A stretch of 64,000 nucleotides of DNA. Origin: Heteronotia binoei. Taxonomy: Eukaryota. Of this stretch, positions 1 to 64,000 are shown in pieces. The stretch is taken from contig NC_083226.1 of NCBI RefSeq assembly GCF_032191835.1, positions 55,800,001 through 55,864,000 of the forward strand, given 5' to 3'. The notes under the pieces are model-generated. The model worked only from the letters and a program-made list of their open reading frames with translations. It ran no database searches and was not told where the DNA came from. Position 1 is the first letter of the stretch; each line of letters begins with the position of its first letter. Both the position numbers and the translations under genes were made by a program.

Positions 1-690
1 CTGGGTAGGGCCCTCTGTCTTCTCGTGGGCTAGAGGAATGCCCAGCTCCGCCGACTGTGCTGCAAAGGCCGCCATCAAATGGGCACACTGGCCAGAGCCT
101 AAGGAGCCTGCAAGAAGAAGTCATCCAGGTAATGCACCACATTGCTCAAACAAACCCAGCGGCGCACCGCCTATTCTAAAAAGGAGCTAAAGCGCTCGAA
201 GGCCGCACAAGAAACGGAGCACCCCATGCGCAGGGCCCAGTCCATATAAAGCCGCCTTTCAAAATGAAAACCCAACAATTCAAAATCTAAAGGGTGAACC
301 AGTAGGAGGTGAAAGGCGGATTTTATGTTGCACTTTGCCAATTCAGCCCCAATACCACAACGCCTTACCATCTGCACTGCTTGGTCAAAAGATGTGTACT
401 ACACAGTACACAAATTTTCTGGTATGGCAACATTTACCGATTCCCCATGGGGGTAAGATAAATGATGAATCAATCTGAACTCTCCTGGGGCCTTTTTAGG
501 CACCAGACCCAACGGGAAGACCCTCAAGGTACTCACAGGGGGTGCGGAAAATGGGCCAATCACCCTACCCTCTGCTAATTCCTTCCTAATCTTCTGACGA
601 ATTATGTGCTCCATCCCTATAACAGACTTCAAACACTCTTCTCCCCGGCAACAAGGATGAAGAATCCCAATAAAAAGGCTATCCTTGAAA
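1..690 (-). mobile_element. Degenerate DIRS/Ngaro-type (tyrosine-recombinase retrotransposon) reverse transcriptase fragment; may extend to ~1400
   Basis: Minus ORFs 399-632 (GRVIGPF..PLGLVPKKAPGEFRLIHHLSYPHGESVN) and 171-377 (AKCNIKSAFHLLLVHPLDFELLGF..MGCSVSCAAFERFS). These continue past a TAG into VVHYLDDFF (~118-135) and LGIPLAHEKTEGP. Stops and frameshifts are present. Confidence 0.85.
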
Positions 691-3369
691 TGGCCACCCC
701 AAGCTGTCTACAAAATGGCCACTCTTCTCCCCGCAAACAGGGAGGAAGAATCCAACAGCTCCAATAAAATGGCCACCCAATTAAACCCCACGATGATGAT
801 GATAATAATAATAATAAATATTTATTATCTAAGGCCTCTTTCCAAACTGCACTGTCTGGAAGAACAGCCCCACACCCTGTGAAGTAACCATTCCCTCTCC
901 CAGAAGATTAATAAATATGGGGTGGTGGTGGAGGGGGGGATTTGGTTTCTCAGCCGGCTTAACAAAGATGAGCAAGGGGGGTCACCAATGCCAGTCCGAC
1001 TCAAAGATACCCTGCCACAAAAAGAAAGGGGAAGCTCAAAAATGCCAGCTGCATGAAAATGCTGCAGCCAGCGACAAACCGCCGCGTCAAAAGACACTCC
1101 CAAAGATGCTCCTAGACTCCCTCTTGAAAACCACTGCGGCTTGCTACAAGCAGCCGTGGCAGAGCTGACACGCAAACCACCGCGGCCCAAAAAAGTCACG
1201 GAGACTGGCAACAGGCCTTGTGCAGGGAAAGAGCACACAAGCTGAACTCTGCCTTCCCTGAGCATGAGGCGAAGTATGAGAGGAGGGAGTGGAGCCCGCC
1301 GTTATGACATGCCTGCTCCGCCCCCACCCCTGATGATGCCCTGCCCACTCCTCCTCCTTGCGAGGAGGCAAAATGGCCCCCAGACGCAAGGCTGTGCAGC
1401 CTGCCTCTGGATGGGAGCCGCATTCTGTATGTGGATCTTACACACAAACATCCCATTTCCTTTTTATATCTGAGATGTAATATTTTGACTTTTGTTTAAT
1501 ATTTGGTTTGGTTTTTTATATATATTGGATATAAAATTCTGAATTATGCTACAGATCCAGGCTATTAGCCTATCCAGCACCTTACAGTCTAGTCTGACTG
1601 GCACAAGATCTCCAGATTTTGAATAAGAAAATTTTCCCAATTACATCTAACTGCATCTAAATCCATCAATGTTACATATGTCCCCTTATACAACAGAACT
1701 TTCTATATGCAAAGGTATGCATTTCATCACTGCTTTATGAGTATGTTCCACTTAAAAAACAAAAACATAAAGCCTTGTTTTTTACTTGCTGAATTTTATT
1801 GTAGAGGATTTGAACTCAGGACATTTCACCCTTGAAATGAGAATTATGAGATCATTATTGGTCAGTCTTCAGTTACTGACCAGTTATGATTTGTAACTGG
1901 TATCTTATCTTGTGGAATGAATATTGTTCAAGGGAAACATTCTATCACGTTCAGAAAATTTTTATCATAATATATGGGTATGGTAATTTATGAGTGTTTA
2001 AATTTAGCATAAAAATGAAAAATTTCCCTCCCCATGCCTGTTCCTAAAATTGATTTGGTTCATTACATTTTATTGAATTATTTGACTTAGAGCAGAACCT
2101 AAATGTATCTGCAATACCTCTTGATATTAAAGACAGACTAGTTATGATTATGTAGTTATTAATTCCCAGTAATATTTAATAATTATGCATACATATTTTC
2201 ATAAATATTTAAGTTTTTGTTCTAAGAGCGTTGCAAACTTACATTTTAATATAGTGGTTTTCATTGCTTCCGAAGGGTATCTTGACTTATGTAAGAATAC
2301 TAACTGTAGCACTACAAAATGTTTTTTAAAAATACAAAAACATTAAGTTATGACTTGGGGTTTGGATAATCAGAGACTAGCAGACTACTAAATAAAAAAA
2401 ATCCTACTCTAAACACAATTTATGAAACATACTGCCTTATAATGTGGTGGTGGCCATTGACCCGTATATTTCCATATAACAGGCTTCACAGCATAAATAG
2501 AGCCTCCATGTTCAAAGCACCTTTGATTACAAGGTACTGCAGACAACGACAGAAGCAAGTTGCAGCCTCTGTGCCCTGCTTGTGAACTTCCCAGGGCAGA
2601 GGGCAGCCCTATGTTGGAAACACAATGCTAGACAACATGAACACTTGGCCTGGTTTGAGATGCTTTTAAAGGTTTTAAAACAGAGACTTCTACATTTTGC
2701 AAGTACCCTTAACATCTCTAGATAAGCATGCACTGAAAAGAAGCAAGATGAAAAGTGTGTGTGTGTGTTCTTGTCCTCCTTATTTGTGCATTTGGAAAAT
2801 AAGAAAAAATGACTGCTATTCTTACTACTACACCTGGAAACGGTGAAGTTACACACTCACTGAGATTTATAATTAGGGATAGGCATGAACCAAGAAAATG
2901 GAGGTTTATTCCAGTTCGTAGATTGTGGGATCTCATGGGCCATGTACCTTCATGAACCTCCCCGTTTACTAAACTGGTTCATTTAATGAGGTTTGTGTTG
3001 CAATAGAATTGCCCTTGCAGTGAATCTCCAGCTGATTCTCCTTTACCTGATCTCCCAAGTTTGGTGAAGGTTGGATTTAGGAGGCTGAATTACAGCTCAT
3101 CAAAGCAGGTGCCCCCAGGAAAGTTCTCTCTGGTGAAATCATAGTTGAATGCCTAGGAGTGTGTAAAATGGACCCCTTACAAGCTAGAGGCATCAGACTC
3201 ACAGAAGACCTCCCTGGGATGCTCCTTTACCTGCCCTCCAAATTTGGTGATTATTGGATTAGGGGTGGGTGGATCTGAGCACTGCGTGCCTCCTCAATGT
3301 AGACATTGTTGCCACAGATGGGCAATCCTTCTTCTCAGGCTCAGGAGGTAGTCCAGTCCACCTCTTTCT

Positions 3370-4040
3370 GGATGATTCTAGGATCCAAAGTGCAGAAGGG
3401 GGGACCCAATAGGACATCTGGCACAGGAGGGGGGTGAAAAATTGGAAAACTAAGACAAAGGAAAGGCATAGCAAAGACAGCTGATGATGTTAAGCCTGGT
3501 GGGAGGGTGCCCAGTGGCATGGAAGTTGAAGTTCCTAGAGTCTAAAGTGCAAAAAGGGTGGGGATCCAATGGAAGGTCTGGCACAAAAGGGGGTGGAGAG
3601 TTGGAAAACCAAGACAAGACACAGCAATAGCACCTTTAAGACCAACAAAGGTTGGGAAGTTGAGGATCCTAAGGTCAAAAGGGGAGCTAACAGAAGGTCT
3701 AATGAAGGGTGTGTGTGTCGCAGATGGGCAATCCAGTTGGAAAACTGTGATGAGGGGCAGTCACAGCAAGGAGAGCTGATGATGTTAAGCCTGGTGTGGA
3801 GATACCAAGAGGACAGTAAATTGAGCATCCTTAGGTGTGAAGTGCAAAAGGGAGGATTAACAGGAGGTCTAGTGCAGGAGGGTGTGTGTGGAAAGTTGGA
3901 CAACTGAGATGAGGGGCTGCATAAAGGCAACTGATGATGCCAAGCCAAGAGGTGTGTGTCCAGAGGTGCAGAAGTTGAAGATCCAAGGGTCCAAAGGGCA
4001 AAAGAGGGGTGAAGAAATTCAGAGTTGAAAAATCCTCCTG
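3370..4040. repeat. Diverged minisatellite, ~150-bp unit, ~4-5 copies
   Basis: Recurring anchors CTGATGATG(T/C)(T/C)AAGCC at 3481, 3776, 3931 and TTGA..(A/T)TCC.A.GT at ~3525, 3659, 3819, 3974. Confidence 0.7.
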
Positions 4041-4877
4041 AGGGGGGAGTGTGTGTCCACACCTGAGAAACCCACTGGCTGAGCAGGACAGGTGCCTCAG
4101 AGCCGAGTAAGCACCAAACATCCCTAACCACACTGTTTTCACATTCAGTAATTACTTCCAGTTTTCTTTCCTCTCTGCCTCTCTGCCTTACTACCTGCTT
4201 CAAAGTAAAATCACCTCTGTGTGAGCTGAGAGTATATATCCATTCTGCTCCCATAGAGTAGAATGGGAGCTCTCTTGTTTGGTAGCCAGCACGCAATGCC
4301 TGTTGAGCTTTGGAGGCCACTATTGGTGTTTCCAGGGCCACAGAAGGGCTGCAGAAGTCCATCCCCTCTGTTGTTTTCATGATTAATTGATCAACACTAG
4401 AACAAACTGCATGAACCTACATGAAAACCATAGAGGTTTGCGGGAGCTTTATTGCTGACCCAAATGACCCTCAGCTCATGAATCATGAATTGGACAGTTT
4501 TCATGATGAGGTTCATGCCTAGGCCTTGAGCGGCTTGGAGCACCACTGAGAAACTCTGGCATCCCTCCTGCCCCCTAATCCTCCCACCTACTTTTGCCTT
4601 CCCTCCACACTGGAAGGAAGACTGGTAAGGGAGGGAGGCCAGCCAGCCAGCCACAGCAGCTTAGCCCTGCCACCAGCAGCTCTCATCTGGTCAGAACAAG
4701 CTGGGGGGGTTACATATAGACCTGTGCTCTGCTACTCACTTGCTACTGCCACTGGGAGCCAGCACAGAATTGTGAGTTGTGGGTGGCTTCTTGGTCTAGC
4801 GAGGGTGGGGAGTGGCCTGAGAGTGCCCAGGCTGCATGAGGCCTGCCCCAGTTATCCATGTGTTCATCCTCCATCCC

Positions 4878-5748
4878 TAGGCTTCCCAAATCCCCCGCCT
4901 GGGCGGGGACCCTCGATTTGGAGATTCCTCCCCCCGCTCGCCAAAAATCCAGAAAGTGGGGGGGGAGTGGCAGCCCTTCCCACCCAGCCCTGATCCCAGC
5001 AGCTTCTCCTCGCCCCTTCCCTTCCCACTGATCCCCGATGCTTCTCTTCGTCCCTTCCCTTCCCTTCCCACCCTGGATCGCAGCACCTTCTCCTTGCCCC
5101 TCCCTTCCCACCCAGCCCTGATCGCACCAGCCGTTCTTCCGTTTTCCCAGGCTGCTTCCCACCCCCAGTCAGCTGGCTGGTGTGTGGGGGGAGAAGCTTC
5201 GCCCCGCCCGCAAAGGACCATGTGCCTTTGCACCTCCGGAGGCTTGATTGAAAGGCTTCAGTTTGGGATGGTGTGTCTGTGTTGCTGTGAAGAAGCTGGC
5301 AGCAACTCGTGAGTAGAGAGGCCAATCTCCTGCATCAGATTTGCCGGAAACGTCTTCATTATTCCCTATGTGGAGATCAATTCTCATAGGGTATAATGGG
5401 GAATTGATCGGGAGGTTTCAGGGGCTCTGGGGGAGCTGTTTTTTGAGGTAGAGGCACCACATTTTCAATATAGTATTTAGTGCCTCTCCCCAAAGTACCC
5501 CCCAAGTTTCAAAATGGTTGGACCAGGGGGTCCAATTCTCTGAGCCCCCAAAAAGGTGCCCCTATCCATTATTTCTTATGGAAGGAAGACATTTTAAAAG
5601 GTGTGCTGTCCCTTTAAATGTGATGGCCAGAACTCTCTTGGAATTCAATTATGCTTGTCATACCCTTGTTCCTGGCTCTGCCCCCAATGTCTCCTGGCTC
5701 CACCCCCAAAGTCCCCAGATATTTCTTGAATTGGACTTGGCAACCCTA
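4878..5748. mobile_element. Non-autonomous hAT element (MITE), TAGGGTTGCCA-type termini
   Basis: Starts TAGGCTTCCCA and ends TGGCAACCCTA. Perfect 8-bp TSD TCCATCCC at 4870-4877 and 5749-5756. Same family as 52457-53255. Confidence 0.9.
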
Positions 5749-5799
5749 TCCATCCCTTCCTGAAGAAGCAGGTGGGTATTTGAACTCAGAGCCATCAGG

Positions 5800-6300
5800 G
5801 CCTGGGAAGGGAGGAGGGAGATCCAAGCATGTGTGAGTCCCTCTTTGCCACTGCCAGCCTGCCATAAATGCTGTGCTTGGGCCAGTTTATGTGCTCTGCC
5901 TCCATTATGCATCTTATCCCTTCCTGAAGAGATTAGTGGGGGACTGGGGCTGTTCAAACTTGGAGTCGTTGTGGCCTGAGAGGAAAGAAGGAAGAGCTGG
6001 TGGGTTGATGGGTGTGCACATGGGTCTCTCTTTGCCACTGCCAGCTCACATGAAAAGCTGTGCTGGGGCTAGTGCATGTAGTCTGTCTCTGTCCTCCATC
6101 CCATCCCAAAGAAGTGAGTGGGTGGTAGGGGACTGGGAGGTTCAGACTCAGAGAGAGCCATTGGGGCTGGGGAGGAGGACGATGTGGGCACATGTAGGTC
6201 TCTCTTTGCCACTGCTGGCCCACCCTGAAAGCTGTGCTGAGGCCAGTTGTGTGAAACACAGACCTCTGTCCCATCCCCGGAGAAGTGTGTGGCTGGGGCA
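5800..6300. repeat. Tandem repeat, ~180-bp unit x3
   Basis: TCTTTGCCACTGC..GCTGTGCT recurs at ~5843, 6030 and 6203. Confidence 0.65.
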
Positions 6301-6384
6301 GGAGTGGTTTGGATGGGCCAGCTGCACTGTTTGGAGCTGGGGAAGGGGGGAAGGATTTCCGATTTTATGAATCAGCAATCTTTG

Positions 6385-6750
6385 CCAGCCAGCTCCAGGC
6401 TGGGAAATTGCTGGAGATTTGGCAGGGGAACTTGGGAGGGCATGGACTGTAGCAGGGAATAATGCTTCTTCAGGGCAGGATGGAGGATGAACACATGGAT
6501 GGACCTCATGCAGCCTGGGCACTCTCTGGCCACCCTCCACCCTTGCCAGGCCAAGAAGCCACCCACAACTCGCAATTCTGTGCTGGCTCCCAGTGGCAGT
6601 AGCAGGTAGCAGAGCACAGGTCCATGTGTAACCCCCCCAGCTTGTTCTGACCAGACGATGGCTGCTGGGGGAGTTCAGTGCCTAAACTTGCCATTTTCTC
6701 CTGGGAAATCTGGAGATCAGTTGTATTTACAGGAGATCTTAGAGTCCAAT
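6385..6750. mobile_element. Short TAGGGTTGCCA-family MITE, interrupted by the right arm of the inverted repeat
   Basis: CTCCAGGCTGGGAAATTGCTGGAGATTTG..AATAATGC, then a ~210-bp insert, then GCCATTTTCTCC..GGAGATCAGTTGTA. Collinear with the copies at 43795 and 44331. Confidence 0.55.
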
Positions 6751-7224
6751 GTGAAGGCAGGCAACTGGACTGGGAGCACTGGAGTGTGGACTCTAGAGTA
6801 GGAGTGTCAAACATGTGCCCCATGGGCTGGATCAGGTTCCTGGAGGGCTCCTGTTAGGCTCGCAAGCAAGTCTGCTTCCTTTTCCCTCATTCTTGCTTCT
6901 TTTTGTGTCACAGCTTGCTTTGCCAGGATTTCTCAATTGCATAGAAGCTAAAGAGCAAAGCCTCTATTTTCACCACTGGTTGAGGCTCCTCTCTTGGGGA
7001 AGAATTGGGGGGTGGGGAAGAAATCCATAAGTTGCTTTCATTGGGGTTTATGTAAATACTACTATATTACTGCCTACTTATATTGTTTATTTTATTATTT
7101 TAACTTTTAATTAATAATTTTAACTTTGTGTTTTTTGCAGTGTTTTTTTCTATGCTGGTCTTTGATTGTACAATAAATTTGTTTTGATCTAATTTACTTA
7201 GTATGACATTTAATAACATACTTT

Positions 7225-7292
7225 TGAGCCGCCCTGAGCCACTCTGTGGGAAGGGCGGGGTATAAGTTACGGAATAAATAAATAAATAAATC
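7225..7292 (+). mobile_element. Short L2-type 3' tail
   Basis: GAGCCGCCCTGAG..GGGCGGGGTATAAG followed by (AAAT)n. A reverse copy lies at ~37667-37732. Confidence 0.55.
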
Positions 7293-8297
7293 ACAAACTT
7301 TAAGTTTTAATATCTTTTGCATTTCTTCATATATTTCTACCCAATATTTTCTTACTTTCTCACATGTTCACCTCATATAAATATTACATCTGTACTCTGA
7401 CATTCCTAGCACTTTTGATAGTACCCTTTGTTATTTTTTGCAATATCATTAGGCATGTTATATTATTTATAAATAAATAATTTTTTTTTTTTATTTATAC
7501 CCCGCCCTCCCCACCGAGGCAGGCTTAAAAACATTTTCTGTCAGTCATCCCTTAATGTTTGAGATTCAGTAAATTTGATTTCATTAGTTTAAAATTTTCC
7601 CCACTGTCTCATACATATATTCTTTCCAAAGTTTTGTATCCATTTTATCACACAGTTTTGTATGCATTTTTTTTGTACAGAATTTTTCTTGCAAAAACTA
7701 ATGATATAGTTGATATAACTTTTTTTTTTACAGTTCCCTCCTCTTGCCTGGTTTAAAGATATTGAAGTTCATTATAAGAATTTTTGATGGAATACACTTA
7801 TGCTCACTAACATTGGAGGAGAAAAGAGAACCTTTAAGCCAAACATTGATTTGGTTTTACGTATCCCAATGGAATTCATTGCTATAGAACAGTAAGGAAG
7901 ATATATTATCTTTGGTTAAATCAAAAAGATTATGTAAATACATTTCATACAAGTTGGAAGAATAAATCACAGATGTCGGCTTGATGGAAAGTTTGTTACC
8001 ACAGAAATCTACAGCTCTGAAATTCCAATGTGTTAATTAAAAGGTGACATCTGGTATACTAATTTATGCTAAGTGAAGAAATGTTCAGATTAAAATAGGA
8101 TGTGTTTAAATGTTTTTGGTGTCATCAGTGGGAAACTAAAAGTCATACGATGAATGAAGTGACTCTGACCCAAATATATGCAAATGTACATTAAAATGTC
8201 AAAGAACAATGGAAAATCATGAGAAGAAAAGTTTCTGAAGTACTATTTATCCTTCATCTTAAACAAATTTTAACTGTATCATTGCATTATCCCTCCA

Positions 8298-9607
8298 GAG
8301 AGTTGCAATGAGGCACTCCAGAGGGATATGTTGAGGCTGGGTGAGTGGGTGTCAACTTGGCAAATGAGGTTCACTGTGGCCAAATGCAAGGTAATGCACA
8401 TTGGGGCCAAAAATCCTAACTATAAGTACAAGTTGATGGGGTGTGCACTGGAGGAAACTGACCAAGAGAGAGATCTTGGGGTCATGGTTGATAACTTATT
8501 GAAAATGTCAAGACAATGTGTGATTGCAAGAAAAAAAGGCCAATGCTATACTGGGAATTATTAGGAAGGGAACTGAAAACAAATCAGCCAGTATCATAAT
8601 GCTCCTGTATAAATTGATAGTGTAGCCTCATTTGGAGTACTGTATACAATTCTGGTCACCGCACCTCAAAAAAGATATAGCATTGGAAAAAGTGTAGAAA
8701 AGGGCAACTAGAATGATTAAAGGGTTGGAACACTTTCCCTATGAAGAAAGGTTAAAATGCTTGGGTCTCTTTAGCTTGGAGAAATGTCAACTGCGGGGTG
8801 ACATGATAGAGGTTTACAAGATTATGAATGGGATACAGAAGGCAGAGAAAGAAGTACTTTTCTCCCTTTCTCAAAATACGAGAACTCGTGGGCACTCAAT
8901 GAAATTGCTGAGCAGTCAGGTTAGAACGGATAAAAGGAAGTACTTCTTCACCCAAAAGGTGATTTAACACATGGAATTCACTGCCACAGGAATTCCAGCT
9001 ACAAGCATAGGTAGCTTCATAGGTGACAGCTACAAGCATAGCAAGCTTCAAGAGGGGATTGGATGAACATATGGTGCAGAGGTCCATCAGTGGCTATTAG
9101 CCACTGCATATTGTTGGAACTCTATCTGGGACAAGTGATGTTTTGTATTCTTGGTGCTTGGGGGGGGGGGGGGACAGTGGGAGGGCTTCTAGTGTCCTGG
9201 CCCCACTGATGGACCTCCCAAAGGCACCTGGTTTTTTGGGTCACTGTGTGACATACAGTGTTGGAGTGGATGGGCCAGTGGATGTCGATGAGCCAGTTTG
9301 GTGTAGTGGTTAAGCATGTGGACTCTTATCTGGGAGAACCGGGTTTGATTCCCCACTCCCTCACTTGCACCTGCTGGCATGGCCTTGGGTCAGCCATAGC
9401 TCTGGCAGAGGTTGTCCTTGAAAGGGCAGCTGCTGTAAGAGCCCTCTCCAGCCCCACCCACCTCACAAGGTGTCTGTTGTGGGGGAGGAAGGTAAAGGAG
9501 ATTGTGAGCCGCTCTGAGACTCTTCGGAGTGGAGGACGGGATATAAATCCAATATCTTCTGTCTTCTTCTTCTTGATCCAACATGGCTTCTCTTACATTC
9601 TTATGTT
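8298..9607 (+). mobile_element. CR1 LINE 3' fragment (ORF2 end plus 3'UTR), with a SINE inserted in the 3'UTR
   Basis: WQMRFTVAKCKVMHIG..ERDLGV and KGLEHFPYEERLKCLGLFSLEK..RTRGHSMKL. The 3' end is TGATCCAACATGGCTTCTCTTACATTCTTATG. Confidence 0.9.
9290..9568 (+). mobile_element. tRNA-derived squamate SINE with an L2/MIR-like tail
   Basis: A box TGGTGTAGTGGTTAAG, B box GGTTTGATTCCCC, CCTCACA.GGTGTCTGTTGTG core and a (TCT)n tail. Confidence 0.85.
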
Positions 9608-10980
9608 AATTATCTCCAAATACACAGTTAGAGGAAACTGTTAAATGAAAAAAAATGAACATTCTTTCCCCCATTCCTCCTGGTTTCCTTTTAAAATTAT
9701 CTTTCCCTTTTCATATTCTTTAAGGTGGGCTGTTGAACTCATTTGTTATGAGGGACGGATTGGACATAAATGAGACCTTATTGGGTTGAGCCATGTTGGG
9801 TTGAGCAATAAAAAAACACTTATTACATTAGCATGCTTGTAATATTTATTTTACAGTTTCTGATAACTGACACCTCTTGCTTTGAATTTGTCAGGATGGC
9901 CCTGACATGCTGTTGCTGTAACATGCCATTCCATATGTGTTCTGTTTCTGTAGTATGATGTTCTGTGGGCATACTGATTCATGGTGCCTACTGTTTATAC
10001 GTGTCTAATAGACTCTGAATCCTGTAACTTTGAATCTAGACTGGTAACAGATGTAACTATGTAGCCACTATTTAACACAATATGTGCAGGTAGAATAGGA
10101 AGTAAACCATATATGCTATTCATTGTACTCTGAACTGAACTGGTACTTATCACGTTGCTTGGTAACACTTAGGGAGGACTGTGCCACTGACCTTGCTGTT
10201 CCAAATAACTTTATGTGGGAACTAGACCTAGGTTGGTGGGAGACTTTTTGTGCATGTTTTTTTTTTACTATAACTGTATGCTTTGTTCCTGCTTTCATTA
10301 TTCTTGGCTTGGGTGTTTGCAGCACAAGGCACATGCTCTGTATATGAAAATAAACCTTTAATATGAGAACTGGTGAGTTGGGTCAATAACTGGCAGAACC
10401 TTACAGAACTATTGCATCAAAATCTGATTACAATGTCTGTGCTATAGCAATCTTTAGTATTCTGTTCAGGTGTGTATCTGTAAGTTGAAAACCTACTTTT
10501 GATTTATTGATATTAATTACAGAAGTCTCATGGTCAGTGCTCTGTGCCGTAGGACCCAGGGGGAAACATGAAATGGCTGGGCATTGTGAACTTTTGTACA
10601 TAAGTTGTTTTGTCCACTGGTCAAGAATATGTGAAGGCATCAGGACACAGACTGAGGGCTATGTGTTTATCTACAAAACTGTAGACTTCCCCTCCAAAAT
10701 AACTGCAGTTCCCATGACACAGTGCAAGAGCAGAGATACAGCAATGTACAGTGGTCAGTATCAGCCTACTATCTGGGAAGCCTAGGTTCAAAATCCCCAG
10801 TCTACAAAGGAAATGTGCTGGACACATACTCTCACCCTAATCCACCTCACTGGCTTGTTATCTCTAATGTGAACTATTTAGATTAGAACTATTTAGATTA
10901 TTTTCTAACTGAGAAAGAATGGATCATGAGGACATGAATACAGTGAAAAGGAGAAGGGAAAATTAGCTTAACAACACAGA

Positions 10981-11265
10981 GGTTGTTTTCGCACTCACCT
11001 CCAGCCGGCGTGACCCCCCTCTTCACCACGCAGGATCTGCGCGGATTTCGCACTAAATGCCGCGGAGCAGCCTTTTGCGCCGGAAACTCCCGTCGCAAAA
11101 GCCGCTCAAATGGGAACTGCTTTTTGGGGTTCCCGTTTGAGCGGCTTTTGCGACGGGAGTTTCCGGCGCAAAAGGCTGCTCCGCGGCATTTAGTGTGAAA
11201 TCCGCACAGATCCTGCGCGGTGAAGAGGGGGGTCGCGCCGGCTGGAGGTGAGTGCGAAAACGACA
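10981..11265. mobile_element. Fully palindromic MITE, probably PIF/Harbinger-like
   Basis: Arms of ~137 bp with ~7 mismatches, mostly CpG transitions, around a ~12-nt loop. Termini contain GTTTTCGCACT. 3-bp TSD AGA at 10978-10980 and 11266-11268. Confidence 0.85.
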
Positions 11266-12143
11266 AGAGAGAGAGAGAGAGAGTAGCATGACAAAAAGCT
11301 CTTACTTTGAATAGAACTTTGTTGGTCTTAAAGGTGCTTTTTGTATTTCTCCCATGTGAGGCAGCTGAGCTAAGCAGTTTCTTGCTGTTTCCCTCTTCCC
11401 CAAGCTCAGCTGTGTAATTGACAGAGACAGCAGAATTATGGAGCCAAGCTCCTCTATTGGCTAAGGCTTCTCCTCCTCCCTTAGAGAAGGGGAAAGAAGA
11501 GGGAAAGAGTGAGAGGCTGCTTTACTCAGCTGCTTCAGTTGCAAGGAAGAAATAGAAAAAGCACTGGCAAAGCAATGAAGGAGAGGGAGAAGGAAGCAGA
11601 TGATGACCAGTTGTTCATGGGTGCATACAAGTTCTGTGGGAGACGGATCAGGCCTGTGGACCGCATGTTTGACATCCCTACTATAAGGCATAAAGCAGTT
11701 ATTGACCAGTTGTGAAGAGTGAGTTACATGTATCCTGCACTGCACTATGACTACTTACCGATGGAATTCACAGATTTCAGTGTTTATATGTATGTGATAC
11801 AAGTGCTGGCAAAAATTCAAAATATTTATCTTCTATGCAGGGATACTGAAAACATCCTAAAAATGGTATCAAGTTTGCCTTGTTCAAATCCCTCATTTTG
11901 GTGAATTCAAGACTGTTTTAAATATTTGCTTACAACACAAAAGAAGTATTGTGAGTAGCTTTGCATCTGTCCAACGGTGGCAGTTGGTATGATTCTGACT
12001 CAGTGGCGATCACTGTGCCCTAGGAGCCAGTGGGACTATTAGGTTGTATGTGCTATCTTTGCACAGTGGCATTACTACATCACTTTGTCTCACTTCTAGT
12101 GTTCCCTTGGCCATTGGCAGGGGATTGGGAGTGATGCTGTCAA

Positions 12144-12327
12144 ATCCAGCTCAGGAAACTTCTACAAATTTGAGGATGGCGCCTGGGAGAATGAGGACCT
12201 CAGTGTGGTACAGTGCTATAGAGTCCACTCTCTGAAGCATCCATTTTCTCCTTTTATCTCTGTAGTCTGGAGATGAGCTGTAATCCTGGGGGATCTCCAG
12301 GCCCCACCTAGAGGCTGGCATCCCTAC
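12144..12327. mobile_element. Short TAGGGTTGCCA-family MITE (degenerate)
   Basis: Internal ATAGAGTCCAC..CCATTTTCTCC..GGAGATGAGCTGTAAT; ends GGCTGGCATCCCTA. Confidence 0.6.
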
Positions 12328-13652
12328 CAGTCATGAACCTTTTCCTTTATTTTTGATACTGTTATTTCTCCAAGTGAGCTTCTCCGAGCCCAGTAAAGTT
12401 CTAGTGAATTTCATTTCAGATTTCTTATCTCACAACAGTATTAATATCCAGAGTGCTTTCCAGTGTATTGCAGATGAAATGGACCAAGGCAGCAGAGAGT
12501 CTGGGTCCATTTCATTTTTAATACAGTGGTGAGCTCCTTTGTAGTGCTCTTTTGAAACAGAGTTTCCCCCCTTCAAAGTCAATTGAAAGTCCACTCTGCT
12601 ATTCCTAGTCTGGCAACCAGCCCTTTTTTTGTAGAAAAAACCCAGCAGGAGCTCATTTACATATTAGGCCACACCGTCTGGTTTGGGAGCTTATGGCTGC
12701 TGCATGCCAGGTCAGGCCAGCTGGAGCTCTGGCCAGCCCAGGTGGAGCTCTGCTCCTGTGGGCTCCAACAGGAAAAAAAAAAGTCCTAGTTGCCAGACTA
12801 GGAATAAAATAAAATTAGCCAAGGCTTTCTTAGGTTCAGAGGTAAGCACATTTGGAATATGGGTAGTGGTGGAGGTTCCAGGTTATTTTCTTCTTCATAT
12901 GGAAAATAGTTTTTGCTTAAGAGAACATTGGGTTTTGGGCAGATAAATGCAGAGGAGGATGAGACTGTGCATGTACAAAGTATTTATGGTTGATTTCCAG
13001 GTATGTATGGAAAAAAAATTGTTGTGTGTTTTCAAGAATGGTGCTTGTGATTTGCCAGGAATCTGTGATCTAGTAACTGAGCAGCCTTGCTTTTATGTAT
13101 AATAGATCTATTTCTGTTGTTTAAAGAGTTTTTTTTTTCCTATTTGAACATTTGCAGGAAATCAAAAATAAACAGGACACATATGCATAGAATATTATCA
13201 TGGATGCAGTTCCAAATCCCATCTGTCTGCTCTTTAACACAATAAGTTAAAATGAGAAAAGAGAAAAGGAATAAAAACACTGTGGGTGAAATACAGTAGA
13301 GAGTCTCAAAATCTAACTGGTAACAGTGAAACATGTTTTAAAATATTTGCTGTGATGGGATCCAGTTTGTTCAAATGTAACATGCTATTGAACTCACATT
13401 TAAGGAGATTCTCTGAGAAGGTTAAAATTAACCCAAATCCATAGGGGGTTATCAAATTACTAGCCGGGAAGAGTGATGGCTTAACAGGGACACTTCATGT
13501 TCTCATCAAAATGGCACTTTTCTGCCTGGCAGTGAAAAATTACTAGTGTGTACTGCTTCCACCATTCATTAACGTGTGGCATGGCTAATAGGAACGCTGG
13601 TATTATTTGTGGAATTCTTGTCCCTTGGAAAAGGAGAAAGATTGCATGAATT

Positions 13653-14523
13653 TAGGGTTGCCAGAGACAGAGGTCCTCCACTGCCATACCTAACACTCAG
13701 TTGCTGATCAGTTGGCTGTTGGGGGGAATTTACCAAGAGAAAAGAAGGCCTGGCCTCATGACCAGCATCAAACAGGAAGTGATGTAATCACACCAGTGAT
13801 GTCCAGGTGATGCTCTGCTATTTGGGCAAAATCTCTATGGTAGAAACAGGGCTTGCCCTAGACTGTATGGTGCCCAAGGCCAGGGTAACTTCTAGTGCTC
13901 CCCGCCTCCCAGCAGAGAAAAACTGGCCTTGGTCTCACTTCACACACACCTGTGCGTATCACCTGGCCATCTCCTTGCGAGTCGCACATCACCTGTTAAC
14001 ACACTACACACACACAAAGGGCCTGGCTGCTTCCTCACAAGTCACGTTGCACCTCACATGCTCCACAAAATACTTAACAGTCATTACATTTTTTTTTAAA
14101 GGTTTTGAGGGGTATGAGTCTTTCCTTTGCTTGTTGTTCACCTGGACCTGTGCATCTCAGAGACATCTAGTGGTCACTTGAGAGAAAACACTGCTTCACT
14201 ACAAAGCTTAGTGATCAAGATGCAGCAGTAAAGCTCCCTGTAATCTGTCCTGTAAAGCCATGTGGGAGATATCCAATTTGGCGCCCCCTGCAGGCTGGCA
14301 CCCTAGGAAATTGCCTAGTTTGCCTAGTGGCAGGGCCGGCCCTAGGTAGAAACCAGTTTTACCCTGGAGTTTTTGCCCAAATTCCAGAGCATCACCTGGA
14401 CATTGGTGACATGATGATGTCACTTCCTGTGTGATGCCAGCAATGAGGCCTAGGCCTTTCTCCTCATATGTCACACCCATCCCCCACCAGTTACCAGTTG
14501 TCAGGAGGGACCTGACAACCCTA
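13653..14523. mobile_element. hAT-like MITE with ~190-bp imperfect subterminal inverted repeats
   Basis: TAGGGTTGCCAG...CTGACAACCCTA. CAGGAAGTGA..TGTCCAGGTGATGCTCTG..TTTGGGCAAAA occurs inverted at both ends. Flanks CATGAATT and CATGAGTA match 6/8. Confidence 0.7.
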
Positions 14524-14595
14524 CATGAGTATCCTTGGCATATGTAAGTACAACTGCAGCAGAGAAAGAGAGGTATACTTCTACACACCTTGCAG

Positions 14596-14678
14596 TTCAT
14601 GAAAAGGATACTGGCCAATTAAGTATGCTGCCCATTGGCCACCTTCTTAGCAGCAAGTTTCTCAGCAATGTTATTTGG
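14596..14678 (+). CDS. Candidate internal exon of an unidentified host gene (xHEKDTGQLSMLPIGHLLSSKFLSNVIW)
   Basis: Acceptor CTTCTACACACCTTGCAG and donor GTAAGT. One frame is open. No homology recognised, so this could be chance. Confidence 0.2.
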
Positions 14679-15780
14679 GTAAGTGCTTGTTCTGCTTGAT
14701 ATTCTGTGGAAGGCAAGACCAGGTGGATAATTCTTTTTATTGGAAAGTGAATATCTAAGTTTGTGCTGCTAAGATAAAACATCAGCTTTATCTTAACTAG
14801 TCTGGGTTTTTTAAAAAGTCAGGGTTCCTCTTAGAAACAACAATAAACTGTTGTTGTTTAGCTACAGGAGGGATGTAGAATAGTAATGTTTAACTCACAG
14901 TAGCTCATTAAATGTTCATAGGGTTTTTCTACCATAAAGAACGAGACAAGTAATTAATTGACAGCCATAAATCTTTAGTTTTATTTGTGATGGTCCAAAA
15001 TAATCCTTCCTGTTACATACTTAGGAGAACCATGGAGATAATCAGATAGCTTTTCAGAAATAGAAATAAAATCTTTGAGTAGTAGTACCGAAAAAAATGT
15101 TGCTTAAATTAAGAAAATCAAGAGCAAATGTATCAGTATTTGAGTAATAGCCACAATTTTTCTCAGACAAAAATGCTTTAACTCCTCAATTCTTTAGAGG
15201 TTATTATGCAATTTCAACATTTTTTTTGTTACAACTAAGTTGTGTTGTGTGCATTATACAAAGCCAAAGAAAGTGTAAATCTCAAACTTCTTATTTTTAC
15301 ATGCATATGTGATAACATCCTTGCTGTTAAAGTTTTGTTTGTTTTTTTTAAAAAGTCTTGTGGTAATGGGCTCCATTATACCACCATTTTGAAATCATTT
15401 ATGCATGTTTGATGTACTTTTCCAAGAACCTGCACAAGTAGAAGCTCCTTGTCTGCATGAAGGGTGTAACATTTGGTGAAGGTGCTGAGTTCCTTGATGT
15501 ACTGTAGCAGTGCACATGATCTGTACCTGCATACATTTTTTTATTCAAGGTGAATGCAACCTTTCTGTGAACAAGATTTGAAAAGCTAGTAAATGTTTCG
15601 GTGCTTTTGATATAGTGATAGAACTTCTGCAATTAATATTTTTAAAATACGATAAAAATCTGCTGGATGGATTTAACTTCTCTTGGAGCAGCCTCTTTTT
15701 CAGCAACCGAAAATAACTTGAGCTTGCTTTAGTTTGACTAAAACATATGATTAAATAAAAACTCTGAAGTGATCCTATCC

Positions 15781-16253
15781 TAGGGTTGCCAGGTCTGACT
15801 CAAGAAATATCTGGGGATTTTGAAAGTGGAGTGGAGCAAGTGTGACAAGCACGGTTGAACTCTGAAAGGAAGTTCTGGCAGTCACATTTAATTAGACTTG
15901 CACGTTTTTTAAATGCCTTCCCTCCATTTGGAAATAATGAAGGATAGGGGTTTCATAGAATTGGATGCCCTGGTCCAGTCTTTTTGAAACTTGGGTGGGA
16001 GGTGTTGAGGAGAGGCACTGAATGCTGTGCTGAAAATTTGGTTCCTATACCTAAAAAACCCCAGCTCTGCTAGAGCTCCAGATATCTATGGATCAATTAT
16101 CCATTATACCCTATGGGAATTGATCTCTATAGAGTATGATGGAGTGCCCAACAGACATTTCCTTTCCCCCACCACTTTCTGATCACCCTGAAGTGGGGGG
16201 AGGGTATCCAAAGTGGGGCATCCCCTGCCCCCAACTGAGGATTGGCAACCCTA
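15781..16253. mobile_element. TAGGGTTGCCA-family hAT MITE, opposite orientation to 4878-5748
   Basis: TAGGGTTGCCAGG...TTGGCAACCCTA. Internal sequence is the reverse complement of the 3' part of 4878-5748. TSD is decayed (5/8). Confidence 0.75.
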
Positions 16254-16419
16254 TGCCATCATGTAATGTTTTTTACACCCAATGTGACCTATAATAACCT
16301 ATATTGTACTTGTTCCATCCATCATCTCTGCTAAGTAATTAATTGTATTTAGAAGTCAACATATATTTCAGTGACCCCAAAACAATCACACATTTAGGTT
16401 TTACTATTTTGGCACACCT

Positions 16420-17200
16420 TCACTAACCTTATGGGCTGCTGTATAAGGTCCTTCCCAGGCTACTTCTAATTTGTTCTTCCTTCTGGGCTTAAGTATTAAA
16501 ACTCGATATCTAGGGCTTGAATTCTCTGTTGTTGGCCTTGGAGTCATACCACACCTTTTGTTGTTGCTGCACTCTTCTCATGTTGTCTGCTGCTGCCGTT
16601 ATCAGCTCCTGTAGATGGTCTTGAAGCTTTTGCAGATAGGTGATGACATTGATGTTTTGGACACTCTCTCAACCCGACCAGGCCTCTTTCAAGATGCCCA
16701 GCAGACCTCTTGTTTGTCTCCCATAGAGGAGCTTAAAGGGACTGAGCCCTGAGCTTTCTTGGAGTACTTTCCTGTACCTGAAGAGCAGGTGTTGTAATCA
16801 CTGGTCCCCATCATTGGGATGTAGGTATACATTTTCAGCTTACAATTCAGCATCTCATTTAATCTTTTGTTCCAGCCATTAGCTTGTGGATGGTACACAA
16901 TTGTTGTCTTATGTTGGATACCACAACTTGCATTGTATATTTGAATTGACATGGGTTTTCCACAGTAACCTCTTGTTCATTTGCTTCAGCTTTCAGCCAC
17001 AGTTCTTGTAAGCTGGGATCCTGTCATTGTTCAGTCAGGAACTCTGCTGCATGCATTCTCTATAAAAAATGTCTACTCTTCTACATTGTCAGAAGCTTCT
17101 AGTTCTGGTTGCTGTTCAGCTTGTACTGGTTGTTGAACTGCCATACTTCTGATGGCAATGTTAACTGAGAATACTTCCTGGCTTTTTAATTGGGAAGCAG
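16420..17200 (-). mobile_element. Gypsy integrase remnant and upstream linker (Gmr1-like element)
   Basis: EFLTEQ.QDPSLQELW, then YHPQANG.N.RLN; frameshifted REVPQESTGFSPFELLYGRQ-like segment; KVWYDSKA..REFKP..KNKLEVAWEGPY (GPY/F module). Confidence 0.8.
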
Positions 17201-17299
17201 GCCTGTCGCTGGAGGTTCTGCTGCCCGAGGCAGAGCCCCACTCCCCGCCCCTGGCCTGGCCCGGGCAAGTCAGGGTGGCAGCGGGCATGCCCAGAGCAG

Positions 17300-17790
17300 G
17301 ACCTTGAGCACACTCACTGTGCGTGCCCCCCCACCTTGCTGAGGTTTCCTAAGTCTTGGGAAGCATCAGCAAGATCAAGACAGCAACAGTCATGTTCAGA
17401 GTTGAGCTCTGAGCGTGCTTACTGCCACGCCCCCCCCATGACCTCGCCAAGGCTTCCTGCGTCTCAGGAAGCCTCATTGAGATAGGGACAGCAGTGGGTG
17501 TGTTCAGAGCTGGGCTCTGAGCATACTCACTGCCATGCTCCCCCACAACTTCGCTGAAGCTTCCTGAGTCTTGGGAAGCCTCAGCGAGATCGGGCAGCAG
17601 GCATATTCAGAGCTGGGTTCTGAGTACGCTCGCTGCCATGCTCCTCCCATGACCTTGCTGAGGCTTCCTGAGTCTTGGGAATCCTTGGCAAGATCAGGAT
17701 GGCAGTGGGTGAATTCAGAGCCAGGCCCTGAGTGCACTCACTGCCAGCCCCCCCACAACCTTGCCCACACTTCCTGAGTCTCGGGAAGAC
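17300..17790. repeat. Tandem repeat, ~106-bp unit x ~5, each unit with an internal palindrome; inserted into the Gypsy element
   Basis: (G/A)(C/T)TTCCT anchors at ~17345, 17453, 17559, 17663, 17770. Each unit carries CTGA(G/A)GCTTCC-N9-GGAAGCCTCAG. Confidence 0.8.
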
Positions 17791-17979
17791 TGTGCACAAG
17801 GGAGTGGCTGGGTAGCGCCTGCGCAGTGTGGTCCTCAGACAACTGCACAGATGCTGCTGGCTTTTGCATTCCATGAGTCTGTAACAGACCCAGGGAATAA
17901 AAAAGTCACCGGGCAGTAGGAGAGGGGGTGCCCTAAACGGCTGCCTACTTGGCTGACTCCCACATACCAGTCTCGTTGG

Positions 17980-18265
17980 GAAGCCAGATCATTTTCCCAC
18001 TAAAAGTGGGTAATCGTATCATTATTCTTCAGAACTCCGAGTATCCAGTTGCCTTGGACGTTCTTGTACTTTATAGAGATTTCAGCTAGAGCTACTTCAA
18101 ATGCTGGTCCACAAATGCTTTAAGGGTGTATATTTTCCTTGGCAAGTACTGGTGATTCTGCTCTAATTCTGGTTGAATCAAGGAAACCTGCCTCGAAAAG
18201 CTGGTTTTTTGGGCTGTGAGTTTACTGTGGTGTAGGGATTTCTTCTGTGTCTGTGTCTGTGTTTA
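17980..18265 (-). mobile_element. Degenerate retroviral-type aspartic protease region of the same Gypsy element
   Basis: Frameshifted QVSLIQPE..QYLPRK..GPAFEVALAEISI..GNWILGVL..LLVG.NDLA. The catalytic DTG is not intact. Confidence 0.5.
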
Positions 18266-18276
18266 GGCACTTTGCA

Positions 18277-18608
18277 ACCTTGGACTGCAAGAAGATCAAA
18301 TCAGTCAGTCCTAAGGGAAATCAACCCAGATCGTTCACTGGAAGGTCAGATGCTGAAGTTGAAGCTCAAATACTTTGGCCACCAAATGAGAAGGGAGCAC
18401 TCCCTGGAGAAGATCCTGATGCTAGGAATGACAGAAGGCAAAAGAAGAAGGGGACAGCAAAGATGAGATGGCTGGACAGTGTTACTGATGTAACAAACAC
18501 GAATTTGAGCAGACTTTGGAGGATAGTGGAAGACAGGAGGGCCTGGCGTGACTTTGTCCATGGGGTCGCAAAGAGTTGGACTCGACTGTGTGACTGAACA
18601 ACAACAAA
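18277..18608 (+). mobile_element. BovB (RTE) LINE 3' end
   Basis: PWTARRSNQSVLREINPDRSLEGQMLKLKLKYFGHQMRREHSLEKILMLG.TEGKRRRGQQ..RWLDSVTD. Ends GGGGTCGCAAAGAGTTGGACTCGACT..(AAC)n. Confidence 0.92.
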
Positions 18609-18609
18609 A

Positions 18610-19420
18610 CTTGGACAGTTTGGGCTGTTAATGTTGCTTTCTGTATCATCAAGTAATGTTGCTGCCTCTTCCACAGTTTTTAATTTTTTGTCCTTCAGAA
18701 CCCATCTAAACTGGGAAGGTATTTGGTTATAAAATTGTTCCAACCCAATTGGGTTTTTCAATTTGCCAAAAGTGGTGACTTTACTCCCTTCAATTCACTT
18801 GTTTAGGGCTCTGTCTAAGCAACACCCTTCTTGCAAGTAGGTCTCCCCTGGTTTCCTTTTAATCTCCCTAAAGGTTTTTATGCTTTGTTCAGCAGCAAAC
18901 CCGTATCTGTTTCTCTTTCTTTGAACAATGCATAGCCAGATGTTTGTCTCACATTTCTGAGATGTATTTCACTCAACTCTCCACTCATTTGTGGGTGTAA
19001 ATACAACATCCTGTCTTCATCAGTGATGCATAAATTCTGGCATGTTCTTTCAAAGCTAAATAGAAATGCCTATATACCATCTGATATTGGGGAAATAGCT
19101 TTTGTTCTACTGCAGGACCTTCACCACTTCTGTGGGAACTTAGATCTGCCCTCACCTGCAACTCTTTAATGCTGAGATGATACAGTTCTCTCTCATGTTT
19201 TTCTTTTACTCACTCTTCCCCCTCTTTCTCTTTTTTGTCTGCCTCTATTCTAGCCCTTTCTTACTGTACTTGAAGTTTGGCCAACTGCAGTTCTCTTTCT
19301 GCTGCAATTCTTGCCATTTCTACTCTTTCAGCTTTTTCTGCCTCAATTTTTGCCAACTCTATATACATCCTCATTACTTCTATATCCTAACTGGGGTTCT
19401 CCAGAAGAGTTACCCCTTCT
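18610..19420 (-). mobile_element. Gypsy gag remnant: coiled-coil N-terminus plus a SCAN-like capsid C-terminal region
   Basis: IELAKIEAEKAERVEMARIAAERELQLAKLQ; LFPQY..AFLFSFERTCQNL..RMLYLHPQMSG; IGLEQFYNQIPSQFRWVLKDKKLKTVEEAATLLDD (ORF 18366-18761). Confidence 0.75.
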
Positions 19421-19574
19421 GCCTGTCCATCTCCCTTCATCTTTCCAGCCTTCTGTGGAGGTTCCATTTCTGACAGGATTTTTTTTCTTTAAACTGCTTC
19501 AAAGGTACAAAAATGTATTTTTCTATTCTATTTTTGTTGAGGAAAACTGTTTGTGGGTTATTTTGTATCATGGT

Positions 19575-19584
19575 GCTGCCACCA
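19575..19584 (-). promoter_or_regulatory. Putative primer-binding site (tRNA-Leu-like); the 5' LTR lies to the right (~19587 onward)
   Basis: Minus strand reads ...TGACACA TT TGGTGGCAGC, complementary to the GCTGCCACCA 3' end of tRNA-Leu. An AATAAA on the minus strand lies ~130 bp inside the presumed LTR. Confidence 0.5.
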
Positions 19585-20247
19585 AATGTGTCAGGGGCGA
19601 CCATTCTATGAAGCACTCTCCTGGAACAATCACCCAGTTGTTGCTTCAGGTGTCAAAATTTACTTTTCAGAAAATGGTACAGTAGGCTCAGGTGCTGATT
19701 TTAAACAAGTTTTGATTTATTTAAACTGACTGGCAGGGAAGGGATGGGATATTTACCTAGGTTTTGGGGAGTTGGAAGATGTAGGCAGACAGTTAAAACT
19801 GAACACAGAATTACTTCTGAGGTAACTAACTTCACAAGATACAGTGTTACACTTAAAGTGGTTTAACTTTCCCTAAAGGTATTATTGATGTTACAGGTTT
19901 ATCTTTTTATAAATATTCTATATTCATTTTATAATCACACTACCTTGAGTGTACTCTGCTTTGGGTATAAGACTAAAGTCTCTCTTCTTCCTCTGGTGAG
20001 AGTGTTACTATCTTTCCTTTAAGATAAACAACTTGGGCCTTTGACACCATTTGAGGGCCTTTCACTGCTACCTCAAAACCCTTTGTCAAAACCTGATCTC
20101 CCAGACTTCCAGTCTTTCCCCCCTTTGGACACTAATCTTAATACAGGAAACTGTTTTCCTTCTCAAGATGTGATTCTTTGTTTTACTAATACAGAGACCG
20201 TTCTTAATTCCTGGGAACAACCTTCTATCGGAGTCTCTACTATTCAA

Positions 20248-20490
20248 AGCCAGCTTGGTGCAGTGGTTAAGCGTCTGGGAGAACCGGGTTTGATTCCCCA
20301 CTCCTTCACTTGCAGCTGCTGGAATGGCCTTGGGTCAGCCTTGAAAGGGCAGTTTCTGTTAGAGCTTTTTCAGCCCCATCCATCTCAGCTGGTGTCTGTT
20401 GTGGGGGAGAAAGATAAAGGAGATTGTGAGCCGCTCTGAGATTCGGAGTGGAGGTTGGGATATAAATCCAATAGCATCCTCATCATCCTA
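20248..20490 (+). mobile_element. tRNA-derived SINE (same family as 9290)
   Basis: TGGTGCAGTGGTTAAG..GGGTTTGATTCCCCACTCC..GAGCCGCTCTGAG..ATAAATCCAATA. Confidence 0.8.
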
Positions 20491-21008
20491 CATGGGCTCT
20501 GAATCAGATTCTGCTGTATGTCTCTTAACACACACTGGAGACCATCACAAAGACCTCCACTCTCTTTTCCAGTCACTCTTCAACTGTTTCAACTCTGTCA
20601 CTGCTTTTCCCAACAGTCTGCCACCCTCTTTTGACAATTAGAAGCACTTCACCAATCAGAGTTAGTTCTGTTAGCTATCACTTACTTGCAGTTCCATTAG
20701 CTGTCACTCATATGCACTGCCTCTCAGCATGCATATGCCTTTTGTCCATCACAGGAACCTACAACGGCTTGCAGGGTGTACTGCACTCTCTTGTATTGTC
20801 TTCCCCATGCCATTTCTTCTTTCTTTCCTCCTGGCACCCCCATATTCTTACCTTTACTTTCTTACTTGTCTCCTTGCCACCCATGCAACAACCAGGCTTT
20901 TATCCGCCCCCATCTTCAGCTATAGTTACTATTTATTTTCTTCATTTATATACAGACTTTCTTTCCAGCAGCAGTAACAATGTTCTGGAGAGCAGTTGTA
21001 ATTTTGAG

Positions 21009-21186
21009 TGATTGCCAGTCCTCACCTGGAGAGTGGCAACAATGGTTCCCCTGGAGGAAGTGGCTTGTTGGAAGGTGGGTCAATGGTATTGTACCTGTCT
21101 AAGGTCCCACCCCTCCTCAAACCCCACCCTCTCCAGGCTCCACCCCTCATATGTTCAGGAATTTCCCAACCTAGATTTGGCAACCT
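21009..21186. mobile_element. Short TAGGGTTGCCA-family MITE (reverse)
   Basis: Ends AGGAATTTCCCAACCTAGATTTGGCAACCTTA; reverse complement of the 44331 copy. Confidence 0.6.
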
Positions 21187-22904
21187 TATTTTCTTCCCAA
21201 TCAACCATCAAGCAGCCAACCATGGAAGAAATACATTCCCTGATTTTTTTTTTTGTTTGTTTCTAGGTCCAGGGGTTTGTTCTGGACACTGATGAGTTAG
21301 GCAAGACATCTGTTCAGTTGTCTGCAGTCTCCATTAACTGATTTTCACCTCAGAACACAGAGGTCCACAGGAGAAAAATTAAATATTCTGTACCCTGCTC
21401 CCATTTATAATCTCACAGTTTCGGGAAGTTTTGTCCCATATCTTCAGCACAATCTCTGGTTGTGTTGCTTTCCAGTCCTCAATGGGCTGCTTAGCCATCC
21501 ATCTTTCAGCTACTCTGACCCCTTGCAGAAAAGCTACCTAGATAAGTAGTAGCCAATGAATATTAATAGAGTGCAAAGAGGCATTTCCAAGCTGGAAACT
21601 GGTTTTATGGTAGTGTTTTGTTTGATTTGGGCTATTTATTATTTTGACCCAGGCTATTTTTTACAGGCAATTTCCCAACAAGGTGTTTTACCACCTTTTC
21701 AGAATGTAGATGAATTTGCAATGACAGAGTTTCAAGAAGTCAAGATTTTGGAATTAGTAGTATTTTACATGGGTAGAATGCATGTAGTGATAACTTTAGA
21801 GTCTCCCCGCCCCCTCCAATTCAGGTTTTTAAAGTATCATTCTATCAGTGGGTATATTTAAATCACAAACCACTTTATGTACTATGCTTTAGTTGGAATG
21901 AAACCAGATTAAATGCAGACATTGTGGTTTGTGGATCTTGTGAAAGGTGTTGCTGTGTTAAATGCATTATAAGGTTCACTTCCTCAATTTCTATACTAAT
22001 AGTTATTTAATTTACATAATATGCTTTTCAGGATTTGCTTTTAAAGACTACATCTTGTTCTTGATTATTTTAATTTTTTTGTTACTGATAAACTGTATTT
22101 TTAAGAGTCATGTTTTTATTAATGTAATTAATGCAATAGCACTAATCATGTGCTTATCTTTTTTTTTCTTCCAAGGAAAATTGTATCTTTTTCACATCTG
22201 TCTAGAAGATGTTCATCAGATTTACATTTTCTTATTACAGAATTTTAAAATAAGCCACACTTCATCGCTCAAAGTGTGGAAGATGTCATTAAACTGGCTC
22301 TCTAATCAAGAAGGTGTAAAAAATTTAATTAAACTAATGGAAGGCTGACTTAATTATTCAAAAATATATTAAAGCACTTGCTTCACATGTGATTCCAATT
22401 TTCTAATTTCTTAGTAGATGGCTTTTATTTACTTAGTTGCCCTAATTCCATAGTGTCTTAGGTTATATGCATGAGACACATTGCATCACAATATTCAACT
22501 TAAAGCATTGCACCAGTATTTTGATATTGTTCTAATTCAGCATTATTCACTGGCATTATTACATCAGTGAGCCTGGGAGATGTTTTTGAATCTATAAAGT
22601 ACAGTAGCTGAACAGAGTCTTGTACAATACAAAGAGAACTAGGCAAATGTTAAGGGAGGTAGGCTGGGTTTTGTTATGTTGCATCCTTAAAAGTACAGAC
22701 AACTATAGAAGCAGAACTAGTGATAAGATATTACTTTGCAGATACAGAAACAGCTTTTCCATACAAGGAATGTTTCTCCTCCAGCTTTCCAGACTCAGTT
22801 AACTATGTTGACTTACACAATCTTTATGGAGCTGTAGTGCTGCCTATTTCATATAGTCCACATACAATTTGATCCAAGTTCCCTGTGAAAATGACAGTAA
22901 TTAT

Positions 22905-23768
22905 GGGTACATCTCTATATACACCAATATACAGATGACACCCAGCTCTATCCAATGATGGGTGGCCAGTCTGACTGTAGCCCGGATAATCTAGACCTGG
23001 CTCTTCAAGCTGTAGCCTCTTGGCTCAGACAGAGTCGGTTGAAGCTGAATCCGATGAAGACGGAGGTTCTCTATCTGGGTCGGGGTGGCCCAGGAAGGGA
23101 GATCCCTTTACCAACTCTTGATGGGATGCCACAAGTTTGGGAGTGCTTCTTGAGTCCTCTTTGACAATGGAGGCTCAAGTTGCAGCTACTGCCAAATCTG
23201 CCTTTTTCCATCTCTGGCAGGCTCAGCAGTTACCCCTTTCCTGGAACATGACAACCTAGCAATGGTAATGCATGCCACGGTCACCTGGAGAATAGATCAC
23301 TGTAATGCTCTCTACATGGGGCTACCCTTGACTCTGACTCAGAAACTGCAGCTAGTGCAGAACACAGCAGAATGCAGCAGCGTGGCTGTTAATGAGGCTC
23401 CCTTGATAGGAGCACATTCAGCTGGTGCTGAAAGAACTGCACTGGCTACCTATTGTGTTCTGAGTCTGTTTCAACATGTTGGTATTGACCTTTAAAGCCC
23501 TGTATGATCAGGGGCTATCTATCTTTGGGACCACCTTTCTCCACATGTTTCCCAGAGAGTTATTCTGACAGGCTTTTGGCACTTAAACCGGGAGAGGACT
23601 GCCGCCTATGCCACTGAGATATTGCAGCTACTATGGGTTTAACTGTTAGTAAAGGACAATCCCGCCTAGTTGTATTTATTGTCTGAAATTTTGAACTGAT
23701 TGTTAGTTGCCTTGAGTCCGCTTACAGAGATAGCAGGGTATAAATCAAAGGTAATAATAATAATAATA
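22905..23768 (+). mobile_element. L2 LINE 3' fragment (RT end and tail)
   Basis: YTDDTQLY..VASWLRQSRLKLNP.KTEVL; HATVTWRIDHCNALYMGLP..QKLQLVQN. Tail GCCTTGAGTC..GGGTATAAAT(AAT)n. Confidence 0.85.
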
Positions 23769-24529
23769 TAGCTCAGAGGAAGAAAAATTCATATGCAGAA
23801 GTTCTAGGACTGATTTCTAATGTAAAAAGCCTTTGGTAAAATCAGAGGAAATGGCCTTTGTCTTTGGTTATAAAAGCTGCTACAAATAACATTAAATAGT
23901 ATAGTGCAGTAATGTGTTAATCATGTATCTGTGTTGGCACCTTTAAGACCAACAAAGTTTTATTCTGGTATAAGGGCGAGAAGAGCTATCTTGGCTGAGT
24001 ACAGTTCTTACCCTCTCAGAATTCTTTTTCTGCCACCTTTTCTGACCCCCTCAGAAGTCTTTTTTTCTTGTTCTCCTCTCTTTGCCTTTTGCACCAGCCT
24101 TGTAGACTCTGGTTGCAACAACACTGGCCTCGGGTGCCCCCCGTTACCCCAACAAAAATTGTGTCTGTGGGCCCCACCAATATTAAAATTCTGCCTATGG
24201 CCCTGCCAACCCCGCCACTCCACACAGCTCCCAGGACTGCCCCAGAGGCACGGAGTGGCTGTGCTTTTCTCCTGCTTTTCCAGCTAAGGCTGGTAATGTA
24301 GGAAGAATATCTCTCCCTCCCCCACCTCCTGGGATTGCCAGAGAGGCATGGGGTGACTGGGCTTCCTTCTGCATTTCCAGCCTTGGAGCCTTGTGCCCCC
24401 CCCCCCCCCCGGAACTCTCAGAAAATTGGTTATCAGTGTGTGGCACCAGAAGTTAGCCTTGCCTAGGGTGCTAGATGGTCTAGGGCTGTCCCTGTATGCA
24501 AGGTGTGTGTATATTAAATGCTTCTCCCT

Positions 24530-25320
24530 TACAGTAGTCAAGTTGCTTCTGACATGGTGACTCTATAAATTAATATCCTCAAAAATGTCCTACCATTAAC
24601 AGCCTTGCTTAGATCTTACAAACTGAGGGCCATGGCTTCCTTTATTGAATCAGGGGAAAACTGGTACTTTAATACATATTTTGTCGGAGTTTCCACTTTT
24701 TATTAGCCTTAGAAATAGGCTTTTAACACAAATAATATTTCATCTTTGTCTCATCACACGCTAGTGGTATTCCTTTATCTGGTAGGTTTCCAAACCTTCC
24801 CTTTGTTGTTGCAAGTTTTTTTGTTTGGTTTAGTGTTGTGTCCAGATGATGCTATTTGACAGATGGGTTTTTGATTGCTGAAGACTTTTTAGCAAGGAGC
24901 TTTAATCAGAATAAAGGAAAGAAAAGAAAAGAAAAGAAAAGAAAAGAAAAGAAAAGAAAGCAATCCACATCATGTTGGGTCTTCCTCTTTTCCTGCTGCC
25001 ATCAACTTTTCCTATCATTATTATCTTTTCCAGTGACTCTTGTCTTGTAATGTGACTGACACATGACAGACTAGTTGTTTTAGCTTAAAGGACGCATTTA
25101 GGCTTGATTTGATGTAGAACCAACCTGGTTCTTTTTGGTGGTCCACAGAGAGTTTGTAAAACTCTCCTCCACTGCTACATTTTAAAAGAATCTACTTTCT
25201 TCCTGTTAGCATTCTTCATTGTCAAGCTTTTGTACCCATAAATAGTAATGAAGAATTCTACAGCATGAATTAACTTGATCTTGGTCACCAGTGACACACC
25301 CTTACACTTAAGGATCGTTG
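24530..25320 (-). mobile_element. RTE-clade LINE 3' fragment (degenerate, interrupted)
   Basis: Minus strand ILKCKGVSLVTKIKLIHAV..RKKVDSF..WRRVL..WT. RTE-type 3'UTR at ~24530-24650. Confidence 0.7.
24915..24960. repeat. (GAAAA)n microsatellite
   Basis: Directly visible pentanucleotide run. Confidence 0.9.
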
Positions 25321-28300
25321 CTAGTTTCTTTGTGCCTACCAGGGCTGGAATGTAAGATTATGCCAGGAAGGCAGCTGCCTAAGGCATCACCAGGCCTAAA
25401 GGTTCACTGCTGGATACCCCTCCCCCCTCTCCTCTCCCTGCTGCTCTCACCTTCCCGGGTCTGCACAGTGGCGCATCAGTGTTTGCTCTTGCAAGGGAAG
25501 GCAGGCTTGGAGGAGAGCACACCCTGCCCCACTGCTCTCGTCAAAAGCGTCAGGGTGGTAGAGTGCACAGGCCACTGTCCTACCCCACCCTTGCCTTCCT
25601 GGGCCTGCCTGGGGAAGGGGTGGCGGCGGGACCTAGGGTGCCAGGAGTTCTGGCACCAGCCCTGGTGCCTGCCCTCCCCAGTCTCAATTTCCTTTTGATT
25701 CCTTGGTTGCAGTGTCCCTTTTGGTTCATGATAGAGCCAAGAAATAGAGAATCTTGAGCAATTACTTTTATCTTCTTGATGTTTAGCTGTAATCCTGCTT
25801 TTTATATTAAATCCTGCATTTTTATATTAGCACTGTTTGTTTAGCTATATTTGATTATTGTTTTCACCCTAACTTCCTTGGTTACTTTTCCAGTACTTGA
25901 TTGGTCTTCCCCCTTTTTTTTGGTCTTGTCTATTTATGCTCTTACCTTATCAGTGTGAAGCCCCCTTTCTGTGTGTACTGTAGTCCTGATCCAAATCAAC
26001 CTGATGTAAACTTGAGAAGCACAGATCTTCTAGTTCATATATGATCCAAATTCTCATGGTGACCATCAAAACTCTGTAATGATAGAATCATTCCCGAGAG
26101 CCAGGAGTTAGGAGCTGGAAAGACTTTGGCATGACAAGAAACTAAATGGGTTATGAAAGCACTGTAAAACCCTCCTATCAAACATTGACAGCATGCAGTA
26201 TAGTCATATGAAAATATTTTTCTTTTCTTTTTTTTTTTTACTTCAGGCAAAGTTATGAATTCAGATGAATAACATTCTTTTGAATTCAGTTTGTTATGGA
26301 AATCAAATTTAAAACTGTATGAATTAGAATGAACATTGTTTTAAAAACCAGCTTTCCTTTGCTTTCCCTAGAACAGTATTCCAAAGTAAGGCACAGTAAG
26401 TGCAGAGATAACTGTAGAGCCAGTTCTGAATATGCCCAACTGTGTGTGCTTCGCATGATAATTATTTTATTGGAAGAAAATTTCCAGAAACACAAATGTT
26501 TTTAAAAAGAAGCAATTTAGCCAAATAGAGTACGATGACTATTTTTTCTGCATGGGCCACAAGATGGCACCATGGGATATCAAATTTGTTATCTTTCCCA
26601 TGCCCAGTTATGGACCCCACAAACACAGCAGAATAAAGACCCCTGCATTCTAGGTTTATTCCTGCTTAAAATTAGCATGGAGCTAAAATGTCTCTGTAGG
26701 CAATATTGTCAATAGAAACTGTCAGCTGGTGCTTCAGAACAGCCCATGCAATCATTTTACGTTCAGAGCTGGAACAATTATCATATTTTGTGCCAGTGAA
26801 GAAGATACTGTTTTAAAATGTTGTGTCTTTCCCTAGTCAGCAAGTTTGGTCCAAAGCAATAGTTGGCATATTTAATACTAACAAAGAATATACGTGTTCA
26901 TGTGTTGTTGTTGTTTTCAAAGTATGGATTACTAATGCAAATATGTTTATATAACTTTCTGATTTTTAGACATGAGATTCAATCCTTTTTTAAAATAAAA
27001 AGTCCCTTTAAAAGAAGTAATTTATATGACCACAAATGCAGTTAACCCTGAAACTTAGAATGTCCTGCTGCTTGTGGAAGTTTGTAGAAAGGTCTTAACA
27101 AACTCAAATTTAATACTCATATTTATTTACATTTGAGTATCTTGTAAGATATCAATGGATTTAAATAAAACTAACAAATGCATGATTTTTGGATTAACTA
27201 GAATAATGAGTTCAAGATATATTCCTTGTATTGTGTTAAATTTCAGATTTATGATACTCCAGGGACAAGAATCTGGTTTATTTTCTGCTAACTGATTGAG
27301 AGTTGGGAATCATGAACAGATATTCATGTATGCTGAATGGTTCAACTGTGTTGAAGCTAATGGAGCTAAACTGCTTCACATCTTGTGGAAGTGCTAGTCC
27401 AATAAAGTCAATGTTTCTTTAAAGTAATCACTAGATTTAATTGATGATGTTTGCTTATTCATAACAAAACAGCTAAAACATGGCTTTCCGTTGAATATCA
27501 AAATTTAGATCTCAAAACACCAGGAATTTTTCTGATGAAATTCATAGAATGAAGATACTCCACATAGAGCTGCCTGATTGATGGTACTTTTTCATTGCCT
27601 GATTGATGGATATTGATGGAGACAATATGAAGCTAAAGTGGGCTGTATCTGAAGAACAGCTGACAAAGTTGTCTAAAAGCTCTGAACAATTGGGTGGATA
27701 TTGATGGAGACAATAAGAGCTGAAGCTTCAAAGAAAACAGGGGATATTGTGGGAGGCAAGGACTAAACAGGCACAGAGTTGTGTCCATTCTATGTCTTCC
27801 CTCTCTTACTCATAACATTAAACACATGACATGATTAAGTTTCAGCATTCCATGCTCCATTCTTACTTCATATAATCAGCTTCAATAGTGATAGCATCAC
27901 ACAGCATAATGGTATCATATCACATATTGTGGTCAATGAGACACTATGGAGAAGAGTCATTGACAGGAGGCAGCTGTTCTGACATCTGATTAGACCCTCA
28001 TCAGTTCTGACTCTGGCCAGTCTGCTTGAGGCAATGTACTTGGGTGTAGGGAGAGGGACAACTGTAATATCTGCCTGAGCAGTAAGCCACAGTGTGTGAT
28101 TTTTGAATCACAGTCAGTTAAGCACTGCACATCACTTCATGACAAATAGGGAATGAGAAAACTATTTATGAGCCTCTGATAGATCATTTAGGTAATACAA
28201 AACCCTATTTGATTGCAGTTAAATCTTTTTTATAGAAAATATAAAGTACTTCAAGATTAACCCCCATATCATGGCTTGTCCTGGTATAAAATTTTTGTCA

Positions 28301-29039
28301 AGCATGCAGTTTCAATGACGAGTCAAGTGGATACAAAACTACGTTTATTGATAGACTGATACGCTTTCTTAAGACAGGTTCTTGAGAGTGACATAGATAA
28401 TACATTGATATAGTTCTTTTAAGGCACACTTTAAAGGGTTCCCAAAGGTGGGGGCTAGGAATGCTCTCTAACTGATAAACTATCATAAATGTCTACATTC
28501 TCACAATGTTATCAGTATCTTGTCCTTGCTTTCCCCCAGATGTCTTCACACTCCCAACCAGGAATGTATGGGAAGGTGTTGAGTACTCTTTATCTTGTTA
28601 GTTTTGTTTCTTTCTACTCTACTTCACAGCAATAAGCAGGAAAGGGGGAGGGGTAAGAATAACAGAGTCAAACTACTTCAGTCCTCCATGATACTTCACA
28701 GGCCAATTTTATGGAGGGCCATTAAACCATTAATTACCATTGGAATTTTACCATGCTTGACAGTTTTTTGTTCATTTGTTTTGTTTTTTCTTATTGCTTG
28801 AACTCAGAAAATTAATATTGTCAACTTTTTAAGCCAGAATCAGAAGATTTACTGTGCATTTGTTAGGATTTTAAATAAATGTAATTGAGTAACCGTGAGA
28901 AGTAATTAAGAGAATGTGTGAAGTTCTGATATGAAAAATTCTGCAAGAATTTTATTGAACCTTATTGAACCTTATTGAACCTTTGAAGTACTAACAGAAT
29001 TTTGCAGTCATCATTACTTTGGGTATAGGCTTTTATATA

Positions 29040-29320
29040 GGGTTAAATGAAACTAAGTCCTCAGGGCCAGATGAATTGCATCCAAGGGTTCTAAAAGAGG
29101 TTGCAGGTGTAATTTCTAAGCCTCTGGCTATTATTTTTGAGAATTCTTGGAGAACAGGAGAGGTGCTGGAAAATTGGAGGCGGGCGAATGTTGTCCCCAT
29201 CTTCAAGAAGAGGAAAAAAGAGGATCCGGGTAACTACCGACCCGTCAGCTTGATGTTTATACCTGGAAAAGCTTTAGAATAAATCATCAGTCAGTCTTGG
29301 AACATTGAAAAAGAATGGAT
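29040..29320 (+). mobile_element. CR1 ORF2 internal fragment (RT N-terminal region)
   Basis: KSSGPDELHPRVLKEVAGVISKPLAIIFENSWRTGEV..WRRANVVPIFKK.KKEDPGNYRPVSL. Confidence 0.88.
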
Positions 29321-29679
29321 GATTCTATATGCTTCCCCCCATTTTATTTTTGTTGGGTTTTTTTATTTCATTGCCTTGTTAGTGAAAAGGAGTAAGAATA
29401 AAGTGAATAAAATAACACCGGAAAAATCACAGCTTCTTTTTTACGCCGTATCCTGGGCATTCCCAACTCAGTGCATTATTTCATCCTGTGTGCCGAATTG
29501 GGTCTTCACACAGTAGAGTCTAAAATCTGGATTATCACAATCAAATACTGGTTCCACCTTCATTTCCATCCCTTACCCAACAGTGTGATTTCTTTTTTAC
29601 TTGCAGACCCTTTTACCCCTAAATGGTTCTGTTCAGTACTCAGGAAAATTAAATAAATTGGTATCAATTTAGATTCATT

Positions 29680-30210
29680 GACAAACTGCAGTGAAACTTA
29701 TATATTTCACTTGATCCGCAGGAGAATACTGGATATTGACTCCCAATTAATAATTGCTGAAGCAAGGGATACATGCTCTCCCTGCTTCTTGGACCTTCTC
29801 CCTTCCCAAATTTGCATGGCTCAGTATCTCTCAAATCTAATAAACCCACATCAACGCCATGCTTTTATGTTGGCCAGACTCAGCATATTTTCATGGTCCG
29901 TGGTCTCTGGTAGATATAAAGATATGACTTACGAACAGAGACAGTGCAAGTGTGGTAGAGAACCTGACTCTATACGACACATTCTGTTAGACTGCCCGTT
30001 ACTTACCCATTACTGACATCGCTTGATCAAACCTCTCCTCTCAACCCCCAACTTGGTGACAAACAAAAGGATAGTTTTTGTTGGCTGACAAATATCCCTC
30101 AATTACTGAGCAGGTTGCAGAATTTCTAGCCCTAGCAGTGAGTGAGAAAGAAACTAAAAATGGAGTCAGGTAGGGGAATACTTTGCTCCACTTTTCTTAG
30201 TTAAGTAACC
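29680..30210 (+). mobile_element. LINE ORF2 C-terminal fragment, RTE-X-like
   Basis: YLSNLINPHQRHAFMLARLSIFSWSVVSGRY..EQRQCKCGREPDSIRHILLDCP (C-terminal CCHC knuckle pattern). Confidence 0.6.
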
Positions 30211-31363
30211 TTGTATTCCCATGCTGATTGTGCTTGCAGATTACTGTGGTTTGTATGTTTCATTTTGAAGTTCCTTTGGATCTTGTTTTTTTCTGTTATG
30301 CCAATAATGGTTATGTCCGTCTATGATAATGTCTGTCTATTTTATTCTTTGTACTGGAAAACAAAATTTCAATATGAAAAATATGAATATCTTTGTTCCA
30401 TGGACTTCAGAAATTGTAAATGTGTAATCTACCTTTCAGAGATTTGGTAGACAGATCCCCCTACCTGATGTCAAGGTAAACCTATTATAAAGAGCAGGTT
30501 TGGCAGTGTGCATATTTTATAGCAGCAATCTGTTTCTTAGAAAGATACAATGAATTATGGGAGGCACAAAAACTATTGCAGAACAGTAATTCCACATTTT
30601 TAATTCTAAAGGTGATGGTGAGGGATGCTGTTAATTAAAACATGCTGCATTTGTTGCATGTATTTTATAAATGTCAATGATAGAGCATAAGATTAAAACT
30701 ATTAACTACATACAGGTCTTAAAATGGGATGCTAAAGGGATGTAATTAGTTCTTTAATTTTGTATTTTTAATTGACTGCTTCTGTAGTTAATTAAATGTT
30801 TAATGAAGGTTTTGGTTACAATCTAAATAGAAATTGTTATAAACTGTCATTAAATAAATGATCTCTTTCATGTGCACACACTAGCATTTTGACCTTTTGA
30901 TTTGTCCTAACTGTGAATAATCACTACAGCTGTGTTTGGGAATTAGGGGTTTTTTTCTTGCTAACTGGTGAATCAGATATTTCTACTTGTTTGATTTTGG
31001 ATCATCCAATACAAAACTCTCTAGGCATATTGCACAGTTCAGTAGGGAGTTGAAAGACTGTGTATTCATACATTGTCATGTATCAACGGGGGTAAAAGCC
31101 CATGATTATTTAGAACAGCATATGTGTCAAGAAATACTGAACAGATTTAGGCAGTTATGATTATCAGTGGAATAGTAATTAAGATAATGGAGTTGTTGCT
31201 ACCATTTTCACTGGCCAAGGACTGCACCTAGACCTATGTAAGTGGAACAGTAATATGGTATTTGGGGATCGAATATTAAGATCCATATTAGATAAAAGAA
31301 TGGTCACAATTGTATCAAATATTAAAGCTCTGTGAAGAGCTACATCATTCTAATCCTTTAGAT

Positions 31364-31845
31364 CAGCAGTCCCCAACCTTTTTGGCACCAGAGACTGGTT
31401 TTGTGGAAGACAATTTTCCCACGGACCTGGGGAGGAGGGGTGATGGTTTTGGGATGATACAATTTTGCACTTTATTTTGGTGTGGTGGTTAAGTGTGTGG
31501 ACTCTTATCAGGAGGAACCAGGTTTGATTTCCCACTCCTCCACTTGCAGCTGCTGGAATGGCTTTGAATCAGTCATAGCTCTTGCAGCTTCTGGGGAGCT
31601 TCTGGGGAGAACTCTCTTAGCCCTACCCACCTCACAGGGTGTTTGTTGCGGGGGAGGAAGATAAAGGAGATTGTGAGCCATTCTGAGATTCGGAGTGGAG
31701 GGCAGGATATAAATCCAATGCCTTATTATTATTATTATTATTACTACATTGTAATATATAATGAAATAATTATACAGCTCATGGCCCGGTTGCTAACAGG
31801 CCATGGACTGATATCGGTCCATGGTCCGGGGGTTGGGCACCCCGG
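31364..31845. mobile_element. hAT-Charlie MITE with MER1/Charlie3-like termini; a SINE is nested inside
   Basis: CAGCAGTCCCCAACCTTTTTGGCACCAG...GGGGGTTGGGCACCCCGG. Perfect 8-bp TSD CTTTAGAT at 31356-31363 and 31846-31853. Confidence 0.85.
31476..31745 (+). mobile_element. tRNA-derived SINE nested in the MITE
   Basis: TGGTGTGGTGGTTAAG..GGTTTGATTTCCCACTCC..ATAAATCCAATG(TTA)n. Confidence 0.8.
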
Positions 31846-32339
31846 CTTTAGATATTAAAAGCCTACTGTGGTGGCAAATTTGAGGATTTTCATTGGTTGG
31901 ATGTGGGCTACACATGAATGGGCTACACATACTGACAGGTTATCCTGGGAGCTTACCGATCACTACTTCCTCTCCTCAGGCCCCATTGCAGGAAATCCAG
32001 GACAGTCTGTCTCCCCCCGCCCACCAAAAAAAATCGCTGCCATGAAGCAAACAGTAACACAAACAGTAAACTGCGAGAGATATGTTCATGAGAAAACAGT
32101 TGCAATTACTAATCTTCGACTGACACAATAGGAATGTTCATTCATAGCAAGGAGGGGCCAGTTCAACAGCAACAGATACACTATACAATGTATCAAGCTC
32201 CCTCTCCACCTGCAAATACTCTTCACTCTTTCTATTCAAATTAGGCTACCATGGGTTCATATGATAGAATGGACACTATTCTTTCCTATAGGTCCACAAT
32301 ATATCTTGCACCCCCATACGGAATAAAAAGGCAGACAAG

Positions 32340-33040
32340 GTAGATGGGAAAACGGGCCACTTTATTAAAATATAACACAACATGGCAAGGTAAATTGAAA
32401 TAGGACGAGCCCTGGGGTCCCAGCCTGACCCCGCCAAGTCCTACAAAGGGCGAGCCACCCTACCCCCGGTCCCAGCCATACAACTGTGGCTAGAACCAGG
32501 CCGGCAGACCCAACATGCCCTCCCCTTACCCCCGCCCTGATCACCAGAGGGGAGCGACCAAGGGGAGGCATGAAACCCGATCCGTATTTCAGGTCATTGA
32601 GCCGTGAAGCCCATCTGCCTTACCTACGGATCGCATGCACAACACAGGTGCCTAGGCCTGGGTGCTCACCGGCAAGGTCTGAACCCCTTGAAAATTCTGC
32701 CAAGTGACCAAATTAACTACCTACCTAACAGCCACACCACTGCTGGCAGTACAAGGTAGGCGAAAAACACACCACCAATGGCCAATCAGGTGATAGTGAA
32801 AAAATTCCTACCTGGCCCCTAAAAACGGCGACCGGTGTAATCCTGTACTACTGCATGGTGGGACGGCGGGCCGACGACTCCCCGCGACTGTGTGGGGAGA
32901 GGTGGGGCCAAGGCTTCTTAAATCCTCGGCCCCCACCCACACCTAATCCCCGGGAAAAGCAGCCCTTTATCCTGCCGGGGCTGAAAACAACGGCCCCGCA
33001 GCGCGCAGCCGCTTTGCGGCGCGGCAAGAGCAAGGCCGAA
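32340..33040 (-). mobile_element. CpG-rich unassigned insertion, possibly a DIRS/Ngaro terminal-repeat remnant
   Basis: Abruptly GC/CpG-rich. Minus strand has GGATTTAAG (TATA-like) near 32910 and TAATAAAAGTGGCC near 32355-32368. Assignment from recall only. Confidence 0.3.
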
Positions 33041-33048
33041 TTATCAGC

Positions 33049-33275
33049 TCATAGGACAGAATGGACTCCATTCTGTCCTATTAGCGCATTAGACAGATTG
33101 GAGTCCATTCTATATTATGAGCCCATTGGACAGCATGGACTGCATTGTATCCTATGGGCCCATAGGATGGAATGGACTCCATTCTGTCCTATGCATTCCA
33201 TTCGGTTCTATGGGCCCATAAGATACAAAGAAATCCACTTTGTCCTATGGCCTCATGAGATGGAATGGACTCCAT
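33049..33275. repeat. Array of palindromic ~37-bp units
   Basis: The first unit is a perfect 15-bp inverted repeat ATAGGACAGAATGGA-C-TCCATTCTGTCCTAT (33051-33081). Unit centres at ~33061, 33098, 33135, 33172 and 33265. Confidence 0.8.
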
Positions 33276-33499
33276 TTCATTTTCCTGCCACCTGCAAGCG
33301 GGAGAGAGCAAAAAGGAGGCCTGCAATGGCTCTCTGCCTTACAGCCACCAGCAGAGTAGGTCTGTCTGTCATCTGCTTGTTTTAAGAGGCAGGGAGGCAT
33401 TGGAAGGCTCCTTTTCACTCCCCACCCCTGCCTGCAAGTGGGAGGAGTGAAAGACAGGCTTCTAAATGGATGCCTGCCTGCCTGTCTTCTTGTCATTTT

Positions 33500-33880
33500 T
33501 CTATCTCCCTGTCTCCCTTCCTTCCTTTCATATTCCTTTCTTTCACCTTTCTCCCCCACTTTTCCATTACTCTTCCTTCCTCTCATTCTTTCTCTGTCTT
33601 TATCTCTCTGTCTTTTTCTTTCATTTTATCTTCCTTCTCATTTTTTCTCCCACTCCTTTCTCCTCCCCTTTTTTACATCTCCCTTTTGTTCTTTCTCTCA
33701 TTCTTTCTCTGTACCTTTGTCTTTTTATTTCATTCTACCTTCCTTCTTTTCATTATTTTCTCTCTCACTCCTTCTACCCATATTTTCCCTACCATTCTTT
33801 CTCTCACTCTTTTTATTCTTCTTTAATTCTGTTTGTCTATCTCCCTTCCTTCCTGCCACCTACACATTCATCACTCCCCC
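33500..33880. repeat. Polypyrimidine (C/T-rich) low-complexity tract
   Basis: Nearly G-free on the + strand; produces the spurious F/L/S-rich ORFs 33438-33933. Confidence 0.85.
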
Positions 33881-34171
33881 CATATTTTTATAGGGCCCGT
33901 TGTATTTCTTCCTATAATGGGCTTTACTGTTAGTTATTAATAATGTTATTTTCTCTGTACAGGTATAGCTCATGAGATTTAAATGCTGTAGACTTAGCCC
34001 TTCTCTGTTCCATGTATGGATGACTCCATGGAATCTTAAGTCCTCTGAGCAGACAAGTTCTGTTTTTATTTTCATAGCTTATGAAATGTTTGATAAACGT
34101 TGTGTAGGTTTTGTGGGTAACTTTAAAATATGATCAGAGTTCCCTAAGACAGAGATAGCTCTCTTCTCCAG

Positions 34172-34216
34172 ATTGTGCCTCCAGAATGGTTGGAGATGCT
34201 ATGAACTTTATCACAG
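34172..34216 (+). CDS. Candidate 45-nt exon of an unidentified host gene
   Basis: Acceptor CTCTCTTCTCCAG and donor GTGAGT. Open in phase 1 (CASRMVGDAMNFIT) and phase 2 (LCLQNGWRCYELYH). Confidence 0.3.
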
Positions 34217-34696
34217 GTGAGTTCAACCATCAAATTTGTTATTTTCCAAAGTGTTGGCAGTGACAGATCGGTTGTTGATTGGGAAAAGTCATGGTAGGCT
34301 GATGGCCTGGGGGGAGCACCTCCCCCACTAGGGTCACCCCAGCCCCAAGATTAGCTCTTATCTCATTTGGGGTGTTTTCACAGCAGCCACTGAAGCTAAC
34401 TGGGGTCCTTGCAGCTGCCACTATGGTAAGCTGGCCGCCCTGGTCCTGTGCACAGCTGGCAAGTGGTTACTATCACCAGTGAGCTGGCTTTGTGCTTTCC
34501 CTCTTCCACTGGGGGCAGGGCTTTTACAAGGCCTGTGGGTGTTGGTCAGTCAATCACCCAACCTGTTTGGTTTGTGCCAAGCAGCTGCAAATCGCAGCCA
34601 AACAGTACAGACACCTGCTTTACTTTATTTTAAGAACCAAGATAAAAAGATATCTTTTTACCCAGGCTTTTAATTACAGGTTTTATCTTGGAGGAT

Positions 34697-34810
34697 AGCC
34701 ATGGTTGGTCTGAAGCAGAGGAACAAAGTTTGAGAACAGTGACACCTTTAAGATCAACAAAATTTTGTTCAAGATGTGAGCTTTTGTGTGCATGCTCACT
34801 TCCTCAGACA
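34697..34810 (-). mobile_element. Penelope-like element terminal-repeat fragment with a degenerate minimal hammerhead ribozyme (34775-34810)
   Basis: Minus strand TGT-CTGAGGA-AGTGAGCATGCACAC-AAAA(for GAAA)-GCTC-ACA. The linked motif GACACCTTTAAGA(C/T)CAACAAA recurs at ~3629, 11321 and 23937. Confidence 0.65.
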
Positions 34811-35152
34811 AAGTGAAATAAAACTTACCAGTCCATACATATATGACAAAGGCTGAACAGCAAATTAACTTTATTGGATTTTATTGTGTCAGCTTTTTAA
34901 TGCTTTGTTTGCATTTTAAGGATATTTTAATGCTGCTTATGTCCAATGGCTTCTCTTTTAATGGACTGTGTTTTAATATTGTGGCTCTAATTGTAAACCA
35001 TCTCAAGTAGAACTCTGAAGAGGTGGCATAGATACCTTCTAAATAAAAAAGAGTAATACAATTTGTTTATGATGCCTTTTTCATTAGTGAACTTACTTAC
35101 ACACTTAAGAGCTTTTCCAGCCCATTTCTAAGCACTGAATAAAGTATTTCAG

Positions 35153-35188
35153 TATAAAAATGCCACAAGAAATATGGCATTTATGCAG
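35153..35188 (+). CDS. Candidate 36-nt exon, phase-compatible with 34172-34216
   Basis: TATTTCAG acceptor (weak) and CAG|GTAAGA donor. Phase 2 join gives LCLQNGWRCYELYHSIKMPQEIWHLC. Confidence 0.22.
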
Positions 35189-36599
35189 GTAAGAATGAGA
35201 GCTTCCAAATATGCAAAGATCCATGTAATAAAGTCTGGTGCATTTAATGCTTTTTTCATGGTAATACTGATGTTGAACTTTGAAGTCAACAATCTTGCTA
35301 TTTATATACTTAGGTGAAACTTCTTTGCTGGTTGCTGAGAGTGCCAAATCCATCAGAAAGGATGCACTTTCCCAAACAAATTCATCCAAGCTTTCTGGGT
35401 ATGTTCTATAAAATAACTAAAAGCAATTTTTCTAAATGGTCTGTCATCCAAAGATTGAGACATCCATTGCATTTTAAAAGTGCAAGCCAACTATTACAAC
35501 AAACCATTTCCTGAAATTTACGGACTCTTTGCAGGGGGAAAAAAATACAGTGGCTGCAGACTTAAGACAGATAGTTATATGGACTTGTATATATTCTGCC
35601 CCACACTTCACATGCACTCATCTGGTTTCTGAAGAAAATAGTCTTGTCACTGCCTGAAAATAGATATAGTGGTATAAGAAATGTGTTTCCTCTATTACTG
35701 ATGGCATCTCTATATGCTTACTCTCTGTCATCATCAGTGATCCATGTAGGGCTTTGTGGCTTTAGAACTGATCTGCAGACATTGCATGTAAATCTTATCC
35801 AACCAATCAACTTTCTGTGGAAACAGTTCTTCACAGATGATTTACTTCTAGAACAGCTGACTGAATCTGAAAAAAAATCCCTGTGTTCCTAGTAGAACCA
35901 GTTGCATTAGGAATGGATAACTCAGGCTTTTAGAAGCAGAGAACTATTCAAGGCTGTATAATTCTAATTCATTCCAAAAGTGATTTGTTATGCATTTTTT
36001 AAAATTTAGAACTAATTCAGCAACTGACACAAAAGAAGCTAAATCTTTAGTGTTGTGAAATATGAGCTTACATGAAATTACATAATGTGAGGTATATCAT
36101 GTGTATCTGTATAGCAGAAATAATAATTACTCCACCTTCCTATGAATGAGACTTTAAACAGACCTATGCAGAGGTATTCACTGTTAGGTGTTTGCTGACT
36201 TCATGGATTTCAACTATCCCTTTTTAAAAGTCTTGGTAAATTTGAATATGAGTTTGCTTTACTGACATTAGATACTAGAGATCAGGGTTTTCCAATCTTT
36301 TTGAGCCTGGGAGTACCTTAAGAATTCTGACACAGAATAGTGGACAAAATGGCTACTGTTGCAGAGATGGGGAACCAGCAACAAAATGGCTACCACAACT
36401 TACCTGCAGTCACACAGTGGAGATCCTTGTGCTGGCAGCTGCTGCCAAATAAAAATTTGCACAGGAAATCAAATCTCCAATGGCCAATCAAAAGTCTTGC
36501 TGGGCAAATGTCCACCTAGCCCCTTCCGTGTTATAAAAATACTTGGTAGGTTCCAGGAAAGGTGTTGGTGGGCACTGTGACAACCATGGGGTGGGAACA

Positions 36600-37660
36600 C
36601 CTGCTATAGCTCATATTTTCCTAAGTGGGGAAAGAGTATGATGGGAGCATATGGTGTCCTCTCGACAGGCTCACAGTGGCAGTTTCTAGGCATCAGAGTT
36701 TGTACAGCAGCTCCAAGGCCAGGTATCAAAATGCAATTCCGAGGTTCAGGCACAGGATAGGCAACACTCCCAATGTCCAAAGGGAAATCCAAGAACAAGA
36801 ATACAGAGGTGCAGGCCAAGGTCAGAGACAATGAGGTCAAGCTAGAGTAGAGGCAGCAAGGTCAGTAGTTAATGGATAAGTTAGTTTCCACATAGCCTTT
36901 ACCTTCTTTGCTGTTTTTAAGCACCATGCTGGTCAGCATCTTGTACTGAATCATGAACCAGATGGCTGCCTCAGACCTGCCCCTGCAAGAAATCATCCTC
37001 ACCGTTGGTGCTGGGCTGGAGCTGTGCTACTAGGTGGGCACTGCACACTCAGCCTTGGAAATCTCTCCTCATCTTCCTCCTATGCTGTTCCCAAGGCTAT
37101 GGTGATGGTGGTGGGGTAAACTGACAGGCAGCTGACTCCCTGTTGCCAGCACGGGGCTGGGGATCTGAAGGGCCAGTGTGCTGGTTCCTGGATGAGAATT
37201 TTTATCTGCCTCCTCCTGAAGCGCCTTTGGGTTGGGGTCAGGTCTGCTGGCTGCCTCTTCCTCAGAGGAGTCTTCATTGTCTCTTTGTTCTACTGGGCTT
37301 GGATGATTCATGGCACCATTCACCCAGTGACCTTCCCATCATCTTAAATACTGCTAAAGCATATGTTCATGCATTCTGTTTGACCATTGGACTGAGGAGA
37401 GATATACCTGGGTTCCTAGAAGGGAATGTATGGCCTGCCGGAACTGAGAAGTAAATTGGACTTCACAGTCTGAAATCAAGTGTTTTGGCAGTCCATGAAG
37501 CCAAAAAATGTTGCACAAATAAAACTGCACAGTTTCACAAGTGGAGAGGCGACCAGTACAGGAGATAAAGTGAGCAGCTTTTGTGAGACAATCCACTGCT
37601 ACCAGAATGCTTATGTGGCCAATTAAATTGGGTAGGTCTCTAATGAAGTCTATGGGCATT
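36600..37660 (-). mobile_element. Second Gypsy remnant (Ty3-type integrase core plus LTR-like sequence)
   Basis: ORF 37354-37659: IDFIRDLP..ILVAVDCLTKAAHFISC..IFWLHGLPKHLISD..QFTSQF..LLGTQVYLSS. Confidence 0.75.
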
Positions 37661-37986
37661 TATTTATTTATTCATTCATTCCGTAACTTATATCCCGCCC
37701 TTCCCACAAGTGGCTCAGGGCGGCTTACAACAAATAATAAAACAATAAAATCGGAACAAATTAATACATTTAAATACATTTAAATGAATAGTCAAGGGCC
37801 TGCAGGAGTGGACAAAGGTTGCAGCACCTCTGTGGGCTTTCTTGGTTGGTTCTTTGCTCATTGAAAGACTTCGAAGGATGCAGAATATTGAGTTACATTA
37901 ACCTGGACTGGAAGCCACCAAAACAGGAGGTGTAGAGTCTTATAGCTCCTGAAGTGAATGGATTGACATCATTCACCAGATGTAGA

Positions 37987-38765
37987 ACTTCTTTATGAAC
38001 ATACATTAAATGACTATATAAGGATATAAGAATTCATCTAAACATATATTTGGATACAATAAACTCATTGCAAGGTCCACCTACACAAGAATAGTAACTC
38101 GTACACAATTATTTACAAAGGTGCCAGAGTTTCTTTTCCAGAAAATACAATTTGTGACACGCTTCCAGTAAAAATAGGCACGTTTCAATGGCAATTCTTC
38201 ATCCGACAAAAAACTAATTTTTATGAAACCACCACTCAATTCATTATATGTATGTGTCAATTACACAAGGCAATAGTTCTTTTTAGCAGCTGACTTGCCG
38301 CGGTCTGATAAGAATTAAACCTGGAACCAGTGCTCTATAAGCTGCAAACACCATGTTACTGGTCAGTTACTCAAAAATGGCACTGTCGGTTCTCTATAAG
38401 TGTTTGCAGCTTATAGAGCACTGTTTCCAGGTTTAATTCTTATCAGACCACAGCAAGTCGGCCACTAAAGAGAACTGTTGCCTTGTAAAATTAACACATA
38501 CATGTAATGAATTGAGCTGTGGTTCCATAAAAAATTAGTTTTTTGTCAGATGAAAAATTGCCATTGAAACATGCCTATTTTTACTGGAAGTGTGTCACAA
38601 ATTGTATTTTCTGGAAAAGAAACTCTGGCACCTTTGTAAATAATTGTGTACGAGTTACTATTCTTGTGAAGGTGGACCTTGCAATGAGTTTATTGTATCC
38701 AAATATATGTTTAGATGAATTCTTATATCCTTATATAGTCATTTAATGTATGTTCATAAAGAAGT
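37987..38765. repeat. Long palindrome: 365-bp arms with a 48-bp spacer
   Basis: 37987-38351 is the reverse complement of 38400-38765. No TSD at the outer ends. Confidence 0.95.
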
Positions 38766-38889
38766 ATTTGTAAATTGTTCAATTTTATGTTATAAAGAGT
38801 TATAACTATGATACAAAGTATATGGTGATATTCTTAAGTAACAGTAATTGGTGATATAGCTTTAACGCCACAAACACAGTTTTCTCATA

Positions 38890-39710
38890 GAGCGTTTTCG
38901 CACTAGCGTTTACTCCGGCGTAGCACCCCATTTACCTCCGGATCTTTTCCTGGTTTTCCCACTTGTTGCTCCGGCGCTGCGGTTTGCTCCAGCGCTTCAG
39001 GGGTTTCACGCCGGAGTATGTTTTTCAACATCCTTCCAGAGTTTTTGAAAACCTCCGGATCCACACCGGATCCACTCCTCGGAGTTTGCTGTGGGAAATC
39101 CATCCACGCCGGATCGACTGCTTTGTGGGCGTCACCCTCTCCCTTTCCGTCCTCCCACCCCATCCACCCCCTTGGCCAATCATCAGCCGTTCGCGGCGCT
39201 TCCCAAAAGTGCCCGCACGGCCATTTTTTTTTAAACTTCATATTTCTTGCGTAATAGCGATATTTCGAAATTAACAAAAAAAACCCCCTCCTGCGTTATT
39301 TCGCTGTTGCGTTATCTCGCAACTACATTATACATTGTTGGGGGGGGGAGAAATCTAGTGCCGGCGCGGGCCAAAGCGTTCATGTGTGTGTGTTTTCAAA
39401 AGGCAATGCCTCCCTCAGCTGTGCCACCAGGATTTCTCGACCTGCACAAAATCGCCATGTATAAAATGGGAAGTTGGAGTCCTGCATTCTTCTCCCTGGC
39501 TACATTCCGCTCGGTTAGAAAATAGACGCGAGCTCGCTCTTCACACGCGCCACAGAAGGGGAAGGAGAGAATGGGGCGAAGGGGGGGAGCTCTGGCGGCA
39601 GGAATCAGTCGGGTCCCCGTTGCAAGCGCCAGCCAGGGAGGGGAAAGAGCGCAGAGGAAATCCCAGCTTCGCCACCCGGGAGGGACCGAGGCTGGGAAAG
39701 GAAGAAGCTG

Positions 39711-39744
<34 letters not shown>

Positions 39745-40175
39745 CGATTTCTCTCTCTTCGTTATTGCGATATTTCGCAACTTCGGAATTTGGGGGGGGG
39801 GGAATCTAGTGCTGGGATTCTCCACTGTGAATGCTTCTGTTAATACATAAAGGGCTGTGGAGGATCCTACAGCTACAGCCAATCCATGAGCAGAAGCAGC
39901 ACACGTGATGCGGTTTGTGCACGAAAAGAAGGGGAAGGAACAGCTCTGACTGCTCGATGTTACGTTATTACGTCCTTACGCAACCAGACTTGCGCTTAAA
40001 AAAAAATGATTGACAGGGCATTGAACTCAAGTCGATGCCAGTGGGAAAACGATTTGAGCCGGGGCTTCATGGAAAGCAACTCCGCAAATGAGTCCATGTG
40101 CGAAAACGAGGAAAATGAGCCGGACATAATTGCGCCGTGGAATAAGGGGAGCAAACGCTAAGTGCGAAAACACCC
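38890..40175. mobile_element. ~1.3-kb non-autonomous DNA transposon, same terminal motif as the 10981 hairpin (Harbinger-like)
   Basis: GAGCGTTTTCGCACTAGCGTTT ... AAACGCTAAGTGCGAAAACACCC. 3-bp TSD ATA at 38887-38889 and 40176-40178. CpG-rich, with an internal (CA)n. Confidence 0.75.
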
Positions 40176-40444
40176 ATAGTCTTCAACCTTTCTTCCCTTT
40201 TTTGCCACCCACCTGGGAATTGGCAACACTAAACAGTGGGTCAGTATTCAGAGGCTGACTGAGGTCCCAATGCTAAGCACACTTAACCACACATTAAGTT
40301 TCTCCTTGACCTCCAGGAGCCACACAATTTATGTGAGAGCCGCATGTGGCTCCAGATTCAGTTTGGCCACCCCTGCTCTAAATCTTTACAACAGCCTTTT
40401 AAGGTAGAGCAGCTATATTTTCCCCAAATTCCAAACTTGATGTT

Positions 40445-40696
40445 AAAAAGGTAAAGTAGTCCCCTATGCAAGCACCAGTTGTTTCTGACTCTGGGGTGAT
40501 TTTACATCATTACGTTTTCATGGCAGACTTTTTATGGGGTGGTTTGCCATTGGCTTCCCCAGTCATGTAAACTTTACCCCCAACAAGCTGGGTACTCATT
40601 TTACCAACCTTGGAAAGATGGAAGGCTGAGTCAACCTTGAGCTGGCTACCTGAACCCAGTTTCCGCAGAGCTTGGACTGCAGTACCACAGAGCTCT
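40445..40696 (-). mobile_element. Sauria SINE
   Basis: Minus strand GGTTGACTCAGCCTTCCATC..GGTAAAATGAGTACCCAGCTTG and BovB-like tail CCCCAGAGTCAGAAACAACT..ACTTTACCTTTT. Confidence 0.8.
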
Positions 40697-40820
40697 GTAA
40701 TGATGTTAGCCTAGCAGTTAATGGTTCAGCTAAAGCCACCTGATGAATGAATGGCAGGAACAAAATCTGAACAGAGATTGATTTCTCACTTCACACAGTC
40801 TTATTTCTTAGCTGCTACTC

Positions 40821-40978
40821 CAGGCCTTGGTTGCAGCAGGAGCTCAAAGGAATGCAGCTCCTGAAACTTTCCCCCTCCTCCTCCCCACCTACCTACCTTG
40901 TCTATTGAATAGTAGGTGCAGCTACATAACAATCCCTGGATGAGCTCCACCACCTATTTTTCTACAAAATGGCCCCTG
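40821..40978. mobile_element. Short hAT-like MITE
   Basis: CAGGCC...CTACAAAATGGCCCCTG. Flanks TGCTACTC and TACTACTA match 6/8. A related sequence lies at ~12620. Confidence 0.5.
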
Positions 40979-42104
40979 TACTACTATCTACATAATGTAT
41001 GTAGATATATATAGATTGCTACAATTTCACCATCCTAGCAGTTTGTTTGAAAACTCAGTCTGACGTTTACCTTGATACAGTAAATAATCTTTGGCTATTT
41101 CTTGTGTTTCTGAACCATTCATGAGACAAGGAAATAAAGTTGTTCTTAGGGTTCACAACTTCACAGAAGCTCACATACTGAAAGCAGACTGTCCTGGGAT
41201 GCTGCTCATGTTGTTGAAAGAGTTATGGGCCTCCAAGCATGTCAGTGCAAGAATATAGTCAGTCCATAATGAAATGTCTTTGTCAGAGCTATATATCCTT
41301 AGTACCCAGCCACATATGCCAAAGAATTAATGAAACCTGTCGCATATTTTTTCTACCCTGTGGAACTATCTGCTAAAGTAATATCTGATGATAAATTGAG
41401 TTTATGGTGAACTGCTAGGGTTCAATCTTTGGCTGTAAATCTCCCAAGTTAACTTCTCCTAGTGCTCAAGCCAAATTCAGTGAGGTATACACCAAATGTC
41501 ATTTGAATCAAATTCATCCTGACATCGTAATATACCCTGTGAAATCCTTCTTTAAGTGAGGGTCACAAATAGTTCATAACACATGTGATGTACATTAACA
41601 CTGCAGTTTCACAGTATAATTAAATGCTGTATTTTAGCTCTATGTTTTATGTAATGGAAGTTGATATTTTCAGTGCAGAACAATATTCTGAACGCCTATG
41701 AATATTCGTAAGATGAGTATGTTGTTGGCTATACCTTCAGTTTCGTGATCACTATCTTATTAGCACAGATAAACCATTTATCAGAAAAATCCAGTAATCT
41801 CCCCTATAATATCATTCTCCAGACAGACTGGACACAGTTCACCTACTCTCCCACTGGCTGAGCTGCCTGTTGCTCAATTTTCAATGGAGAGCAACCGCTA
41901 CCTTCCAGCCCCAGGACAGATAAGGATTGAACTACTGCTTTGAAGAGGAGAGAAAGACTTCCCTCGATTAATGGAGAGGAGGAGGAAAGAACTAGAGAAA
42001 GCCTTCCCTCAATTAGCTGAGGGCTCCTTCCTTTCCTCCTCTGGTAGAGAAACAGCCAGAGGTGGCGGGTGGGGGTGGGATTGCATCCTCTGGCAGCAGA
42101 CCAG

Positions 42105-43650
42105 ATAAGAACATAAGAGAAGCCATGTTGGATCAGGCCAATGGCCCATCCAGTCCAACACTCTGTGTCACACAGTGGCCAATATGTGTATGTATGTGTG
42201 TGTATACACACACACACATACACATACATACATATACACACACACACATATATATATACTGTGGCTAATAGCCACTGATGGACCTCTGCTCCATATTTTT
42301 ATCCAATCCCCTCTTAAAGCTGGCTATGCTTGTAGCCGCCACCACCTCCTGTGGCAGTGAATTCCACATGTTAATCACCCTTTGGGTGAAGAAGTACTTC
42401 CTTTTATCCGTTTTAACCTGACTGCTCAGCAATTTCATTGAATGCCCACGAGTTCTTGTATTGTGAGAAAGGGAGAAAAGTACTTCTTTCTCTACTTTCT
42501 CCATCCCATGCATAATCTTGTAAACCTCTATCATGTCACTCCGCAGTTGACGTTTCTCCAAGCTAAAGAGCCCCAAGCATTTTAGCCTTTCTTCATAGGG
42601 AAAGTGTTCCAAACCTTTAATCATTCTAGTTGTCATTTTCTGCACTTTTTCCAATGCTATAATATCCTTTTTGAGGCACGATGACCAGAATTGTACACAG
42701 TATTCCAAATGAGACTGCACCATCGATTTATACAGGGGCATTATGATACTGGCTGATTTGTTTTCAATTTCCTTCCTAATAATTCCCAGCATGGCGTTTG
42801 CCTTTTTTATTGCAATCACACACTATCTTGACATTTTCAGTGAGTTATCTATCATGATCCCAAGATCTCTCTCAAGGTCAGTCTCTGCCAGTTCACACCC
42901 CATCAACTTGTATTTGTAGCTGGGATTCTTGGCCCCAATGTGCATTACTTTGCATTTGGCCACATTGAACCTCATCTGCCACGTTGACGTCCATTCACCC
43001 AGCCTCAACAGATCCCTTTGGAGTGGCTCACAATCCTCTCTGGTTCTCACCACCCTGAGCAATTTAGTGTCATCTGCAAACCTGGCCACTTCACTGCTTA
43101 CTCCCAACTTCAGATCATTAATGAACAAGTTAAAGAGCATGGGACCCAGTACTGAGTCCTGCGGCACCCCACTGCTTACTGTCTTCCACTGTGAAGACTG
43201 CCCATTTATACTCACTCTCTGCTTCCTATTAATTAGCCAGTTTTTGATCCACAAGAGGACTTGTCCTTTTACTCCATGACACTCAAGCTTACTAAGGAGC
43301 CTTTGATAAGGAACTTTATCAAAAGCTTTCTGGAAGTCAAGGTAAACAACATCTATTGGGTCCCCTTTGTCCACATGTTTGTTCACCTCCTCAAAGAACT
43401 GTAATAGGTTAGTGAGGCAAGATCTTCCCTTACAGAACCCATGCTGAGTATTCCTCAATAACTTGTATTCATCAATGTGCCTACTCATTCTGTCCTTGAT
43501 AATGCTTTCTACCAACTTTCCAGGTATTGAAGTCAGACTGACTGGCTGGTAATTTCCCGGATCTCCTCTGGAACCCTTTTTAAAGATGGGGGTGGCATTT
43601 GCTACCTTCCAGTCCTCAGGAACGGAGGCAGATTTCAATGAAAGATTACA
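42105..43650 (-). mobile_element. CR1 LINE 3' 1.5 kb, RT nearly intact (one in-frame stop), microsatellite inside the 3'UTR
   Basis: ORFs 42823-43638 (GNYQPVSLTS..QHGF..YLDFQKAFDKV..GVPQDSVLGPMLF..FADDTKL) and 42265-42819. TTCTTATG-type tail at 42105-42120. Confidence 0.95.
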
Positions 43651-43794
43651 GATACAGAGAGGGAAAGCTAGAAAGAAAGAGAGAATGAAGTCCTGTGCTT
43701 AAGACTAACAACGTTATCAAAGAGAGAGACCATGTTAGTCTGAAAGGTATCACTAAAGGCTTTTGAGGGAGGAGTCATTGGGGCCCGTCCTGAC

Positions 43795-44015
43795 TAGGGA
43801 TGCCAGTTCCAGGTTGGTGAGAAATTCTTGATGATTTTGTAGTGGAGTTTGAGGAGGCTAGGGTTTGGAGAGGGGAAAGGTCTCAACTGAATATAATGCC
43901 ATAGAGTCTACCCTCCAAAGCAGTTAATTTATCTAGAGGGAGACAGATCTGTTGTGTGGAGTTCAGTTGTGATACCAGGAGATCTTCAGGCTCCACCTGG
44001 AAGTTTATTATCCTA
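43795..44015. mobile_element. Short TAGGGTTGCCA-family MITE
   Basis: TAGGGATGCCAG...TTATCCTA, ~220 bp. Further partial copies at 44331-44490 and 44500-44610. Confidence 0.65.
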
Positions 44016-44846
44016 TGCCTGGCTGCTTGCTAGTGTTCATCAGCAGCCCCCCATGACAGCCAGTGTGGTATAGGAGTTAGGGCTTCAGCCAGACCCAGAT
44101 TCTTATTGTGGAAGCTGACTGGGTGATTTTGGACCTGTCACAGAGTTTCAGCCTAACTTACCTCACAGGGTTGTTGTGCAGATCAAAGGGTGGATATGAG
44201 AATGATGTAAGCTGCTTTGTCCCCACCACCACCACCACTGTGGAGAAATACTGTGCTTTTCCTAGGTAGAGGCTGCAGGTAACAGTGAGTAGATGGAAAG
44301 TTGAAGTCAGAGAGACCAGGGAAGGAGATGGGGTTGCCAACTCCAGGTTAGGAAATTCCTGGAGATTTGAGAGGTGGAGCCTGGAGAAGGTGGGATTGAG
44401 GAGGGGTGGGACCTCAGACAGTTACAATGCCATATCTCTAAACCAGCCATTTTCTCCTGGGGAACCATTGTTATTAAGATCCAGGTGAGGGCTGCAGATC
44501 ACTCAGAATTATAACTGCTCTCCAAATGACAGATAACATCTCCCCTGGTGAAATAGCTGCTTTGCAGGGTGGACTCTGTGCCATTATACCCTGCTGAGGA
44601 TGCCCCCCCACCTCACTTTGGTCCGCACTGTGATTTCAGACCAGTCGCAGACTTTCAGTCTTAACATACTTCACAGGGTTGTTGTGCAGATCAAAAGAGG
44701 GAGAGGAGAAGATGAAAGGTGCTTTGGTCCACACTGTGGAGAAAAAACTCCTTTTTCTAGGTAGCGGTTGCAGAGAGGGGTGAGATGTTATTAATGTTAT
44801 CTGTTTGTTTTGTCTTTTCCCCACCATTTGTATGAAATGCATATGA

Positions 44847-46590
44847 CAGGTATGTCCAACAAGTAGATCACGATCTATCAGTAGATCGCGGAGGAGTCAG
44901 AGGTAGATCACCAGCCCCACTTGGTCTCATGGTTTGCTGGACAGGTGTTTGGGGTTTTTTGGATGATTGTTTGGTGTAGTGGTATTTGATTATTGGTGCG
45001 AGTATGATGAATTCTTATTTTTACTTTTAGAATTGCATTTGTGGTTTTGGCACCATCCAGAGGTCTTCAGTCCTGTTGATCTTTAATATTTTGGGACAGT
45101 GACAGTTTTGGACCAAATTCAGCCAGTGTTAACTTAGCACCCCAACCACCCCGGTATAACGAAGATGAGTGTTCCAAAGAAGAGCAAAACCTACCACTTT
45201 CATGATGAATGGGAAATGGACTACTTCTTCATCATGGTGAAAGACAAGTGTTGTTGTCTACTTTGTAATGGCGCTGTATTCTTGCCCAAAAAGGGTAATC
45301 TGGAGCATCATTATAAGGCTCTACATAGCAAGAAGTTTGATGCTGATTTTCCACCCAAAAGTGAAATTTGTAAACTGAAGCTCAAAGAACTTAAAACTAA
45401 ATTGGCTGCACAGCAACAGCTGAAGGCGAAGCGAAGGTCACATTCGGTCAATGCAACCATGGCATCCTTCAAGGTCAGCAACCTGATCACAAAGAAATGC
45501 AAACCTTTCAATGAAGGAGAATTTGTAAAAGATTATTTTCTTGATGAGGAGTGATATGAACCTTGAACTACAAGGTAAAAACTAATGCATTGGCGAGATG
45601 ATGAGTACAGTTTCATCCTACAAGAGCAAATTTGAGCTAATGATGACTGACTTTGCAAACAACACTTTTGATCATTTTCCTAATATGCAGGACCATCTGG
45701 GACAATACCCAAATTTTATTTTTCAGAACGAGAAGTATGTGACAGAAATCTGCTCTTATCCAGGAATTCGAAAAAAGATTCTGTGACTTCCAAAGAATTG
45801 AAAAAGTTGTGGAGTGCTTGTCATACTCATTCAAAGCAGATATGGACATTAAGGAAACTGCAGCTGCTATCAGTAAAAATTACTCATTGAAAAAGGTATC
45901 TCTTGAAAACGAAATAGTAACCCTTAAAAATGACATTTTTCTCAGGACACGTGCTGAGCAAGAATCATTTTGGAAGCTAATGCCTAGAGACAAATTTTCC
46001 AACTTGAGAAGATGCAGTGAAGCTGTACACTCCTGTTTCAGTTCAACTTATTTGTGTGAATCTGTGTTTTCCCATCTGAAAATGACGGAGAGTACACAGC
46101 GTTCCAACATGACAGATGAACATCTCCAGGATTCCCTGAGACTGGCGCTCATGCAATATTCACCCAACTTCAAAAAGCTGGTGGATGAAATGCAGGCTCA
46201 AACGTCTCACTAATTAGCAAGAGTGAAGTTTTAAAGATAGCGCAAGATCAGCCTGGATCAATACATGACCTACATTTAACACAAATTACTCAATAAATAT
46301 TAAAGAAAGTTATTAAAACAGTTAAAGAAAGTTATAACAATAAAAATTTAAGAAAAACTGTTCGCAGTTCTTTCTGGATCTTCGTCTCTCTGTTTTGTTT
46401 TTGCTTATTTTGCTTACCAGTAAATGACAGCAGGTGCATTGTAAATGGGGGGACGGGCGGTGGAACCCAACTTTGGTGGGTTAAAATCTAATTCGAAACT
46501 AATTTGAGACTTAATTTTTATGGTGGTAGATCATCAGCACTTTTGTCCAGAAAAAATAGATCACGACCTGTTCTAAGTTGGACATGTCTG
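44847..46590 (+). mobile_element. hAT (Charlie/Buster-type) DNA transposon, internally deleted
   Basis: TIRs CAGGTATGTCCAAC (44847-44860) and GTTGGACATGTCTG (46577-46590). Subterminal GTAGATC motifs at both ends. Both 8-bp flanks have a central TA. Confidence 0.92.
45165..46213 (+). pseudogene. hAT transposase pseudogene (GTF2IRD2/Buster-like): N-terminal zinc-finger part fused to the C-terminal dimerisation part
   Basis: W.MDYFF..KCCCLLC..KKGNLEHHYKALH..KPFNEGEFVK (45165-45554); then NLELQGK..FDHFPN and FWK..FSNLRR..FSSTYLCESVFSHLK..RSNMTDEHL (45809-46213). Confidence 0.88.
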
Positions 46591-46889
46591 ATATATATCC
46601 TATTTCTATGACATTTTATTAGCTGGTTAGATGATTATACCCTACTTTTCTGTCGGATTCAAAATAGATTATAAAACAAAAGCAAAAATAAATTCAGACA
46701 AAAATATTCAATGTATTGTTCCTATATCCATGGCTAGTACTGGCTTTAGTAGTCCTCAGGGTCACAGGCTAAAAGCCAAAGAACCAGTAGCCAGTTTGGA
46801 GTGTGGCAAAGGCTTGCAGCCTAAATACCATTTTAGGAAGAGAAACAAGCCAGATCTTATTCAATTGGCAAAAAGATTTTTCCAGTTTT

Positions 46890-47258
46890 CAGGGCAGGAT
46901 TAAACCCTGTGGAGGCCCCTAGGCAGTCAAAATCTCAAGGGGACCCTTGCAAATTATACCAGAGTTGGAGCGGCCACCCTGCTGCCTATGGCCCCTGCTG
47001 CAACCTGCAGGCACCTTCTGAAAAACCCCTTTGACAAAGCTGCAGGGGAGATGCAGAGAGAGGCAAACTTGGTGATGATGCCAGCATCAGCTTCACTAGG
47101 CAAGTCAGGCAAAGAGTGGCTCAGTTGCTGGCTGTGCATGCAGACTGGGAGGGCTGTAAGCAAGGGAAGAACCAGGGGGAGAAGACAGCCCAGGGCTCCT
47201 AAAGGTATGGGGGTCCATAGGCCAGTGCCTACTTGGCCTAATTGTTAATCCAGCCCTG
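46890..47258. mobile_element. hAT MITE, CAGGGCCGGATT-type termini
   Basis: CAGGGCAGGATTAA...TTAATCCAGCCCTG. Perfect TSD CCAGTTTT at 46882-46889 and 47259-47266. Confidence 0.9.
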
Positions 47259-48637
47259 CCAGTTTTCATCCCTGGCCATAGAAGTTTCTGACCATACAGA
47301 AGTTAGTTACCTGTAACCATTCTCAGAGCAAAAAGATGTTTCCAAACCTTTCTCCCTGTTTTTCATTTATGCAATGGAATAAGAACAGGTGTAAATGTTT
47401 CTATTGGATTTCATTATTGCTGTCAGGAAAAAAAAGCAACTACAATTTTATTCTAAACCATGGCAGAAACTGTAACTTCTGATTTTTTTAAAAAATAATA
47501 TTTGTGAGATCTGGTAAGATTCCTAAACGAAATGTTTTATTTCTAGATTTATTAGTGTATCAGATAATCCCTTTGCATTGATGTTCAAACTTTTGTATAA
47601 TCTTGGGATATGGTATTTTGTAGGGCAAGGAACAGCATTACTAAATAAAATATGACTACTGCATTTAAGAGAGGTTATTAGTTATATTTTGTGAACATGG
47701 CAGCACATTTAATGCTTGATTTCTTTTCAAGAAAAGCTGCTGTCCTAATCATTCTTCCACCTACTCAGGAAGAAAAACCCTCCAATCCTATTTGCTATTA
47801 AAGAAGCATGACATCATCCTTAAAAACTATTATTCTGGAAGCGCTGAAAAGAAACTCAAAAATATAGATGTGCACAGGGTTCTGTATCTCTTTTTCTTCA
47901 TACAGTAGCTCGAATAGGAATGTAGTTATTAAGTTGTGAGTTTATTGAACAAAAAAAAGTAAAAACAGAACAGCGCACACACATACACGCTGATTCAGCT
48001 TTCATGGTATTTTCTAACTAGTATATCCATGAGGGTTTTCCTATCAGTCAGTTTTTGCAGATATTGACATTCTGTGTATTTCTTGTCACTATCTTTGTCA
48101 GTAATTCAGAGGAACACTAATAACAATGCAACAACAATCTTTTATTGCCTTTTAAAAGGTTCTGTAATGTGTAATTTATGGAATACACTTGCTATTATTT
48201 TTATTAAGTAGTCATATAATGTACAATATTCTGAATGCCAGCATGCTACTACAGCAGAGAAAAGAAACTTAAGCGATGTTAGTTGCAGATATTTTAGGCC
48301 CATGTCATATACAAATATTCTGAATGGCATTTAACTATATTACTGTCAGTGGGTGTGAGTCTTCAAAATCCATGTTATAGCTTCCTTATTCCCTGTCTGA
48401 TTCCTCTTCTAAAAGGCATTTTATATTGTGTACAAAGCAGAATGTTCTGTAGTGTCTTCATTGCAAGAAGAATTTGATTTACATAAGCATTTTGAAATGT
48501 TACAGTGCAAATGTATCACTTAAAACTAATACAATCCATATATACCAATTACAGTTAACAGCCAAATTTTGTATATTATTCTTATATAATGATCATAAAG
48601 TATGTTATTCTAAAAGGCATTTTAACTCATTCTTAAG

Positions 48638-48717
48638 AGAACATAAGAACATAAGAGAAGCCATGTTAGATCAGGCCAATGGCCCATCCAGTCCAACATT
48701 CTGTGTCACACAGCGGC

Positions 48718-48806
<89 letters not shown>

Positions 48807-48912
48807 ACTGTGGCTAATAGCCACTGATGGACCTCTGCTCCATATTTTTATCTAACCCCCTCTTGAAGGTGGCCATGCTTGTGGCCGCCACCACCTCCTG
48901 TGGCAGTGAATT
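48638..48912 (-). mobile_element. CR1 3' end with an internal (TA)n(CA)n microsatellite
   Basis: Collinear with 42105-42365, with the microsatellite at the same position (48720-48810). Confidence 0.85.
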
Positions 48913-50703
48913 CTTCTATTTTTGCCCACTTAATCAATACCAACTTTGTCAGAACTTGTGTATACATCTTTCCTTCTCATATGTATACTCAGTGGGTTAC
49001 ATACTGCATGGCATCATCCTAGTATTTGTGTCCTATAAAAGTACATATGGAAATTAGCTGATTTTAAAAAAAAATTGTTTAGGCTGAAGGGCAATTCACA
49101 TTCCTTGCTAATTAGGAAAGGGGTTACATTTAATTGCTGTCTTGTTCATGTTGAAAGTGGTTGATTCATAAAAGGCACAAGATGAATGCCATCACAAGCC
49201 TTCAGATATAGGTTAGTTGATCATATGTAACCATGGAACTTCTGTTGGGCATGAAGAAGTTATATTAACTTTTTCAAATTAATTGACTCTGAATGCTTCC
49301 TGTGTGTTTCTGAGCACATTAAAAAGGATGACATGGAATCTGGCAAGTATATTATAGGTAGTAAAAAAGTTTCTAATTTTATAAGGTAGCATTCTAGGCA
49401 GGTAGACAAAATAGTTTTTAAAAGATTTGAAAATGGTATAACAGAAGTGCTTTAATAACTATTTTTGCGCCATTATCCTACTTGGTCAAACAGGTTTTGC
49501 AGGACTTTGAGGCACTAATAGAATTCTTCAAAATGATGACCACTGTAAATACAACGAACAGCAATAGCTGTTTTTGTACCATCTTCAAGACCCTGAAAAA
49601 ATAATAATGTTTACAGCTAGGGACTATTAATTCATTAAGTAGTCTGTTTCTAACATGTTTTATTATGCTTGGCTGAGTTTTGTTTAGTAGGGAAATCTGA
49701 TTAGCAAATTGATGCTTAACTACAAGGATAGCAAGAGGAAGTCATTTCAGAAGAGCAATGAATAATTGTTTTTAAAACAGTAACAGAACCTAGCGTGTAG
49801 TGGTGGAGCTTGGTCTGTCAATGTTGATTTTTTTTCCGGCTACAAAAAGTCAGCCATTAAGAATATACTATTTTTATTATATTTATCATATATCAGAATC
49901 ATATCTATTATTATAAATGTAGTTGTATTAAGTAAATGTACCTACTTTGATTTGCTAATATCTGAGAAATAATTTGCCTTCTCTTTGGTGCAGCATAGCA
50001 AGACATCTATTTCAGTAACCTTTCCACTATGGCTTCAAGTCTTCTTTCCTGTGTAGTCAATTTAGACCCTATGTGGTTATGACTGCAATTTCATGACTAA
50101 TATTGGTTAGAAATAGTCACAGCCATCATTACTTGGTAAATTTCAGCTACAGCTAATTTTGTATATTTGTTAACTAATGGATAGTCATCTGTCTGGAGCT
50201 AAGTACTAATTATTATTTTCTATTTCTACATGCATTCTAGCTTCTATTATTAGAGAATGAAAAGCTTGGAAGCTAAGTGAACATGCTATTGTGTGTGTGT
50301 TTCCACCCTGTTCTTTTTTTTTACATGATCTTGTAAAAAAACCTTCTAAGATAGATAATGCAGTGTGCTCTATTTTGCCTTATAATTTTAGCAGCAAACA
50401 ACCCCAATCATTTCCCTCAGCTTTAGGAGATGTCATTAACTAATCTCTTAAACTACATGAATAAGTAAAATGATTTATTTGCAGTGTAAATGTTTTAAAA
50501 CTTCTAAAAAATGTATCCAGAACCATTTAATTGAGTCCTGAAGTTATGTGGGAAATGAAAAGTGCTTCTGGCAAAGTAATAGCAGTTCTGAATATTCAAA
50601 TAGCAAAGAAAGGAGAGTGCAGCTATAATTAGGATTAAGTATATGTAGGCTGCATTTATCACTGTTATTCTTAGCTTTTGGTAATCTCAATGTATCTTTT
50701 CAG

Positions 50704-50746
50704 AGTATTACAGGCTCCATGCTGCCTATGTATTCTTTTTTCATTG
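50704..50746 (+). CDS. Candidate 43-nt exon of an unidentified host gene
   Basis: Acceptor TATCTTTTCAG and donor GTGAGT, in a repeat-poor tract. All three phases are open (e.g. EYYRLHAAYVFFFH). Confidence 0.25.
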
Positions 50747-51199
50747 GTGAGTGTTTTGGGTCTAGTGTATTAATGTAACATTTTCTAACATTATGACTTG
50801 GTATTGCCATTTATGCTATAGTTTAGGAAATTTAGTGTAAACTTAACCTTTTCTGGGGAGTAAACCCATTGAATAGACACAAGTAGGATTCTGAATAGAC
50901 CTATTTAGGATTGCTCTCTTAGATGTCAACATTTTAAAATTCACATTCTATTTATTTTGCTCTTTACTCTTAGATTATATTACACATGTTTCACAGCTTT
51001 ATTAGGGTTGCTTTCTTGAATAGTTGAGCCTAGAAGGCCCTAAGTAAGGCTCAAGCTAGGCAAGAGCCAGTATTGTATATAGTGGTTAGAGTGATCAGAT
51101 CAGTCTGGGGAGACCTGAGTACAAATCCCTACTAGTCATGAAACTTACTGGCAGACCTTAGGCCCATTCAGCCAAATTGCCTCTCAGGATTTGCGGCTG

Positions 51200-52200
51200 A
51201 GTGTGACACGTGTAGAATAGTAACCTGGGACTCTAACCCAGACCTGGGACTTTAACCCAGAAAGAACTGTCCCTCTGACAGAAAATACTCACACGTTTGG
51301 GTCCAGCAAGGATCGTTTATTGAAAAGCATGAATTGCAATGCATGGAGAGTTGAGAGCAGAAAGATCCACCCAGCAGCTCTAACTCTGTGTCGCAGCACA
51401 GCTTAATATATAGTCTATGCAAAAAACCCTAAAACCTGTGAGATCCTCCAATAAGAAGATCCCCTCCCATTCTAAACTAAACAGCACCGCGCATGCCCCA
51501 AGCCACGAGTGCATTTCCCCCTTCCCAAAATTTCCCTTTATCTTATCTCTCTGCATACCAACCTAGGTAGTGACCTGGTACAAGACTCTTTGCACAGTTT
51601 TCTGCAGCTTCTACAGCTTCAGCACATTCCTTTCTTCAGACTAGAGAGAAACAAGGGGCCTCTATCTCAAGTGGTTATAGCCTTCTAGAAAGAGGTGTTT
51701 TTATCTGGGTCTGTTTGGATCTTTTTCTGATCTGTTGCTCATTAAGCAAGATCTGTTTGCTTGGGCTGATGGTAGGCCTCACAGTGTGCAGTTTGTGCTG
51801 GGAAGTGGGGGTCATGAGACTCTGTACTTGTTGTGTCTTGCATTTCAATCACGAAATTACAACACAGCAGACGCTATGGAGGTGACCAGTGGAATTCCAC
51901 TGGTCCCCGGATGTAGCTCTGCAAATACGCTCCGCCAATCAAGATCTGTGGTGGGAAGTTTAACTGGCCAGGATTGGACCTGGCCAGACTCAGGGTTGTT
52001 CCGGGGTATGTATATAATCGGGACCCGGCCCATGTTGCCCTGCCTTGTGATGTACTCGCTAATAAAGCATGTTGACTTCAACACGTCTCGTCACTCAGTA
52101 CATTACAGTCCTGTAAGTCTCCTCCCAGGCCTTTGATGTGAGCCGAAGGGCAGGAGTCAAAGGACTCCTAGATTGCAGGCCCTGCATCACTCTAGATACC
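51200..52200 (-). mobile_element. LTR-like sequence hosting a younger solo LTR (boundaries approximate)
   Basis: AATAAA (51316-51321) and TATATTAA (~51405) on the minus strand, in LTR-like order. Confidence 0.4.
51829..52107 (+). mobile_element. Solo LTR (279 bp)
   Basis: TGT...ACA termini, with CCAAT, TATATAA and AATAAA in order. Flanks GTACT and GTCCT match 4/5. Confidence 0.7.
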
Positions 52201-52289
52201 TTTATACCACTAACCAGCTATGAAGGTAGAAAGCCAGCAGGAGAGTAAGGACTACCCAGTTTTTAGCAGGGAGTGCCACATCTAGGATT

Positions 52290-52456
52290 ATCTACCCACT
52301 GGGTGGAAATTGTGGGTGTGTGCTCGCTGCATGGAGCTCATGGCTCTTAGGGAGCAGGTTCATTTCCTTAAGGCTAGGGTTGTCCACCTGGAGAAGCTGA
52401 AGCAGAGAGAGAGAGGTTTGGGGAAGAGACCAGGGACTTAACAAAACAGTCCAGGT
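52290..52456 (+). mobile_element. CR1 ORF1-like fragment
   Basis: CARCMELMALREQVHFLKARVVHLEKLKQRER (CxxC plus heptad repeat). Confidence 0.5.
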
Positions 52457-53255
52457 TAGGCTTCCCAACCCTCCTGCCCTGGCGGGGGACCCCCGAATTT
52501 TCAGCCTCCTCCCCCGCTCTTACAAAATCTGGGGGTGGGGGGAGAGAGAACATACCTGTAGGCATCATGTTGTTTTACAGCTTGGGATCCGTTTTTAAAA
52601 TGTGTCCCTTTAAGGCTGCACAGGAAACAGGATGGGCCCCTCCCTTTCTTTTCCTGTGCAGCCTTGGTTTCGTTTTCACAGCGAGCAAATTCTGCTGGAA
52701 GAAGACCAAGTACGGTAAGTATTTGTATGTGTGTGTGTGAGAGAGGGAGGGGGCAGGGAGGTGGGATTCCCTGGTATGGAGGCCCTCCCCCCCCCCTTTA
52801 GAAAGCGTGGGGGGGAGGGAAATGTCTACTAGGCACTCTATTATTCCCTATGGAGAATGATTCCCATAGAGAATAATAGGGAATTGATCCATGGGTATTG
52901 GGGGCTCTGGGGGGGGCTATTTTTTGAGGTAGAGGCACCAGATTTTTAGTATAGCAGCTAGTGCCTTTCCCCAAAATACCCCCAAAGTTTCAAAAATATT
53001 GGACCAGAGGGTCCAATTCTATGAGCCCCAAAAGATGGTGCCCCTATCCTTAATTATTTCCTATGGAAGAAAGGCATTTAAAAAGGCATGCTGTCCCTTT
53101 AAATGTGATGGCCAGAACACCCTTGGAGTTCAATTATGCTTGTCACATCCTTGTTCCTGGCTCCACCCCCAATGTCTCCTGGTTCCACCCCCAAAGTCTC
53201 TTGGCTCCTCCCCCAAAGTCCCCAGATTTTTCTTTAATTGGACTTGGCAACCCTA
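52457..53255. mobile_element. TAGGGTTGCCA-family hAT MITE (long form)
   Basis: TAGGCTTCCCAA...TTGGCAACCCTA. Perfect TSD GTCCAGGT at 52449-52456 and 53256-53263. Confidence 0.9.
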
Positions 53256-53329
53256 GTCCAGGTCCTGTGCTGACAACTCTTCTACTTTTGTGGAAAGTGA
53301 GTCTTGAGGTCTCACAATCTTGAGTTTAG

Positions 53330-53825
53330 AAGGCATCAGTCTGATTTATACCCGCCCTTCTTTCTGAATCAGAGACTCAGAGTGGCTTACAATCTCCTAT
53401 ATCTTCTCCCCCCACAACAGACACCCTTTGAGGTGGGTAGGACTGAGAGGGCTCTCACAGCAGCTGCACTTTCAAGGACAACTCCTGTGATAGCTATTGC
53501 TAACCCAAGGCCATTCCAGCAGCTGTTAGTGGAGGAATGGTGAGTCAAATCCAGTTCTCCCAGATAAGAGTCCCACACTTAACCACTACACCAAACTGGA
53601 GGAGGAGGAGAAGTTATTAAAGCAGTCTCAGAATGGGTTACAATTGTCTTCCCTTCCTCTCCCCACAACAGACACCCTGAGGTAGGTGGAACTGAGAAAG
53701 CACTGAAAGAACTGTGACTGACCCACAGTCAGCAGCTGGCTTCATGTGAAGGACTGGGAAATCAAACCTGGTTCTCCAGATCAGAGTCTGCCTCTTTTAG
53801 CCACTACACCACGCTGGCTCTCAAT
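53330..53825 (-). mobile_element. Two adjacent tRNA-derived SINEs
   Basis: Reverse A boxes (TTAACCACTACACCAAACTGG at ~53580; TAGCCACTACACCA at ~53798) and GACACCCT tails. Confidence 0.75.
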
Positions 53826-53869
53826 GCTCCTTTTAACCACTACACTATGAAGGAAAGGGATTGAGAATA

Positions 53870-54180
53870 TAAAGGCCAATATTGTAATGCCCTGTATAGA
53901 TCTGGGGTGTGGCCTGATATGGAATATCATGGACAGTTCTAGTCACCATATCCCCAAAAGGTTATTGCAGAGCTGGAAAAAGTACAGAACGGAGCAACCA
54001 ATAAGATTAGGGTGTTGGAGTACCTTGCCTACAAGGAAAGGCCGAGTCTGGGACTTTTCAGTTTAGAAAACAGATGATGTAAGGGGGAACATGTTTAGAA
54101 GCTTTTATGCTTGTAGTAGAGAGTGTTGACAAAGAGAAATTTTTCTCCCTCTCCCAAAATACTAGAACTCAAGGGCATCC
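53870..54180 (+). mobile_element. Old CR1 ORF2 fragment
   Basis: Degenerate ..ELEKVQ..AT..IRVLEYL.YKER..LGLFSLE..NTRTQGH. Confidence 0.7.
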
Positions 54181-55719
54181 AGGGCTGTAGCCAGGATTTG
54201 GAAGGTCAGGGGGCATTTACATTTTTCAGGGGGCACTTATGCCCCACATGACCTTTCCTCTAGTTGCTCCCCCTGCCCTCCCTCGCTGCCTCTCTGCCGC
54301 TGCCCTCCCCCACACACCAAATTGCTTCCAGGTCGGGGGCAGAAGCAGCAGGGCCGGATCTACATATTTTTGAGGGGGGGCGGAGGAAGTAAAAACTGGC
54401 ACTTCTTTTTTTCCTTTCCCAGCACAAGAGGCTCTGAGCGGGAAGCAGATACACTAAATAATGAGCAGAAACATGACCAAGCACCCTCAGTTGCTCACAA
54501 CCTACACATAGACACCACACCCTGCTCCAAGTACAAATGATTTTGCACAGTGCACAGGAAGCTAACATACCACGGCAATTGCCCCCCTCCACTGAAGCAC
54601 ACAATAGTTGGATAAACATTTTCCCTCCTCATCTTCTTTCCCACCCACACTTGCAAAAGAAGTCGATGCACAGGAAATCAATGCATAAAGGGCAGGAGTA
54701 GAAGCAAGAATAATCATCCCAACACAAGGGGCTTCGGACAGGAAGTTGAATACACCAAAGCAGCAGCCACACAATCATCCTTCGCCTAACATATGGGATT
54801 TTGCACAGGAAGCTGACATAGTGGAGGAGGGAAAGGTGTATGTTAAATAGTGGGTTAAATGCATGGAGAGGCGAGTTGCAGTGATCAAAGCTCTTTTATA
54901 CACACAGGGCCGGTGCTAGGCTTTTTGGAGCCCTAGGCAAGATTCCCTACTTGTTCTCCCCCCCCCCATTTTTTTTTAAAGAAATGCTGTCCACTCTTGT
55001 CCCCAAGGGAAAACTTACAGGAACACTCCAGAACAGAAAAGGCACAATTTGAGGATGCACAGCAGTAAATGTTCCCTAGCACTTCCCTGCTCTCCAAAAA
55101 ATTTTGCTCTTGTTCAACAAGAGATAGTTTGCCATGTTGCCCTAAACAAAAATCCTCCTCCACAAGGTCTGTTGAAGTCAGTGGGTTTAGAAGGGTGTTC
55201 AGTCTGCTAAGGACTGCACTGTAAAGACCTTCAACTCAAGGGTCCTGGAAATGACTCAGAAAACTAATCTGATATGGCCTATTTCAAAAGCTCTAAGAGC
55301 CTCCTTGCCTGTCTTTCTTTTCTTTTCCCTTTATGGCAGCAAACCACCTTGAACCTCTTAATTTAACTCAGTTAAGAACATTTTTATTATTTTTGAAACT
55401 TTATCGAAATGGCTAAAAGTTTTACAATATGATCACAAAGACAAGATACACCAAAAATCAAAAGACAAAATGTTAAGAAATCACACACACACATATATAG
55501 ACCAATTATATAGAAATTACACCAAATATAACAAATTTGACAATTATAATATTTCTAGTTTTAATAAACACTAGCTAAATAATTAAGTTTAAAGAAATAT
55601 ACAACAAAACTACTAAGCTTACTACAGAGTCCTGCTGGATCAGATCAGTGGACCATCTAGCCCACATCCTGTCACACACTGACCAACTAGTTCCTTTGGA
55701 GGGTCAGAAACAGGGCAGA

Positions 55720-57048
55720 AGTCTGTTTGAATACTTGGAAAAAATATACTAAATATGGTGATGAGAGAAAGCCATTATGGATTATGCCAACTGAAGTCAT
55801 ATAGTTGTCCTTAGATCCACAGGAAGACAAATGGTTATCATATAAACAATTGCTAAAAATACAGGAAGGCAGGGTGGAATTAAAACCGGCAGAATTGCAG
55901 GACAAACTTAATTGGTACCAATTACAACAGATTAAAAGTTTGGTGGAGCAAGATATTAGAAATACAGGAATAAGACAAAAGCAAACAGAACTGGAAAAAG
56001 TGCTGTTGGGTGAGAAAATTGATTTCAAAGGTCTATAAGTTATTATTGAAATGGTCTACAGTAGACGAAGTAGTGAAAACACAAATGATAAAATGGGCAA
56101 TAAATATAACAAAGAAATACAAATGGAGACATGGGAACACCTATGAAAGAACTCTATGAAATTACGTGTTACAACATAAAAGAGAACTGTTTCAAAATGT
56201 TGTATAGATGGTATATGACACCTAAGAAATTAGCAAAAATGAATAATCAAATATCAGATAGGTAATGTAAAATGTAAATGTAAAAAATGTAAAAAAACCA
56301 CAAAGGTTCTTTCTACCATATGTGGTGGACTTGCGATAAAGTAAAAAACTTTTGGCAAATGATTCAACAAGAGATCTCTAGAATCTTGGGTTATGATATC
56401 AAAAGAGCACCAGATATCTTTCTGGTGGGATTACAAATGGAAAGTTTTCCGAAGCAAGATAGGACATTGTTGTGGTACTTGCTTTCAGCTGCAAGGACAT
56501 TATATGCGCAAATGTGGAAGCAAGATAAAATGGCAGAGAAATGGGACTGGATCTTAAAAGTGTTACACTGGAGTGAAATGTATAAACTTACTAGAATCTT
56601 AAAAGACTGCAATTCAGAAAAATTTAAGGATGATTGGAAGAAATTTCAAAAATATGTTGAAAAGCAATGGAAAGTCAAGAGACATTTAGTGGTTTTTGAC
56701 AATATTATCTGAACTTTTTAAGGGGAAGATAAAATGATAACATGGTTTTCTGATCTGATATATAACTTAGAAGTTAGACTATGAGATAAATATAGGGTTA
56801 ATTTTAATAATAATCAATATATACTTGGTTTCTTTTATATTAAGGTAAACAGAAAGAGAAGATTCTATAAGCGTGAATTTTACCTCTTTTTTTCTTTTTA
56901 ATTGTATTAAGCACCGGCGAAGGTCAAGAAATAGAGGGCTGGGGGGAGGTGGAAACTTTGTAATGTATTGATCAGTATTCTGAAATTTATATTTGATAGA
57001 TGTCTTTCAATATGTTGCAAAAATAATATTTTTTTTTTAAAAAAAGAA
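55720..57048 (+). mobile_element. 5'-truncated L1-clade LINE (ORF2 C-terminus, 3'UTR, A-tail)
   Basis: KENCFKMLYRWYMTPKKL..GSFYHMWWTCDKVKNFW..DWKKFQKY. 14-bp TSD AGAAACAGGGCAGA at 55706-55719 and 57049-57062. Confidence 0.9.
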
Positions 57049-57079
57049 AGAAACAGGGCAGAGGCTGAAGCCTTTATAA

Positions 57080-57830
57080 GAACATAAGAAGAGCCCTGCT
57101 GGATCAGACTAGTGATCCATCTGGTTCAGCATCCTGACACTGTGGTCAGCCAGTTCACCTGGATGGCCAGTAACAGAGCACAGAGTTCAAAACCTTTCCC
57201 TGATGTTGCCGCTTGGCTATGTGATTCAGAAGCTTAGTGCCTCTGAATGTGAACATTCCTCTCAGTCACAGTGGTTAGCAGCCATGAATAGGCATATTCC
57301 CCATGAATCTATCTAACCCCCCCTTTCAAAATGTGTATTCCTATGGCCATCACTATATCTTCTGGCAGTGAGTTCCACATTTTAATCATACTGTATGGAA
57401 AATAGTATTTCCTTTCGTCTGTCCTGAACCTACTGTCCATCAGCCTCATTGGATGCTCTTGAGTTCTAGTATTTTGGGAAATGGAGAAAAAAGTTCTTTT
57501 TTTCAACACTCTCCACTCCGTTTGTAACTTTATAACCCTCTATCATACCCCCTTAGGTTCCTCTTTTCTATATAGGAGCTTTACAATACAGGTGATTTTA
57601 TTCTCAAGCCCTTTCCTAATAATCCCTAACAAACCCACTGCTGCAGCACACTGGGTTGACACCTTCACTGACCCCAAGATCTTGTCCGGTCTCACGAAGT
57701 TCAGTCCCATTAGCCTATACTAGAAGTTGGGATTGTTTGTCTCATTGTACATTACCTTAACACTTGCCAACACAGAGCTTCATTTGCCACATTGTTGTTG
57801 ACTCACCCAGTTTGTGAAGATCCTGTTTGA
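57080..57830 (-). mobile_element. Old CR1 3' fragment
   Basis: ATAAGAACATAAG tail; minus-strand NTRTQEHPMRLMDSRFRTDERKYYF..WNSLPEDIV. Confidence 0.75.
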
Positions 57831-59589
57831 TGACTCAGGTTTGGTGAGTTTATATTCAGACTCAGATTTATATTCAGTCTTTGAACCTCTCTATCACCAG
57901 ACGGAAAGCTGGGGGGCCCTTGGCCCAATGCAAGGCACCAGCGTAGCTCTAGGCTCCAGACCTCCAGCATGCACCTTACAGTTGCCTCTGGCATGCCTAG
58001 GCACAGGAAGGTTTGCTGGGCATGGGGGGGTCGTAGCTAAATGAAGCTCAACTCTAAAGAAGCAAATCACACCAAAGTTGGGGGTGGAGACTGGGAGAAG
58101 GTCAGCCACCGTGACTGGAGTTTACAAATGGTCCCTGCCTGGTGGGAGCACGCTTTAAAAGAAGGCTGTGTGTTTGCAATTCAGCTGAACCCTCAATGTT
58201 GCACCATGGCAAGTAAAACTCTCTTGCAGTTTGCACTAAAAGGGTATTTACATATTCAGAATATCAATTTGCAAGAAAGCTGTGCTTCTGCAGGAAGGGA
58301 GGATCCCTGTAATCCTTCAGAACTGGAAAGGGAAGAGGAGGGGAAAACGTTTCTTTCTGCTGAAAGCAACACAAAACCCAAAGCTATAAAGGGAAACGGA
58401 GTGGGGTGAAATACAATACCCCCCATACACACTCACTCACTCCAAGCAGGGAGCTTCTGCTTCTGAAGAAAAACAGCATTGCAAATTTACCTGGATCTTG
58501 AGCATTTACCAGCATACGGGCAGGTCATAGGCACTTAGGGAAGCTTGCAGGTGATGAACTCGGGAAGGGGGGGGGCGGTTTCCCTTCAACGATTCTTGTC
58601 ATCAAGGGCAGGGGGGAGAGAGATTCTGAGCCCCTCAGCCAATGGCAAGAAGCATGAGCGGGGGGGGGGGGGGGCGCTCAGTGCCTGAACTCTTGCTGTG
58701 GCAGTGGAAGGGGGAAATTTAAATGCTGCAGCCATTTTTCAGATAGAACCAGGTAGCATTCTGCAGGAAAACAGAGGAGTTGGCAGTAAGCAGAGTTCAG
58801 TGCCAAAATTATTTTTGATTCTGCAAGCATTTTAATGTTTGGTGTGTCCTTAAGACATTAAAAAAACCAAAATTTCCTGTGAGTCCTGCCCCCCCCCCCA
58901 GACTGGAAAATACCCCTGGTACTTCAGCAGCCTCTTCCAGGGGAAAAGGCCGAGTGGCTGCTGAGGTGGTTGGTGGTCAGTGGCTGCGAAATTTAACCCC
59001 TCATAAGGTGGAGTCGCTCCAGCTGCCAGAGGTGGGGGGAAGGGTGCAGCAAAACTCTGCAGGCCAAGTGGCTGGGCTGCGGATGCACCTCTCCCTGCAA
59101 CCAGAGAGGTTTGTCGGGTATGTATGTATGTGTGTGTGTGTGTGGGGGGGGGGCTTACTTGAAGTAAAAAAAATAAATCCTGATGTGCAGCAAGTCAGGT
59201 GCCTCGCTGCCACCCCCCCTTTCATGCACACAACTAAACTAGTCTGTCTGGCCTGTGGCAGAAGCAGCCCCCAGCTCCCCCTGGGAGTTAAAGTTCCCGC
59301 AAAACAGTTGATTGGCGGGTCCTTTAACTCTGGCAAGAGGCCCGCAAGCGACCTCTTCACCACCTGAATTACTTCTGGGGCTCGCTGCAGCCCCGGGAAC
59401 CATGACAGAAGCCTCAGGGGCTGGTTGGGGCCCCCGAGAAGGGGCCTCGCTCAGAAGTTGGGGGGCTGTGCTTCCACAGGCCCCCTTGTAACTATGGGCC
59501 TGAAGGCATCTAGTGAAGCTTATGGGTAGTAGGTTCAAGATGGACATAGAGAATGATTAAAATGTGCAATTTGCTGGCAGAGGATGTAG

Positions 59590-59864
59590 TAAATAAACAG
59601 CTTTAAAAGTGGATTAGATAGATTCATGGAGGGTAAGTCTATCAATGGCTACTTGCCATGATGATTGAGGGGAACTTCCACATTCAAAGGCACTAAGCTT
59701 CTGAATCCCAGAGCCAAGAGGCAAAATCAGGAGAAGGTCAGGGGAAGCCTCTATGCCCTGTTGTTTGCCATCCACAGGAACTGGATGTTCACTGTGTGAG
59801 ATGGGATACTGGACTAGGTGGACTATTGGTCAGATCCAGCAGATTATGTACTTGTGTTCTTATT
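59590..59864 (+). mobile_element. CR1 3' end
   Basis: GATAGATTCATGGAGG..TCTATCAATGGCTACT..GGTCAGATCCAGC..GTTCTTAT. Confidence 0.7.
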
Positions 59865-60066
59865 AGGTTTCCCAGCCTCCAGGGAGGGACTGAAGATCTC
59901 CCACTATTAGAATTGATCTCCAGACAACACAGAAAATGGCTGCTTTGGAGAGTGGGCTATATAGTATTGTACATAGCTGAGGTTCTTCCACTCCCCAAAC
60001 TTAACCTTCTTCAGGCTCTGTCCCAAAAATCTCCAGGTATTTCCCAATGCAGAGCAGAGAACCCTA
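59865..60066. mobile_element. Short TAGGGTTGCCA-family MITE inserted in the CR1 tail
   Basis: TAGGTTTCCCAG...GAGAACCCTA, flanked by GTTCTTAT on both sides (this could partly reflect the CR1 tail repeat). Confidence 0.75.
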
Positions 60067-60149
60067 GTTCTTATGTTATGTTGTATAAATGTGCTCATCC
60101 ACTGAAATCAAATTTGTAGGCCCTGTTTTGGATGTCCTACCTTTTAGAT

Positions 60150-60822
60150 CAGGGGTGTCAAACATCCATCCCATGGGCCAGAACTGGCCTATTAAGGGCT
60201 TTGATCAAGCCCGCAGAGCTGTTTTCTCTCCCCTCCTCTCCCTCCTGTTCTTACCCTTTGAAGCTCTTACATCTCCCAGACTCTTTGAAACTCTGAGGCT
60301 GAGTCTCTTTCAGTTCTTTCAGTTTCATCCTCTGAGATTCAAAGGCTCTTTGAAGCATCCTTTGAAGCTCCCAGGCTGAGTCTCAGTTCCCCTGCTCTTC
60401 CTGCCTTTCTTTGCTGGCTGCTGCAAGGAAAATGTGGGGTGGATTTGTCTGTCCTCTGCAATGGTTCCAAATGGAGTAGTTACATTTTCAGTGTTCCTAT
60501 AGGTACCTGAAATTTATGCTTCCTGGAGTTGTGTTCTTGCAAACAAAGGGTTCATGCTTTCAGCCAGTTTATCTCTGCTGAATTGGAGATAATCTGAGTA
60601 GACTGGGAAGGAGGGGAGAGAAGTTTGCAATGCCATTTCATTGGAAGAATTTTAAGCATGTTTGTATTTTAAGTTAAAAATTATCTTTAATTGTGTTTGT
60701 GTCCATTGTAATGTTTATATCTCCACTACCTGGCATTATATTTTTTACACTCATGGCCCAGCCCCAAAAGGCCCTATTTGTGTCAAATCTAGCTCTCTTA
60801 ACAACTGAGTTTGGCTCACCTG
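60150..60822. mobile_element. hAT-Charlie MITE
   Basis: CAGGGGTGTCAAAC...GTTTGGCTCACCTG. Perfect TSD TTTTAGAT at 60142-60149 and 60823-60830. Confidence 0.85.
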
Positions 60823-61105
60823 TTTTAGATAATAAGTAGACGATTAATGGTAGCTGAGCATTTTCACTTGTTACTTTAGACTCACCACTTTTTTTCCCCC
60901 CTAAAAGGGGGTTTGCAGGGCTGGCACCAGACTTCCAAGGCTGGTGTCCCATCCCGGGCAGATTCCATTCACATAGTGCTGTCCCACTCTTGGCTTCCTA
61001 GGTCTGCACAGTCTGGGAAAGCCAAGAAAGGCCTGTGTGCTAAGAATCAGGCATAATTCCTGAGCTATTTATTCTACGGAAAATGGGCAGCAAAGATGCT
61101 AAGAT

Positions 61106-61184
61106 ATACTTTGGTAGCACATATACTACAATTGGAATGATACAAAGAAGATTAGCATGACCCCTGCACAAGGATGACACGAAA
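61106..61184 (+). pseudogene. RNU6: U6 snRNA pseudogene, 3'-truncated
   Basis: CTTTGGTAGCACATATACTACAATTGGAATGATACAAAGAAGATTAGCATGACCCCTGCACAAGGATGACACG matches U6 up to about nt 80, with CpG decay. The 3' stem and U-tail are absent. Confidence 0.92.
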
Positions 61185-62466
61185 AATAAAAGGTATGGAA
61201 GGAACCAGTTTTAAAAGGAATGTGGGGGTGGAATGGTGGAAAAACTGGGACAACACTGGGATGTTTATGAAGTTGTTTGAATATAAGGGAAGAAATCAGG
61301 GAATGGAACATCAGGGAATGAAAATGGAATTCTAAGGCAGTCTGGAAAATGCCTCTGTTTTCACAATGTGATATGAACCTGCAACATAGGTCAATTAGCT
61401 GACACATTATCTAGCTCTTATTTACATAGCAAAGTTAGTGTTTGTTACCATAGGAAATAAAGGATACAATTTCCATCTTGTATTTCCTACTTGATTTATT
61501 TTTTGCACATTTCTTATGTACCCAAATCTGTTTAGTTTGTCAATTACACAAACAGTAGACTACTTAAGTTATTAACTATGTCCATTGATATCTAACAGTA
61601 ATTCAGAATCAATATTGTTGCAAAGCTTGGTGTTGTGTATTGTTCTTGCTACTAACCATGTTTTCAAAACAGAAGTAAACTGCTTCCCAAAATATTTGAG
61701 AAATTATTCCCCTTTCATGTGCAATATGCTTGTCTAGAGAAATTGCAACAAATGTACACAGAAACAAATTGACCGTTCTACTGTGCAGAATGTTATCCAC
61801 ATTGCATTCTCTTTTCTTATGCAGATGCTTCCCCAAGTCCAAAGTGAACCAAAATTCCTAGTACTTATTATGGTTAGCTATAGTGTATTTTTTTAAAAAA
61901 TAATAATACATAAAATTGTGTTGACTGATATATGCTTTGTATTTTGAAACAACACAACAAAGGAAGTGGGGAGTGGTTTTCATGGGTTTTACTTTTCACT
62001 CATGAATAATTTTGTTAGTAATAGTATGAACAGTGTCTGCTAACTTAAAATTTTCCATGGTTAGCATTTTTAGAAAGAGAGTATTTTCTGTCTTTTCTAC
62101 ATTAGCAATAAACACAGTATCTAGAAGTAACATTGACATCAACTTCAATGGACTGTAATTCCACATTAAATAAAATGAAACTTTTAAACATAATTTAAAT
62201 TTCTTATGCAAGTGTGATTGGCATGTCTTCAGGTCTACTGTACTAGTATTGTTTTAGGTGGTGCTCATGATTAAGAAACTATGTAATTTAAATATCTTAA
62301 ATTCTTTCCGGGCTGTAAGTGTGGCTCATGATAGGGGAGAGAAACCAAAATGAAACACTTGCATTTATACTACATATAAGTTAGTAGATAAATATCTGTA
62401 AAATCCCATGCAAGTTTGCTTGACTCACAAATAATTTCCATTTATTCTGTGGGGCATACTACCAGG

Positions 62467-63010
62467 CAGGGCCGGATTGAACCCTGTGGAGGCCCCTAGG
62501 TAGTCAAAATCTCAGGCACCCCCTTGCAAATTATCTCAGAGTTGGAGGGACCACCCCACTGCCTGTAGTCCCCACTGCAGCCTGCAGGCACCTTCTCAAA
62601 AGCCCCTTTGACAAAGCTGTGGGGGAGAGGCAGAGAGAGGCAAACTTGGCAATGACACCAGCAGCAGCCTCACCAGGCAAATCGGGCAAAGAGCAGCTCA
62701 GTTGCTGGCTATGTGTGCAGACTGGGAGGGCTACAAGGGGGGGATTGGGGGGGAAGCCAACCTGGGCCTTTAAAAAAATGGGGGCCCATAGGCCAGTGCC
62801 TACTTGGCCTAATTGTTAATCTGGCCCTGGATGCCATCATCAGCCACACCAGGCAAGTTGAGCAAAGAGCAGCTTAGTTGCTGGCTGCATGTGCAGGCTG
62901 GTAAGGCTGCAAGGAGGGGGGGAAACTGGGGGGAAGCCAGCCTGGGGCCCCTAAAGGTGTGGGGGTCTATAGGCCAGTGCTTACTTGGCATAATTGTTAA
63001 TCTGGCCCTG
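62467..63010. mobile_element. CAGGGCCGGATT-type hAT MITE with a tandemly duplicated 3' half
   Basis: Perfect TSD CTACCAGG at 62459-62466 and 63011-63018. The right terminus TTGTTAATCTGGCCCTG occurs twice (ending 62829 and 63010). Same family as 46890-47258. Confidence 0.9.
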
Positions 63011-64000
63011 CTACCAGGTAAGTGATTTTAGGATTGCAGCCTTAGTATGCCAGGATCCAACAAACAGTTCATATTTTTTTCTGCATGTCCAGTTGTCTTT
63101 AAACATACTTTCATGACAGATAGCAAATCATTTGAAACTGTGGAGGCATCTTTTTAAAAACATTTGTGATATGTACCAAGTTTCCTCCTTCTGTGCCATT
63201 GCACAGTCTCCCAGAAGTGACACAGGGAGGAGAAGGAGCACCTCTATGCATAGAATTCTGGTAGAGTCCAGGGTTGGCTCTAGAGGTGCCCTACAGCCTA
63301 TCTTGGAGCTCCATGTTGGCAATACTAGAGGAGTGAGAAGCTCATTCTGAGCAAGGCTCTTTGTTATTTGGGGGGAGGGGCTACAGTGTGTCTCTAGCCC
63401 TTTTCAGCAGATATGGGAGAAGATGACTGGCCAGTCATCTTTTCCCACATACTTCCCTTTGTGCATCTGGTGCCCCAAGTGACTGCTTGAGTCACTTCAC
63501 CATTGAACCACCCTTGGGAGAGGTCCAGTTTTAAATTTGGTGTGTGTGTGGGGGGGGGGAATGACATTAACTGATATTCAACAGTCATTCAGCCTTCCCA
63601 GTGCTCTTCCACTGCCCAGTATTGCCTTTCAGTTAAAGAAAAATCAGGAAGACAGTTGATGCTGATTCTATATAATCTGGTTTACTATAAACCACACCCT
63701 CTTGATTCATGCACTTCCATGTATTTTATCAAAATTCCTAGAAACTTAGATTTTTAGATAATTCAAAAATAATTTTGTACAGTTCTCTTTTGGAAAATCC
63801 AGCTGGAAAATGAACCTCTCTAGACAAAAGATTACTGTGTTTAACTTATTCTTAAAAATAGGTTAAGTAAGATAAATTGACAGGATTAGCATTTATGAGC
63901 TTTTAACAAGATTGGTACTGGGCCAGGCTTGAAATGTGCTCAGTGCATAGACAACTTATGCTTGGAGATCTGTTCTGTCTGCATCAGACAGAATTCTTTT

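Follow-up and report, generated by a model that had tools for sequence, protein, structure and literature searches.

The 64,000-nucleotide stretch of DNA analysed here, called the window below, carries at positions 37987–38765 a palindrome of 779 bp, the arms of which are nearly identical in their outer part and strongly diverged in their inner part, with a sharp boundary between the two. It is read here, tentatively, as an inverted duplication that is peculiar to this locus, not mobile, and the product of two steps, the younger of which may have been a fold-back extension of an older and smaller palindrome.

Structure of the Palindrome

The repeat search and the gapped arm alignment agree with the earlier note on this DNA, which had described a palindrome with 365-bp arms and a 48-bp spacer. 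The left arm occupies 37987–38351 (365 nt) and the right arm 38400–38765 (366 nt), and the 48 nt between them, 38352–38399, form the spacer. When the left arm is set against the reverse complement of the right arm, complementarity ends abruptly at 37987/38765, and the gapped alignment of the two arms contains 21 differences, namely 20 substitutions and one 1-nt indel at 38217. The parts of the palindrome are as follows:

37987–38160, plus strand: left outer arm, young tier, 174 bp; 1 difference from its partner, K2P 0.006
38161–38351, plus strand: left inner arm, old tier, 191 bp; 20 differences from its partner, K2P 0.11
38352–38399, no strand: single-copy spacer or hairpin loop, 48 nt; without arm complement except for an 8–9-nt word
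38400–38591, minus strand: right inner arm, old tier; from the repeat search and arm alignment
38592–38765, minus strand: right outer arm, putative template; from the repeat search and arm alignment
37987–37992, plus strand: ACTTCT, candidate 6-bp joining microhomology; complementary to AGAAGT at 38760–38765

Folded as single-stranded DNA, a 799-nt stretch makes one long hairpin of −370 kcal/mol, compared with −74 ± 5 kcal/mol for dinucleotide-preserving shuffles, that is to say, the hairpin structure is far beyond chance. The inverted arms flank a single-copy spacer that has no partner, which is the arrangement of a fold-back inverted duplication. The words of the palindrome were absent from every read set searched, and it is hence without independent confirmation by reads.

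Two Tiers of Arm Divergence

The outer 174 bp of the arms contain one difference, located at 38083 (0.57%, or about 0.6%), and the inner 191 bp contain 20 (19 substitutions and 1 indel), which gives a Fisher p of 1.8e-5 for outer against inner. The best single change-point by maximum likelihood lies exactly after 38160, and its gain was reached in 0 of 300 permutations. The two-tier divergence that had been seen by eye is confirmed in this way, with 1/174 versus 20/191 and a change-point at 38160/38161, and uniform divergence, which the earlier note had named as an outcome that would speak against it, is contradicted by both the gapped alignment and the change-point analysis. Within the inner part, the middle block (38161–38301) carries 19 differences, that is, 18 substitutions and the indel at 38217, which amounts to 13.5%, and the divergence tends to rise across it, from 7.7% to 18.4%. 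The innermost 50 bp of the arms carry a single difference, at 38327. A further change-point, after 38301, does not prove robust (post-hoc Fisher 0.028; gain reached in 90 of 300 permutations), and a third tier of low divergence in the innermost 50 bp is only suggestive.

In K2P distances, the outer arms stand at 0.006, the middle block at 0.146 and the whole inner 191 bp at 0.110; the inner/outer ratio is about 19, and one neutral rate for both, whatever its value, would make the inner arms some 19-fold “older” than the outer arms. The substitutions between the arms comprise 16 transitions and 4 transversions overall (16 versus 3 in the inner arms), six transitions are located at CpG sites, and the changes go in both directions between the arms. 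This spectrum looks like ordinary long-term decay, and is unlike one-sided damage or sequencing error.

Tests for a Mobile Element

No direct repeat is adjacent to either end of the palindrome, the flanks of which read ...GATGTAGA and ATTTGTAA..., and the earlier observation that a target-site duplication and recognisable transposon termini are absent therefore holds. The ends of the palindrome (ACTTCTTTATG...) do not match what we take to be the usual terminal motifs of hAT, Tc1/mariner, PIF or piggyBac elements. With the arm and the right flank as queries, no other copy of the arm was found within the 64-kb window by blastn, relaxed blastn or nhmmer. In addition, the reads and contigs of four runs were placed on 37207–39546 at 80% likeness; the neighbouring SINE-like and MITE-like repeats were recovered in this same placement, and no DNA contig from two small DNA runs fell on the palindrome. 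The ORFs of the arms belong to no Pfam family at E ≤ 10 and have no word-sharing homologue in a set of 5.8 billion proteins, so the arms are not recognisable coding debris.

Since a target-site duplication, termini, a second copy in the window, an Rfam or protein match and DNA contigs are all absent, a mobile-element family looks less likely than a local inverted duplication. An abundant family is argued against; a low-copy family is compatible with the data. The origin of the two arms from two independent insertions of an element of about 365 bp, such as a SINE or solo LTR, was rejected, as there are no tails and no tRNA-like Rfam match, and the flanking repeats on which this reading would depend are unconvincing, with only 5 of 7 matches.

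The Left Flank and Its Surroundings

Two features of older mobile DNA were recognised on the left side of the palindrome:

37228–37991, minus strand: degraded Ty3/Gypsy integrase remnant, found by phmmer and tblastn; ends at the palindrome edge
37660–37790, no strand: high-copy SINE-like tail inside the integrase remnant; second copy at 7227–7291, seen as an insertion in the tblastn alignments

The integrase remnant retains an HHCC zinc finger and the catalytic core, with stops and frameshifts. Its 101-aa ORF at 37354–37659 has 174 relatives at E ≤ 1e-10 in phmmer, and tblastn with integrase relatives traces the zinc finger and core from 37228 to 37968–37991, broken by the SINE-like tail. The 3′ tail of this SINE-like sequence (37675–37752) has a word depth of 821 in the 19 Mb of DNA contigs of run X1 and is covered by about 250 RNA reads.

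The continuation of the Gypsy element was looked for on the other side of the junction. The upstream pol segments of 24 integrase homologues have no consistent tblastn match in the arms or in the right flank, and when the flanks were joined in silico without the palindrome, under three models, at most one alignment became longer, by less than 1 bit. An LR..IL...HD motif in the right flank has a chance-level score (610 of 2000 shuffles). These Gypsy tests are sequence comparisons only. Because the Gypsy similarity stops at about 37991 and never resumes in the arms, in the right flank or in the joined flanks, the left junction looks, from such comparisons, like a rearrangement joint that truncated the Gypsy remnant, and not like a clean insertion. 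The reading of the palindrome as an insertion into a contiguous Gypsy element was rejected, as its removal leaves the continuity of the Gypsy element unrestored.

The region is transposon debris, and no sign of a host exon was seen beside the palindrome. Two GC-rich MITE-like elements, at 38893–39264 and 10982–11264, share GTTTTCGCAC-type ends; the latter is itself palindromic, with 136-nt arms and an 11-nt loop, and the former has sharp read/contig boundaries, is present in RNA and is about 96% identical in X8, a run of another species. A minus-strand ORF at 42823–43638 contains a reverse-transcriptase domain (RVT_1, E = 1.7e-31), and as the ORFs beside it have no RNase H or integrase matches, this reverse transcriptase is probably that of a LINE. 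Further inverted-repeat pairs are found at 4670–6671, 13737–14465, 57192–59738 and 33050–33193, with arms of 62–172 nt and 75–92% complementarity; each of the four is probably a set of transposon ends or two repeats in inverted orientation. A perfect (CA)15 microsatellite lies at 39712–39742.

The Locus in Another Individual

Run X1 comes from another individual with the same species label, and its data behave like RAD data. One of its contigs starts exactly at the SbfI/PstI site CCTGCAGG (37799–37806), agrees with the window as far as 37992 save for 2 differences, and ends in 12 unmatched letters. Another contig matches 37406–37652 with 0 differences, and no other X1 contig was found on the palindrome. 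The X1 contig thus follows the window for the first 6 bp of the palindrome, ACTTCT, and then diverges from it; AGAAGT, with which the right arm ends, is complementary to these 6 bp. The divergence between the window and X1 in the flank is 2/439 (0.46%), which is close to the 0.57% between the outer arms, and a younger outer-arm event about as old as the split between the window and X1 would fit these values. The contig hints at a different allele beyond 37992; a deletion of the palindrome that is derived in X1, or a variant with no relation to it, would explain the misfit equally well.

RNA Evidence and the Question of Function

The RNA data consist of two runs from two animals, of about 1 Gb each, with an unstranded library. 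Over about 720 of the 779 bp of the palindrome, the RNA depth is zero in both runs, and the remainder is a single island:

38123–38180, no strand: sole RNA-covered part of the palindrome, about 58 nt; extent derived from bin depths

The island is made up of about 28 reads in run X15, each of them 100 nt long and placed on the stretch over about 50 nt. All island reads carry G in place of A at 38140, 38145 and 38167, at 100% in both animals; where they are placed on the right arm, the mirror T>C differences appear, and the two mate orientations are equally frequent. Of the three changes, two restore CCGG (ETS/STAT-like motifs). Since the same three A>G differences occur in every read and in both animals, they are ascribed to a related copy or allele and not to editing; the reads point to one that is CpG-intact and embedded in a different transcript. 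This suggests that a CpG-protected, expressed relative of the 38123–38180 block is present elsewhere in the genome. ADAR editing was accordingly rejected, given the fixation of A>G at 100% in both animals, the restoration of CCGG by two of the changes and the unstranded library, and so was a splice-site reading of the island, the borders of which have no canonical AG/GT sites.

The expectation that the palindrome would yield a long dsRNA or ADAR substrate is not supported by these data, in which the depth is zero except for the island with its three fixed A>G differences; the proposed check for A-to-I editing, carried out on the two RNA runs, returned fixed differences in all reads and no editing signal. 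When 36500–40500 was scanned with Rfam at E ≤ 1, the single match, mir-302-like and located at the loop, stayed below the gathering threshold (28 bits versus 55). An exact 21-mer from the island has no match in the JGI metagenome contigs, as expected for a vertebrate sequence. The marks of a hairpin-RNA or miRNA locus, namely a transcribed stem and membership of a known RNA family, were absent from the two RNA runs, the foreign-looking island apart, and from Rfam, and no gene, RNA or regulatory function of the palindrome was found.

The Small Hairpin at the Spacer End

At the junction of the spacer and the right arm, a micro-inverted repeat had been put forward by the earlier note as the snap-back signature of the event that made the palindrome:

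38391–38418, plus strand: small hairpin with a 9-bp stem and a 9-nt loop, from CTCTATAAG/CTTATAGAG pairing in the sequence

The 9-nt word CTCTATAAG (38391–38399 and the first base of the right arm) pairs with CTTATAGAG (38410–38418). With a search limited to the inner 40 nt of the arms, 1.2% of shuffled spacers share a word of this length; with a search over the full arms, the proportion is 16%. In fold-back priming, the 3′ end pairs with an upstream complement and is then extended, and in the product the priming micro-repeat forms the innermost bases of both arms and is indistinguishable from them (PMC3907307). Here CTCTATAAG is preceded by sequence that lacks complementarity to what follows CTTATAGAG, and because of this and of the wrong geometry, the hairpin cannot have primed the present arms. 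It is probably incidental. The snap-back signature is not supported, as the pair sits between the spacer end and the right arm, in a geometry that does not suit fold-back priming, and is of near-chance length.

Proposed History and Its Alternatives

The tiers are best explained by a recent arm-templated event on the outer 174 bp, which may have been either conversion or a younger extension, as had been suggested from the sequence at the outset. For the extension, which we tentatively favour, we infer the following order of events. In the first and old step, the 48-nt spacer would have come to lie between inverted arms of at least about 190 bp, which would then have drifted apart to about 11% (K2P). 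In the second and recent step, a break would have arisen to the left of, or within, the left arm and been followed by resection, and the 3′ single strand carrying the left inner arm would have folded back onto the right inner arm. Synthesis in the outward direction would have copied 174 bp of the flank of the right arm, which would make 37987–38160 a copy of 38592–38765 and the right outer arm the template, namely the original flank of the older palindrome. Finally, the new end may have been joined to the other broken end at the 6-bp microhomology ACTTCT/AGAAGT, with the loss of the intervening sequence, including the upstream part of the old Gypsy element. A two-step origin of this kind would explain why the boundary at 38160 is sharp, why the outer arms are nearly identical, why a target-site duplication is missing and why the Gypsy element is truncated, and it would account for the X1 contig. 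Against it, X1 may instead carry a derived deletion or an unrelated variant, the low divergence of the innermost 50 bp, if real, is left unexplained, and the 38123–38180 RNA block indicates related sequence elsewhere, so that the arms could have originated from a repeat family.

Gene conversion, although doubtful in its own right, is nearly as likely as fold-back extension. In this case, a single old duplication with 365-bp arms would have had its outer 174 bp, and perhaps its innermost 50, homogenised by arm-to-arm gene conversion or by template switching within the hairpin, and the middle 141 bp would have escaped once they were too diverged to recombine. Homogenisation of inverted-repeat arms by template switching is described (PMC8604942). 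The same tier pattern is explained equally well in this manner, including the possible low-divergence innermost segment; the low-high-low profile, with its 7.7% and then 18.4%, resembles patchy conversion tracts, and a second rearrangement is unnecessary. However, conversion predicts an outer junction as old as the inner arms, and the X1 contig, which misfits 6 bp inside that junction, would have to carry a derived deletion or an unrelated variant. Conversion between arms that are about 13% diverged beside the tract is also expected to be inefficient, which counts against it. It is rather improbable that the palindrome is a low-copy mobile element, either MITE-like or foldback-like, or else a templated insertion that copied a palindrome from elsewhere, with tiers inherited from its source. 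A young junction together with old arm divergence is what the insertion of a pre-formed element would give, the genome is rich in palindromic MITEs (10982–11264 and 38893–39264, with GTTTTCGCAC-type ends), and the RNA block of about 58 nt with three fixed differences implies at least one more copy or allele. Against such an insertion stand the missing target-site duplication and recognisable termini, the lack of a copy in the 64 kb even with nhmmer or relaxed blastn, and the absence of DNA contigs and of RNA over about 720 of the 779 bp, while neighbouring repeats are covered; moreover, the X1 contig runs 6 bp into the inverted repeat, unlike a plain empty site 37986|38766, and in-silico removal of the palindrome does not restore Gypsy continuity.

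The remaining explanations are less probable again. One recent complex event of the MMBIR/FoSTeS type, in which the 141-bp block came from a diverged template or from error-prone synthesis, would suit the candidate 6-bp microhomology and the truncated neighbouring element, and break-induced synthesis is reported as mutagenic (PMC9262586); it is nevertheless very unlikely, as the 13.5% divergence, being mixed in direction, transition-rich and CpG-linked, corresponds to ordinary decay and not to strand-coordinated damage, and no second template is known. It is still harder to believe that the whole palindrome, or the identity of its outer arms, is an artefact of assembly or polishing. The palindrome words do occur in none of the read sets searched, but both flanks are unique and differ from each other, the 19 arm substitutions have a biological spectrum with only one indel beside them, and polishing could explain the outer identity at most. 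The least credible of all is a functional hairpin-RNA locus, that is, an endo-siRNA or miRNA source or an ADAR substrate with conserved stem parts under selection: the very strong folding potential and the sub-threshold mir-302-like match at the loop are in its favour, but the two RNA-seq samples give the stem no coverage, the sole island consists of 100% fixed differences of which two restore CpG, no Rfam threshold is reached, and the locus lies amid transposon debris.

Relation to Known Systems and Significance

In human inverted duplications, fold-back pairing through inverted repeats that are about 90% identical has been documented (Hermetz et al. 2014, PMC3907307), with junction microhomology of 2–8 bp. 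Those duplications are of kilobase-to-megabase size, with spacers of 0.8–70 kb, dicentric intermediates and terminal deletions (PMC3907307). The palindrome resembles them in its inverted arms around a non-duplicated spacer and in the proposed priming by a pre-existing inverted repeat, and differs from them in that its arms are 365 bp, its spacer is 48 nt, and it is interstitial and stably embedded. Another related class is that of short template-switch mutations, in which nearby sequence is copied in reverse complement and a stem is made or repaired (PMC5453318, PMC8794818). As with these mutations, the inverted repeats of the palindrome can be explained without transposon hallmarks. The template-switch events of Loytynoja and Goldman in 2017 and of Monttinen and Loytynoja in 2022 are said to be mostly tens of bases long. 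Unlike them, the copy here is 174–365 bp long.

The palindromes of sex chromosomes, which range from 10 kb to Mb in size and bear genes, have arms that are kept near-identical, and homogenised over their full length, by arm-to-arm gene conversion. The present palindrome is like them in that arms or parts of arms are far more alike than their age suggests, whereas its own identity is confined to a part of the 365-bp arm and it has no coding content. With MITEs and foldback transposons, it shares the sub-kilobase size, the AT-richness, the almost complete self-complementarity and the position among other repeats; unlike them, it has no target-site duplication, no family-type termini and no further copies detected in the window or in the runs searched. 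It can be regarded as a small interstitial relative, in kind, of fold-back inverted duplications and of hairpin-creating template-switch events. We read the palindrome as an ordinary by-product of DNA break repair, for which no sign of function was found: a scar of a familiar type, here in one more instance, within non-coding DNA that is rich in repeats.

Inverted repeats that are long and lie close together act as fragile sites from which larger rearrangements can start, and natural palindromes that still record their own formation are uncommon. If only conversion or a low-copy transposon was at work, the locus is junk DNA of an ordinary sort. Should the two-step reading hold, it represents a small palindrome that has been enlarging by self-primed repair synthesis. 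That the palindrome is growing outward by self-priming, with an extension that is still polymorphic or lineage-specific within the Bynoe’s gecko complex, is conceivable, if somewhat unlikely. The SbfI/PstI site at 37799–37806 makes the locus a RAD marker, by which the junction could be genotyped cheaply across populations. Under the two-step reading, the stepwise growth of a palindrome would be open to a test at the population level, with the outer arms present in some lineages and absent in others.
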